Positions 1 to 64,000 of a DNA stretch of 64,000 bases are shown piece after piece. Below the pieces are notes generated by a model. That model was not told the DNA's origin, searched no databases, and saw only the letters and a list, made by a program, of their open reading frames with translations. This stretch comes from Diplonema japonicum. Taxonomy: Eukaryota; Protista; Euglenozoa: Diplonemea. A program made the position numbers and the translations under genes. The DNA lies in assembly GCA_964019335.1 (NCBI GenBank), contig OZ025657.1, forward strand, positions 62,001-126,000, given 5' to 3'. How positions within the stretch are numbered: the stretch's first letter is position 1; each line of letters starts with the position of its first letter.

Positions 1-2772
1 CTCCACCATCCTGCCCTCTGTACGCTTCAGGCGGTACTTTAGGTGCAGTGGGAGGCGTGCGTCTTCGAGCACTTCTGATTTCAGCACTGGGTGCCCGCAG
101 ATATATTGCAAAAGGTACTCAACAAGGGGGTGGTTAGGGGTGTCCTTCCTCCACAGCCTGCAGCTATTGTCTTTAGATATGGTGAGGACGACGCTCCCGT
201 CGAAGCTGTAGCTGGAAATGACAACGCCCTTGTGCCCTGACAGCACCTGCAGGCATTCTCCTGTGGAGACCTTCCACCTTCGGCATGTCATGTCGGCAGA
301 ACCGGTGAGGAGCTCCTGGCCACCAGCTCCAAACGACACACAGCATATGCCGGCATGGTGCCCCTTCATCATTGAGATGCAGCCCGCAGAAAGCGTGTCC
401 CACACACGCGCACTCATGTCCTCCGATGCCGATGCCACCAGCCATCCATCTGCGGAAAACTCACAATCAGATACATCTTTAGAGTGCCCCTTGAGTGCCT
501 TACACCTCTTCGTGTTTGTGTCCCACAATCTGCACGTTGTGTCCGATGAGCAGCTCAACACCAGGTTGCCATGCACATTGAACTTCACAGCCGCCACCTC
601 ACCCCCGTGTCCTTCGAAGAGCGCTAGACACTCGCCCGTCAGTGAGTGCCACAATCGAACAGTTTCGTCTGCAGAACCGCTTGCAAGGAGGTCATTAGCG
701 GGAGAGAAGTCAACGCACACGATCTCAGCGCTGTGCCCGTGCAACATCGTTATCTGGCTGCCTGTGAGCGCATTCCATATGATCACAGTCTGGTCCATAG
801 ATCCAGAGGCAACTAGTGTTGACCCTTGGTTGACCGCCACACACACCACCTCGAGGTCATGCCCCACCAGGGTGTGGACGCACTCCCCTGTTCCTGCGTC
901 CCATAGTTTACACGTCTTGTCGAAAGACGCAGTCACAAGGCGGTCACAAAAAGGCGTGTTCCATATAACATCATACACGTAGCCCTCATGACCTCGGAGC
1001 GTATTAAGCAGCTCGCCACTGTTCCCGTCCCATACCTTTGCCGTCAAGTCGTACGAGCCTGTGGCCAGTTTGCACCCCGTGTTGTTGAGTGCACCGCTCG
1101 TAAGGCGAGCTGCTCGTGATAAGCCACCAACTGTGGGCTTTATAACCCTGTGGAGGTGATAGCCATTCGTATTGCCAGGAGCAGGTTTCATGATCAAAGG
1201 TTGAATGGAGTTGATCTGGAGACATGAGTTTTCAAGGTACCTGTCGACAAGGGACTTGTGTCTCTCTTCGGGAGTGACAGGGTCCGAGCGGGTAGTAAAG
1301 TTAGGGATACCAGACGGAGAACAAGGAGTGAGTGGTCGAGCGGTGGTGCGCACGATTGATGCGGCAACAATGGGGTTGAGACATCGCTTGTCACTCGCAA
1401 AATGCATTCCATCGAAGTGCTGACTAGTCAGCTTCTTCTCGCTAACTTCGCCTTCCTCATCGGCTTCCTCTTCTTCGTCGCCTACTGCATCTGTCTGCGT
1501 CTGTGCCTCCTCCTGCTGCGCCTGACCTGCGTACTGGGATGGCGGCGCGATATTAGCGTAGTAGATGTTCGCCTGCAGATCCTGGATCGCCTTTTCCAAG
1601 TCTTCCTGCGGGTTGACGGGCGGCTGCTGCTCTTTCAGCACACCAGGCGTTGAAGTCGTCATGAAGGACCAGTACATCCCGTTGTTGCTGTCAGGTTCGG
1701 GTGCGGTGTGAGGAGGAAGAGGAGAAGGAGGTGCTGGATGGAGGAGGCAGTCCGGGCCACCAACTGCCGTCATGTAGTTCAGCTTTCCAGGGAACTTAAA
1801 CGGGGTATCTATCTCTATGTTCTTAGGTTCGTAAGCATCGACAAGATCGAACAACGCAGCAACGTCATCAGTGACGGTTTTCAGCAAGTGGTGTGAAGAT
1901 GAGGAGGGTGTGGCATAACCGAAGACAACCCTGTTGTGTGCAGCGTCTTTGGAGATGCAGACTGTGCTTGTGCCTTCTTGCACATATGTTTTGAGGACAG
2001 GCTGGTCAGAGGGGAACTCTTGAGTTGGCGACGGCTGCTGGTGTTCTGCTTCGTCGCTGAGGAGCCACTCTTCGTCGTAAGGCTGGTTGTGCACAACAAG
2101 GTGCCCTTTGAACCCCGTGGGAGAGGCCGACAGGATGTTGTCATCAGACGACAACGGACGGTCGCTGCGTCGCCACATTCCCACCAAGGCCGCATCTTCT
2201 TTCGGAAGATCGTCGACAGCACTTACTAACTGCTCTGTTGACTCCATCTTCACGATTGGGATTGTGTGCTCAACGTTCCGCATCATTTCTATGACCTGCG
2301 ACCACTTCTCTTTCTCTCCCGCTCTTAGCTGTGCCATTTTCCTCTCACCATGCGCTGCAATTCTGCTCGCATAGTATTGGCTTGTCATCGTCCCTTCGAC
2401 GTTGATGTGCACCAGAGTCGGGTGGCTTGCAATAAGATCAAGCAGGTCTTTTCCACCCTTCCGGGTTATCAACCTGTTCTGGCCTACATTTAACACGTGC
2501 AACGAGTCACTTCTAAGACATCCAGCACACAGCACAGGACACGCTGCGTTGCTGACACCATTGTTCCTCAAGTCCAGAACTGCTAAATCTTTCATCACAT
2601 GAAGGGTCCTCCCCAATGCCACCACGCCAGCATCGCCAATATACGTATTCTTCAGCGAAAGGATATGCATTTCGTCCCCTTGCAGTGCTTCTAATAGCAT
2701 TGCATTAGGCTTCCGCCCTTCTTGTGCCACGCGGTGTAGGTACAGTCGTTGTGCTTCAGATAAGCACGCCAT
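1..2772 (-). CDS. LRR + IFT46-like segment + ODA16/DAW1-like WD40 propeller protein; 3' end runs off the window
   Basis: Absent from the ORF track because there is no stop before the window edge. Manual translation from ATG 2772 is open: MACLSEAQ..., RI-like LRRs ([25 protein letters not shown]), [50 protein letters not shown], then ~8 WD40 repeats ([53 protein letters not shown]). A pyrimidine tract and AG lie just upstream of the ATG. Confidence 0.85.
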
Positions 2773-2883
2773 GTATCCTGAGGGGACTGAAGAGGAAAAT
2801 GATCAAGTGAGGGATTGAAGAGGAAAATGAACTAGAAGCTTAGAAATCAGTGACTTATAAAAGACATAGATGAGATATTTAAA

Positions 2884-5800
2884 TCAGGACAGCATACCAA
2901 GTAATTTCTTCAGTTTGTCAGCATCCCAATTGTTTTTTGAGACAGCAACTTGTTTTAGGGTCCTTCCCTGCCATGGGCCGTAGCTGACCTTTTCTACAAA
3001 GGATAACCTTACCAGTGTCCAAGAGGTGTTCTCAAGGCCATTCTGCAGTGCGTAGTGAAACGGAGTGGCTTCGTTTGAATCTTTCGAGTCAAGATTGCCC
3101 TCGGCTAAGTCCTCGATGATATCTTGATGGTCGTCTTCAAAAGAGCAGTTCATACACACCACATGCAGCGCTGTTCTTTTGTCGTTGCTGGTTGCGTGTG
3201 TCTTGGCGCCCACTCGCAGCAGCTTACGTATGGCAGCTACGTTCCCTACTGCTGCTGCGCTGTGTAAAGGCGTTGCCCCCTCGTCATCTCTGCTGTTCAC
3301 GTTGGACAAGGTTACAAACACCTCGACAAGATCGCCTTCACACAGCTCTTTGTGCTTTACAAGTTCGTGCAAGGCCACGCTGCCAACGGGGAACTGCGGG
3401 ATTGGTTTGTCGCTGCTCTTTAGTAGTAGGGTCAACATCAGAGCTGTCTTCGTGCAGCCCGCGACGATGGCGACATGCAGCGGGACATACCCTTCAGCAT
3501 TGGTCACCAGAGACATGCGCAATGCTGCTTGCTTCGAGTCACTCGAACCGAATATCGTTGTCTCCGTTTTGAAGTGGTCATCCCACGCGGGGATGCCTGC
3601 CATCAGATGAAGGGGGGTATCGGGGCTCGCTTTAATCACGGCTTCAAGTAGACGCTCGTTCTTGGACATCACAACCGCTGTCAGGTTGCAAGCATCAACC
3701 TGAACCCGGTGCACCACAACATGGAAGGGCGTCATGGGGGTGTCGTTGACCATGCACACCGCAGCATGGTGTTCATCAGGGATTGATAGTACTTGGTCTG
3801 AGGTCTTCGCGTGTAGCAACGCCACGTGCCATGGAGTCCCGTCGGGACTGAGCGAAGGCTCGAGAAAGGTGCACAGGTGGTTGAGCATTGAGATGTTCTG
3901 CATCTGTGCAGCAGTGTGCAGCGGAGTGTAACCATTTGCGTCTTCTATGAGAGCAACTTCATTGTTGAATATCTTCTCATAAGCATTTGGCACAACGACG
4001 CCATACCCTGCAATGAGGTGCGCTAAGCTACGCATGGACGCATCTCTGCAGTCATGAAGCTCGTGGTTGAGGATGTCACATTGGTGTAGTTGCAGCGCAC
4101 AGCACGCAGACTCGTTTAACTTGTGATCCGACACGGAGTCTGTTTCCACGTTGTACTCATAGATCAACAAGAGGGCTTGTGCTACGTCACTTGGAAAGGT
4201 ACTCAGCTGGAGTGGATCAAGGTACACCCGCACCATTGCGCACACGACCCTGTACTTAAAGGTATGGCCTTGCCTGGAAAGAATTGAAGTCATCTCTCGA
4301 GCGACTCGTGGGTTATGCTCCTGCAGTCCCATTGGAACAGCATCACGTTTAATGAAGGCGACGGTGGCATAGAAAGCACTGATATCCCACGTTTCGAAAT
4401 CGAAGAGGAATGCTCCATCAGCCAACCGGTAGCCAATGAGTCCCATCAGTGTAGAACATAAAGGCAGAATGGTTAGGACTTCGCTAAGGCCACTTTTGTT
4501 AATACTGATGTTCTCCCTTTTGGTCAAAGACTCTGCCACGAGAACAACAATCTTCTTCAGTGCCTCCATGGCACCGTTGCACGTTCTCACCTTCCTGAAT
4601 AACTCTCGCAAGAAGTACGATTTCCTTTCATATCTGCCAAAGCCTGTATATACACGCTTGAGGTTTGTCCTGAGCGTTTTAGCATTACCGCTACGAGCTG
4701 CCTGAACCAAGATGTGTCCTTCAGCGAAGCAGCAAGCAGCTGTTAATAACATAGAGTGAGTCCTCTCACTGTCCTGCATGATGCCACTTCTGAACGATGC
4801 CTCGTACAATATAAAGGCTTCCAGTAGCCAATCTGAGTAGATCTCCTTCCTCGCTATGTCAAGGTGGTCCCTAAAAGCTGCCTGCTGCATGGACTCAATG
4901 AATAGTGCCCGGGAATACTCCAAGCGCGCACTGTATTCTTGATGCATGAAGTCGAGACGGACTAGTTCAGAGTGGCGGAGTGCTTCCTGCTGAATCGCTG
5001 ACAACAAAGCGACGGCAAAAGGAGCTACGAAAGCGGACCAAGCTGAGAAGAATTCGTGTTCCACGGACACTCGTACAAGAGTTTCTTCATGCTGCACCAA
5101 GGGTGCAAGGCCTGCAGTGAAGTGCACATCATATACAAGTAGCATGAGATAGGACGACTCTGCTTGTTCTTCGACTGCAACGACGCTTCTCGAGGCATAG
5201 TGGCTGCACACTAGATAACTAGCAGCTGTCAGGTATTCCATGGCATGCCGCTCCATATTGTCCAGCCTAGTGCGCTCCTGTAGCTCCACCCAGCACAGCA
5301 ACTCACAGCGCTGTGCCCATTCCTCTCCCATCAATATTTGCCTTACGTTCTCCTCAGCCACTCTTATCAAGGATGTTGACTCGCTTTCCTCGATCACAAG
5401 GATCCTGCCACCAGCCTCTTTCAACATGATATGCAGCACGCAGTGTTCATATAGTTGCTGCGCTTCAAGCTCCTCACCCTTCTTCTGACAGAGCACCTGA
5501 AGCACACTGCAACGACGCATTGTAAGAATGCGAATGCCGTCGTGATCATGATCGTGAGCAATGCCAACTCTGGAACACGCTTCTTCCAACTGCAGTCGTG
5601 CAAAAACCTCTTCAAGCCGAAGAAGCCGGTGCTCCACTAGGTATTCTTTATGGAGGAAGAGATATCTGAAGAAGCAAGAGCAATCCCACTCGATGACTTT
5701 CTTCTTGCTTTCTGATTCTAAAGATAAGCAAAGGTATTTGCAGCGTACAAAATGATTTCCACGGTCTGCCGCTTCTTGCCGCAGACAGATGTTCCTCTTG

Positions 5801-7098
5801 ACGTCCTCTCCCGCTACGAGAGCAGCCATGTGCACTTGTGCTCGATACCAGTGCTCTGTCATGAGCAGTTGAGTTTGCATTAGTTGCTTGACAGCCCACC
5901 CGCACTCCAGCTGCACGTACCGCCTCTCTCTGTGCACGCGCACCTCAAACACGATCCTTTTGTGAACTAACTTGATTTCTCTCGGCTGGCTTCCGTCCTC
6001 CAAAGCCCTCCTGTGCTGCTTCTCCTCGTACTGTATCTTCGACACTGTCACAGACCCTTCGAACCGCTCTCTGAATGTTTCGAAGCATTCCCGTTCGATG
6101 GCTGCTCTAGCAGGCATTTCCTTATACATGATACCGGCTATCCCTTCACTGCTTAGAATTAATAAATAGCTGTTGTCTTCCTCTTGTTCTATGCTGCATT
6201 TACATGCTGTGTGCCCACTCTCGAGAAACTCCTTGAGCAAGGATACCCATGCCTTACCTTCTTTTTTGAAAACACGTTTGAGCCTTCTTTTAGTTGTGGC
6301 GATGACGTCGTACTGCCTTTGGATGATGCCCTCAGGTGGCGGCATGGGACGTGAGGCGAGGGGCGGCGATGGGGTGGGCATGCCGCACGATGCAACACGC
6401 TTCGCGTGCTTCAAGGGGACACCTAAGGAAAGTGCCGAAGAGCAGCTGAGCGCAGGGGGCGACGGTGCATGTACCACTGCAGGGACAGGGGACCGGGACC
6501 CACACCGCTGCTGCGTCGTCATGGGACGTTGTGGAGCAGTGGTGACTGCGACTGTAGCAGTGGGGTCGGACCACGCAGGGACAGTTTGCGGCATGAAAGA
6601 ACCGCCTTGAATGGAGCACATGATACGTCCGTGAAGAGATGTGGAGCTGACGTCCACACGTGAGGAAGTGATGACCCACTCATTGAGGGATGGGGCGTGA
6701 TACAACCAACGTGTGCTTTCAAAGCGGCCGTAGCGACGCCAGATAGCCGTTGCCGGGAACAGCAGGCTGTAGGTCCCCGAACACCCACAGGTGGTAATGA
6801 CACTTAGACTGCGCGGGAGCTCGTGTTCTAGGTTCAAGACCTTGGAGGCACCGCCCCATTTCAGTTGCAACGGGAGTCTATACCTATGTCGCTCGCTCAC
6901 CGCCACCACCTTATTTCTTTTGTCCATCACCACCCACTTCCCACCTTTTGACAGCATCACTCTGTCAGCACTCTCCCAGTACGGCAAGCCTTCATTCCCA
7001 ACTCCCGCCACAGCATACCCTCCCACCACCCTCTTGTTGGTGCTCGACACCCACACCTTCTTTGGGACATCGATCACCTCAATCACATTCCCCTTCAT
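2884..7098 (-). CDS. Large protein with N-terminal Trp-rich modules, central helical/coiled-coil repeats and C-terminal ankyrin repeats
   Basis: 1423-aa ORF. Ankyrin motifs GYTPLHTAA, GATPLHSAAAVGN, RTALHVVC, ATPFHYAL. Likely start MKGNVIEV at 7098, just after an AG. Confidence 0.85.
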   Translation of the reverse strand: MKGNVIEVIDVPKKVWVSSTNKRVVGGYAVAGVGNEGLPYWESADRVMLSKGGKWVVMDKRNKVVAVSERHRYRLPLQLKWGGASKVLNLEHELPRSLSVITTCGCSGTYSLLFPATAIWRRYGRFESTRWLYHAPSLNEWVITSSRVDVSSTSLHGRIMCSIQGGSFMPQTVPAWSDPTATVAVTTAPQRPMTTQQRCGSRSPVPAVVHAPSPPALSCSSALSLGVPLKHAKRVASCGMPTPSPPLASRPMPPPEGIIQRQYDVIATTKRRLKRVFKKEGKAWVSLLKEFLESGHTACKCSIEQEEDNSYLLILSSEGIAGIMYKEMPARAAIERECFETFRERFEGSVTVSKIQYEEKQHRRALEDGSQPREIKLVHKRIVFEVRVHRERRYVQLECGWAVKQLMQTQLLMTEHWYRAQVHMAALVAGEDVKRNICLRQEAADRGNHFVRCKYLCLSLESESKKKVIEWDCSCFFRYLFLHKEYLVEHRLLRLEEVFARLQLEEACSRVGIAHDHDHDGIRILTMRRCSVLQVLCQKKGEELEAQQLYEHCVLHIMLKEAGGRILVIEESESTSLIRVAEENVRQILMGEEWAQRCELLCWVELQERTRLDNMERHAMEYLTAASYLVCSHYASRSVVAVEEQAESSYLMLLVYDVHFTAGLAPLVQHEETLVRVSVEHEFFSAWSAFVAPFAVALLSAIQQEALRHSELVRLDFMHQEYSARLEYSRALFIESMQQAAFRDHLDIARKEIYSDWLLEAFILYEASFRSGIMQDSERTHSMLLTAACCFAEGHILVQAARSGNAKTLRTNLKRVYTGFGRYERKSYFLRELFRKVRTCNGAMEALKKIVVLVAESLTKRENISINKSGLSEVLTILPLCSTLMGLIGYRLADGAFLFDFETWDISAFYATVAFIKRDAVPMGLQEHNPRVAREMTSILSRQGHTFKYRVVCAMVRVYLDPLQLSTFPSDVAQALLLIYEYNVETDSVSDHKLNESACCALQLHQCDILNHELHDCRDASMRSLAHLIAGYGVVVPNAYEKIFNNEVALIEDANGYTPLHTAAQMQNISMLNHLCTFLEPSLSPDGTPWHVALLHAKTSDQVLSIPDEHHAAVCMVNDTPMTPFHVVVHRVQVDACNLTAVVMSKNERLLEAVIKASPDTPLHLMAGIPAWDDHFKTETTIFGSSDSKQAALRMSLVTNAEGYVPLHVAIVAGCTKTALMLTLLLKSSDKPIPQFPVGSVALHELVKHKELCEGDLVEVFVTLSNVNSRDDEGATPLHSAAAVGNVAAIRKLLRVGAKTHATSNDKRTALHVVCMNCSFEDDHQDIIEDLAEGNLDSKDSNEATPFHYALQNGLENTSWTLVRLSFVEKVSYGPWQGRTLKQVAVSKNNWDADKLKKLLGMLS

Positions 7099-7534
7099 CC
7101 TGAATGAGGGAATGAAACAGCAACTGAAGTTACAACGACAATGAAAAGCTGACAAGTAAATGGGGAAGGTGGGTATGGAGATTTGAGGGAAAAAATGGGG
7201 GATAAAAAAGGAAAATGAAGGGGATCAGGGATGGCGTTGCCGGGAAAAGGCTTTTGAAATATTGAAAGGGACTCAAGATCGAGGTTTCTTTTCCCTGCTT
7301 TCTTTTGAACACTGGGGGAGGGGGTTGAGGATAATTTTCGGAGACACTGCCTTTCAACATTTCTTTTGTTCTTAATATGCGTAGATTTTGATTAGTGGGG
7401 AATAAAGGGGGTACAAAACAGGCTGCCCGTTTAGAACACTCTTGATGCAGGTCCTTAGGGAAATGAAGAGGTAGCTTAATTCTTCTCCTTTTTTTTCTTC
7501 TTTTTTTTCTTCTTCTTTTTTTCTTTCTTGTTTT

Positions 7535-10500
7535 CTAACTGTCACCGTTTTCCGTCCCGTTTTCTCCTCTTTTTTTCTTTTTGCTCTTTTTTTCTTTTTT
7601 GCCTTTCTTCTCTTTTTTGCTACTCTTTTCTTTTTTCTTGGACACGACTTGCCGCCTCTTCCTGGGGACCTCGTCTTCATCATCGTCTTCATCGGTGAGG
7701 GCACCTTCAGAGATGAAGTCGTCACCTTCCTCACTTTCCGAGATCTAAAGAGGCTTAAGAAAATTATCATGCATACCGAGGCAGTTCTGTCAGAGCCGTC
7801 TGACATAGCATCAATTTCGGCCATTTCTGCTGCTGTGAGCTTCCGCTTGCGTTTCTTTAAGGGAGATGTTTCTACGACAGTAGTCTCAGCAGTCACGTCC
7901 AAGGTGCCCATGGAGCTGTCGTTCAACAGCTTACTCGAGTAGTGGTCCATGTTGCTCTGCTGTGCCATCAGCGCTGCATTGAACGCTTCGTCCCCCTCCT
8001 CCTCCGAATCAGGAGCATCTGTGAAGTCGAACCCATTCGCCCTATCCTCCCCGACTCGCTTTTTCGTCCCCTTCGTACTCTTAGTAGGCTTCTCCTTTGG
8101 TACTGCCTCCGCATTTTCGCGCAACTCCTTCTCCATTGCCGCGTTCATCTCGATCAGCTTCCTCTCCTGCTCTTCCATCCTCTTCGCCTTCAGCTCCTCC
8201 CGCTGCCTCCTCTCCGTCTCATTCTGCTGCGCCTGCGCCTCCTTCCACGAGGTCAGTTTCATCCTCGATTGCTCGAAGCTTTCTTTCGTCTTCGCAGCGT
8301 GCTTCTCCACGATAGCAATGCCCCTCTTCTCGTCATCGATCAGCTTCGTTATCGTCTCGCACAGCTTGATGTGCTTCCTCACCTTCTCAGAGTGATAGCT
8401 CATCGACGTCGCCACTGAGGCAGACGCACCTTCATTCGCCGCATCGAATTCTATTATGAGTCTCTTGAAGGCAGCAAGCGAGGTGGCAACCTGACCCTCT
8501 GCTACAAGGATCTCCTCTGCTGTCTTCACCTTGTCATCGAGGAAGTCTTGCAACACGCTACCGAGCGTCGAGAGGGAAAGGTTTAAGGAGGAGCTGACGG
8601 ACTGTGGTGCACTGGATGCAGCATGGGCAAAGCCTCGCACAGCTGACCTGAAGTCCTTTTTCTGGGCGTGGCAGTGCGCCAGCTTGCCAGGGATATCTGC
8701 CGCAGGGAGCATGGTATTCAGCTTGGGGTCCTCCTCAAGCTTCCCGACAAGAGAGTAGTACAAGGGAAGCGCCGAGTTGGGGAGCTTGCCCATGAAGCAG
8801 CACTGTGCAAGGTTGAATGTTGCCACGTCGTCGAGATCGCTGTTCGGGACGTGCGCTTCCTTTACTCGCTCGATTAGCTGTTTCACAGCATTGACGTTGT
8901 TGGAGCTTCGTGCTGCTAAACAGCACGCTAGGTTATGCACAGCATAGGCATTGTTCTTGTCCCTAGAGTAGATCTGCTTGTACTTCTCCTCCGCCTTCGC
9001 CAGGTGGTCCTCCCTGTTCTCCTTTGACGTGTTGCTGTTGGCTGCAAGAATGTAGTGACCGTTGGCCTCGATCAACAGAGCAAGGTTCTTCAGATCGACT
9101 GACTGGGGGTCATTTCTGTCCTGCAGCATTTGGGTGACTTCTGCCGCATGGTTGATGGCAGGCTTCCAGAAACCTATTCTACCCAATATGGTGGCGAGCT
9201 GTATCCTTGGCAGGGGCGATGAAGAACTCTTGAGGACACTCCTCGCAAGCTCTGCAAGTGCTACTGCCTTCTTTGACTGGCCAAGCTGCTGGAAGAGGTC
9301 CACCAGTACGATATACGAGTCCACGAAGCCGGGCCAGTTCTTGATGATGTAGAGGTGCTTGTTTGCAGCTTCCTTGAGGTTCTTGTTCTTCTCGTGCAGA
9401 ATGGCAATATTGTATTGCAGAGTGACAATAAGAGCTGTGTCTTTTGAAGAGGTAGTTAGCTCAGTGGCCTTGTTGAGAGTCGCTGTCGCCTTGTCCAACT
9501 CGTCGCAGTGAATGTACAGAGCAGCTAAGTTGTTGAGCAGGCTGGGTGGTATGGGCTTGCTTGTGGCCTCGAGAGATCGCACCTGCTCTTCAAAGCAATG
9601 GAGGGCAGAGGCAGGTTCCAGACGCTCAAGGAAGCCCCTCAGCGACCACGCTTCCGGGTCCAAAGGGTTCGCCACATCTGTGATTTTGTGCAGCAGCCCC
9701 AGTGCGTCGCTCAGTGTCTTGTCACGTGCCTTTGTGTCTTGCAGAGCCATGTACTTCCACGTGTTGAGCTTTGACATCACAGAGAGCAAGTCAACGTTGT
9801 CGGGGCAGAGAGAGAAGCACCTTTCAAGAAGCTCAAGCACAGCGTCCACGTCTTTGCTTTGCACCGACGTCACTTGCCCTGTGAGGTTCTTCTGGACCAG
9901 ACACTGCGCCGTGCTGTACAGAGCCAGCAGATGCGTCGAGTCGTACTTTAGTGCCTTTTTATAAGACTTTTCCGCACTTTCGAAATTCTTCTTGGCATGG
10001 GCAACACGGCCCATTTGGAAGTGCGTTTCAGCCAAGAGGCTCTCGTCGCCACCTTCTTTCATGACCTCTTGCAAGAGCTGCTCGATGTTACTGGAGATAG
10101 CCTCATCCTTCTTAACATAGTACTCCCTGAACAAGGCGTTCGAAAACATATTGATCACAACAGGATCACGACCCTTGTTGTTCTTCATTGCTAAGTACAG
10201 GTTCTTGTTGCCCTGCTTATGCCGTTCGGCTGCATCGGCACCTTGGTACCCTAGCAGAATACCGGCAAGGCCTAGGAGTGCGCGTGTCTGGTTTGGTTCG
10301 ACCTCGACCGCTCTCTGGAAAGACTTAATGGCGGGATCCTCCTGTCCGAGCTTGAAGTTGCAATAGGCGAGGCCGAGCCTGACGGCGTTGGGCGTGTGAC
10401 CTGGTGTGAGTGAGACGATGTCGGCGAACTCCTTCCATGCTTCGACGTACTCCTCCAGCTTGTACTGGCAGATCGCTATGGACATCTGGAGCTGGGCTTG

Positions 10501-11031
10501 CTGAGTCACTGTCCTGCAGATAGGTCGGATAGCCTCGAGGCGCTTGAGAGAGAGACGGTACTCGCCTTCTTTCTGGGAGGTGTTGAGGTGCTTAGAGTGG
10601 TCAGTCTTGACGATGGAGCGGTTGACTTCAAGAAGCTTGCCCCACGGGTGCGACATATCGTAGGTGAAGCCTGCAAGAAGGCAACGTTTGTAGGAGGCGT
10701 CGGCCTGCTCGTTGGTTTCGTCCTCGGTGACGGCGCGGAGCCAGTACCCAGCCAAGGAGAAGCACACCTCGCACCGCTTGCTCCTCTCGAGGAATGTTTC
10801 TGCAGACTTTGCTTCCATGGCCTCCATTGCCCTTTCCAACACTGCTCTATACTTTTCGCTTTGACCGTTCTCCTCATAAAACAACGCTGTTCGCAGCCAC
10901 TCATCATACCCTTCACAGTTCCCCAGCACATCCACTACTTCCTCCGCCCCGTCCTGCAAAGTAAGCTCAATGTCCATTACACCTCCATCCTCATCGTGCA
11001 GCTTGATGGAGTGCATCTTCACCCCATCCAT
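7535..11031 (-). CDS. CTR9: Paf1 complex subunit Ctr9 (TPR protein); one 32-nt intron 7745-7776
   Basis: Many TPRs. Ctr9-like N-terminus (IELTLQDGAEEVVDVL..WLRTALFY) and KQIYSRDKNNAYAVHNLACCLA. The GTATG..TTTAG intron restores an acidic/lysine-rich tail ending at TAG 7535. Confidence 0.8.
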
Positions 11032-11603
11032 CTCTTCCTCCCACCTGTACCTTGACCTTTCTATTCCCCCACCACACCACCCCTTTTCTGTTGTCTTTCC
11101 CCACACTAACAGACGAATAAAAACAAGGATACAATTCAATAAATAAAAAAGTTTAAAAATACATCGTTGAATGCAGCAGGATACCAAAATGGCGGGACAA
11201 AAGGGAGAAAAAAGGAAAGCAGGAGAAGATAGGAAAATGAGGTCCCTGATCTGGGAAAGTCCTCACTTAATCACTCGACCTGCCTCTTTTCACCCTGATG
11301 TGTGGGTCTAAAGAGTGGGGAGGGGAAGCATAGGGTAAAAAAATATTACATACAGAGGGGAGGAAAATAAACACCCTGTGGGGAATGGTCCTTAATACAA
11401 AAGATATTACCTTGGTGGTTTGCCTTTGGGGGGGACAGAAAGAAAACGACCGGTCGAGAAAATTAAAACTTAGTTCAAAAAAAAACGTGCGGCAACCACA
11501 CAAACAGAGGCAAATCGGAAAGGGGAGAACACTCATATCCTCACTTAATATCAACCCCAATAAAGGGGGCGTTGCTACGGCGGGTGGAAGGCGGTGACGT
11601 GTT

Positions 11604-12587
11604 TCACATTGCAGGCATAAATGATGAGTCATAGGTAGGTGCCATGATGGGGCCGAGGTGAGGATGATCGATATGGCTGGAGGGCGGGGGCGAAGAGGAG
11701 TAGTTTGTGGGTGAGGGTGACATGTCACGGCGAGGCGGCGAGGAGCTCTGGGGGCGGCGGGTTGGGCTGCGGGAAGGGCTGCTCGGAGCGGCTATGTGAT
11801 TCCTGTCCAAAGGAAGAGGGCTCAGCAGCATGCGCGACTGAGCGCTGGGAGACACTGACCGAGGCTGGGGCCTCCTCTGTGGAGGGGTTCTTCTCATCCC
11901 AGAACTAGCCATCTGCACTGGTACGTGCGACGGCACAGCGTGCACCCTCTTTGAACTAAGCTCCATCTGCACTGCGTTCTCCCTCACCTCCCTTCGCAAC
12001 ATCTCTAGCTCCTCCCTTTCATCCCTGCACAACTCTAGTGACCTCTGCACGGCAAGCAGCTGCTCCATCGCAGCATGCGTGTTTCTCAACGCCTCCTCAA
12101 TAGGTCCACCCATAGTCACGGGAGCACCTGAGTACAAGTGGCACAGCCCCACCTTCGACGCTGGCGTTGACATCAGCTCCAACTTCCACTCCTCGTTACC
12201 CACCACGATCTGCGAGAATAAAGTAACCTTCAACAGCATACCGTGAAACACGTAGTCCTCACGCCATCAATGGGGCCGACTTCTGCACCGGGACCCACCT
12301 TGTCCAGTCTCACGCCCTCAACATCTGTCGTCAGGTACACATAATCACTACCAGCTAGGTTTGGGTGCATCGACAGCACATCCACATGAGGCGATGTCCC
12401 CCGCAGGGAATCGTTCTGTTTGGGTGCGCATTAACAGGCACATACCTTCACTTGCCCCAGGAATCGGACGACCTGCGTGGCTCCTTGGGGGCTTAGCACT
12501 GTGTCGGTGCCAGGAGAGATTGGGAGGTCCTGTGGGGTGCCGTGCAAAAGAAAAGTCGCATACCAACAGAGCACCTGCTTCCAGCAT
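11604..12587 (-). CDS. Hypothetical coiled-coil / Ser-Pro-Arg-rich protein; introns 12530-12563, 12416-12445, 12210-12241
   Basis: Three phase-0 GTATG..AG introns (34, 30, 32 nt) join MLEAGALL / DLPISPG..GQVK / NDSLRG..TCFT / IVVGNEEW.. into one frame. Confidence 0.65.
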
Positions 12588-12685
12588 CTGAGAATTCCAC
12601 ATTTTTTCTGTGTTTTAAATTTCTGCCCTTTCGCCACCCCCTGTGTAGTGGTCATGACATTGGCACCCATCCGACTGAAATAAAT

Positions 12686-13252
12686 TCAATTTAAGGCGAC
12701 GTGTGTCGTCCGCCCAAACACCATTCTCTCTGGATTAATAGGCGGTCGCTTCTTGTTAGCTACCACATAGGTGTAGAGATAGTACAGTGAAAAGCAGATA
12801 ATGAGTCCGTGGACTATATAGGCGAGAGCCCAGTGAAGCAGGTAATGGATAGTGATAGGCACGGGGCAGGGCGCGTGGGTGGTTTGCATGCAGTGTATAG
12901 TCCGAATGATCTCGCTGAGGAGAGATTGGGTGTCGGGGAGGCTGTCACCATAGTTGCGGACGACTGCCGCAAGAAAGAATAAGGAAACAACCTTAAGGGA
13001 AATAAAAAGACACTTGGCCCAGTGCCAAAGGAGGCTGCTCCATTTGATCGGGCGCACCACGTACTTAAACCGTTCCTTGCACACCGAGCACGCCATTGCG
13101 TCCTTCCACGAAACCCCATTTTCCAACCTGTGCACCACATACCGCCGTAGGCACCCTTGATGCTTCCATTGCAAAGTTCCCACGCAGTTGCACGCCGACC
13201 CCACCCACCCCGATTCGGTCTCGTCAGAGAAGCATATAGAACATTCAGGCAT
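12686..13252 (-). CDS. Membrane-associated RING-CH (MARCH-like) E3 ubiquitin ligase
   Basis: CSIC..ACNCVGTLQWKHQGCL..CSVC RINGv motif followed by two hydrophobic segments. Confidence 0.85.
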   Translation of the reverse strand: MPECSICFSDETESGWVGSACNCVGTLQWKHQGCLRRYVVHRLENGVSWKDAMACSVCKERFKYVVRPIKWSSLLWHWAKCLFISLKVVSLFFLAAVVRNYGDSLPDTQSLLSEIIRTIHCMQTTHAPCPVPITIHYLLHWALAYIVHGLIICFSLYYLYTYVVANKKRPPINPERMVFGRTTHVALN

Positions 13253-13334
13253 CCTATGAAGCGTTACAACGTCGCAATGCAGCCCTTGTCAAGCCCTATC
13301 AGCTATGTTGGGTGTGGAAACACCCTTCACTATC

Positions 13335-14804
13335 CTACCTGAGGGCTGAGATCCAAGGGTCGGTGTCGCACTTGTATTTCTTTTGCAACGACTCATTCCG
13401 CTTTGCAAACCAGTCGCTGTCGTGTAGACGCGTCAACGAAACAGGAGGGGGCGCAGGGGACTGTTGAGGGCTGCTAAGCTGATAACCCGTGGGTGACACG
13501 GCCACAGGAGCAGAGAGCCTCGCGACGATGGCATCAATGTCGGAAAGCGGCAGCTTTCGTTTGATTTCCAGTTGTTTCTCTTCTACTAGTTTCTTGTGGT
13601 AGCGTATGATGTATGGCTTGCGCGCGCGTGACTTCAGCGTGCGTACTTGCAACCTCTCAAGTAGGTTGTTTTTCTGTGTTGTGCTGATTACCTTCGGCTG
13701 TGTGACATCCTCTTCATAAGTCTCACGCTCTGTGCTGTGCAGGTGTGTGAAATACGAGTCGAGATCCTCCACTGTTCGGATCAGCCTCTTGGCGTAGAAC
13801 TTGCAGGGTATCAGCTCTCCTACGCTGACCTTCTTCATCCCCTTCTTCAGGCTCTGATAGTGTTCTAGTGCTTTCCCTTTCAGCACAAACCCATCGTGCC
13901 TGTACAACTTGTGGAGGCCCTTCGGTGACAGCCCGTCGCTGCTGCAGCCCACATCTATGCAAATGTCATCGAAGGTGTCGCTGCTGACATAGGTCGCCTC
14001 TGCATTCCGCAGCAGTTTGTTGAACTCCGCCCTGCACAACAGCCCGTCCCCGTCTACGTCGTACTTCATGAGAAGGTATGTACAGAACTGTGCATCTTTA
14101 TTCTTAGTGTTGTGGATGGACTTCAAGAGGTGTTCGGGGGCAGGGCGGGGCCTCTTGGGGGACGATATACGTTGTTCCTGGCTCTGGTGTTCTTCTAGAA
14201 AACTTTCGATTGAACGGATGGGGAAGTGGTTGAGCCGCTGGCGTTTCGTCTTGCGGGACGCTGTACGTGGGGACGCGAGAGGCGGCGTGGGGTAGGCCTC
14301 GTGGATGCAGCCCATGTCTCTGAGCTCGTTTGTGCAGATGGCAGACGCAGCAGCCTGCTTGGAGTCGGTGTAGGCGTAAGATATGTCGGTGTTTGTACCA
14401 CCCTCTGAGCACCAGTCCTCGAGGTAACCTTGAGGTATGTAAGGACGAAAGACAGTAGGGATCTGGGACTTCACCTTGGGGTTCATTCTAAGGATCTTGA
14501 TGGTCGCGTCCTCCGTCCACGTGGTTCCCATTGCGTCTGGTGTTGCTTGGATGGCGTTGCTAATCGATGTGCTCCATCCCTTCATCTCGTGAGGCATCTT
14601 CCCTGCAGCCTTCACTTTGCTCCTCACCGACACCCTCCCTCCTGTCCCGATTGTCCAGAACCCCCCCACAAGCCGCAGCACTTTGTCCTTCCTCTTCCAA
14701 TACACTCCCTTTTCATCCTTGCACAAAGCATACCTCCCCGAAACGTTGTATCCGATGCAATGCCCTCCATTAACCAACAGCCATTGTGGGGGTTGTGGCA
14801 CCAT
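13335..14804 (-). CDS. EF-hand-containing hypothetical protein
   Basis: EF-hand loop YDVDGDGLLCRAEF. Likely start MVPQPPQW at 14804. Confidence 0.7.
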   Translation of the reverse strand: MVPQPPQWLLVNGGHCIGYNVSGRYALCKDEKGVYWKRKDKVLRLVGGFWTIGTGGRVSVRSKVKAAGKMPHEMKGWSTSISNAIQATPDAMGTTWTEDATIKILRMNPKVKSQIPTVFRPYIPQGYLEDWCSEGGTNTDISYAYTDSKQAAASAICTNELRDMGCIHEAYPTPPLASPRTASRKTKRQRLNHFPIRSIESFLEEHQSQEQRISSPKRPRPAPEHLLKSIHNTKNKDAQFCTYLLMKYDVDGDGLLCRAEFNKLLRNAEATYVSSDTFDDICIDVGCSSDGLSPKGLHKLYRHDGFVLKGKALEHYQSLKKGMKKVSVGELIPCKFYAKRLIRTVEDLDSYFTHLHSTERETYEEDVTQPKVISTTQKNNLLERLQVRTLKSRARKPYIIRYHKKLVEEKQLEIKRKLPLSDIDAIVARLSAPVAVSPTGYQLSSPQQSPAPPPVSLTRLHDSDWFAKRNESLQKKYKCDTDPWISALR

Positions 14805-15210
14805 TTTTTTTGTCCCCTTCCTATGCGTGGGGTGAGGAATCACACAACAGTACCAATAATTTCCCCCTTCCACACTGAAACCTGGGACACATAACCCCCT
14901 TACAACACAATAGGTCTTTCCTCGTTTCGTTGCCCGCTCTTCGAAAGGCTGAATGGGGAACGGAAATAATTGTGCTGGCCAAGGCAACTTGCAATTGTGG
15001 ATCCCATCAAAAAAAGAAGGGGGAAAAAAAAAAGAAAAGAACAGGTGTGCGAGAGAAGGGGGAAAGTGGAACCAGAAAGGGAAAGACCATTTCTTTCTCC
15101 ATTCTCTCTTTCTTTAGAACACGGTGTTAACGTAACAGAAAACGGTTGGAGGGGTGAAAAGAAAAAAAAATCATGGCACACGGGGGGACGGGGTAGAATG
15201 AACAGCCCTC

Positions 15211-18200
15211 TTATTCGATCTTCCAGGGGCGAACTGATGAACCATCGAAGTACAAAGATTGGGAAGGGAAGGGCACAGAGGTTTGGCGCTTGGAGGACAT
15301 CGGGGACCTGAATGGAGTGCAATGTGAAAAAAGAGCATACTTCTCGATGTATCCATCTTGCATAAGGGGGCGACCTCCTATTATTTGCGAATCAACAAAA
15401 TTGATGAACCTCAAGGTGAGCTTCTGCATGTTGACAGTGTGCTTGTCCATGTTCGTTTGCGTCAGAAGCTTGAAAGTATTCATCTGCTCAATGACATCAC
15501 CAGTCAGCTTCGGGTTGAAGACTGGTATACCAAAGCACAGCCCTTGCGGTACTACAGACAGCACTTCTGCGTCCACCATTGTTTGCTGTTGAGCCCCGTG
15601 TACAGGTGCGGGCAGCGCCCCTTCCCTCTCCAGCTTTTCTTCTTCCTCAACGATGAACGGGTTCGGGTGCTGCTTCCTCTTGAACCTCTCTTTGATGCTG
15701 TGAAATTCTTCATTCCGCTGCCTATAAAGTTCCGCCTTTCGCTCTTTCACACCAGTCGTGTTCACCTTACGCCTCTCGATTATCTTTAAAAAAGGAATTT
15801 AGAGAAAACCTTATTAAACAAAACACATACCAACTTGACATGCCCCACCGAGCACTGCAGACCAAACTCTTCTGTAAACCGGTTCATCAACAGGTCCTTC
15901 TGCTCATCTAACGACAAGCCGTTCATCCGCTCTCGCAAGCACGGTGCCTCCTCTTTCTCAGGCTGGTTCTCTTTGTCGGCAGTGGTTGTGTCGTCTTCAG
16001 GTTGTTCCTTGTCTTCTTTTTCCATGTTCAAAAAACTTGCTAACCCCTGAAGGGCAGGGTCAGCATGTTCTTCTGCTTGCAGAGGTTCCACCTTCTCCTC
16101 TTCACCTTTGCTTTCGCCGCTCTGCTCCTTCGCTGGCGACTCGGTATCAAGTTCTTTTTCTTCTCGTTCTTCTACCTTGCAATCATCTTCCTCAGCTTCC
16201 TTTTCCTCGACAGGAGGGGGCTTCCCGTGTGGGAATGGCATTGAGATCACTTCGAACCCTTTCCCCTTCTGATCATGAGGGACTAGCATGACAGGCTGCC
16301 ACTGCAGCTCTTCATTGATGCGCAGCAGGGCGTTCGATGTGTGCAAGACGATAGGGTGCGCGTCGAGAGTCCACGTGAACATCTCGATGCTCACGACGCC
16401 TGCTTCTCTTGAGAGACACGACGGCAGAGCACGCAGGTACACACCCCTGCGCAGGATGAGCATCTGGGGGCCTATGCCCGTCTGGCAGGCGATGAAGAGG
16501 CGGAACCAAGGAGACGCTACAAGCGTGATGGGATCACCGAAGTAGTTTCGCATGCAGCCCTTGGTGGCAAGCGGGCACGACAGGGGTGACATGCTGAACA
16601 CACAAGCGTAGTTCTTGTCCAGCACACGCATCTTCGTTTGTGGGTCCAGTGAATTAAGTGACTCGCTCTTCACCATGTCCAGCTTCCCATCGCATCCTTC
16701 GATATCCAGTGTCACGTTATGCCGCAGCCCCACAAGCACCTTCCGCAACGCCACGGCATGGTCGAAGTACTTCTTCACCTCACCTTCTTTCCCTTCGGAA
16801 GAAACACTGCTCAGCTGCTCCACCAACAAGCTCAACATCTCGTCCGTCATCTTCCCCGCCTCGAACAGCGTCACTGCATGGTCTTTCAGCACCCTGTCGT
16901 TTTGTGTTTTATTTACCGGTAAAGTCTTGTGCTAACTTTTGGCTACAAGCAGGAATTATACGGGTGAAGAAACAAAATGTCATTATTCCCAGCCTCCTTT
17001 TCAGCCTAAATCCAACCTAAAAGTGCCAGGTGTTATATTTAGCAAATAGGATTTTTCTCCGGGGGGTTCTATGAAGGAAAAGCAAGACTTTACATTAGAA
17101 ATCCGGAGCGTTGCATGCGGTAAGAGGTCGCAAGACGGGTGAACGACGAGAAGGGAGCTGGCTGGTTGGAAGCTCAAAGTTCGCCCTCCCTGAGAAAAGA
17201 GTGCAGACTTATAGTTGGGCGAGTCTTTGTGAAGAAGTGGGACCGAAACCGACGAAGCAGGGGGACACGCTTGCTTGGCTGAACCGGTTGAAGGAAGAAA
17301 AGCACTAGAAGTCAAATGCTGCTTCAAACACGGTGTTTTATTTACGAATCATACCCAAGATTCCCCATCATCAAGTACGCAGTCAGCTCGGAATCGAACA
17401 AGAAAGCAATTCTCTTCTTTCCGTCCTCCTCTTCTTCTTGGCTGCTAGTGGCCGTGCCTGTGTTGTTGCCAGAGTCAAGGTACTTTTCGATATGCCCCGA
17501 CCAGGTGGTGTCGAGCTTCCCTTCGTCGGCAAGGGACCTGAGGAGGGTGGTGCACTGCTTTTTGTAAGCCATCCCCAGACGGCAATAGATGGCAACTGCA
17601 TTGCGGATGTCCTCGATGTCCTTCTCAAGGACCTTGCTGAGCTGGCGGACAGAGGTTCGCTCGTCGATGGATACGAGGATGTCGTAGAGCAGCTTCTCGA
17701 AGGGGTCGCCTAGCGTGCGGTTCATCACGAAGTTGTGCAGAGGTGGGACCACGATGGTGTCGTCGTCGTCGATCTGGATGGTGGGGTACAAGAAGCCCTT
17801 GCGGTACAGGGAGTGCACGGCAGGGCGGTTGAGAAGGCAGGCTAGATACTCGCACCTAGTGGTCACCTCGTATTCTTTGCCAAGCGGGCGGCGTTGAGCC
17901 ACGCCGAGCTGAGATGCAGCACTGCTGGCGAACTTTGCAAATGCAGACTGCGAGGGGCTCTCAGGTGTAAAGCTCATGTCGTCGTGGCCTCGCATCATAG
18001 ACAGCACTTCGATCTCATCAGGGCTGCATTCTTTATATATCTTCTCACTGGAGGCAGTGATGATCATGGCCCACCACGGCTCGAGCGCCACGTCGCGAGA
18101 CATGGCTGCTGGCAGCGAGATGGACTTCGACTTGAACATCTTCTTAGCGCGTACCTTGTTCATGAGGTTGATGTACTGGTTCCGACCTATTCCTGTTAAA

Positions 18201-18589
18201 CGGAGGCAGTCTACAGCGGTGAAGTTGGGCAGTGCATCGTACGACTTCTCCGCCTTAACCATGTCGCTCAGGATGGTCTTGTAGTGTGTGAAGGGCATCA
18301 CCTTCACGTGCTGAAGGATCTGGAGATCGAACTTGTAAGGGTACATCAGATACCTCTCTCGGCAGATTTGCATCATCTTTGTGTAGTAATCTTTCTCAGA
18401 AAGCACCCGTCGCACGTCCCACGTGGCGCATCGCTCGTAGGGCCACTGGTTGGTTAGAGAATGGTTCAATAGCCGTGCTTCGTAGTCCCTGCTGCTCACT
18501 ACCCTCTTCATCTGCGGCTGAAGCTCTGCATACGGTAGCCCCCTTGATATGCTCTCGTTCAGCATTTCTTGTGCATTGAGCTGGTCCAT
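15211..18589 (-). CDS. FAM91A1: FAM91A1 homolog; introns 16894-17354, 15784-15830 and probably 15308-15340
   Basis: KSYDALPNFTAVDCLRLTGIGRNQYI, NFVMNRTLGDPFEKLLY and KRIAFLFDSELTAYLMMGNLG/VLKDHAVTLFEAGK match the FAM91 family. Three track ORFs join through GTATG..AG introns. Confidence 0.85.
16904..17345. mobile_element. 416-bp insertion (16917-17332) flanked by a 13-bp direct repeat GTGTTTTATTTAC (probable TSD), inside a FAM91A1 intron
   Basis: The repeat is exact at 16904-16916 and 17333-17345. Removing the insert plus one copy leaves a 32-nt GTATG..ACAG intron, the modal size in this window. Confidence 0.7.
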
Positions 18590-19289
18590 CCCCTCTGCTA
18601 GGGGCCCCAACCCTCCCCTTCGAAAGACTGGTGACAAGTTTGAATGAAAAACGGGCAAAAAAAAGACAAACATAAAGAAAAAGAAACAAAAAAACTGTTG
18701 AGAGGCAGGCATGTTTATCCCTTACCCAATTCTTCTTTTCTTTTCTTTTCCCCTTCTTTCGTTAGGAATGGGAAAAAAAAAAAAAAAATGGAAAAAATGA
18801 ATTGAAATTGCCCTTTTTTTTCCTCTTTTTTTCTTTCTTCAATTGGCTTCGCTCGAGACAAGGCGTGAGGATTAAACGGGGAAAACAAAACCCTCAAAAC
18901 ACAAAGTACTCTTCTCGAAACTAAGCAGTTTTTTGTTAGCACAGGGGAGAAATAGAAAAGAAGATGAGATATATGGAGCTCACGCCCGCTGCTCTCATAT
19001 TCTATGCATCTATCTTAGTCTGCACAAAAAACCATCACTTCATCCTTAAACACAAAAGAGCATACCGCTTCATTTTGTTCCCTTTTTCTTTTTCCTTCAA
19101 GTTCTCTGATAGTCGATCAGCGTACCTTAAAGTACTGCTGACCTTTTGTTTCTTTCCAAGCAATTACAAGCTCGGCATGCTTGACGGCGACCTAAGGTGC
19201 ACATCAGCGCAACCAGCACATCCTATGTTCTCTGCAATTTCTGTGCGACACCAATAGAAATAATTTCGTTTCAAACAATATCGTTCCCA

Positions 19290-20068
19290 CTACTGCACAA
19301 TACAAGAGGGACGCTGCTGAGGAGGCGCGGGGACGACAGGAGGAATGAACTGTTTTTTTTTTTTTTTTTTTTTTTTTTCTTTTTCAACTCCCCCCTCCAT
19401 ACTGTTTCGGTGTCGTCGTAAGCAGTGTCGATCTTGGAGAGAAGGAAGGAGAACAGCTGTGAGACGCCCTTGTTCGCCCGGGATGTGACCTCCTCATAGT
19501 GGCAGGCCCATTTAGATGCAAGGGCACGACCTTCTTCCTCGGACACTTCACGCTGGTCGATGAGGTCGATCTTATTAGCGACAAGAACAAAGGGAACAAG
19601 GGGGGTGTAGTTCCAGAGGTCCTGGTGGATCTTCTTGATCATATCGAAGCTGCATTTGTCAGTGACGGAATAGGTGAGCAAGTAGCCGTCTGTGCCTATA
19701 GTGTACTGCGGGTCGAAGAAACCACATTCGTCCTGCCCAACAGTGTCCAGTATGTGTATCAAGTAGTCGTGGCCATTGCGGTTCTCCACCTTGGATGAGG
19801 TTCTGTTCGTGGCTGGGTAGGCTTCATGGGAAAAGGTGCCTTGTGTGTATTGTTCTACGAGTGATGTCTTCCCTGTGTGTCTGTACCCGAAGATGCAGAG
19901 CTTTCTTTGCCGTATGAATGGTTCTTGCTTCCTTCTTATTGAGGACTGCTGTTCTTGAACCACCGCCCCAGCGTTTTTGAACGACAACTCACTCTCCGAA
20001 CTGTGCCCCACGCTCTGCGGTCTTTGCTTTAAATGATTTCCTCCATTATCCTGTGCCCCCTTCACCAT
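19290..20068 (-). CDS. Rheb-like Ras-family small GTPase; intron 19350-19402
   Basis: G1 GYRHTGKTS (Rheb-type Arg), DTVGQDE, ANKID. Splicing the GTATG..AAAACAG intron gives FIPPVVPAPPQQRPSCIVQ*, ending in a CAAX box. Confidence 0.85.
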
Positions 20069-20326
20069 GTAATGTATGCCTGGGTAAAAAAAAAAAAAAA
20101 AAAAAAAAAAAGGCGTCGTTGTTCTTTATTTAAAAAAACAAATAAAAACAAAAAAGAGGAGGGCGATGGTAATAAAGACCCGTGTCTCAGTCTTCTTTCT
20201 TTTTCTTTTTTTTTTTTCTTCTTCTTCTCCCCCCTTTTTTAATTCTTCTTTTTCTTTCTTTTTTTTTTTCACACGAATGGAGATGTTCCATTATTCATTG
20301 GGGAAGGAAAAAAAAAAATAGCTATT

Positions 20327-20918
20327 TATTAAATGAAAATCAGATAGCCTGATTTCACGCGTGGGGTCCCCTTTTTGACGAGCGAAGCGAGTGAAGTAAA
20401 AAAACGAGTCAAAAAGGGGACCCCACAAGTGAAATCATGCTCTGATTTTATTCAATACTGCATTTTATTTAATGATGAGCTGCTCTCGAAAAGAATTTAG
20501 GTGCTAAGCGTGGCTTCGCTGCTGCCTGCTTGTAGCGGCGCAATGCGCGATTGTAGCGGCGCAATGCGTCTTTACTGAACACGGTACTGGGTTTGGTATG
20601 ATCAATTCGGCGAATTGATGTTGACGTTTATGTCAAACGTGATTCTGTGCACTGCTGAAGAAGTGGGCTGTGTCGAAGGGGGCAGGGCTGAAGGGGCGTG
20701 GGTTTGATCGAGTGGTAGGTGCAAAACCTCTCCCACTCCTTCTTGTAGGCTACCTGATTTTCACGCCCAGCAAAATCAGCAACAACGTTTGGCTTAAAAA
20801 CATGAGGAAAAAATCAGATACTTTATTTGCCCAGGTCTGGGCGTGAAATAAAGTGAAACCTGATTTATATCTTCCGGCCTAAATTCTTTGAGAGAGCGTG
20901 CTCAGAATTAAATAAAAG
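20327..20918. repeat. Nested inverted-repeat element, possibly a non-autonomous mobile element
   Basis: Perfect 19-bp arms at 20361-20379 / 20408-20426 within a longer imperfect palindrome 20327-20457. A second IR pair at ~20463-20500 / ~20878-20917. A third hairpin at ~20811-20867. Tandem TGTAGCGGCGCAATGCG x2 at ~20532-20568. Confidence 0.75.
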
Positions 20919-22028
20919 AAGAAAAAAAAGAGAAGGAAAAAAAAAAAAGAAGAAAGCCGGGGGATTCTTTCCAGTGCTTTCTCCTTCGTTTTTTTCTTCT
21001 TTCTTTCTTTCGTTCTTTTTTTCTCCCCCTCCCTCTCTTTATAGTCTCCCTAGGTAAAAAAGAAATCTGTTAACACCCAAGACGAACAAAGAGATGTTAT
21101 CCATGACCATTACTGAGGATCTTCTTAAAGGACTGACTTGATCTTGCTTAGTCTTCTGAGTCATCTTTAAAAAAGTTGTCTCGATTTTAGTGGTGCCATG
21201 CAGTATGTGACACAGCGGCCACCCTTGTGAAACTTCGCCCCGAAGCCTCCCAAGTCCCCTGTGGTCCCGTAGAAAGTAAAAGTGGAGAGGTAAAGAAAGC
21301 TTGGAAATTGAAATAGGGAGAGGGGCCACAGAAGCAATTAAACACCAACTGGAGAGTTGTGGGAGGCTTGCTTCACTGGCACGATGCCGCGGGGAGGCTA
21401 CTTGCCTGACCTGGTGAAGCCACCTCCTTGTTCGATGTAATGGGATAAGGGACTCTCCGTTGAGGGCGATGCTAACTGGCGCCACGCGTAGGGTGGGCTC
21501 TCCACCCCCGTCCAGGTTTCCCCACGTGTACGGCTTTAGAACGAGAGTTTCCCTTTCGCTTGTGTTTCTCCAAACCACAATTACCAGGAACCACCACAGG
21601 GAGGTTGGAAACATTGGTCCCCCCCAAAAAAAAAAAAAGCATTTCTAAGTAACACAATCATCAAGGCCAAATAAGAATGTCCCCTCCTTTTTCTCTTGGA
21701 CGAAAAAGGACCATAGGGATTTACAGTATTCAACAAAAAAAAAAGGCTTTAATAACAAAAAAAGAATGTAACAGAAAACATAACAGCGATAGTATGAAAA
21801 GGTAATAATAATAAAAAAAAGGAGGAGAAAAGAGAAAAGAGTAAGAAGAACAAAAAAAGGGGGGTAATCAAATATGCGAGCCTGCGCATACCCTTGCGGG
21901 GAAATAAAGCCCGGTAAAAAAAATCGAATACGGGGGGGGGGAGCATTTTTTTCTTTCCTCATAAAAGGGAGAATTCATATTGCGTCTCCGCCCCCCCCCC
22001 CCCCCCACCTCTTGGGTAGCAAGCACAA

Positions 22029-22060
22029 TTACAATTTCAAGTAATTTTCCTCGATTCTGT

Positions 22061-22101
<41 letters not shown>

Positions 22102-22437
22102 CGCACACCTCCCATCTGCAATGTCAGACTCAAGTTGTTGGTCTTCAAGTGCTTTTTCCTTTTCAAATTCTTCGTAGTCCTGTTCTTGTTTTTCTCGGGC
22201 CTTCGCTTCTTGAAGTTCTCGTTCTTCACGAAGCTCCACCTCTCGCGCACTGCTCTCCTCCGCCTTTTGTTCGTCATCTTTGAAATCTCGCTCAAACTGC
22301 TTCAGCGCATCATCATCATAACCCATAACAAAGGGCGGCTGGTTAGGAGCTACCATGTCCTCCACGTGCGACCCCCGTTCCTTCGCAGCCACCTTGACTG
22401 AGACACCCTTAGTGGCGGTCGATTGCTTGCATCCCAT
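22029..22437 (-). CDS. Small acidic coiled-coil protein with predicted N-myristoyl/palmitoyl signal; intron 22057-22108
   Basis: Starts MGCKQS and is E/K-rich. A GTGTG..poly(A)..CACAG intron gives the C-terminus RIEENYLKL*. Confidence 0.65.
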
Positions 22438-23659
22438 CTTAATTAGTTGTACACAGCATGCGTGCCGCCTGTCGGTGGGGTGGAGGGTACTCTTGAGAAA
22501 AGTTGGAATAAAAACTTCTTTTTGATATCTGGTCTGACATAATCATTATTATAGGCACTCCCCACCCTCTCTGAAGAAAAAAGATTCTGAGATAAGTAGA
22601 ATGTGGAATCTGAGTAGTGCTTGGAGGTTATGCCCCCAGGCTGAGAGACCTTTTTTTTCTTCTTCTTCTTCTTCTTCTTTGCTTTTCGCCGCAAACCAAC
22701 TCGTTTTTCTTTTTTCTTTTTGCTGGAACAAGTACAAAAAAAAATATAAAAAAAATAAAAAAATACAATGCTTCACATCGTGATGGTTCGTTCTATTCTA
22801 TCCGGAGTTATGAAAGAAAAAAAAAAAAAAGAAAAAAGCAACTTGCACGCCCAACTAAAACCCACCTTAGCTAAGCAGGATTCGTAGCAGGGGGAAGGGA
22901 GGAGGGAAGAGGGGAAGAAATGAAGAAAATCTACATGTCCTTCATACCCATTACGGGATTAGGGGGAAAAAAATTGAATTGTTACCACCCCCACCCCCCT
23001 GCCATCACCTTGCTGGCAAAAAAACTTAGGAAGACAATAAGGTTAAAACTGTGAGGTTGGTGCTCGCCTACGTTGGTATTGTTAGCCCAATCTACAGGTG
23101 CTCCTTGCCTTCCTCTGTTACCTAAGGGGTAAAAAAAAAAACTAAATAGTGTCCCCCCCTCGCCCCCCCCAGCAAATACCATATTTTCCAGTTCCAGATT
23201 TAAAAAAAAAAATATTTAAGTTAACTTAAGAAAACCATATTACATTAAATTGGTTCACTTGTTGCTTTGTAGCAGTTCTTTGTTAAAAAATCTAAATAAA
23301 AATGACACAGCTGCAGTTTTTTTTTTTCTCTCTTTCTTTTTCTTTTCTTTTGTGATCAAGCCCCTTTACCTTTCCCTTGATTCATCCTTTAGTGCCGTTA
23401 CAGGATAAGCCCAGACACTCAGGTTCAGGAGTTAGAAGAAAATTAGGGGGGATGAGGGATGGGGGGATGCACAAAAAAGGGGGACAAGACACCGTGGTAA
23501 CATCTTGTTACAAGAAAATCACGGCCCGTTTCCCCCCCCTTTCCCCCCTTTTTCTCTTTTTTTCTCTTTTTTTTTTCCCTCTCTTTTTGCACGGAAGAGA
23601 AAGTAAAAAAAAAAAAAAAGGAGATGGGAAGATGGTGGCGAACGAAACTGAAACAAAAC

Positions 23660-23692
<33 letters not shown>

Positions 23693-23765
23693 CCTTCTTT
23701 TCTTCCTCTCCCCCTCGGTATTTTTCGTATTTTCCCTTCTCGTTCTTGCAGGATTGTCATCTAAA

Positions 23766-25208
23766 CTATTTCCGCGACGCAAGAGTAAGAACGTATATAA
23801 TGCTTGGCATGGCAATGAGGCCACACGACAGCACGGCTACAGAGAGCAGGATTTCCACTCTAGTAGGCGGGCAGGGCTTGGATATTGGCGAAGGAAACCC
23901 CAGATCCTCGACCCTGAAGGAAGGGTGCCCATGATGACCAAAAGCATCGAGCAAAGGCATCGACTCCACATTGGGTATCTCGGACAGGTTGGCATGATAC
24001 GGCGCCTCTTCGTCTTCGCCCTCGTCCCTTTCCATCCATGCCGCGCACAGGAAGAACAACGGCGGTAAGATGCATGTGAACATAATACCAGCCGTCGCAC
24101 CCAAATACCTGAAAGTGGAGTACACAGGCGATCCCGATGCGAACACTGCTGCCGACCCTATCATAAGCAGGTTAGGAAGCAGTGGGGATGCGCTCGGGGG
24201 CAGGAGGTACAAAAACAGCAAATTCGCGCACTCATGAACCAACACAGGCAGCGTGAAGAACACTGCTGACGCGAAGACCACTTTCAAGAACCACCTCCCG
24301 TGGAGGTTATCCAATATGTTGCCGCTTGTGTCGTTCATGTAGGTGATGTACCCACTGAGGCCCAGGCAGATGTACAGGACAGCAGCAGACCCAACGGCAC
24401 AGCCGGCTATCGGCATCAACGACTTTGTCTTGACACCGGGCATGCCTTTCATCTCCCGATACAAAGGAAAGAGGTTCACCTGGCAATCAAAAGCGAAGAA
24501 TATAACTGAGCAGCTTGACACAATGCTCGCCATGTCATTCACGCCTGGCGCGTGCACAAGAGTGTCGAGGACCTCCTCATGCTGGAGGGCGTCGGCGGTG
24601 ATGGAGTAGCAGAAGTAAAGCATGGCAGCTGCCGCATACAGCGAAACAATACGAAGGTCCCCGATGCTCTTCTGCAGGGTGAGAGGCCACACAAGGATCG
24701 CCACTATGTACACAACAGTGGAAAGGGAGACTCTGTCTCTGCCCACGAAGCTGTAGACAGTGTCGGCCACGGCGCGTATGTTCCCAACGACAGTACCCCA
24801 TGTGTCGAAGAGGCACACAAAGAGGGCGAGGTGGAAACCCTTTGCCCCCATGACGGTGTACCCTATGTGCGCCACGTCCGCTTCATGCGACTTGAGCACG
24901 TCAAGTGTCCTGAAGGTCAGGTAGCACCCCACCATCGTGATGACCACGATGAACCCGACAATCCCCACAAACCCCGCGTACCCCGCTTCGAACGTCGCCA
25001 TTGGCATCGCCAGCACTCCCGTTCCCACAAGTGTTACCAACAAGCTTATCCCTACCTGCCACCCTGCTGCCTGGCTCTCCTCTGTCGTGTCTAGCAACAA
25101 ACCGCCAAAGCTGCTCATCGACCTCATCGAAGCAAAGCTCACCAACCTGTCATGCGCCCCTGACAGGGACCTGTCTCGCAGGGGACTGACGCCATTGAGG
25201 CCGTACAT
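23766..25208 (-). CDS. Amino-acid permease (AAAP / Aa_trans, SLC38-like)
   Basis: ~11 hydrophobic segments. Motifs TLVGTGVLAMPMA, FAFDCQVNLFPLY, GLSGYITY..GNILDN, GATAG..ILPPLFF. Confidence 0.9.
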   Translation of the reverse strand: MYGLNGVSPLRDRSLSGAHDRLVSFASMRSMSSFGGLLLDTTEESQAAGWQVGISLLVTLVGTGVLAMPMATFEAGYAGFVGIVGFIVVITMVGCYLTFRTLDVLKSHEADVAHIGYTVMGAKGFHLALFVCLFDTWGTVVGNIRAVADTVYSFVGRDRVSLSTVVYIVAILVWPLTLQKSIGDLRIVSLYAAAAMLYFCYSITADALQHEEVLDTLVHAPGVNDMASIVSSCSVIFFAFDCQVNLFPLYREMKGMPGVKTKSLMPIAGCAVGSAAVLYICLGLSGYITYMNDTSGNILDNLHGRWFLKVVFASAVFFTLPVLVHECANLLFLYLLPPSASPLLPNLLMIGSAAVFASGSPVYSTFRYLGATAGIMFTCILPPLFFLCAAWMERDEGEDEEAPYHANLSEIPNVESMPLLDAFGHHGHPSFRVEDLGFPSPISKPCPPTRVEILLSVAVLSCGLIAMPSIIYVLTLASRK

Positions 25209-25406
25209 CTTTCGGCGTCACTGCCAGATAAATACAAACGATTCTTAGGGCTGAAAATAATAAGGACATTACAAGATGGTGTATTAAAGGGACTTGGTAA
25301 AGGGAAATTATCTCGCAAAAAAAAATAAAGGAAGGAGCGGACAGTTGCCAAGGTCGCAGCCCCACGTGAAAGGCTGACTGGATGGAAATCCAGGTTGCTT
25401 TTTTCT

Positions 25407-26612
25407 TTAGATGTGTTGGGCAGGTGATTTGTGTTTTGTAGCGCGATGTGACTTACGGTAAACCTTGGAAGGCACGGACCTGCCGTGGGAGATGAGAGGG
25501 ATGTTGTTTTGGGGGAAAATGTGGAGGGGGAGCTTAGGGATCTGGGGTCGTTCTTGCTTCTGCTGTTGTTTTTCGATGCCTTGCATCTCCTGAACGGTGT
25601 TGCAGTTTACGACGTCGACATGGACTTCCTGCAAGCTCTCGCCGTCGGTCTTGCTGATGTTGTTCATGTTGTTGCATATCGCGTTCATGTTCACATCTAG
25701 ATCCACCACCTTGCCTGGGTCCATTGTAGAACGGGATCTGGAAAACCGCAATTGCCGTGAGCGCTCTACTTGCTCATCTAATGAAGCTATTATCTTCTGC
25801 ATGCAGTGCTTGTCGCCTGTCTTCGTGCACCTCTCCAACGCGATGTGACTTCCCACAAGATTATCTGCCCCACAAACCGCCTCTACTAAGTCCTTCGCTG
25901 ATCGTATCAACTTACCGTTGAACCCTTTCACAACATCACCCACCCTCAGGCCCGTCACCTCAGCCAACCCACCAGGTACTACATGATCGATGTATGCACC
26001 ATCCTGGTCGTTCGACACCCGTGCCCCAACAGCCGTGGAATGACTTTGTACCCGATTAGGTGTGACGTGTGGTTCTGTAACGCCGCTTCTGAAACTGCCT
26101 CTCTGCTGTTTGTGCCTAGAAGCAAGCAGCTGTTCGTGGACAATGTGGTATCGATCTTTCCACTCTGCCGACGATTGCCGTTGCACTCTATGCTGCCTCT
26201 CCATTTTTACTAACTTCTCGGTTGTCTCGACCAGCTCCTGCCTCACGCGGGAAAGCTCCCCTTCTATCTTCGACTGCCGCTCCTTCGCTGTCACGAAGTG
26301 TCGTTTTATGATCTGCACCACCCCTTCCATGAAGCTGGCTTCCTTCGCTTTATGTTCCTCCTCCAGCTGTCGGATCTGCTTTTTAACCGAAACCTTTTTT
26401 TTTTGTTTATTTTGTTTTTCTTCTTTTTTTCTTTTGGTGTGACGAGAAGAATGTGCTTCAAAAAAGTTACCTTGTCCTTCTCCAACGACACTGTCTGCTT
26501 CCTCAAGACGATCTGTTGCAGTATGCCGTGCAGAGCGGATACATACATTCTTCCCCTCATCGCCTAAGCTCGTCAGCATCTCTAGCAACTCGTACACAGG
26601 GGCATCACACAT
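25407..26612 (-). CDS. Coiled-coil + PDZ-domain protein; probable introns 26513-26546 and 26376-26470
   Basis: PDZ motif GAYIDHVVPGGLAEVTGLRVGDVVKGFNG. The two introns (34+95 nt) replace a low-complexity K-rich stretch with IVLRKQTVSLEKDK. Confidence 0.7.
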   Translation of the reverse strand: MCDAPVYELLEMLTSLGDEGKNVCIRSARHTATDRLEEADSVVGEGQGNFFEAHSSRHTKRKKEEKQNKQKKKVSVKKQIRQLEEEHKAKEASFMEGVVQIIKRHFVTAKERQSKIEGELSRVRQELVETTEKLVKMERQHRVQRQSSAEWKDRYHIVHEQLLASRHKQQRGSFRSGVTEPHVTPNRVQSHSTAVGARVSNDQDGAYIDHVVPGGLAEVTGLRVGDVVKGFNGKLIRSAKDLVEAVCGADNLVGSHIALERCTKTGDKHCMQKIIASLDEQVERSRQLRFSRSRSTMDPGKVVDLDVNMNAICNNMNNISKTDGESLQEVHVDVVNCNTVQEMQGIEKQQQKQERPQIPKLPLHIFPQNNIPLISHGRSVPSKVYRKSHRATKHKSPAQHI

Positions 26613-26701
26613 GGTTCCTAATGAGTAGCTGCAAGTGTTTGAAGGCGCAACTTAATAGGACTACTAGTATACATCTAAAGCAAAGTAAGTACATATCTAT
26701 G

Positions 26702-29700
26702 TCAGTTTTGGCAGGCTGCCAAAGCCTCTCTGACGTCCAGCATTCTATTTGACAGCAGGTGCTGTGTTTCGGGATGGTTATTCTCGGGATCTTCGAGCAT
26801 CTGCTGCAGCTCAACAAGCTTGACAACCAAACCTCTCACGCTATCGAAGGAACGGAGCTGAGTTTCGCATTGAGTTCGGTTCGCAGGGAAGGGCGACGGG
26901 GCTGCAGGGGGGTTTGCAGGTAACGGGGACGGCATGGTGGGTGACTCTGGTATGCTGACCTTTTTCTTGTTCCCTCTCGAATTCGATCTGCTTTTCTTGA
27001 TACTTGCAAGTACCGACTTGGCATCTTTCGGAGGGTCTGCTTTAATGACAGGCGACATCACCCTGCTGCGCTGCGTCATGGAGGGCGACCCGAGGCGCCC
27101 GCGCATTACGCTCCGCTGCCTTGTCGGTGAAAAGGTGTGCTTCCGGGACTGGCCTCCCTGCACGCCGTCAGAGACCAGAACCCCGTGTCCTTTGTGAAGG
27201 AAATGGTGCCCTTTTGTAGGAGACGTGCCTCTGTGTGTGTGTTTGTTATATTCTCCTACCATACGTCCTCCAACTGTTGTCAATGCGTGACGCAGTCCAC
27301 GACGCCCTCGACTCTCTCGGCGACCTGTACGGTGACGATGTCCGTATTGCGGACCTTGGGGTGGTGGCGGGAACGGCGCTGGTGATGTGGCTTCGGTTGT
27401 CCCGTTTGTTCTCCAACCAGTCTGCAATGACGTTCAAAAGGACAATACAAACATACTTGCCCACTCACGCAACGTAGTAGCAGTGACCCCTTCGCCCTGC
27501 AAGTGCTGGGGAACACTCGTATCTGTCAGCATGCTGATGTTCACTGAATTGTTCGCGTTGCTCACCGTCGGCGTCCTCACCAAGTGTGACGTGTTCACCG
27601 CCAGCGGCGACAGGGACATGTCCAATGGCTGCGCCGCCCGTTCCTGCTTTTGCCGTTCAAGTTCGCGTCTTGACGCCATGACCTCCATCTCCGCGTGCTC
27701 CAGCAGCGACCTGCTATGATCCAGTGCTTGCTTGGCTTCCACGGTTTCCCTTGCAGACATCTCCACCGCCGCCTGTGAAGGTTGCTACAGTGCAATTGCC
27801 ATACCTCAATCTCCTTCCCAAAGGGGTTTAGGTCTTCTTCAGGAGGAGGACTCGGCCCGAGGGGGATAGGTGGTGTTGTTAGAGGCAGGATCGGAGGGCG
27901 TGCCCTTGAAGGAGATATGCTCCGCGCGCTGCTTTGCTCGCCATCGGGATCAGGTGTTGCAACACGTACCGTCACACCAATGCTACGGTCGGACTGGACC
28001 TGCAGGTGTGGGTGCACGTCTATGTGTTCATACCGACTCGGATCGCACATGCAGTGATGGTGCAGGGACACTCGAAGGAACAGGTGCCGAAATCGCTTCG
28101 GGGGCGGGAACAGATACAGGGGGCGGAACCTCCGCTAAAACCTTATCAACCGAAAGAGGTCGTGGTGGCTGCTTTTTCTTGCCAGGTAGCGAGACAACAG
28201 GGGGCATGATTGACAAGCCCTCCGGGGAGGGGTTCGAAGAGATTTCTGAAAGCAAGGGGGGAGTGCCTGCTCGTCGTGTAGGGTCACTGTGTGGAGGGGG
28301 CATGATGCGGTGGTTGTTCACCAGCCTACTGCGGTGGGGCCTCTTTTGCTGGTCTTCTTCCAAAAGTTCTAAGAACCTATTAATGTCAGGTTTGAGCACG
28401 GGCTTTGGCCGGAAGTGAGTGTCATACGCACTCTTGATCTCCCTGTACGGTATGGAACAGAAGCGAATTTCATACCTTCGCTGCAACGCTGCTGCTACAG
28501 GACCCCGCATGTTGTAGATGTCCTTCCTGGCTTGCCGTTCTTTCCGTAAGATGTCCACACGGCCCATGTGCTCCAAGTCGTTCATCTTGTACAATCCTTT
28601 GGTGCGGTAGAATACGTTCATGATGCGTCCTCGTGCTGCATGTTCTTTGTGCTCGATGCGCAGGATGCTTTCTGCGAGCATCGTGAAAGCAGTTCTGAGT
28701 TGTGTTGCAGTGCCGTAGTGTACATACCTCATCTTCACCGCGTTGATGATGGCGTTCCTCTTCTGGAACTCTTCAAGGGCAAACAGTGCACGTTCCTTCC
28801 CTTCGTCATGGAACATCCACAGTAGACTGCTTAAGTACCCCTCTCGCCCATCGATCACGTGGCGCTCTGTCCACTCTGCCTGTTTTATTTTAGTAGCAGC
28901 AGACTGCAGCGCAACGCTGTGTAATTTCTTCTTCTCACCCTCACTCTGAGCCTCATTAGTTCCTGCACCGCCGTTTTCCTCTAGACCTGCGGGTAGCGGT
29001 TTTTTTAGATTTTCTTTCCGTGCTGCTGCGAGTGCTTCTTGCCGTTCTTTCTGTTGCTTTGTCGGTTCTCGAGGAGGGGTCACCGCAGGAGGGAGCTTTA
29101 CCTTCTCGTTGCTGCCGATGAGGTCTATGTAGAACGATCGTACTTGGTTTAAGACAGTAGGGATGTGGACATCATGGTCACTGTGTACTTTATGTGTGTC
29201 GAGGTGGAGGACCCATGACGTGGGGCTCTCGACAGTGCCGAGCGTCGCGACGATGGCAGTGACGTACTTCATGCAGCGTGAGACGTACGTGGCGCCGTCT
29301 ACATCTACCTGGCACATCCCACGCAGCATAGTGTTAGCAGAGTCTGCTAGGGATGATGAGGTGACGGGGTCCACGTTCATGGCGTGCACACCGCTCATCT
29401 CGTATGAGCAGCTGTTGTGCGTATGCTCCACTGTAAGCACAGCCCCCTTGTGATGTACCTTGGGGTACACCCCACCACCAAACCTCGCTGTCACCTCTTC
29501 ACTCATCTCTTCACCTGTTGCACGTCTCAAAGTCAGCGAGTCCATCGCAGACGCCACGACGCTGGGGGCCGCCGTCGACACGAGCATGTCGACAAGAGTT
29601 TGCCGTGTCTCTATACCCTCAGATCGTGGGTAGAAGTGGTGCATGAATAACAGGTTGAATACTTCATAGATGGAGTTCTTCACCAACCTGAACAAGTCAT

Positions 29701-31747
29701 CATAGGATGTACGCCTCCCCCCAGGGATAACAGCTTCATATTTCGCCTTCAATGCCGCAAGAAACATCTCTTCGTTGCCTTTGTAGGCATCAGACGTTAG
29801 CAATGTGTCTAAATTCTGCACTTGATTCGGGTTGTGCTTCTTGTAGATGTTCCAAGCTTGTTTCCTGCATTCCAGGAATTGCGTGTCGTACTTTTGGGAT
29901 AGTTGCCTCTCCAGCTCATCGGGGTTTTGTTCCCACTTCAGAGCAAGCTTCCTGGCCTCGTTGAGCTTCTCAGGGTCGTATACCTTGAAGAATGCCTCCA
30001 GCTGCTCTTCTAAAGGGGGCCGTAGGGAAGATGACAGGCTGTACTTCGCTTCCAAGGCATCGAACAGCTCTTTCTCTTTGCCGTTGTACTGCAGCATCAG
30101 GTCGTCGATGCTTGATGCTAGCTCAGGGCGGCATTTCATGTACAGATCGTGGAGCCGTTCTCTGCCCGCGAACCACCCGTGCCGGCCATATTTACCCTCC
30201 AGTGAGGCCAGCAGTGCACTAACCTTGTCCGACAAGATCGCACGCGAGACGACGTACTCTGTCTGACGTGCCTTCTCTGGTGCGTGGCGCTCGTAAAAGG
30301 CCTGCACTGCATTGATAAGATATTCTTTGTCTGCGAGCTTGTTACACGTAAACCCCTCCGCGGCATGGGGGTGGTGCTCTTCAAAAGGCAGCACGTTGAT
30401 AACGTACGTCGAGAACCCCAGCATGTCGGGCATGGGGTAACCGTCAGCCGCCCCGAACACGTACCGCACAAGCCGCTCGTACAAACACCCTGCAAGAGAT
30501 GTCAGCGCAGCTTCTGTCATTGCAAAATCCAGCTGCTTACCAAAACCGGTCTCTTGCTGCTGTATCAGCATCAGTATGTGCTCTGTGCTCACCTGCAAGC
30601 ACTTCGCAGCCCACGCAACATGGTCGTCAACAGGGAGAACTCCAAAAGGAAGCTCCTCCCTGCCCTCAGCAGTGGCCAGCAGCACCCACCTGGCGAGCAT
30701 CAGATGCATTATGGCCCCCACAATAGCCCACATCTGCACACCCATAATGCCACCCACCTTCACCGTCTCCAGAGCACCCCGCACGTCTGCGAAGGTCGGT
30801 GCCTCGTCGTCGAAGCTACTCCTCTTCATCATTTTCACGAGTGTCGACTGCGGCGGCAGGCCAAGCTCAGCTATCATGGCGCTCTCTACGAGTTGCAGAA
30901 AGACAAGGTAAGGCCCTCTTGTTTCATCTCCTGACCCAGAATCGTAAGAAGGGTAAGGCAACAAATAAGCTGCGAGAGAGTGGTCCACCGCAATGGGGTT
31001 GACATCGATCTTGTTGAGGTAGCCGTCTGGACCATGGAAGACCTCCATGAAGTAGATCATGCCGGAGACGCAGGATTGAGTATCGGTGCTATACGTAGTG
31101 AGGGACTCGATGAGGGTGAATAGTGCGGCGTGAACAGGCTTCGTGGACTGCTTCAAGGAGTTAGGAGGGAGTGGTATCTTGGCGTAGTGGTTGGGGAGAT
31201 CAAACGGAATTCTACCGGGCTTAGTAAGAGAGAGGCCGGATCCTGTGGGGAGGCTGACGACGCAACGATCGGCTTCGAAGTTGGCGACGGCGTCTGCGAG
31301 GTCCATGAGGGGCTGCTGGAGAGCATCGTCAGAAGCACCGGAGAAGGACATCACGAGGGGCGGGTTAGTAATGACGGGGGTTTCCCATTTACCTTGGCTC
31401 ATCCGGTGGAGGAGTGTAATGAGGGTGGCAGGCTCGCATGCGTTATGTGGCATGTCGGGGAGGTGCCCAAGGGTGGGCAGTTCAGAAAAGGTTTCAGGCG
31501 TTAACGTGCTGAAGACGTTCGGGACTGGAACGATGCCGGTACTCGGCACACGAACCTCAATGTCCCTCTGCGGGTCGCGTACCATGACATCTCCCTCAGC
31601 GGTTGTACCTACCACGACACCCACACCCCACCCAGCTTGTACATCTTCAAAGAACACAGCAGCACCCCCATTCACATTTCTCTCCTCTGAAGGCGGCGAT
31701 ACAACAAAAGGATCAGTCGTCGCAGGCGAGTTCTCAACACTCATCAT
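26702..31747 (-). CDS. Degenerate myosin-motor-like protein (pseudo-myosin) with inserted helical repeats and a Pro-rich tail; introns 28000-28033, 27773-27804, 27422-27456, 27231-27264
   Basis: Ordered remnants of myosin head motifs (EPATLITLLHR, IVGAIMHL, SLAGCLYERLVRYV, INVLPFE, TVEHTHNSCSY, TVLNQVR). Four GTATG..AG introns join five track ORFs in frame. Confidence 0.7.
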
Positions 31748-32430
31748 ATCATCACTCCTAAGGGTGGTGGGTGGCTTAGCAAGCCGCCACGATACAATGT
31801 CACATTGTGGCCTCACATGTGACACTATACCGTGGCGTGACTCGGTGTTAGATGGAACGAGGGGGAAGGGAAAAAATTGGTACTTCTCAGTGAGCAGGTG
31901 GGTGCTCACTGAATGAATAAAAAGGTCACCCACAAGAAATAAGGAAAAAAAAAATGAGAGGAGTAAAAGGAGGTAGAAAACATAAAGGAACATGGAAGCG
32001 ATTGAATAGTATGAAGAAGAAAAAAGTGGAAAGAGCGGAATAAAATCAAGCAGGGAGGAACAGAAAAGCGCATAAGGGTTGGGGAGTGGATAGAAATAGT
32101 AACGTGTTGCGTACATTTCGACTTTTCGTATTTCCTTTCCTGCTCTTTCGTGCCTCTTCGGATCCTAAGATAGTTATTCATTACATGTAGCTGAGCAACA
32201 TGCAAGCAATTTTTGTTTTTGTCTTTTTACGTTAGACTCTTCTTTTTGTCGTTCGTTATTTCATCATCGTTTCTTTTTTTTTTCTTTCTTTTTTTTCCCG
32301 ATTGGCTTGACCCCCTCGCTTGCTAGCTGAAACGGTCGAAAGCATGCAACGGGCCGAAGAAACAATGTAAGAAATGGTTTGAAATCAGAAGTTCCCTTGA
32401 AGAAAGCTCTGTTCACGAAAAAAAAATAGC

Positions 32431-33614
32431 TTAGTAGGTGTTGCCCTTGATGTAAAGGGACTCCTGGGCACCCTTGGTGTCCTCGCTCTCAACATAACGA
32501 CCCTGTTTTTTTTTGGGGGGGTTGGAAGGAAAAAAAGAAGAGAAAAGAAAAGAAAACATACGCGGCAAGCAAGGGAGTTCATCTTTGCCCTGTGGAGGAA
32601 GACCTTGCGGGCGACCGCCGTGTTCTCGTCCTTGCCACCCCAAGCCTTGAGGGCAGAGCTCTGGAGGGCCCTGGCGTAGCTGAACCTGAGGGCCCAGGGC
32701 TTCGGGATGTCGGTGACGTTGTTCATGGCGTTCAGGTTGGCGGAAGCGTTCTGCTCGGAGAGGCCGCCGGAGAGGAAGAAGACACCGGGGACAGCGGCGG
32801 GGAGGGTCCTCGACAGGGTGGTCACAGTGGCGCGAGCAACCTCAACGGCGGCGGCGGTCATCCCGCTGTCCGCCCCGTGCACCACCATGTTGGGCTTCAG
32901 GAACATCGCCTCGAAGTGAACCCCGTGCTGGTGCAGGGCACGCACCACCTCCGCCCACACCCTCTGTGACACAGCCATGCAGGTCGCCATGTCGTGCGTT
33001 CCATCAATCATCACCTCTGGCTCCACGATGGGCACAAGCCCCTGGCGCTGAGACAGCTGCGCGTACTTCGCCAGCGTCTCCGCGTTGTGGTGGATCAGGT
33101 ACTCGGACACTGTCCCGTTCTGGATCTTGTAGGTATTCCTCCACTTGCAGAACCTCGCTCCCATTGCGTAGTACTCCTTCGCCCTCTTCTCGTAGTTGTC
33201 CAGCCCCTGCGTCGCCTGCTCACCGGGGGCCCCGCACACAGCGTCCACGAGACCCTTGTCCGTCTTTATCCCGGGCACCACTCCCATCGCCTTGCAAGCC
33301 TCGGGGAACGACGTGCCGTCGTCCAACTTCTGCGTCAGCGTCTCCTCGTGGAAGATCACGCCACCGACGTACTCCTCCATCCCCTTCGCTCCGATCATCA
33401 GAGCACGGTAGCGCCTCCTGTTCTCCTCGTTGTTCTCCAAACCGATCGGCTTGAACCTCTTGTCGCAGCTCCCCTGAGACTCGTCCGCCGCCAGGATCCC
33501 CTTACCGGGCTGGCACATACGCTTCGCGGTCGAGACCAGCTCCTCGTAGAAGGGCGTATCCAAACGGTCGTATGTCGACAGGTGGCTCTTCATCACTTCG
33601 AGGCGTGCAGACAT
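32431..33614 (-). CDS. ALD: Class I fructose-bisphosphate aldolase, peroxisomal/glycosomal type (copy 1); intron 32503-32561
   Basis: [40 protein letters not shown]2 RLEVMKSHL. Spliced C-terminus [23 protein letters not shown], 374 aa. Confidence 0.95.
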
Positions 33615-33794
33615 TTTTTTTTTTGTTTTTTTTTTTAATTGAGCTATAATAACATAACTAACACAACAAGAGTGCAGGGGAATACTTTTATACACTTCGG
33701 CCGACACACAGGTATCGTTCGGAGAAACTGAAAGAAGGGTCTTCCTGCTCATATTGAGGTGTTGGAAGTAAAACATAAAAAAAAATCTATAATC

Positions 33795-35936
33795 TTAGTT
33801 GCTCAATGTTCTTGCAGTCGCGAAGCGGTGGCGGGAGATGCGACGCGATCCAGGTGCCTGCGGTACGTGGTTCATTCACGGGGTATCCATACCTCTGACG
33901 CTTCAGATATGCTCTCAAGATCCTCCACATTGCTGTCATTAGCCTGACCTGTGAGTTCTTGCAGGCCTTCAGCAGCTGCAAGTAGAGCAGTACGCTGCTG
34001 GGCTGCTTGCGCTTTGTTAGGTGCCGGGGTGCCTCTTATGAGGGAGAGTAGATGCGGTAAGGAGAAGACAAAAGCATTGACAGCGGTGGCGTCACTGTGT
34101 GGTGTATGTTGTGCCGTTTGTGCATACTTCTCTTCCTCGGAGCCTGACTCGGAGGAAGACTCATCTTCAGCACCGAGCCCCAACGCTCTGATGGCCTTCG
34201 CCATAGCACCGTTCACGTTGGTCCGCTGCGCTTCTTCTTCCTCTTCTTCGTCAGACTGCGGGTCGAAGTGCATGCGCAGGGCTTCACCCAAGACACCCAA
34301 CCACTCCTTGGCGAACTCTTGTTCGGTGAGCACGGCATCAGCCTCCGGGTGCTTGTCTACTACCTCCCTCAACTCCGCGAGGTGGTCAGATGTGAGGGAC
34401 ATGGCTGGCGGCACACCCGCCTCCAACGCACCGTACAACATCCTCCTTGTTGGTTCTTTGCCCGTGTTCACATGCACCTTAGTATACAGCTCGATGGCAG
34501 CCCGCACGACCTCTGTCTCGTTGGCATCCAGCCACGTCGTGTCAACTGGCATGTACACATTCTCCGCCTGCGGCTCTGGTGAACTACGGCCGGACCTCTT
34601 CCTCCTCCCGGGGTGGTTTTTGCCAAGCGTTCTATTCACGTGGTCGTCTGTCTTCGCCTTGGCCATTGCATCGTGCAGCATAGTGTCTTTAGCCGAGTTG
34701 ATCTGTTTGAGTGTACTTTGTGTCCTTTTGCTATGCATACCATGTCTGTGGTCTCCTCTGCTACGCTGACATGCACGTGTCCTGGAACGTCTGCCGCTTT
34801 CCCACGCACTTCCCCCACCTTCTGCCCTGCTGCGACGATGCGCTGAAAGTCGTGATCCCCCAACTTTACCTTCATCCTGCGAATAAAGGCCTGGTGGGGT
34901 TCCTCTTGCTTCCAACCCTCTCCGCCCAATCTCGCGCCCACAATGTCTTGACGTATTCTCTGTTTGTTGTGGGCGGTGCTGCCTTGCATACCTCAAGGTC
35001 GTTCTTACGGATTTCACACGCTGTCGCTTGTTCTTTCTTTGCTTCTTCGGAGGAGAGACGGCTGTGAATGGATAACCTTTGTTCTTGTTCAGTATACCTT
35101 CTAAGGGTGACTGTGGATATGGTCCATTTGGTGACACCGCAGCACAGCACCAGCAGCGTGACACCGATGAAGATCCACCGTACAGTGACACCCCAGTCCT
35201 CCGGGTAGTCAGGCCACAGCCTGCAAACCTGGTGTTCTGTTGTGCCAGTCCCTGTGGTGCAGATACACTGCTCGCACCTGTCACATGTTAATCCACAGTT
35301 GCACGAGGTGCAGTACGAGGAGCCTGGACCAGGACTCCAAGGTGCTGCACACGTGAAGTCGTTGCATGATATAGGCGAAGTCGTCCGGATAAGGATCTTC
35401 GAGTCCCTGCAGTTGCTGAGCCCATCTTGGCCGTTCAGCGCACTGCAATCTATATCTCGTTCAATCGCCTTCAGCGACAGCTCCCACATTGCCAGCAGCA
35501 CAACACATAACGCCAAAAGGGATAAGAACCGTTTCCTGTAGTCCCTTATGGACCAGTCGCTGACTGCAGCCATGATCCCACCTTGCTCTTCCGTTTTCTC
35601 CTCTCTTTCAAGTTCCGCAATAGCCTTGTTCGTGCTAACCATGATGTCGTCCAGAATGTTGTTGTATAGCTGCTGGCCTCTCCGCGGCTCTGAAGGGTAT
35701 CCATCTATTTTCTCAGCGTCGAAGACGGGCTCCCTCGGGTTGAGTCCCAGACCCAGCCCTCGGTGTGCCTCCAGCCTATCTAATACGTCTACCACATCGG
35801 GGTTCGTTGTCCCGCTCTTCACCTTCTCCGTCTCCTTTACGTACCTCAGCCCACCAATGGCCACGTCTGCCACAAACCCTGCACCGACGTCTATCACATT
35901 CGGCTTCTCGGTCATCTCTACATCCCCCCCAGACAT
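33795..35936 (-). CDS. Two-TM protein with Cys-rich loop and long cytosolic tail; introns 35062-35097, 34960-34991, 34703-34740, 34095-34127, 33858-33892
   Basis: Two hydrophobic segments flank a Cys-rich loop. Micro-introns join ORFs 34872, 34636 and 33872. Two introns are in-frame and stop-free, so less certain. Confidence 0.6.
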
Positions 35937-36168
35937 TTCCTGGTGTTTGGGAGTTAACCGAAGTAAAAAAAACTGAAATAGATAATTGAACGAAAAAGGA
36001 GGGATTGTTGCAGCGCACCATGCAGTTGTGCAACACCTTCAAGGGCTTACGCCATCGCCTCGTGTCATCATATCAAAACGGTGTATTTTCCTGTGTCAGA
36101 GACCAGCGGTCACTTTGACGAGGAAAAGCATGGAAGGGAGGGATTGGTTCAGGAGATAGATAGTTCTA

Positions 36169-37419
36169 CTAGAAAAGGTTAGGGTTGCTGTTGGCGGCAA
36201 GCTGCTTAATCTGGTAGTCAAACCACGCTCCGGCAACAGGTGCATGGGGTTCTCCGGGGCGAGATCCGATGGAGTCGGTAGAACCACAGAACGAGTCGTA
36301 GCGCGAGCATTTGCTACCGCTAGGGAGGGTCTGCGAGCAGCCATCAGACTCACCGGGAGTCTTCAGCCAGTAGAAGGCGTCGATGAAGCTGCTGTTGGTG
36401 GCGGTGGTCGGGCGGCGCCCCACCCCTGCCCCACGGATGTTGCACCAGTTTGCGCAATTGCTCCTCATGTTGGGGACCCCGTTCCGGCCCGTGTCGGTGA
36501 TGAAGTGTTTTCCAGGGAAGGAGGCCGCCAGTTCCATCACATAATTTGCCTCATTCTGGGCAGGGTTGTATTGCCCCTCAAGGTGGCAGGGGTCCGCACA
36601 GCATGGGTCGCTCTGGTGCTTTCCGTTGAGGCACCATTTCAGCTGCGGACAGGCAATTCCGATAGGCTGGTAGTTGGCGACGTTGGTGGAGAAGCCACGC
36701 AGCTTGTCAAGGACGTTGAGGCGTGTCACCTCCTGGGCGAACAACTGGATGTTATTGGTCCACCCCAACCAGCCACCGTGGGCAGCGTCAAGGTAGAGAG
36801 TGGCCTGTGGGCACGCTGCAGAGAGCGTCTCGATGGCGTAAGGGATGCCCTGCTCGTAGGCGGCTTTGGTGGCGCTGTTCCCACAATGCGGGTCGCCTTG
36901 ATTGGTGGCTAGGTTCGGGAGGGAGTCCGGCTCGATGATGAGCACCATTGGCACCTTGGCACAGTGTTCCTTTACAAGCGCAGCAAGTGGGTTGATGTAC
37001 TGCGTCTTGTACTTGTTGAGTCCCGCAGAGCAGTCCCCGTCGGCGTTGTAGTTGCACGTCCCGTCAGAGTTTGGAGTGCAGCAGATCTCACCATTCGAAG
37101 CCTTCGCGTGGCAATCCCTGTTCGGGAGGTCGTACACGATCAGAGTCACGAGTTGTGCAGGCGAGCGGGACCCTGCGTCCTTCAGAATGCCCTCCACCGT
37201 GTCTGTCGTGGTCCCGTTGATCTTCGCCATCACGTCCACCCAGAAGGCGGACGGCACTTCCCGCATCCCTTCCAGCGTAGCCTTCACAGCACCAGTTGCT
37301 GTGGCGATCGACGAGTTCAACTCTTTCTGGTATGAAGGGTTCACGTAGAAGCTCTTCCCTTCAAAAGGGTTCTGCGCTGCAACAACAACAGCAGCCACGC
37401 ATAATACATTTCGCAACAT
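36169..37419 (-). CDS. Secreted glycoside hydrolase family 6 cellulase/cellobiohydrolase (no CBM)
   Basis: Signal peptide. GH6 motifs IVYDLPNRDC, IIEPDSLPNL, YLDAAHGGWLGW, GFSTNVANY, DTGRNG, WCN, WLKTPGESDG, AGAWF. No intron seen. Confidence 0.95.
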   Translation of the reverse strand: MLRNVLCVAAVVVAAQNPFEGKSFYVNPSYQKELNSSIATATGAVKATLEGMREVPSAFWVDVMAKINGTTTDTVEGILKDAGSRSPAQLVTLIVYDLPNRDCHAKASNGEICCTPNSDGTCNYNADGDCSAGLNKYKTQYINPLAALVKEHCAKVPMVLIIEPDSLPNLATNQGDPHCGNSATKAAYEQGIPYAIETLSAACPQATLYLDAAHGGWLGWTNNIQLFAQEVTRLNVLDKLRGFSTNVANYQPIGIACPQLKWCLNGKHQSDPCCADPCHLEGQYNPAQNEANYVMELAASFPGKHFITDTGRNGVPNMRSNCANWCNIRGAGVGRRPTTATNSSFIDAFYWLKTPGESDGCSQTLPSGSKCSRYDSFCGSTDSIGSRPGEPHAPVAGAWFDYQIKQLAANSNPNLF

Positions 37420-37535
37420 ATTCAGGAATGTCCCTATGGAGTCTTTTAGGAGATATCAAGGACACAAAATAAGCTCTATGAAACGAAACGATCATTAAAA
37501 ATAAATCTAAACTCTAATGAATACAAAAGTACTGC

Positions 37536-38377
37536 TCACACAGGCGCTTCACGGTACATGTTTCTAATGTTGTCTAGCATTGTTTGGTACATCATTCCGC
37601 GCTGAGAAGTTAATGGGAGGCTGGTTGCAGTTTGGGAAGGCGACAAAGGAGGTGGTGGAGGTGATGATGTCATGTCCTCCTTGTCAGGAAGGCATATGAT
37701 ACCGTCATCATCAGCCCAGCCTGGAGGGGGGGGAGGAGGGGGGGGCGAGTCGTCTCTTTTACTGGCTAACCTGCGCGCAACACTGCTTTGTGCCAGCTTG
37801 TCTCGCTTCACCTTCCATGACTCGCTGGTCACAGGTGCTGGTGGATGGTGAGGGGTTTCTTTTCTACGTAGCCGTTGTTTTGAGGACGTAGTACCAGGTT
37901 TCGACAACCTCTCGTGTACTGAGGGCATTGTGTTGACCTTTAGAGGTCGAAGGGGGATAATCTTTTCCTCTTCGGGCTCCTCAACAGCCCAAGCACAATG
38001 AGGTGCGGCAACAGGAACCGGTGCTGGTGCTGGCACAGGTGTAGGTGTAGGAGCCGAAATCTCCTGCATCCTTAGCATGTCTATGATCCTGTCCCTCTCA
38101 TCGACCACCGCATCTGCTTCCCTCACAAATCCATTCACTAGATTGTGCAGCACACCCACAAACCCCCTGATATCTTCCTTTACTTTCTTGAACATGCTCT
38201 TCGCCTTCACCTTATTCTCCTTCCTTTCAACAAGTTGAACAATTATCTCTTCCGCTTCCTGCAACCTGATACCGATCTGTGGGTGTGCCTTCCCTTTCCA
38301 CTGCATACCTTTTCCCTCCATTCTTCAGGCAGTTCGATCCGCCTCGGCAGTTCTGAGACTGGCATGTTGTGTGTCAT
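37536..38377 (-). CDS. Hypothetical coiled-coil/Pro-rich protein; intron 38277-38308
   Basis: MTHNMPV..EEWREK joins IGIRLQEAEE through a 32-nt GTATG..CACAG intron. Start uncertain. Confidence 0.55.
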
Positions 38378-38435
38378 CTCTTTGCGAAGTGCAAGGAGCA
38401 AAATACGGGAGTGCTGCTCATACATAATAATACAA

Positions 38436-39164
38436 CTAACTAATTTGAGACTTCCAAACTCTAGGCCCTTGTGTATACGAAGGAGGGCGGTAGTGGAGAG
38501 GTGGTTCTGGGAGGGGACGCTGAGATCGAAGGTGGTGGGGCACCGTCTCGAGCTCCGGTGTCGGATCGTATAAGGATATCTCCTTGGGGGCGAAGGAGTG
38601 TGTGGATGAAGAGTGGCGCTCCCAGTTCCTAGAGTAGTGGGACGCAGGATGAGAAAGGCTGTCGATGGGAGTGGATGCTTTATTTTGAACTTTTTCGGTC
38701 TTGTCACGATTCCACCTAGATTCTTGCCTTTGCAACCATTCAACATCTCTGTCACCCCCTGCATGGTGTTTGAATAGCTGGGCATGGACAGGGTTTCCTA
38801 TATATGGGCATTCGAGTCCACCCTCACACACGTGCCGTCTTCCCTCGCACACATCTCCCTCATGTCCTGTGCACATCGGCAGCACGTGGTAAAAGCTCAA
38901 GCAATGCTCGACGTCTCTTAGTCCTTTGCAGCTTGGTCCATTTTCGCATCTGTGTTGGTATCTACTGGCATGTGCATCCTCGTTCACCCTAGGGCAGTTG
39001 TTGAAGTTTGGACACATCTTCTTATGCTCTTTGACGCTGACGACACCATGCTTGTACCTCTCGGGGTTGGTGCTGTCTGCGTGCCGCAGTGTCTCCAGAC
39101 GGCGGATAGAATGAGAGATGTCACGAGCTGCCATATTGAGGGCACTGCTTGTGAGGTACATCAT
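38436..39164 (-). CDS. Protein with tandem PBZ-like (CCHH) zinc fingers
   Basis: Three C-x5-C-x7-H-x5-H units: CPNFNNC..HASRYQH, CENGPSC..HCLSFYH, CEGGLEC..HAQLFKH. Confidence 0.65.
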   Translation of the reverse strand: MMYLTSSALNMAARDISHSIRRLETLRHADSTNPERYKHGVVSVKEHKKMCPNFNNCPRVNEDAHASRYQHRCENGPSCKGLRDVEHCLSFYHVLPMCTGHEGDVCEGRRHVCEGGLECPYIGNPVHAQLFKHHAGGDRDVEWLQRQESRWNRDKTEKVQNKASTPIDSLSHPASHYSRNWERHSSSTHSFAPKEISLYDPTPELETVPHHLRSQRPLPEPPLHYRPPSYTQGPRVWKSQIS

Positions 39165-39375
39165 AAAGCGATCAGGTGAAATGTATACATTGTGAGATCA
39201 ATCTTTTAAAAGTCTTGTTCCCGTTCCTTGGAAACAAGCTTCGGGTTCATTCCTTTCTTTTTTTCAACAGAGCTAGCGAGCTTAACAGAAACTCCTATGT
39301 CTTGTTGGTTCTATGGCCCGTCACCCCAATTGAAGGTAGATAAGACAATCGTATTGTGCGACCTTCAACAGAAAG

Positions 39376-41635
39376 TCAGAACAAAGCTGCTGTGTTGAGC
39401 ACCTGAATACCGGAGACAGGCTTACGGTGCTCTTCGGGTGCTGGCGGTTCGACTTTCCGCTTCTTCCGGGGGACAGGGTTCAGATCCTGTTCAGGGGGGC
39501 AGGTACATGAGTCAGAATCTGAAGTAGGGGCCCAGTGCCCGTGGCATTCAAGCTCGGGCATGACCTGCTTACGGCACCTTGGGCACACTCTGTTTTTCGT
39601 CTTTGTGAGTACTGCGTCAACAGTGGAGTCCAATATCATCTCTTCGCGAACGGCTGCCCTTTCATTAAGCATTTTAGAAGGGTTCAACACAAGCTTTTTG
39701 ATGAATTCGTCAACTTCGGTACCTGTGCACTTCAATTTTTTAATTTTGCCTAGTACTGTGCACACTTCCCGAAGTCTCACCCTATAGCTTTGCAGCTCAC
39801 AGAAGTACTTATCTAACAGTGCCTCGATCTTCGTTCCTAGAACCTTCTCCTTCGCTGCTTCAGAGAGCCGCTCCCTTGCCCTCACTCGTATACTCTCAGT
39901 TTTCCCGAAAGCACCATCCTTTATCTCAAGCACGGCCTTTGACGTTTTGAACCTTATTCTTGCCGCAGGAGACATTTTTGTGTCACTGCCCTGTGTGGTG
40001 TGGTCGCGGGCACAACAAGAGCTCTCGTTTTACAGTTCTATGGGGTCCGTAAAAGATCCTACCATCCGCTTCTTCGCTTGCTGTTTGTAGCCGCTGTCTT
40101 CGAACTCGGTGCTGACAGAGCTCTCGTCATCAGCTCTCATGCGTCTAATGCCGGGTAAGTTCTCCTGATGGGGTGGATACATGTGCAGGTACATACCTCC
40201 TCATCAGAGAGGAGAACAATATCTGAGTGGGAGCGCTTCCTTGTCTCCTTAGGGATCTTTAATTCGAGCTTCGGCTCCCAACTCCCGTCGGCGTGGAGGA
40301 TAATATGCGTCACCGAGTCATCGTCCCGCACACAGGGTGCTTGCAGGATTGTGTTGAAGACAGGGTCGTATTCTATACGAGAGAGAGATGCTGGCTCGTC
40401 ACATTCGGGACAAGCCCACAAACGAGAAGAACAACAAAAGTTGATAAAGGTATCTAAGTCGAATCTAGTGTGATGTGTGCAAGAAGGGGTGCGTGCGGGA
40501 ATAGATATGCGGCGGAGGGTAACAGGATCGAGCAAGCTCACGACTGCCTTGTCGAATGTCACGTCTGTCGAAGTGACAGGCGCTGGCGGGAGGGCTGCGG
40601 GGCTGCAGGTTAGAAGCTTCTTCTTTGCTTCCTCAATGATGCTACTGACGCCCACATGTTTCACAAGACACGCTGCGATAATGATCCCTTGGGGTATGAC
40701 ATCTGCCTCGATGCGGATGATGGCGGACTTTGTAAAGGGGGATATGTAAGGGCTGATGTCAACGGGGCAGGTTGTGCGGTACCACTCCTTGCTCTCGTCA
40801 CGTTCACGCCACGAACCATGCGGCACAGTGAGATACCGTGCATCCACCTTTGCTTCTACGCACAGGGAGATTGTCTCTGGCCACTGTGCAGGGCGTAGGT
40901 CTTGCGTGAGACATATGAGGTGCACGGCAGTCGTTCGCTTACGGTTCGCAACCTTTAAATACTCATCGTTTGAAAGTATGACCTTCAGGCTGTTCTTGTA
41001 CGTTGTGTTCTTCACCCCGTGATGTCGCAGCACTGCGATACCCTGTGGTGGTGGTGGTGGAGAGAGATATGCTTCCTATATACCTCTTTTTCGAGCCATC
41101 GTATTGTGGGAGAATGAGGCTGCTGATGGCCCGACAGCTGAGGATCGGCGCTGAGGCGCTCGGTAATCGAAGTGATATCCTGTTCGTTATTTATTATACG
41201 TTTTCTTCTTCATACCCATTTATCGGCACGCGACACCTTTGAAGGAGGAGGTATTAGCGGAGCAAGTGGTGGTGTTGGCTTTTCTTCTGATTCCTGTTCA
41301 GAATCATCCCATGCTTCATCTTCTTCTTGTTTCTGCTCGATGCCCACAGAATGTATTGTTATCACACCAGGCAGACCTTCTGGTGTGGGGTCTCGAAAAA
41401 ACTCAATTTGTGATATTACCTCGCTTTTACTGCGAACTAAATGCACTTCGGCTCCAAGGGGCTTGTAGGCGGTGCTTATCTCCGACAGCAGTGCTCGAAG
41501 ATCGACAACATAGTACTTGTTCAACCTCCCGCTTAAAAGTCTTGTCTTGAATTCTAAAAATGTTTCATCTGTATTTATTAAATTGTACCATTGTCTTAGC
41601 ACTCTCTCCTTTGTTTCTCCCAATCGCGGGAGCAT
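39376..41635 (-). CDS. SP-RING (zf-MIZ) PIAS/Siz-like SUMO E3 ligase; introns 41180-41215, 41043-41083, 40165-40196 and possibly 39991-40062
   Basis: VSLLDPVTLRRISIPARTPSCTHHTRFDL..WACPEC, then SIM-like IVLLSDEE. The last segment (39376-39990) may be a separate gene. Confidence 0.7.
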
Positions 41636-41769
41636 CTTTCTATCCTTTTCAAAAATTCATTTTTTTTTTTTTGGTCGTATTTAGGCTTAATAAAGGTGGA
41701 AAAAAAACGGAAATAAAATGAGAGGGAGAGAAAATAATCAAAATAAATTCACTATGATAGGAACGAAGT

Positions 41770-42420
41770 GGTTAGCAACGGCCCGCCGCGGTGGCGTGCC
41801 TACCTTATGATGCTCCCCTTTTGGGGTCGTTCCCTGCTACCCACCGTAGTGCCTAGCTGTCGTTTATATCTTCCAATCCTTTCTTTCCGGTAATCTTCTC
41901 TCAGTCCTTTCAGCTTGGTCGCCGTCAGCCCCGATGCAAACAGGGCCCTCCTATCAAAGCCAACGACGTGGTCGCGGCCAATGGATCGTAGTGATCTCAC
42001 CTTCTTGCATGACTGCGCCGGAAAAGCGCGTCTCCTCTTCTCCCTCATCCATGTCGCTTGCAGCGTATCCAGGATCCGCTTGATCCTCACCGCCTTCTTG
42101 TTGATGTCAATCGTCGTGTTGATGTTAACCCCCAGCGTCTTCTTCGTGTACAACGAGTTGCGCGCCCCGCTCATCAGCCATGGCCTCTGCCTTCTCCGCC
42201 TCGGACAGGGCCCGGAGCCCCAACCCTCTCGAGGACACCGCCAGACCCCTGCCCGCCGCGTCCGCCCACTTCAAGGCCTCCACCAGTGGGGTCTCCGGCT
42301 TGAGCCAGAGGATGTGGTGCGCGTGGTTCTCCTGGCCGCCAAAGAACTTCAAGGCCCTGAAGAAGATACCACCCCTCCCCGAGGCCGCCTCAAGCACTGC
42401 CGCCTCAGCTTCCGGCAATA
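41770..42420 (-). pseudogene. Island with broken reading frames between A/T tracts, possible retroelement remnant
   Basis: Two short offset ORFs without true ATG context, GC-rich over ~42150-42420. ILWLKPETPLVEAL..GLAVSSRGLGLRA loosely recalls protist LINE ORF1 sequence (memory only). Confidence 0.3.
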
Positions 42421-42995
42421 AAAGAAAAGTATAAAAAGAAAGGAAAAAAAAAAAACAAAAAAAAACCCCTCCCAGAAATTGCCTTCTTTTTAATATATTT
42501 ATCCACTAAAAAAAAAAAGAGAGAGATTATTTTTACCTCCAGCACGCATTCTTTTTTTAAAAGAAAAAGAAGAAAAAAAAAAAAAAAAAGACAAGGCAGT
42601 AGTTGTACATGAAGGTGACCTATGCAAGAAAAAAAAAAGGGGGGAAGGGCTTATGGCAGAATTGCTTTCTGGAAGCCTTCTTCTTTTTTTTACCCTTCAA
42701 TAGCCAGATAACAAAATAAAATCTTTATGCTTTCGTTTAAAACCTTTTTTCTTCCCAACGTTTTCTTTTTTTATTCCCCTTCGTTCCTAACTACTCCTTT
42801 GCTTGGCTTAGCTCCTTTGATAGAGCCTCTGCGAAAAGGTCCTATATCCAGGAACTAGAAACACAGCAAAAAGAGATAACGGGTGTTAGAAAAAAAAGGG
42901 GGAGGGGAGGGGAGGGGAAAGGGGATGAAGGGTTGGAAGGGGTCTGATTAAACAATCAACCATCAGTCCCCAATGCTTAACACATGTTCCGACGC

Positions 42996-44159
42996 TCAGT
43001 AGGTGTTGCCCTTGATGTAAAGGGACTCCTGGGCACCCTTGGTGTCCTCGCTCTCAATGTAGCGGCCCTGTTTTTTCTTTTTGGGGGGTTAAGAAGAAAG
43101 ACATACGAGGCAAGCAAGGGAGTTCATCTTTGCCCTGTGGAGGAAGACCTTGCGGGCGACCGCCGTGTTCTCGTCCTTGCCACCCCAAGCCTTGAGGGCA
43201 GAGCTCTGGAGGGCCCTGGCGTAGCTGAACCTGAGGGCCCAGGGCTTCGGGATGTCGGTGACGTTGTTCATGGCGTTCAGGTTGGCGGAAGCGTTCTGCT
43301 CGGAGAGGCCGCCGGAGAGGAAGAAGACACCGGGGACAGCGGCGGGGAGGGTCCTCGACAGGGTGGTCACAGTGGCGCGAGCAACCTCAACGGCGGCGGC
43401 GGTCATCCCGCTGTCCGCCCCGTGCACCACCATGTTGGGCTTCAGGAACATCGCCTCGAAGTGAACCCCGTGCTGGTGCAGGGCACGCACCACCTCCGCC
43501 CACACCCTCTGTGACACAGCCATGCAGGTCGCCATGTCGTGCGTTCCATCAATCATCACCTCTGGCTCCACGATGGGCACAAGCCCCTGGCGCTGAGACA
43601 GCTGCGCGTACTTCGCCAGCGTCTCCGCGTTGTGGTGGATCAGGTACTCGGACACTGTCCCGTTCTGGATCTTGTAGGTATTCCTCCACTTGCAGAACCT
43701 CGCTCCCATTGCGTAGTACTCCTTCGCCCTCTTCTCGTAGTTGTCCAGCCCCTGCGTCGCCTGCTCACCGGGGGCCCCGCACACAGCGTCCACGAGACCC
43801 TTGTCCGTCTTTATCCCGGGCACCACTCCCATCGCCTTGCAAGCCTCGGGGAACGACGTGCCGTCGTCCAACTTCTGCGTCAGCGTCTCCTCGTGGAAGA
43901 TCACGCCACCGACGTACTCCTCCATCCCCTTCGCTCCGATCATCAGAGCACGGTAGCGCCTCCTGTTCTCCTCGTTGTTCTCCAAACCGATCGGCTTGAA
44001 CCTCTTGTCGCAGCTCCCCTGAGACTCGTCCGCCGCCAGGATCCCCTTACCGGGCTGGCACATACGCTTTGTGGTCGAGATCAGCTCCTCGTAGAAGGGC
44101 GTATCCAAACGGTCGTATGTCGACAGGTGGCTCTTCATCACTTCGATGCGTCCGGACAT
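42996..44159 (-). CDS. ALD: Class I fructose-bisphosphate aldolase, peroxisomal/glycosomal type (copy 2); intron 43068-43106
   Basis: Near-identical to copy 1. PTS2 RIEVMKSHL. Spliced end [23 protein letters not shown]. Confidence 0.95.
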
Positions 44160-44570
44160 TTTGATGCTTGTTTAATGCTGCAGTGGGTACGCGCTGAGTA
44201 TGCTGAGACAGTATACACTCACAAAGCATAGGACACTGTTGACGTGGAACTGAAGAAACTTAAAAAAAATGAAACCAAGATAAAGGATGCCAAGCTGGTG
44301 CACGCATAGCGGGGTGTCAACATCCTTTGCAGAAGGGTATCACACCACGCACTGTGCTAATGAGTCACCATGACCGTGTATACAGGACGGTTGCTGAGGG
44401 CTGGGTGTACACTTACACGAACATATCTTTGGAGCTGAGTTCAAAAACGCAGGGAAGGGGGATGGTCTAAGGGAAAATCTAAAGTGCAACTACGGGAGCA
44501 GTTTGCAGGCCAGTGTTCCAGTAACCTCGAGCGCTGCAACGCAGACCGTGGCCAACGGGCATCAGTGCAC

Positions 44571-45365
44571 CTAGAAGGACCTGTGCTTGCCGTGGGGCTG
44601 GGGCACGACAGAGTCCTTTATGTCTTCAAAGACGTGCGGCCTCCTGAAAGAATAGTGCTTGCATGTTGGTCAGTCATACCTCTCGACACCCTTCGCGCAG
44701 TTGGGAAGGGTTTTCAGGTTGGAGTCCCAGTCCTCAGGACGGACAACAGGCTTCCTGGGAGGGTCCTGGGGGAGGGGCTTGGCGAGGTCAAGCTCTTTCT
44801 TTGGCACTTGCGGTACAGTCTTCATGCACTCAGTGTTCCACCCGGGCACGAAATGGTGGGGGTCCTTCGCAACTCTGTGGTGTGTGTCGTTTTTCGTTTG
44901 TTCAAAACCATACTTCTCGTTGGGGATGAGGACGGGTTCCTTTTCTATGACGCGGTTCCTGCGGGCACTGGTGTTTTCGATGGTCTTTGAGCATGACGAC
45001 TGCGCCCAGCCGTCGCCCCTGTTGATTTTTTGGCTATGCTGCTTCTCTCCAAGGACCTTCTGGATCGAGGACCCAGTGCTGTTGGTCCAATCGTTGTTCT
45101 CGCTGGTGTCGTACAGCTTCTTCTTCATGGGCTCCCTGTCGGTGCTGCCTGCCTTGCACGTGAGCATGTCCGCTGTGTCATTCCTTTTGCACCCGTACCT
45201 TTGGGAGGCGCTCCACTCAGGCTCGACATGCACTGCAGCTTCACCCACCCTGAAGGTCCCTTCAAGACCCTCTTGTGCCCTCTGCACCGACTGGCTTTCG
45301 CTGTTCACCTTCCTGAGTTCCCTATGCAACATCGGGGAGTCCACAGACTTGTTATGCGTCGACAT
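44571..45365 (-). CDS. Hydrophilic hypothetical protein; intron 44644-44679
   Basis: 231-aa ORF ends just after a GTATG donor. A 36-nt intron extends it to TAG 44571. Confidence 0.55.
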
Positions 45366-45591
45366 TGATGGCTAGTGATATCCTGCAGTGCTGTGCTTTA
45401 ACAGGTACCTTACTTACTTCTTGTCCGAATTCTAGAAAAAAAAAAAGGAGGGAAGATAAAACGCCAGTAAAAAGAAAAGAACACAAGGGGAAACCTGGCG
45501 GGGGAAAGGGTGAGGGGAGATAAAACAAAATCTATGCAATAAGGAAACTCTATTTTTAAAACTCTATTCCCCCCCCCGTTACCGTTGCTTT

Positions 45592-46208
45592 TCACATGTC
45601 TGCCTGCAGGTTGTTGATTGTGGCCACATTAAAGGTGACACCAGGCGCACTTGCAAGTTGTATTTCTCGGTCCGCGCCTGTCTTCTTGTGAAGGAACTTT
45701 GACATCCTGTTTAGTGTGTTTTGTCCGTGCCCACTCATCATGCTACATACTTCCACATATACACAAACCAGACAAAGAAAGTTCCAATGAGCCAGGAAAT
45801 CAACTTGAGGACGAAAGTGATGCCCTGCACCTCGTCCACCCACCCTGACTGGTAGACTATGTACAGGTCTATGATGAAGAGAGGCGTGTCACTGAAGAAG
45901 TAGATGAAAAACATGCCAGTGTGAACCCGCTTGTTGCGCTGTTTGATCCCTTCTTTGCTTTCACGATCGCAGTACAGCGCAGCCCAGAAAAAGCAAAACC
46001 CGGCCACGAAAATATACACCAAAACTGTGAGGAACACGAAGGCAAAGTACGCCTGCTTCACACTCGCCCCGACAAGGGTCTCATTGAACCTCACCCAGCT
46101 CACGTAATTCACAATCGTGAAAATGGAGCACACGCCATACCAGTACATCAACGCAAACGGGTGCTCTTTCAACCACGTTGTCCCCTTGTGGTGCCCTCCA
46201 TAATGCAT
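45592..46208 (-). CDS. Small four-TM membrane protein; intron 45707-45750
   Basis: Four hydrophobic segments with SDTPLF motif. A 44-nt GTATG..AAACAG intron joins it to MSKFLHKK..ADM*. Confidence 0.65.
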
Positions 46209-46368
46209 CTTGTATGTCCTTTTTCTTTCTTCTTCTTCTTTGTTTTCTCTTTTTTTTGCTCATCAACAAATTCAAAAAAAAAAAAGGAAAAAGAAAACTT
46301 ATGTACAAAAAAAAAAAAAAAAAAAAAAAAAAAACTACATGGGGTGAAACAGGTGAGGGGTACCATGA

Positions 46369-47259
46369 TCACTTTGCAAGGTAGTACCTCGATAAGATGC
46401 TCGACTTCCCGGAGTTCAGCGTCGGCGTGGCCCATTTATACCTTTCCATTGCATCGGTCTCAGGGTCTCTGTGGGGTCTGGCGGTGCTGTCTTGTTTTGG
46501 TGACGAGGGTGCACGCTGTAAGGCGTACTTTATAGCAGGGTTCACCACAGAGAGGTAGTGCACTGCAGTGGCCTCCTCGGGGGGAAGGGGGAGGGACTTA
46601 TTTAAGTCTTTCTTTTTGTTCTTTCCCGACTTACCCCGCACTGCTCTGTCAGAGATGAGTTGTTGAAACTTTGCCACTTTGTTCAACTCGTCTTGCATGA
46701 CCTTCGCTTCGCTGACCCTCATCTCCAGCTCGCTGGTCCGCCCTTTGAGGGATAGGCTGATGGCTAGGACTTCTTCTTCGAGGGTTTGATTTTTCGCCTT
46801 TGACTCTTCGAGTAACTTTTCTGTTTTCCGCAGGTCGTCGGTGATGACGAGGACATTTGCCTCTGATGCGGTGAACTTCTTTTGCAGCGTTTCGACTTCT
46901 TTGCAAAGGCCTTCTATGTGGTTTTGCATCTTGGCGGAAGAGGTCTCGTACTTCGCTATGGCCTTCCCCATTTCCTGCACCTGCTGATCGGTCTCTACCT
47001 TGTTGTTGCGCAGGACGCCTAATTCGTCGCCTTGCTGCGTTGTCAGTTGCTTGAAACAATTTTCCTCCGCATCGACCATTCCCCTCAACATGTTCACTGT
47101 CGCCATCGCCCTCCGTAGCTCATCCACCACCTCGTCCCTCTCCCTCAATGCCGCCACTACTATCGCCTTCCATCTGTCTTCTCCTACCAAACCCCTCGCC
47201 ACCCTCCGTTCCACCTCTAGAATCCTGCTCCCATATGTCTTGTCAAACAAGATGCTCAT
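46369..47259 (-). CDS. Coiled-coil hypothetical protein
   Basis: Heptad-rich ORF; likely start MSILFDK. Confidence 0.6.
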   Translation of the reverse strand: MSILFDKTYGSRILEVERRVARGLVGEDRWKAIVVAALRERDEVVDELRRAMATVNMLRGMVDAEENCFKQLTTQQGDELGVLRNNKVETDQQVQEMGKAIAKYETSSAKMQNHIEGLCKEVETLQKKFTASEANVLVITDDLRKTEKLLEESKAKNQTLEEEVLAISLSLKGRTSELEMRVSEAKVMQDELNKVAKFQQLISDRAVRGKSGKNKKKDLNKSLPLPPEEATAVHYLSVVNPAIKYALQRAPSSPKQDSTARPHRDPETDAMERYKWATPTLNSGKSSILSRYYLAK

Positions 47260-47402
47260 CGTGCTGTGCAGAGTTTTTTGGGTAGAACTCGCTAAGAGAG
47301 TTTGAAAAAGGAAAATGGACAAACGAGGGATTTCGCTTGTAAAAGCGAACAATGAGAGAGAAATGACAAATGAAGAAAGAAAAAGAGAAAAACAAGGGAA
47401 AA

Positions 47403-50400
47403 CTACTGCATAAAACCGAGTCCTATATCGTTCTCGTCGTCGCTGTCGTCATCCACAACCTGAGAGGATTGCTATGTTTGACAAGGCCAAACCTTTCGGA
47501 GAATCACCGGGAGACGGAAGAGGCGCACTGTTCTTGTCTCCCTCTGTCCTGCGTTGTCTGTCTTCCAGATGCGTATCTTCTTCCGTAGTTCTTTAAGGGT
47601 CACCTTTTGTTGATCTGTGAGGACCACACGGTGCTTGTCCCTCTCAAGCAAGTGCAACACGCAAACCGTTCTCACAACAGACTGCGTGCGGTGTGACCTT
47701 GTGGCATTCATACCTGCAGCACCTGTGTCGCTAGGAGCCTGTCAGCCTTTTTCTGGAACTGCCTGGTGGATTCCACTTCCTCCAGGTTCAGTGCCACATC
47801 CTTTAAAGAGTTTCTCCCCTTCCCCCATGCACACCTCATAAGAGTGATGGCACAAGATGTGCAGCACCTCGTGGAACCTGAACGACGGCCACATTGGTGG
47901 CGGCCATACCTTCGCCAGCTCGGCCCTGTGTGTTCATACTTCTTGTCAACGCCGATAGCATACTGTTGCAACTTGGCATCGCACGACTTGATCTCCTTGT
48001 TGATGCCTCTGAGCCTGAACCAGTCCAGCTTCAACATTAACGTGTTGAAGAACTTCTTCTGGTAGATTGGATGCAGCCCTAGCTTATTATGATAGAACAG
48101 CGACTCCATGAGGTGCGCCATCCGCCAACGAGGAATCTCAGAGGAGTTTCCTTGCACGGTCTTACACCACATAAGACGGAAGACATCTATCTCAGACTCA
48201 GAGACGCGGAAGCGGTTTCGCGAGATGGCATGCTGGACCTCGTCCAAGATGGCAGCTGTGACGAGGTTGAGGAAGATGTACGCGCCAAGAACAAAGAAGC
48301 TTACGAAATAGACTATCGAGAGTGCCTTTGACCCGCAATCGTTGAAGCCCTTAGAGAGGTCGGCATCTGTCCCACCATCGATGCTGCCCACCCAAGGCGG
48401 CGGCTGTCTGCTGCAGAAAGGGTCCTCCATCATGACATCATGCATGATGTGGATCCAGTTGTCAGACGTGATGACCAGCGACAGTGTACAGAAAGCGTTA
48501 AAGAACCCGCGGAAATTGAAGTCGCTGTTGACAGATGCCCCCATGCGAATGCCGCCAAAGAGCTCCATCCCAATGGCCCCCCATATCCAGATGAACAGGA
48601 CCACGATGAGCATGATGTTGCTGATCGCAGGGATGGACGCTAGCAGGCTGTCGAATAGGAAGGCAACACCCTTCGACCTCCGTATCATCTTGAAAACACG
48701 TAGAATCCTGAAGATACGGATGATGGAGAACAGTTTCTTGGCAGCTCCAGCGTTGGAGGAAAGGGACGCTGCCTTGAGGGCAAGGCCTGTAATGGAGCCA
48801 AGGACAATGAAAGAGTCGAACCGGTTCCATTTGTCTTTGAAGTAAGCGGTTGGGGAGAGTGCGAAGACACGGATCAGGCACTCTGCTATGTAGATGGACA
48901 CGATGACTGTGTTCGCGACCTCAAGAAACTCCTTGTGCGTGCTGTCCATCTGGTCCTGACGGTACTCAGAAGCCATCATCAGGATGTTAATTATGATGAC
49001 GAAGTTGATGAAGGCATCGAACGACCGATTTTTCGTGAACTGCTTGGGACCCACGTACCTCAGTACGACATCCCGCATGGCGCCGATGGTAGTCAGCTCG
49101 CCGTGCTCATCGCGCTCGGGGGGGTGTACCCACGGCAGGGGCTGCGCAACCTTGATGTAGTGCATGAGATCGATCCATTCTACTTGTTCTCTGATCAGAA
49201 CAGCGGTCCCCGACTGCCTTCGTATCGCATCAGTGATGACAAAAATCACAAGGTTCACGATTACGAAGCTCATCAGGATCATGTACACAATGAAGAACAG
49301 CGAGTACACCGCGTTGTTGTCCTTCGACGGGCCGCTCGTTGTCGTCGTCGAGTCTACAGCGTGCAGCATGGGGGTGCCCCAGTCCTCCCCAGAAGCAACT
49401 GCCACTAATGTCACAATAGCATCACCAATAGTGTCAAAGTTTCTCCAAGGCGACTTCCAAACCCTCGGTGCCAGGTACTCATCGGCTGTCTCGAACACAT
49501 CTGAGCCAGACGTTCCTGTTGCACAGTTGTTCTTGTACATAACAGTCTCTTCCGTACAGTACCCCAGCTTGCCTGCTAGAAGGCTCACAGCCAATAACCC
49601 AAACGAGAAATAACAGAACAACGCCAACAGCAACACAGCACCAATGCGTACCAACGTGCGTGGATGTAACAATGCCTGCAGGAGTACCCTTAAGCTCTCC
49701 ACCCGTCTGATGACTCGTATCACACGTAGCACCCTGAAGATTCTGATGCTCTTGAACCCATTCTTGGCACCTGTTTGTTCCAACACGAAACTCACGTACA
49801 TGACGTTCAAGATCGTGAAGTCCAACACGTTCCAAGGGTTCATGAGGTACGCTTCCTCGCGCTTCCTTGCAGGGTCTCTTGGCTTGGACATCCATATGAA
49901 GCCGTACGCTGTGATCTTGATTAAAAACTCCCCAGTGAAGATGATGAGAAACAAGACGCTGAGGATATCATCTACATTTGTAGGGAGGGTGCCACCACTA
50001 GTGTGGAGGGCTGCGTCGCCCCAGGCCTCGTTGGGGGGTGAGAAGATGAGGAGGAACGATGACACAAGCACCGAGGCGAGTATTCCTTTGATGAAGATCT
50101 GCGACTGGCAAATCTTCAGCGCCGTCACACGTATTATGTGATTCTCATGAAGCAAGAACAGTGCAAGACCTTTCAGCATGTGCTCATGCCGCTTCTTCCG
50201 TAGAGAGATCCAACGTGGAAGGCGCATGGATAGCTTCTTTTCCCCAACTGTCTCTTCACTGCTTATTCTGACCACTGGCTTGGTTGCCACCTGTTCTTCT
50301 CTATTGTCCTCGTCGTGCAGCACGTTGTCGTCTGTTTTCGGATTGCTTTCAGGCTTTACTTCCAGGTTCTGTGCCACCTTGAATGCCTCGATAGCTTTCT

Positions 50401-53191
50401 TCAGTCGTTTCTCCGAATTCTTAGGTGAGGATGACTTCAAAAAACTACCGTGTGACTCTAAATCCTCGTCGCTGCTTGTGCCGTCGTCTTCATCGGACGA
50501 GTCAAGCAGTGTGGGGAACACTTCCACCTCGCGCAGCTCCCGCAACATGCTCGGACCGCCAGTTGCCAGCATACGGAGTTTCGCTTTTGTCTCTGATGTT
50601 GTAGCTTTGTTAGTCTCCAGCTTCTTCAAGTTGGCCTCTTCACTTGTTACAGCCGCCGTAACCACAGACTCCGCCTGCGCGGCCTTTTTCAGCATCTCCG
50701 TCACTCGCACCTGCCGTGCAGTGAACAAGGTAGTTTGCCGCATCCGCCCCATCTTTGCGCTCTTGCTCGTCAAAGCTTTTTTGTTGCTGTCGTTCACCAA
50801 AAGTATACAAGCACGGATAGAGGACTTCAGCCGCACGCCTTCCATCACTCGCGCTGAGTTCGCGACGCTGCGCTTGTTCATTTCAATTTTCCGCTTGAAA
50901 TTCGTCTTTTGCATCTCTGTGGTGCGTGCCCGAGTTGCCCATTTGTGCATGTTCACAATTGCGCACACAGAAGCTATGTTTTCCTCGTCCACACCGTCCG
51001 CTGCGTTCAGCATGTCCACCTTTCGCAAGAACTTGCTAAACATGGAGCGGGACTGCGTCACCACCTCGTGGTTATCAAGATTCTTATCAAGAGGCGAGAA
51101 CGTGTCGAACTCCTGCAGCAACACGGCAATGAACATCGACAGGAGAACCCAATTGCTGCATATCACAAACGCATAGAAGTAAAGCATGGCAGGAACAAAC
51201 ATGTCTGATGAGGCGGACATAGCTTGGTACATCGGGTAGCTCCAGTTGTCGCCTGCCATCACCAGGAACAGCGTGCGCAGCCCGTCGCCTATTGTATTGA
51301 AGTGGAAGCGCGATACCCAAATTGGGTCCATGAATGCAGTCCTTGCAGGGAACTTCGTTGTGTCATACAGCCCCGAGAAGAACTGCATGCCCACTGCAGA
51401 GAAAATGAGCATCGCCACAAGCATCATATAAAACAGCGACAAGATAGGCTCCACGTTCACCTTTTGGCAAAAGTCTGTCGCAGACTGATTGAAGCTCAGC
51501 ACCCTAAACACTCTGAGCCTGTTTGCAGGACGCACATCTGCGAACGCAAGCCCCAAGATGCCGAGCACCACAAGCAGGGCCTCGAACCACCACATCTTCT
51601 TACTTAGAAAGAACTGCCATTCCAACGAGAAGCGCACCAGCTGCTCGATGATGTAGAAGGCAAGAAAGCCATACTCAGAGTCAATTAAGAGCTGCTTTTG
51701 GCTGTCATTCATTGTGGAGTGCTCAGTAGCAAGAAGAGCTACGTTTCCAATCACCACTATGACCACACCTTTCAGAAACAACTCTCTCGCCCTAATGTGC
51801 CATATTACCTCTTCCTCACTGGCGCGACTCAGCTCTTCCGCCCTGTCAGGCGACTCCACGGCATTATCCTCTTTCGCCTCCTCCACTGGTTTGGTTGTGG
51901 TCAGCACATTCTGCGGTTGGGGCGACATCTCCACGTCCTCGCAGCTGGCGTCAAAAGCAAGTGGGTACCTCTCCTGCAGAGTCTTGGTAAACCTTTCGGG
52001 GAGGATGTCAGCTGCGTCCCTCACCATACGATTCCACACAGTATGCTTCAGGAGGGTGTCGGGGTCTTCCCCCTCCATCTCAACGCGAAGCTCTTGAAAG
52101 TGAAAAACAATAATGGCGATGAAGAGGTTTATGATGATGAACCTGCACGAGACTATGACGGCCACGAAGAAGAAGTAAGTGAAATGCTGGTCGCGAGAAT
52201 GGAACAGTGGCCGCATGATGTCGCCCCAGTTCTCGAGCTGGGCGACTTGGAAGATGGAGATGCAGGCGGTCCCGAAGTGGTCGAAGTTGAGCCACCCGGG
52301 GTCAGAGTTCCCGACGTCCACGCAAGTCAGGGCATCAGGGCAGGGGCGTTCTGGGAAGAGTGAGTGGGCTGTGTCTGAACATGCAAGGTTCTCGACCTCT
52401 ATGCCGTTGTCGATGCAGGAGAAGGCGTGGCCCGCTGCGAAAAACTCGACGGCACCGATGCTGAAGAAGACGACGAAGAAGATGAGGATGCCGATGTTGT
52501 CCACGAGAAGCGAAGCGGAGCGCTCTACTGCTTGGAACACGGCCCGGGCAGACCGCATCTCAGGGAAGTACGTATGGGGGAGGCACTTCAAGACACGGAG
52601 GGCATGCACACCATGCAGGCCCACTGTCATAAAGGCCACGGAAGAGAGGAGTGCGAAGAGGTCCATCCTGTTGCTCATAGATGACCCGAGGTAGGTTGTG
52701 AAACCCCAAGTAACGCAATGGAGGAGGACCTCGAAGAGGAAGATGGCGACGACCAGCCAGTCGAAGACGACTAGAGCCTCCTGGGTGCTAGTGGTGGGGC
52801 TGCCATGGACTTTCCGTGGCTCGAAGAAAAGGGCTGTGGTTGAGATCCAAATGAGGAGATTAACGGCAATGACCCACCGTCTTGATGTAAGTAACTTGTG
52901 CAACCGAACGCGCACCGTGGAGTCGGGAGGAAGTACATTGAGCGTGAAGCCCTCCAATGCCGTCTCCTTTGTGAAGGCTATGTTTATTGAAACTTCAGGC
53001 ATCGTATTGTTGAACCCACCTGCCGTGTTCAGGTTGTCTCCGCCCTCCCCTATGTCATCGAGCAAATCAAAATCATGGCTTGCTACGAGCTGCGGTGGGC
53101 CACTCGCGAGTTCTAAATGCCCACTTGCAGCTGAGAATCTTCTGTTCAGGTTCACACTGACCTTTCTGATCTCCTCGCATCCTGCTTCCAT
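47403..53191 (-). CDS. Four-domain voltage-gated Ca2+-type channel alpha subunit; introns 47878-47909, 47801-47834, 47682-47713, 47460-47492
   Basis: Four 6-TM repeats. S4 segments KSIRIFRVLRVIRVIRR and IIRIFRILRVFKMIRR. Pore loops QLENW, AGDNW, SGEDW, TSDNW. Splicing restores FHEVLHIL and IQ-like ATQVLQSVVR. Confidence 0.92.
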
Positions 53192-53656
53192 CCCCGACCT
53201 GGTTTTTGATGATTTGAAGGAATAACATGTGAATATAAAAAGAACGGGGGGAAGAGGGGAAATCCAAAATTAAAAGAAGGGAAAAAAACACTTGAAGGGA
53301 AGGGGGAGAAGAGGGCTGGGGAATAGCAAAAAAAGGAGGTTTCCACTTGAAAAGAAGAAAAACAAAAACATACACTAGAAAAATAAAAGTGAACGAAGTA
53401 CACCAATCCTTCACCCGAAGGGGGGGGGGGGGAAGGGAGTGTCGAGGTGGTATAGAAAAAAAAATGCAGAAACAAAAAAAAATATACATGAAAACAAAAC
53501 CAAAAAAAAAGAGATGAGATAAAGGAGGTTCCTGTTTTGGAACGTCCCCCTTGTCTCTACTTATCTACCCCTTTCTCCCTTCTGGGGCCTCGGCCTTTCT
53601 TTCTTTTTTGGCTGTGTCAAAAAAAAAAAAAAAAAAAAAAAAAAAGCAACAAAACC

Positions 53657-54400
53657 CTATTCCATGACCTTCTTGTACATGTTGCCCTTCTCTTGCATCA
53701 TGTTGCTCCTGATCGACATCAACTCCTCCTTGATCTGAAGGGAGAGTTCTTTTTTTTCTTTCTTTTCCCATACCTCCCGAATGCGAGTCATGTCCTGCTT
53801 TGTCTTATCCACGTACCTCTTCTCAAGGAAAGGGTTGTCAAGGAAAACATTGATCTTGCCCAGCTTTTCAAGCTGGTGGATGGGGCGACCGTCAGTTTGG
53901 TCCCAGGCCTATGACGAATTAGTTTTATGTTTCATGAGTTCCCAACATACCTGGTGACCAGTGGAGGACCCGGAGGACCTGATACGGTTGGTCTGAATGT
54001 GCTGCAAGCCCATACCGGGACGGGCGTGATACCTAAGGAACTCATACGCCCTGTTCCTCTGCGCAGTAATCTCCATGGTGAAGTGCATGTAAGCCATCAT
54101 CGCAGAGTCATCCGAGCGCAGAGGTCTTATCCCATCTATCATGTCGCCGAACTCATACCTCCACGGCAGGAGAAACAGGTATAACGCAGGTGCCGCCATG
54201 CACCAGTACACTCTGCTGTACATGCTCTTGTTCGACCCGAACATCTCTGCCGCAGTCGGCCCGTCCCACGTCATCTTCACATGCTCGTTGTTGTGCGCGT
54301 ACTTCTTGGGGATGTTGTACCTCACCACCCCTCTCCGCTCCGCCACCCTGGTTCCTCTGAACAGCGAGCGCATCTCATTCCACCGGAAATATCTAGACAT
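53657..54400 (-). CDS. Single-TM hypothetical protein, possibly mitochondrial; introns 53909-53950, 53735-53773
   Basis: Arg-rich N-terminus and one hydrophobic segment. Two phase-0 GTATG introns extend the frame to ..YKKVME*. Confidence 0.6.
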
Positions 54401-54492
54401 CTGAACGCCCTTCCCCGCCCTGCCGAAGTGTAAAGTGCTAAAGAACAGAAATTAGGGGTAAATAAAAAGGGTACATTTTCTTCAATACATAA

Positions 54493-56472
54493 TTACAATA
54501 CTGGGTGCGGCGCAGGGCTGACGATGCCGATCCGCTGCACGTATGTCATGGGCGAGGGCATGCCCTCGGTGCCCCTGGCACAGGGCGTTGAGTCGGCAGA
54601 CATGGTGGAGAGTGAAGCTGTTGAAGACTCACGCTCGATAGAGAGCATGACCTGCGGTGGGGAAACAGGAGGCATGGGAGGTGGTTGGCAGTGCCGTGGA
54701 GACATGGACCGCCGTGGACTGGTAGAGGTTGCCCTCCCAGGGGCATGCACCCAACCACTGTCGTTGTAGAAGGGTCTGTAAGGAAACTTCTCACGTGCAA
54801 CTGGATTCGGAACATAGTTTGGCCGCGTCCTTGCCATTTTGTCCATAGCGTCCTTCAAGGCTTCTACCGTTGTGGGTCCCTTCCTCACCCTCCCAGGCGA
54901 CATGCTCTTCGAGCTCTTTTTGCTGTATGTCCCGTGCCTCTGGAGCTCAGCGATCTTCTTTTTCGACGTCGTGATCACCTCTTCTTTTTCGAGGATCTTG
55001 TCATTCGCCTCCTCCAACTTCCTTCGCAGTGCAGCAGTCTGGTCACGTAGGTCTGTCACTTCATTCCACACCATCTCATTCCCTGTCATGAGCTGCCGCT
55101 TCGTGGAGTCCGTCTCTGCCTGCACCATGGAGTGTGCCTGCTGCATCTCCATCATCACTGCGACGGCCTTGTCCTTGCTTGTCACTGTTGTAAGTAGCTT
55201 GGCTTCGAGCTCTGCACTTTCACGCAGTTCTTGTCCTAGTACTGTTTGGTAGAAGGCAGCCCGTGATGCCGCCTCTGTGGCCTTAACTTCCATAAAACAC
55301 ATGGCTTGCTCGTGCTGCAGATCGCCTCTCGCCTGCTTCTCTTCCAACACCACTGTGCTGCGCTCATTCATTAGCGTTGCGATCCTGCAGGTGGACAGCT
55401 TCTCCTTCATCCGGCTCATTTCTGACAACCCTGCGTCCTTAATCCGTAGTTCTTCTTTAAGTGTCGAGATCAGCTCTTGAGCTGTTTCCAATTTTTTCTT
55501 CAGCTTAACTGATCTCACCTCTTCCTCCTCTGCATCCTTGAGTAATCCTTCATGCGAAGCCATAGTGTGCTTCAACATCTGCTCTGCAGATTTGATCTTT
55601 GCTTCTTTGTCCTCAATCGACATGTGTGAGCACAGCAGCCGTTTGGACGACGCTACTTCTGACTTGCTTATATTCAGCTCTAGCTCAGCCTGTGCTTGCC
55701 TCTGTTCCGCCTGGTCTTTGTCGTGCTTTAGCTTCATCATGGCTTCCTGCATCATGAAGCTTGTTTCTGCAGCCTCGTTCAAAGCTTGTTGTTGAAGGTC
55801 TATCTTGCTCTGTTGTTCCTCTGCGAGGTTTTTATACTTTCGTGCGACAGACTGGGCCATGCCGAGCTCATCTTTTAAGAAGTCCTGCTCTCGCTGGGCT
55901 TCTTCGGAGCATATCTTGAACTCGGCCAGTTCCTTCTTTATTCTCTTGATCTCCGGGTGAGGTGAGTAGCTGCTGCCCACGGATGCCAGAGTTGTTTTTA
56001 CCGATGACAAGATTTGATCGCACTCAAGAGTCTCAGGGTCTTCATAGTGTACTCCTCTGGGGGGCGATGCCATAAGAGATACAGGACTGTCGACAGGACG
56101 CAGGGGAGGTGGTGGTGACACTGCTGCGGACATGGGTGACCCGCAGGGGCTGGTGTGGTCCAACTTGGGCACCCCAGCAGGGGTAGAAGGGGGCAGCGTT
56201 GGTGGGGGTACTCTCTTTTCCTTACTGGCACTCAAGCTGTGATATAACTGCTCTAGTAGTACTAAATTCACGCTGTCCGTAAGGACTTGCGCTGCTGGGA
56301 CCCTTGCCCCTGCAGAGCTCGGAGTCCCATGTTCTTCGTCTACCTCATAGCTCTCATCTTCGGCCCCGACTGGGAGGCTGTTAGGTGTGGTGCCAGACCC
56401 AACGCATGGCACCTCCAGCAAAGCCTCTAGATCATCGCCAGTCGCCTGCAACAGAGATGCTGCCAAGGACAT
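54493..56472 (-). CDS. Long coiled-coil protein with Ser/Pro-rich ends
   Basis: Long ORF rich in E/K/Q heptads; likely start MSLAASLL after an AG. Confidence 0.7.
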   Translation of the reverse strand: MSLAASLLQATGDDLEALLEVPCVGSGTTPNSLPVGAEDESYEVDEEHGTPSSAGARVPAAQVLTDSVNLVLLEQLYHSLSASKEKRVPPPTLPPSTPAGVPKLDHTSPCGSPMSAAVSPPPPLRPVDSPVSLMASPPRGVHYEDPETLECDQILSSVKTTLASVGSSYSPHPEIKRIKKELAEFKICSEEAQREQDFLKDELGMAQSVARKYKNLAEEQQSKIDLQQQALNEAAETSFMMQEAMMKLKHDKDQAEQRQAQAELELNISKSEVASSKRLLCSHMSIEDKEAKIKSAEQMLKHTMASHEGLLKDAEEEEVRSVKLKKKLETAQELISTLKEELRIKDAGLSEMSRMKEKLSTCRIATLMNERSTVVLEEKQARGDLQHEQAMCFMEVKATEAASRAAFYQTVLGQELRESAELEAKLLTTVTSKDKAVAVMMEMQQAHSMVQAETDSTKRQLMTGNEMVWNEVTDLRDQTAALRRKLEEANDKILEKEEVITTSKKKIAELQRHGTYSKKSSKSMSPGRVRKGPTTVEALKDAMDKMARTRPNYVPNPVAREKFPYRPFYNDSGWVHAPGRATSTSPRRSMSPRHCQPPPMPPVSPPQVMLSIERESSTASLSTMSADSTPCARGTEGMPSPMTYVQRIGIVSPAPHPVL

Positions 56473-56530
56473 CCCTGTTCCTGAAAGTGAAGAGTAAAAA
56501 GCAATACAGAGAAAAAGGTAAGGGGGTTTG

Positions 56531-57588
56531 TTATTTCTTGAGAGCGTCAATGAGCTGGTACTCACGAGGAGTGAGGTGGAGGTTGGGGGCCTCGAGATTT
56601 TGTTTAATGTGGTCGGGGTTGCGGCTGCGGGGGATGACAACCTGTCAAAAGGTGCAAAGGAAACAGTAGTAGATCATACCTGTCCGGAGTGAAGGGCCCA
56701 ACGGAGGATGACCACGCCTGGGGACACCCCGTGGTCATCAGCTATCTTAAGCACGTCGGGGTGAGTTAGGATGGGGTTCTTGTTGCCAGGCGAACGCATC
56801 ATGTGCTGTGTGCCGAGGGACGAGTACGCCTCGAACTGGATGTCGTGGTTTCTGCAGAACTCTTGTATTTGTTTGTTCGGCTGCAGCGGGTCCGAGTGCG
56901 TCTGCACCACCGATGGCTTTTCTCTCGCAAACTCCCACAGCTCCTTCAACTCCTTTACGCCAAAATTCGACACCCCTAGAAAGCGAATCTTCCCCTCTTC
57001 CTGCATGTTCTCCATCACTCGCCATGTGTCTTGCCATGTCCCTTCAGGGGCCGTGGGGCACAGCGACCCGAAGCAATGCGGGTAGTGTATTAACAGCAAG
57101 TCTAGATAAGGTGAACCAAGGTCTTTTAACGATTGGTTAATCGCTGCTGTTGAAGCCCGGGTGCCAAGGTTCTTAGGGTGTAGTTTGGTGGTGATCCACA
57201 AGGTGCTTCTGTCGGGTTTGGCCTCTCTGAGTGCCTCGCCAACAAGGTCCTCCCTGTACCATTCGCGGGCCATTGCGCTGTCGATGTGTGTGTAGCCTGC
57301 ATTAAGGGCATCGAGAACGGCTTGTTTTGTATTTCCTCCCAGACCAGCTGTGCCGAATCCGACTACTGGGAGGCCTTTTCCACGGTGGGGGCTTGGGAGT
57401 TGTATCTCTCCTGCGTCGGCCAAGTCGCCTTTTGCGGTGGCTTCTGCGTGCTTGTGTGATTCCGTTTCGATAATGGTAGCACCTTCTTCCTTCTTCTTCC
57501 CCCATCGCTGGTCGAAGCCCTGCATATAATAGACTTGCACCACCACGATGCAGCACACGATGGTTTGGAGGAGGCGGGTACTCTTCAT
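56531..57588 (-). CDS. Aldo/keto reductase with N-terminal signal/anchor; intron 56642-56679
   Basis: PVVGFGT; catalytic tetrad in HIDSA, EWYRE, ITTKL, LIHYP; LGVSNF. Splicing restores VVIPRSRNPDHIKQNL. Confidence 0.9.
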
Positions 57589-57710
57589 TGTCGTGCCCAC
57601 CTTTAAGATGGAAAGTAAATATAAAGGGGTGTAGAATAAAAAATAAAAAGAATAAAATCAAAGACCTAAGTTGCACGTGTAACCGTGTAAGAAGCGGGAG
57701 GGGACTACCA

Positions 57711-57936
57711 TCATGACCTATGCTTTCGTACTTTCATCACTGCCTGCATTTGGGGCTGCATCCTTTCGTACATATGGCTCAGCCGCACGTAGTCCTTTGT
57801 TGTCTTATTCCACTGTTTTTGGAAATGGTGTACTGCGTGTGATGGGCTCGGCTTGCCTCCGCCTTCTAGGACCTTTGTTTGTTTGGCTGTTTGTTTGTTT
57901 GCATCACAATACCGGGATCGCACTAGCAGCCCCCAT
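57711..57936 (-). CDS. Putative ~61-aa microprotein with myristoylation-like start; intron 57873-57912
   Basis: MGAASAIP joins VLEGGGKPSPSH..RKHRS* through a 40-nt GTATT..CAAAG intron. Confidence 0.4.
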
Positions 57937-58479
57937 GTCTCTTTGCATAGTCAGCCCCATTTTTTCTTTCTTCCTGTTTTCTTTCTTTCTCTTTTCTTTT
58001 GGTTCTCAAATGGTGTGTTCCCCCCCCCCGTTCTATTCTCTTATCTCATATCCTATTTTGTTTTTCTTTGTGGTTGATCTTATATTCCCCGTACTTCTGA
58101 AATAATTTCTAATAAAAAGAGAAAAGAAGAAGAATAAAAATGAAGCCTCTAAATGGCCATAAAAGAAAAAAAAAAAAGCACACCCCACAAATCAAAAGCT
58201 ATGATTTGTCTTTATACCACATGCTACAGTTTCAGGGGGGGAAAAGGCGATATTTAAGGTTTAAATCCCACTTGAAGACGACCCCCCTGTGGTATGGTGT
58301 GTGGTCGGACCACAGATGCAGCACAGGGAGTGTGCCAAAACAAAAATAATAATAACATCCGCATGAGTAATGGAGAAGCGAAGACACAAGGGGACAAATA
58401 ACAATAAGGGGGGAAATCTAAAAAGACGAAAAGGTACAACTGTTTTAGTTTCTGTATAGGGGTTTGAAGAGTTCTACTA

Positions 58480-60469
58480 TCAGGGTGCCTCACTCATGAC
58501 AGGTGGCATCATCAAATTATGCCTGGCTCTGGGTGCAGTAATGCCCGAGAGAAAATCTTCCATTTCACGAATTTGCTTAAAGACAGTATCCACAGATGTA
58601 TTGGTCTGTGGAAGTTGCCGAGCTGAGCCAACCTTCGGGGAAGTAAGATCCCGTTTAGGGGCCGAAGCCCGGCGAGGAGTGGCCTGACCCACAGGCACAG
58701 GAACAACAACAGACGTAACCGGCTGAGGTACTTGCGACACTGAGACGCCTCTTGCACTGACCGCAGGAGAGCTGGAAGGCGTTCTGTTGTTTTGCTTTGT
58801 CAGGCAACCACTATACCTATTCCTCGCCCAGTCGTCGGCCATGGACAAATCTGCTGACCAGCCCGACTCGAAGCTCTGCAGCCCCCCTCGCTGTGTCTCT
58901 TTCAGCAGCTCCTTTAACCGCGATTCGTAACTGCATTTTTTTTTATGGTTAAGAGCAACACCACCCAACACACCTTAACTTTTTGGTCTCTTCCCTCAGC
59001 TTGTCCCTCAGCCTATCTCCAAGGTCCGGCTTCCTCACAGGGCTCGTCTCCAGTTCGTGTCTCGCAGGTTGGCTGTGCTGTATGCTGTACCTCTCACGGA
59101 GGTTCTGCTCGAGGTATGACAAGTTTTCCTGCTTTGGAACACTGACCTCGACGGGGCGGTGTTTGGTGTAGACAGACGGGGACATGAGGGGCCTCGGGGA
59201 CATGGATCGTCGGTGGGTGACAGTGGGTGTTGTGGCCATATGTGGTGAAGGCACGACACGTGCCGAAGCACGAATCTTTGCAAAGTGTGTGGTCGAGGTG
59301 GGGGCGGCGGTCGTCCAGATCTCTGCCGCCCGCATGGCGTGTTCGAGGTAGATCTCAGAAAGCGCGTGCAGCGCCTGCGCGTGACTTGCCAGCAAATGAG
59401 ACGAGCGCTTTTCATAATTCTGTGCTTCTGCTTGCTGCGTGCATGCAGCCTTCCACGTGCTCTGTACCGCCTTTGAGTTTTCCTCTGCTGCTGCTTCCCG
59501 CTCCGCAATTTCCGCATACTCAAAAAGAAGCCTCTCCCTGCTCGCTGCATAATCTGCTCTCTCCTTCTGCAATGCTTCATCCAAAGCCTTCACCTCCGCC
59601 TCCCTTTGGTCCATCTCCGCTTCCCTGCTGGCAAGCTCGATTTCCTTGTGCTGGATCCTGGACGCCTTTGCCTCCCATATCTCGCATTCGCTGACCCTTG
59701 CCTGAGTCTCCTTCAGATTCGCTTCGGCTTGCTTCTCCCGAGCAGCAAGGAGTTCCTCGGCCCGTTGCAGTTCTCTCCTCTCCATCAAGACCCGTCGTGT
59801 GACGTGCTGGTGTTCATCGTCAGTGATGTCGCCGCTGTGCAGCCTGGACTCGAGCGACTTTGCTTCAATCTCCGCGTCGAGCTTGTAGATCCGCTTCTTG
59901 CGGTCGTCGAGGAGGTTGCTGTGGTAGGTGACCTGCTCCTGCAGCTGGGAGAGTGTCGTGCGGAGCGTCTCTGTTTGGCCGTACATCTCTTCCTTCTGCT
60001 TGAGGGACTTGGCGGTACGCATGGCGTCGTCTGCCTGTGAGGAGGCTATCTTCTGCCACATGCGTGCCGAGACATCGAGCCACATGGACCGCTTCGAGGC
60101 AAGAGAATCAGAGACGTAGATCTGGTTCATCATGATACACGCCTCATACTGCGCCTCGGCGCGTGACATGATGATGTCGTGTTCGCGAGTGTCGAACGAG
60201 CTAGTGTGCGGCATGAGTGGCGGGCCCATCGCACGGAGCTCCAGTGGCGTCAGCGGGGTCTTCTCTTCTGCAAATGAGTCGTTCTTAACATTCATCATCT
60301 GCAGTTCATCCCATAGCGGCGGCGTCACTGGGGGGCAGTTCCCTCTGACCGAATCGGCACCAGCGGCCACAGGCGTATCACCGTCACCGCCTTCGCTGCC
60401 ATCTGGGTTCAGTGGCGGAGTCTTGTCAATGACAGGGATGCTGTGGATCTCGGTGGGGGCGCTCACCAT
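58480..60469 (-). CDS. Coiled-coil hypothetical protein; intron 58931-58973
   Basis: A GTGTG..TGCAG 43-nt intron joins the 566-aa and 163-aa ORFs (KKLS/YESRLKELL). Likely start MVSAPTE. Confidence 0.65.
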
Positions 60470-61087
60470 GGTCCCCCGCGCCCTCCTGCTGTGAAGTGGT
60501 GAAGGTTCTTTAATTGAAGGGTAGAATAAAAGAATAATAGGATATTTGTAAATATAGACAGAAAAAAATGGTCTTCTGCACACTGCCCCGTCCTCTCGCC
60601 ATTCGAAGCTGCGTAGATAAACGCTCCGTTTGACCTGATAGTGGGACACGTGGCAAAAGAATTACCTAGAGAGAGGGAGATATACGTTCGAGAGGGATAG
60701 AACATATTCCGAGTTATCGGTTTAAAAAAAAAAAGGAACAAAATCGTGCGCCAGTCCAACTCTTGCTCCGCCGGAGAGGGCCGCAGTTAAAAAAGGGAAA
60801 GGCTTACTAGGGCCAGTCTTTTGTTCCAACTCATTCTTTCCCCTTCCTTCTTTGTGAGGCCACAAGGAGGAAGGAGAAAGAAGTTATGCACTAGCAAAGG
60901 TAACATAAGGAGAGGAAAAAGAAGAGGAAAGGGAAACTGTTGCTGTCCCAAATCATCTTTTGGTGGAGAATTAATAGTAAGTAGAAGAAAGAAGCCTTCC
61001 AAGGCGGTGTTAGACTTCTTCTCATTCATAGAATGAGGCAAACAGAAAAATTAGTAGCGACGTCCCTCCTGCTTTTCTTTCCTATCA

Positions 61088-62791
61088 TTAGAAATGAGGG
61101 GTCTCGAAGCAGGTGCATCTGCGCCCTTGGGGCCCAGGGTGGATAGGGCCTGCCCCCCTGGGGCACATGGGCTTGTCCTCACACCCTGTTCTGTGGTCGT
61201 AATCGCACAGCTCCTCCTCCATGGAGCACCCCTCCTTGTCCTTCAGGGAACACTGCCTCCCGGAAGAGCGCACAAAGACCGCGAAGTGGAGGAGCTTTCT
61301 GGTGAGGTGTATCACGAAAGGGGGAGAGTCTGCCTCCACCTGCAGCTTGAAGATCACGGCGGGGTGGTGCGGGATGTAGGTTGGAGCCGCAGGGAATGTG
61401 GGGAGGTACCTGGGTCCGCAGCCCGAAGCCTCGAAGCCTGCATTCAGAAGCTCCTTCGGGAAGCCCCCGTTCAGAGCGGAGCTGCACGGGAGGCAGTTGT
61501 GGATGGTCACGTAGAAGGTGCACGGGTCGTCGTGGTGCGCGCTGTCCTCACCACGCGGGCATGTCAGCCTCAGCTTCATCCCCTCCATCCCGAACCCTCC
61601 CATGTGCGCCGTCGACTTCTCCAGCCACTTCGGGATCCGCACCCACCGCTGCTCGTTCACCTCGTCCCCAACCCACACCCCCATCGGGCCTTCCATCCCC
61701 TCTCTTTCTACCTCCTTTATTGTTATTACAGGGGTCGTCGCTCCCCCGATCAGCTCCACCATCCCCTTGTTCTTCGGGACGTTTTCGAACAAGATGTCGT
61801 AGATGTTCAGCCCGCTGGCCTCGTCCCCACTCCCGAAGATGTAACCCCCATCAGCAACAATGACGAGGAGGAAGCCGGAGGTATCTTGCCCGAGAAGCTT
61901 GATGGTGTTCGGGGTCGGCTCGTTCACTACGATGAGGCCCTGGTCCTTGCAGGCAAGGTACAGCTTCGAGTTGTAGAGCTGGATCGACGTGCAGCGCGCC
62001 TGGCCAGCCAGAGGGGAAGGCAGGGTCAGGGCCACCAGCATCCCCGTTCCCGCGTCGAATTTCACGAGAGCCCCCATGTGGCTGTCCGTCACCCCGTAGA
62101 TGTGGCCCTTCCAGTAGATCCCCTGGAACACGGTAAAGCTACCGATGTCGAAGTGGGGGAAGCTGCGCTCCACCTCAGGCGTCGCGGGGTCCGACACGTC
62201 GATCACAACGATGCTGTGCCGAGACATCGTGGCGTACACCTTCCCGTTGAACCACACAGAGCTCGTGTGCGTGTCCATCCCGGGGATCTTCAAGTGCCCC
62301 ACCTCCATCAGCGTGCTCTTCCTCAACACGATGAACCAAGTTACAGGGTCAAAAAACCCCCCATCCTCGTGGCAGGTCAGGTAAATGTGGTCGGGCGACT
62401 GCTCCAGGAACCTCCCCCCGCGGGTCTTCGTGCAGCCCCTAGGGTAGTTGTAGGTCTTCACGAGAACAGGTGCTTTGGGGTCACTGAGGTCGTAAGACCT
62501 GATCTTCGTCGAGAAGGCGATGTACAGCATCCCCTTTCCGTCCGTCAGAAGACTCCTCCCGTCCAGCGGGTCCATCCTCCCCACCTCTTGAGGGTCTGCT
62601 TTGTCGCTCACCCTGTGGATGTGAACCTTGTCCTCATCCTTCAGCAGATAAGTGTAGTCCCCCTCCTTCGCCATGTCGTACACGTTCCCAGGGACAGCGA
62701 GGGAGGCGATCAGCTTAATCTCATCAGAGCCCAGGTGAGAGGCCACGGCACAGCCGAGCACCGCAACAAGCAGCAGAACTGGTTTCGTCAT
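61088..62791 (-). CDS. Secreted LVIVD-repeat beta-propeller protein with Cys-rich C-terminal domain
   Basis: Signal peptide MTKPVLLLVAVLGCAVAS. Repeats RSYDLSDPKAP, IVVIDVSDPATP, LYLACKDQGLIVV. C-terminal HNCLPCSSALNGG domain. Confidence 0.75.
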   Translation of the reverse strand: MTKPVLLLVAVLGCAVASHLGSDEIKLIASLAVPGNVYDMAKEGDYTYLLKDEDKVHIHRVSDKADPQEVGRMDPLDGRSLLTDGKGMLYIAFSTKIRSYDLSDPKAPVLVKTYNYPRGCTKTRGGRFLEQSPDHIYLTCHEDGGFFDPVTWFIVLRKSTLMEVGHLKIPGMDTHTSSVWFNGKVYATMSRHSIVVIDVSDPATPEVERSFPHFDIGSFTVFQGIYWKGHIYGVTDSHMGALVKFDAGTGMLVALTLPSPLAGQARCTSIQLYNSKLYLACKDQGLIVVNEPTPNTIKLLGQDTSGFLLVIVADGGYIFGSGDEASGLNIYDILFENVPKNKGMVELIGGATTPVITIKEVEREGMEGPMGVWVGDEVNEQRWVRIPKWLEKSTAHMGGFGMEGMKLRLTCPRGEDSAHHDDPCTFYVTIHNCLPCSSALNGGFPKELLNAGFEASGCGPRYLPTFPAAPTYIPHHPAVIFKLQVEADSPPFVIHLTRKLLHFAVFVRSSGRQCSLKDKEGCSMEEELCDYDHRTGCEDKPMCPRGAGPIHPGPQGRRCTCFETPHF

Positions 62792-63299
62792 GGCGGTGTA
62801 ATAGAGAATACTCTCAAACCTGGAGACACTTATGACTTCAGTTGGCATTGTGAAAGTAATTCTTTTAAAATAAAGGGGAACTAGATACGAAGAAATAACA
62901 GGAGGGAAGTGACAAGTTCAAGTTGTCGCATTATTTTTACGGTTCATCGCATTCATAGGGCGTTCGGAAGTTAGAAGGCAAATGTGCACACGAATCCTTG
63001 TTGCTATTTGGGGAAATAAGCAAGACAATCGTATTTGTGTTCGAAATTCTTTCTTTTCTTGTTCTCATCCCCGCCTCATCTTCCTTTTGTGGACCCTCTT
63101 CCCATTTTATTTTTCTTGCGTCTCACCGTTCCGTTGCAGCTTCCTTCCGTTGACTATCATCACGGGAAACTCAGGAATGTAAGAAACAAGCAAAAAATAA
63201 AAACGGATGCAGATTAGAAATAAGTCTGTACGCGTATGGGTCCTTTCAAAGAAAAGGTGGAAGAAAAGTAACAATGAGAGGGGGAGGGCTCAGGACAGC

Positions 63300-64000
63300 T
63301 CAAAACGAGTAGCACCGTGTTCGAAAATCGAACAATTCCTCGTCGATCTCGACCTTGCCCTGCTGCTTGCAGGAGGAGAGACCAACCGAGACAAGGAGGG
63401 GGACAAAATGATCAGCGCTGCCAGGGTGGGCAGAGAAAAAGTGAGGAGCTCGTCTGTAATTGAGAAGCATCTCCTCCCTGCGGTGGGGATCAGGTGTCGT
63501 CACTGCCTCATTCACCCACGCCCGGAACTCATCCTGCTGCGTGACTGTCATACTCCCGTGAATGTCAGACCCAGAAGCTATCAGGAGCGCGTTGTGTTGC
63601 TCAACAAGAGGTGCCAAGGCTTTTCCTAACCGCAGATGAAACTCTGCGTCCTGCTTGCCGTTCAGAGAAATCGCCAGCACAGGAATGTCCGCCTTCGGGA
63701 ACATTAACATCAAAGGTATGAAGACCCCATGGTCCAGCCCACGCTTGTCGTCATGAAGCACTTTGATGTTGTGCTTGGCAAGCAGCGGGACAGCTTGCTT
63801 CGCCACCTCAGGAGCCCCCGGTGCTGGGTACTCGTACTCATAAGCCTCCTTGGGGAACCCACCGTAGTCGAACAGGAGCTTGTGGGATTTCGCGCTGCTG
63901 ATGTACACTGTGTCCCGTTCCTGACACTCCCAGTGAGCCGTCACCACCACCAGAAGCTTCGGGTGGGTGGTTACGCACAGTTTTTGAAGCTTTTTCGTGT
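63300..64000 (-). CDS. LigB-family extradiol ring-cleavage dioxygenase (4,5-DOPA dioxygenase/YgiD-like); 5' end outside window
   Basis: VVTAHWE, DYGGFPKEAYEYEYPAPG, RGLDHGVFIPL..PKADIPV, SGSDIH, AHPGSADHFVPL. Confidence 0.9.
   Translation of the reverse strand, partial: TKKLQKLCVTTHPKLLVVVTAHWECQERDTVYISSAKSHKLLFDYGGFPKEAYEYEYPAPGAPEVAKQAVPLLAKHNIKVLHDDKRGLDHGVFIPLMLMFPKADIPVLAISLNGKQDAEFHLRLGKALAPLVEQHNALLIASGSDIHGSMTVTQQDEFRAWVNEAVTTPDPHRREEMLLNYRRAPHFFSAHPGSADHFVPLLVSVGLSSCKQQGKVEIDEELFDFRTRCYSF

Follow-up and report, generated by a model that had tools for sequence, protein, structure and literature searches.

A Diplonema japonicum gene joining an LRR domain, an IFT46-like arm and a DAW1-like propeller is conserved across Euglenozoa

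The window analysed here, a stretch of 64,000 nucleotides of Diplonema japonicum DNA, begins inside a protein-coding gene on the minus strand. Read from position 2772 to position 1, the frame is open for 924 codons and continues for 20 codons beyond the window edge; ORF extension located these last codons and the stop 1-63 nt before the window start (C10:61938-62000 of assembly G000, minus strand). The complete gene (L001:1438-4272, minus strand) is a single-exon ORF of 944 aa, with no interruption over 944 codons. The one uninterrupted minus-strand frame described in the first-pass annotation was therefore confirmed, and the gene was missing from the ORF list because the frame runs out of the window. 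The assignment of window positions 1..2772 to residues 1-924 of the 944-aa product was based on the open frame and on colinearity, across 99% of the ORF, with a protein of 932 aa from transcriptome data of Diplonema ambulator.

Sequence inspection revealed a 110-nt intergenic spacer at 2773..2883 (minus strand), following the stop of an upstream gene on the same strand. The pyrimidine-rich unit cattttcctcttca[a/g]tccctca occurs twice in the spacer, and right before the ATG there are AG dinucleotides. These features fit a predicted SL trans-splice acceptor region, and use of the acceptor may be presumed.

The same colinear layout was found in Diplonema ambulator, D. papillatum, Hemistasia, Namystynia, Flectonema, Entosiphon, Papus and Cryptobia, with seven of these eight homologous proteins derived from transcriptomes. 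The fusion of the first-pass annotation thus recurs in relatives, being present in diplonemids, kinetoplastids and a euglenid, that is, in all three euglenozoan classes. As the layout is colinear in these groups and several of the proteins are transcriptome-derived, the gene is an old and genuine protein-coding gene of Euglenozoa, not an artefact. It is extremely improbable that two adjacent genes or an assembly join were read as a single frame. The one observation in that direction is a contig break with foreign ends inside the gene (L001:3081) in one sequencing run, but DNA contigs from two other runs cross the locus with no differences, the frame is open over its whole length, and full-length colinear proteins occur in independent transcriptomes of at least five species. 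The full-length transcriptome proteins of related species also speak against a split of the frame into two messages by SL trans-splicing. No trypanosomatid orthologue was named in the P0044 protein search and cluster look-ups, to which this statement is limited, and no publication describing the architecture of LRR, IFT46 arm and DAW1 propeller was found.

The product consists, in order, of an RI-type LRR head, about 370 disordered residues (168-535 in the AlphaFold2 model), an eight-bladed propeller and a three-helix tail. The LRRs noticed in the frame proved to form an N-terminal RI-type domain with capping helices (residues 1-166, about four repeats; 2275..2772, minus strand), as indicated by PDB sequence matches and AlphaFold2. 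The repeats of about 28 residues alternate strand and helix, confidently so over residues 30-130, with pLDDT of 72-94 for the domain. The PDB matches were LRR proteins of the RI-like kind and of axonemes (E 6e-7 to 1e-5, and down to 6e-12 with the family profile), while Pfam LRR_6 gave E=0.12 for the D. japonicum protein and 6.4e-6 for another member. Axonemal proteins such as RSP15, DRC5/TCTE1, LRRC34 and the LRR proteins in entries 9y6s and 9e5c have the same LRR subtype; the fusion protein has only about four LRRs, and this likeness is one of subtype and does not imply orthology.

The eight-bladed WD40 propeller (residues 538-880; 133..1161, minus strand) was defined by phmmer, Foldseek and a phylogenetic tree. 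The estimate of about eight WD40 repeats agreed with eight Pfam stretches and with 32 strands, corresponding to eight blades, in the AlphaFold2 model. Phmmer matched the propeller to the ODA16/DAW1/WDR69 structures 5mzh (1e-93) and 5nnz (1.8e-91), compared with about 1e-49 for WDR5, at 40-43% identity. The best Foldseek hit was also 5mzh (7e-42), and superposition on human DAW1 (5nnz_A) gave a TM of 0.97 and an rmsd of 1.3 A with 43% identity. The proposed likeness to DAW1/ODA16 is thus borne out by sequence, fold and tree alike. In the tree, the propellers of the fusion proteins clustered on their own (SH-aLRT 99) as the sister group of canonical DAW1, not with non-DAW1 families, and the joint branch was supported at 93. 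Judged from these comparisons, the propeller is an ODA16/DAW1 paralogue of a separate clade; the tree placed it neither inside the canonical clade nor as the single such gene.

The fusion protein differs from ODA16 by a helical tail of 60 residues and about 540 more N-terminal residues, and it lacks the 80-residue N-terminal domain of ODA16. The alignments with 5mzh and 5nnz begin at DAW1 residue ~93-96, a search of residues 1-560 against PDB sequences returned no DAW1 match, and AlphaFold2 gave low confidence upstream of residue 538. Binding of IFT46 requires the ODA16 N-domain together with the propeller, the N-domain being half of the cleft (PMC11879689). The place of this domain is taken in the fusion protein by a dissimilar pre-propeller segment (1210..1410, minus strand), in which alignment and AlphaFold2 delineated the element DGxxxxSDxRC (residues 455-465) and a helix with the string YLxxxxLQIN (residues 501-521).

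The C-terminal tail (residues 881-944, of which 881-924 lie at 1..132 on the minus strand and include LPLHLKYRL) was recognised from AlphaFold2 and from its conservation across the family, to which it is specific. Its helices span residues 883-893, 895-903 and 909-923, with pLDDT of 66-79 when the whole protein was modelled and up to 91 for the tail model. The strings P-L-x-x-x-L-x-x-x-I and L-P-x-H-L-K-x-R-L bear a loose likeness to the BC and Cul5 boxes, and a short tail of three helices likewise comes after the propeller in WD40 proteins with a SOCS box (WSB1-like). The weak resemblance to a BC/SOCS box was nevertheless rejected: the 80-aa tail matched no Pfam family at E<=10, no SOCS protein was among its PDB sequence matches, and Foldseek returned nothing at E<=0.001 and no SOCS box for the tail model.

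Within the disordered region between the LRR domain and the propeller, residues 201-391 had a sole match in the PDB, which was IFT46 (chain 8bd7_D, E=1.2e-4). A profile of five family sequences improved this match to E=1.4e-7 and extended it over residues 23-161 of Chlamydomonas IFT46. The IFT46 family profile PF12317 matched five of five family fragments (best E=1.1e-5); for the D. japonicum protein it gave E=1e-3 with residues 1-560 and 3.8e-4 with residues 215-480 alone, the scores of 19.3-20.7 bits falling short of the 22.2 cut-off. As sequence comparison goes, the similarity of the middle region to IFT46 exceeds chance, and the IFT46-like character that had been assigned to it was upheld in this profile search. 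The two peptides quoted for the region are in place at residues 226-241 and 299-341, and the Chlamydomonas strings given in the first-pass annotation appear in the 8bd7_D alignment essentially as VVQNQPHDEEVNLSE and VGEDVRELFSYIGRYKPQTVELDTRIK..YIPAVGGID.

The second of these peptides, TVTDD...AVGGPD (window 1750-1878), belongs to an IFT46-homology block at residues 299-355 (1708..1878, minus strand), defined by the PF12317 and 8bd7_D profile matches and carrying PxPPSPLPP in its C-terminal part. It corresponds to CrIFT46 ~108-160 and is the best conserved segment of the family outside the propeller (alignment A1). The consensus common to IFT46 and the family is LFxxIxxYxPxxIElxTxxKxxxPxYIPAVGxxD. 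The match covers PF12317 positions of about 11-56 (~2-56 at the widest) of 211. In IFT46, an IFT-B1 core subunit, residues 165-319 mediate pairing with IFT52 and contacts to IFT81/74 (PMC9753473); this C-terminal domain is absent from the fusion protein, in which AlphaFold2 showed no folded domain at residues 168-535. The claim of an IFT46 part consequently stands for the N-terminal arm (CrIFT46 23-161) but not for the IFT52/IFT81-74-binding core. Unlike in IFT46, the arm is flanked by an LRR domain and a propeller. A single-sequence search with residues 215-480 against 1.84 billion representatives returned no canonical IFT46 under E=0.001; two of its 15 matches, P0042 and P0046, were discarded as false positives made of translated tandem repeats. 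ESM Atlas matches of the middle region were dismissed as beta-trefoil noise (scores <=0.86).

The arm also carries an ODA16-binding-type motif peptide at residues 226-241 (2050..2097, minus strand), which aligned with the Chlamydomonas peptide given above. The ODA16-binding motif of IFT46 was mapped in 2025 by ITC and mutagenesis as 29-Nxxx(D/E)E-34; the Kd was 1 uM, and the D33K substitution abolished binding (PMC11879689). NQPYDEE fits this published motif, a feature of non-mammalian IFT46, with N229-QPY-D233-E234 aligned to N29-QPH-D33-E34 of CrIFT46. Motif and block occur in the same order and at similar spacing in IFT46 and in the fusion protein. Across the three euglenozoan classes the motif takes the form N-x-x-[YHF]-D-E-x-[WFYVI] and is kept ~65-170 aa, mostly 75-115 aa, upstream of the block. 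It holds this position in every euglenid, kinetoplastid and environmental member and in four of the seven from diplonemids. A motif scan found it absent in the other three diplonemid members, namely the D. papillatum orthologue, Flectonema and P0009, all of which retain the block, and two of these three (P0003 and P0058) retain the propeller too. ODA16 binding is therefore not essential to every member.

Between the block and the propeller lies a family-specific segment recognised by alignment conservation (residues 366-413; 1534..1677, minus strand), which reads MYWSF...NPxDN, a helix, and ANIAPP. W368, S369, F370, N387, P388 and A406-P411 are invariant in the alignment, AlphaFold2 gave a weak helix at residues 392-406, and Pfam contained no family match. 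The acidic linker noticed earlier is present at residues ~430-450.

Separate canonical genes were sought in the same genome, with a divided outcome. A canonical, intron-split ODA16 gene with the N-terminal domain is located on contig 18, and the canonical DAW1 clade of the tree includes genes from contigs 18 and 6, the contig-18 exons having been searched and placed in the tree singly and not as a joined model. A canonical IFT46, on the other hand, was not found in the assembly by a six-frame search with PF12317 or by a family-profile search, nor was it matched by two degenerate DNA patterns of its conserved motifs, drawn in part from the Chlamydomonas alignment. IFT57 was likewise missed in this assembly, while IFT81, IFT38 and IFT54 were found, and the absence of IFT46 is therefore tentative. 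IFT itself is present in D. japonicum, as judged from these predicted genes.

The earlier reading of the gene as a Rosetta-stone fusion holds in that one chain unites homologues of two known binding partners. It does not hold in that these are not the IFT46 and ODA16 genes themselves but an old, separate paralogue family, in a genome that keeps its canonical ODA16. No new interaction is revealed, as the IFT46-ODA16 pair is already known; what is new is the architecture and its phyletic spread.

We tentatively favour, with a probability of about 45%, the reading that the protein serves axonemal-dynein/IFT cargo as an accessory scaffold, with canonical ODA16 as a partner bound in trans. As scaffold or adaptor it would help axonemal dynein arms to be trafficked or pre-assembled, with its IFT46-like arm engaging the partners of IFT46's own arm. 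A canonical ODA16 from another locus, for which the gene on contig 18 is a candidate, would take up the acidic motif in its basic cleft, and the conserved block would share the binding partner of the IFT46 block. This might be IFT56, which has been suggested as the partner of that block in IFT46 (PMC9753473). The protein's own propeller and LRR domain could then hold cargo or a regulator, for instance an Arl3-type GTPase. We regard as very unlikely a more radical version, in which canonical IFT46 is truly missing or unrecognisable in Diplonema and the ODA16-docking arm is supplied mainly by the fusion family, uncoupling outer-arm loading from the IFT-B core via an LRR-anchored DAW1-like scaffold; if true, such loading would represent a rewired cargo-loading route specific to Euglenozoa.

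The self-contained or auto-inhibited adaptor envisaged in the first-pass annotation, in which NQPYDEE docks in cis on the protein's own propeller until a signal opens the molecule, appears unlikely. The motif and a DAW1-type propeller do occur in one chain, ~300 residues apart on a flexible linker, and human ODA16 still binds the Chlamydomonas motif in its cleft (PMC11879689), so the cleft is widely conserved. The idea is weakened because the propeller is missing the ODA16 N-terminal domain, which is half of the cleft and needed for IFT46 binding, and the diplonemid members that lost the motif while retaining the block, and in P0003 and P0058 the propeller as well, also count against it. AlphaFold2 left the motif undocked and disordered with pLDDT of ~30, which is weak evidence because the underlying alignment was shallow (18 sequences).

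The protein may instead act as a decoy or competitor that keeps either canonical ODA16 or whatever partner the IFT46 block has off the IFT trains; it would then be a negative regulator, or hold these proteins in the cytoplasm, and would not be a carrier. It does have the partner-binding arm of IFT46 without the IFT-B-anchoring domain, the PF12317 match being confined to ~2-56 of 211 positions and the IFT52/81/74 contacts mapping to IFT46 165-319, outside the shared arm. A pure decoy would need no conserved LRR domain, propeller and tail, and we consider this reading improbable. A function unrelated to IFT and dynein arms, with arm and propeller as evolutionary leftovers serving other partners, also seems unlikely: interaction modules of the WD40 and LRR kind are generic and some members have lost the motif, but the two IFT46 elements remain collinear at similar spacing in three euglenozoan classes, conservation outside the propeller is highest in the block, and DAW1 is reported only from organisms with motile cilia (PMC11373600).

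The route from IFT46 via ODA16 to the outer dynein arm is the best understood case of cargo loading onto IFT trains. A second protein across a whole phylum copies the docking arm of IFT46, exact motif included, together with another propeller of the ODA16 type. If this protein has a part in dynein-arm traffic, as the trans-binding scaffold would, then the IFT adaptor layer can be duplicated and recombined, and the protein would be a natural tool for asking what the conserved IFT46 block binds and whether a DAW1 propeller works when the N-terminal domain is absent. Few marine protists are as abundant as diplonemids, and with Paradiplonema papillatum they include a model species open to genetic manipulation, so the dynein-arm hypothesis is testable.

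One further element was recognised by alignment and motif scan in the disordered linker. This basic/Ser motif, W-[RK]-[RK]-S-x-R-P-L-S-S (residues 199-209; 2146..2178, minus strand), occurs in diplonemid members only, and alignment A1 shows no variation at R205, P206 and L207.

The minus strand of window 1-2772 (the window being positions 62001-126000 of contig 10) comprised 924 codons without a stop, a frame absent from the ORF list because it crosses the window edge, and reading the flanking DNA past the edge gave a complete ORF of 944 aa (L001:1438-4272, minus strand, in the locus extracted around this gene). The peptides cited in the first-pass annotation were all located where it had placed them. 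An AlphaFold2 model of the fusion protein was built from a shallow family alignment of 18 sequences. Two parts were modelled with confidence, an LRR domain at aa 1-166 (pLDDT 72-94) and a propeller at aa 538-880, whose 32 strands make up eight blades. Between them, aa 168-535 had low confidence and were mostly disordered, and three tail helices (aa 883-923) followed the propeller. The LRRs were of the ribonuclease-inhibitor type, and Pfam detected eight WD40 stretches. The C-terminal tail of the family was helical and conserved, but the SOCS box once suggested for it was dropped, as neither Pfam, PDB sequence search nor Foldseek returned a SOCS box match. The diplonemid members also had in common the sequence W-[RK]-[RK]-S-x-R-P-[LM]-[SA]-[ST] in the disordered linker (aa 199-209; window 2146-2178, minus strand), which was not present in kinetoplastid or euglenid members and by its sequence looks like a basophilic-kinase-type site.

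The phmmer search of the propeller against PDB detected ODA16 (5mzh, 1e-93) and human DAW1 (5nnz, 1.8e-91). Among natural eukaryotic WD40 proteins, Rsa4 (1e-56) and WDR5 (~1e-49) came next, approximately 35-40 orders of magnitude below. The single higher score belonged to a 14-repeat cyanobacterial protein and was summed over three domains. Foldseek also gave 5mzh and 5nnz as the top matches (TM 0.97 and rmsd 1.3 A for human DAW1). In the maximum-likelihood tree, the fusion propellers formed one clade (SH-aLRT 99) whose sister was the canonical DAW1 clade; the branch uniting the two (93) set them apart from bacterial WD40 proteins and from the remaining WD40 families of this genome. The alignment to DAW1 began only at residue ~93-96, and neither PDB sequence search nor AlphaFold2 found any likeness to the ODA16 N-domain upstream of the propeller. 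The separate clade and the lack of the N-domain indicated that the fusion propeller is a paralogue of DAW1, not an orthologue of ODA16.

The canonical DAW1 clade included two genes of this genome. A separate canonical ODA16/DAW1 gene, as sought, was present on contig 18 (~713800-714970, minus strand; locus L008:800-2064) and contained at least two introns, indicating that this genome has spliceosomal introns, whereas the fusion gene is intronless. This gene was analysed exon by exon, the joined model being left out; exon 1 (194 aa, LLRYYPPG...) aligned at E=1.6e-117 to DAW1 residues 1-189, a range that takes in the N-terminal domain. The second canonical-type copy, on contig 6 (~574980-576210, minus strand; locus L014:2490-3706), was placed by the tree together with the contig-18 gene. 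Its coding pieces were interrupted by stretches, A-rich or coding for poly-K, that contained frame changes and stops; these may be A-rich introns or the marks of a decaying duplicate.

Chlamydomonas IFT46 (8bd7_D) was the sole PDB sequence match of aa 201-391 (E=1.2e-4, IFT46 residues 24-164). The score of PF12317 was 19.3-20.7 bits, below the cut-off of 22.2, and covered only profile positions 11-56 of 211. The Pfam model was matched in all five of the family fragments that are naturally without a propeller (best E=1.1e-5), and a profile made from these five improved the IFT46 match in PDB to E=1.4e-7 (residues 23-161), the sole match that was neither LRR nor WD40. This significant profile match bore out the IFT46 likeness proposed for the middle region, and sequence comparison indicated that the homology of the arm is real but partial. 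The fusion protein has the counterpart of the N-terminal arm of IFT46 but is without the domain at Chlamydomonas residues 165-319, through which IFT46 pairs with IFT52 and makes contact with IFT81/74 (PMC9753473). In Chlamydomonas, IFT46 residues 106-344 are enough for IFT-B stability; the need for the N-terminus is confined to ODA16 and outer-arm import (PMC5576905). The observation of a fusion was confirmed, and its interpretation was partly supported: an IFT46 arm and a DAW1-like propeller do lie in one chain, but the former is partial and the latter a paralogue.

As reported in 2025, residues 23-44 of Chlamydomonas IFT46 are bound by ODA16 (Kd 1 uM), with the motif 29-Nxxx(D/E)E-34 seated in a basic cleft where the propeller of ODA16 meets its N-terminal domain; binding needs both ODA16 domains, and D33K abolishes it (PMC11879689). 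In the fusion protein, N229-Q-P-Y-D233-E234-E235 aligned to N29-Q-P-H-D33-E34-E35 of IFT46. The family pattern N-x-x-[YHF]-D-E-x-[WFYVI] preceded the conserved IFT46-homology block (aa 299-355) by ~65-170 residues, in most cases by 75-115. All euglenid, kinetoplastid and environmental members had it, as did four of the seven diplonemid members; the family motif scan did not find it in D. papillatum, Flectonema and the diplonemid protein P0009.

The search for the fusion in relatives gave colinear LRR, arm and propeller proteins in Diplonema ambulator (the closest, 73% identity, which points to a Diplonema-like source for the window), D. papillatum, Hemistasia, Namystynia, Flectonema, the euglenid Entosiphon, the prokinetoplastid Papus and several environmental contigs, and an arm fragment in Cryptobia borreli. 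A non-exhaustive search found no named trypanosomatid member. Two arm candidates, P0046 (a record of the tick Rhipicephalus appendiculatus) and P0042 (ENA, 1821 aa), were rejected as translated tandem DNA repeats, their significant E-values arising from the summation of many weak repeat matches. The architecture, built from known parts and kept across a phylum, is new, with no description of such a protein found in literature searches.

For most of the named relatives the sequence comes from a transcriptome assembly and has a complete ORF, which is the strongest evidence at hand for a single mRNA carrying all the parts, and it is very improbable that the fusion gene is an artefact. We tentatively favour, at a probability of about 0.45, a trans-acting adaptor or scaffold. 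Judging from the sequence, the acidic motif of the arm would engage canonical ODA16 in trans, the likelier target because the cleft needs both the N-domain and the propeller and the fusion propeller is without an N-domain. The conserved block probably has its binding partner in common with the block of IFT46, IFT56 having been suggested for residues neighbouring the IFT46 block (PMC9753473), and the LRR, propeller and tail would bind cargo or regulators. The cis auto-inhibition raised in the first-pass annotation, with the motif on its own propeller, is quite unlikely, as the required N-domain is missing and AlphaFold2 left the motif undocked (pLDDT ~30), weak evidence given the shallow alignment of 18 sequences. 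A decoy role is just as doubtful, and a function unrelated to IFT or dynein arms is unlikely.

Canonical IFT46 (PF12317 core) was not found in the 62.5-Mb assembly with the Pfam model, the family profile and two motif patterns, nor was IFT57 (PF10498) detected in the whole genome. IFT81, IFT38/Cluap1 and IFT54/MIP-T3, the last at two loci, were readily found. The gap may reflect the assembly, heavy intron splitting or divergence rather than loss. As T. brucei has a canonical IFT46 bearing the motif (PMC11879689), the fusion family is no general substitute for IFT46 in kinetoplastids.

The gene upstream, a 1423-aa ORF on the same minus strand (window 2884-7155) with putative ankyrin-type repeats, judged by eye, in its C-terminal third, ends 110 nt before the fusion ATG, consistent with polycistronic gene arrays. 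The spacer (window 2773-2883, minus strand) contained two direct copies of a pyrimidine-rich 22-mer (cattttcctcttca[a/g]tccctca) and AG dinucleotides, which could serve as polypyrimidine tract and AG acceptor for spliced-leader addition, as would be expected of such an acceptor region. The sequencing runs used were contigs, apparently of DNA. In one of them, X6, a 1942-nt contig (L001:1140-3081, window -360 to 1581) corresponded to the 3' 60% of the fusion gene and its 3' flank at a depth ~3.7-fold that of the flanking contigs. Both of its ends were foreign to the locus: position 3081 was followed by a T-run, and 21 unrelated letters preceded position 1140. The remaining runs crossed the locus smoothly, and the contig may be either an artefact of that sample's library or an additional, partial copy.
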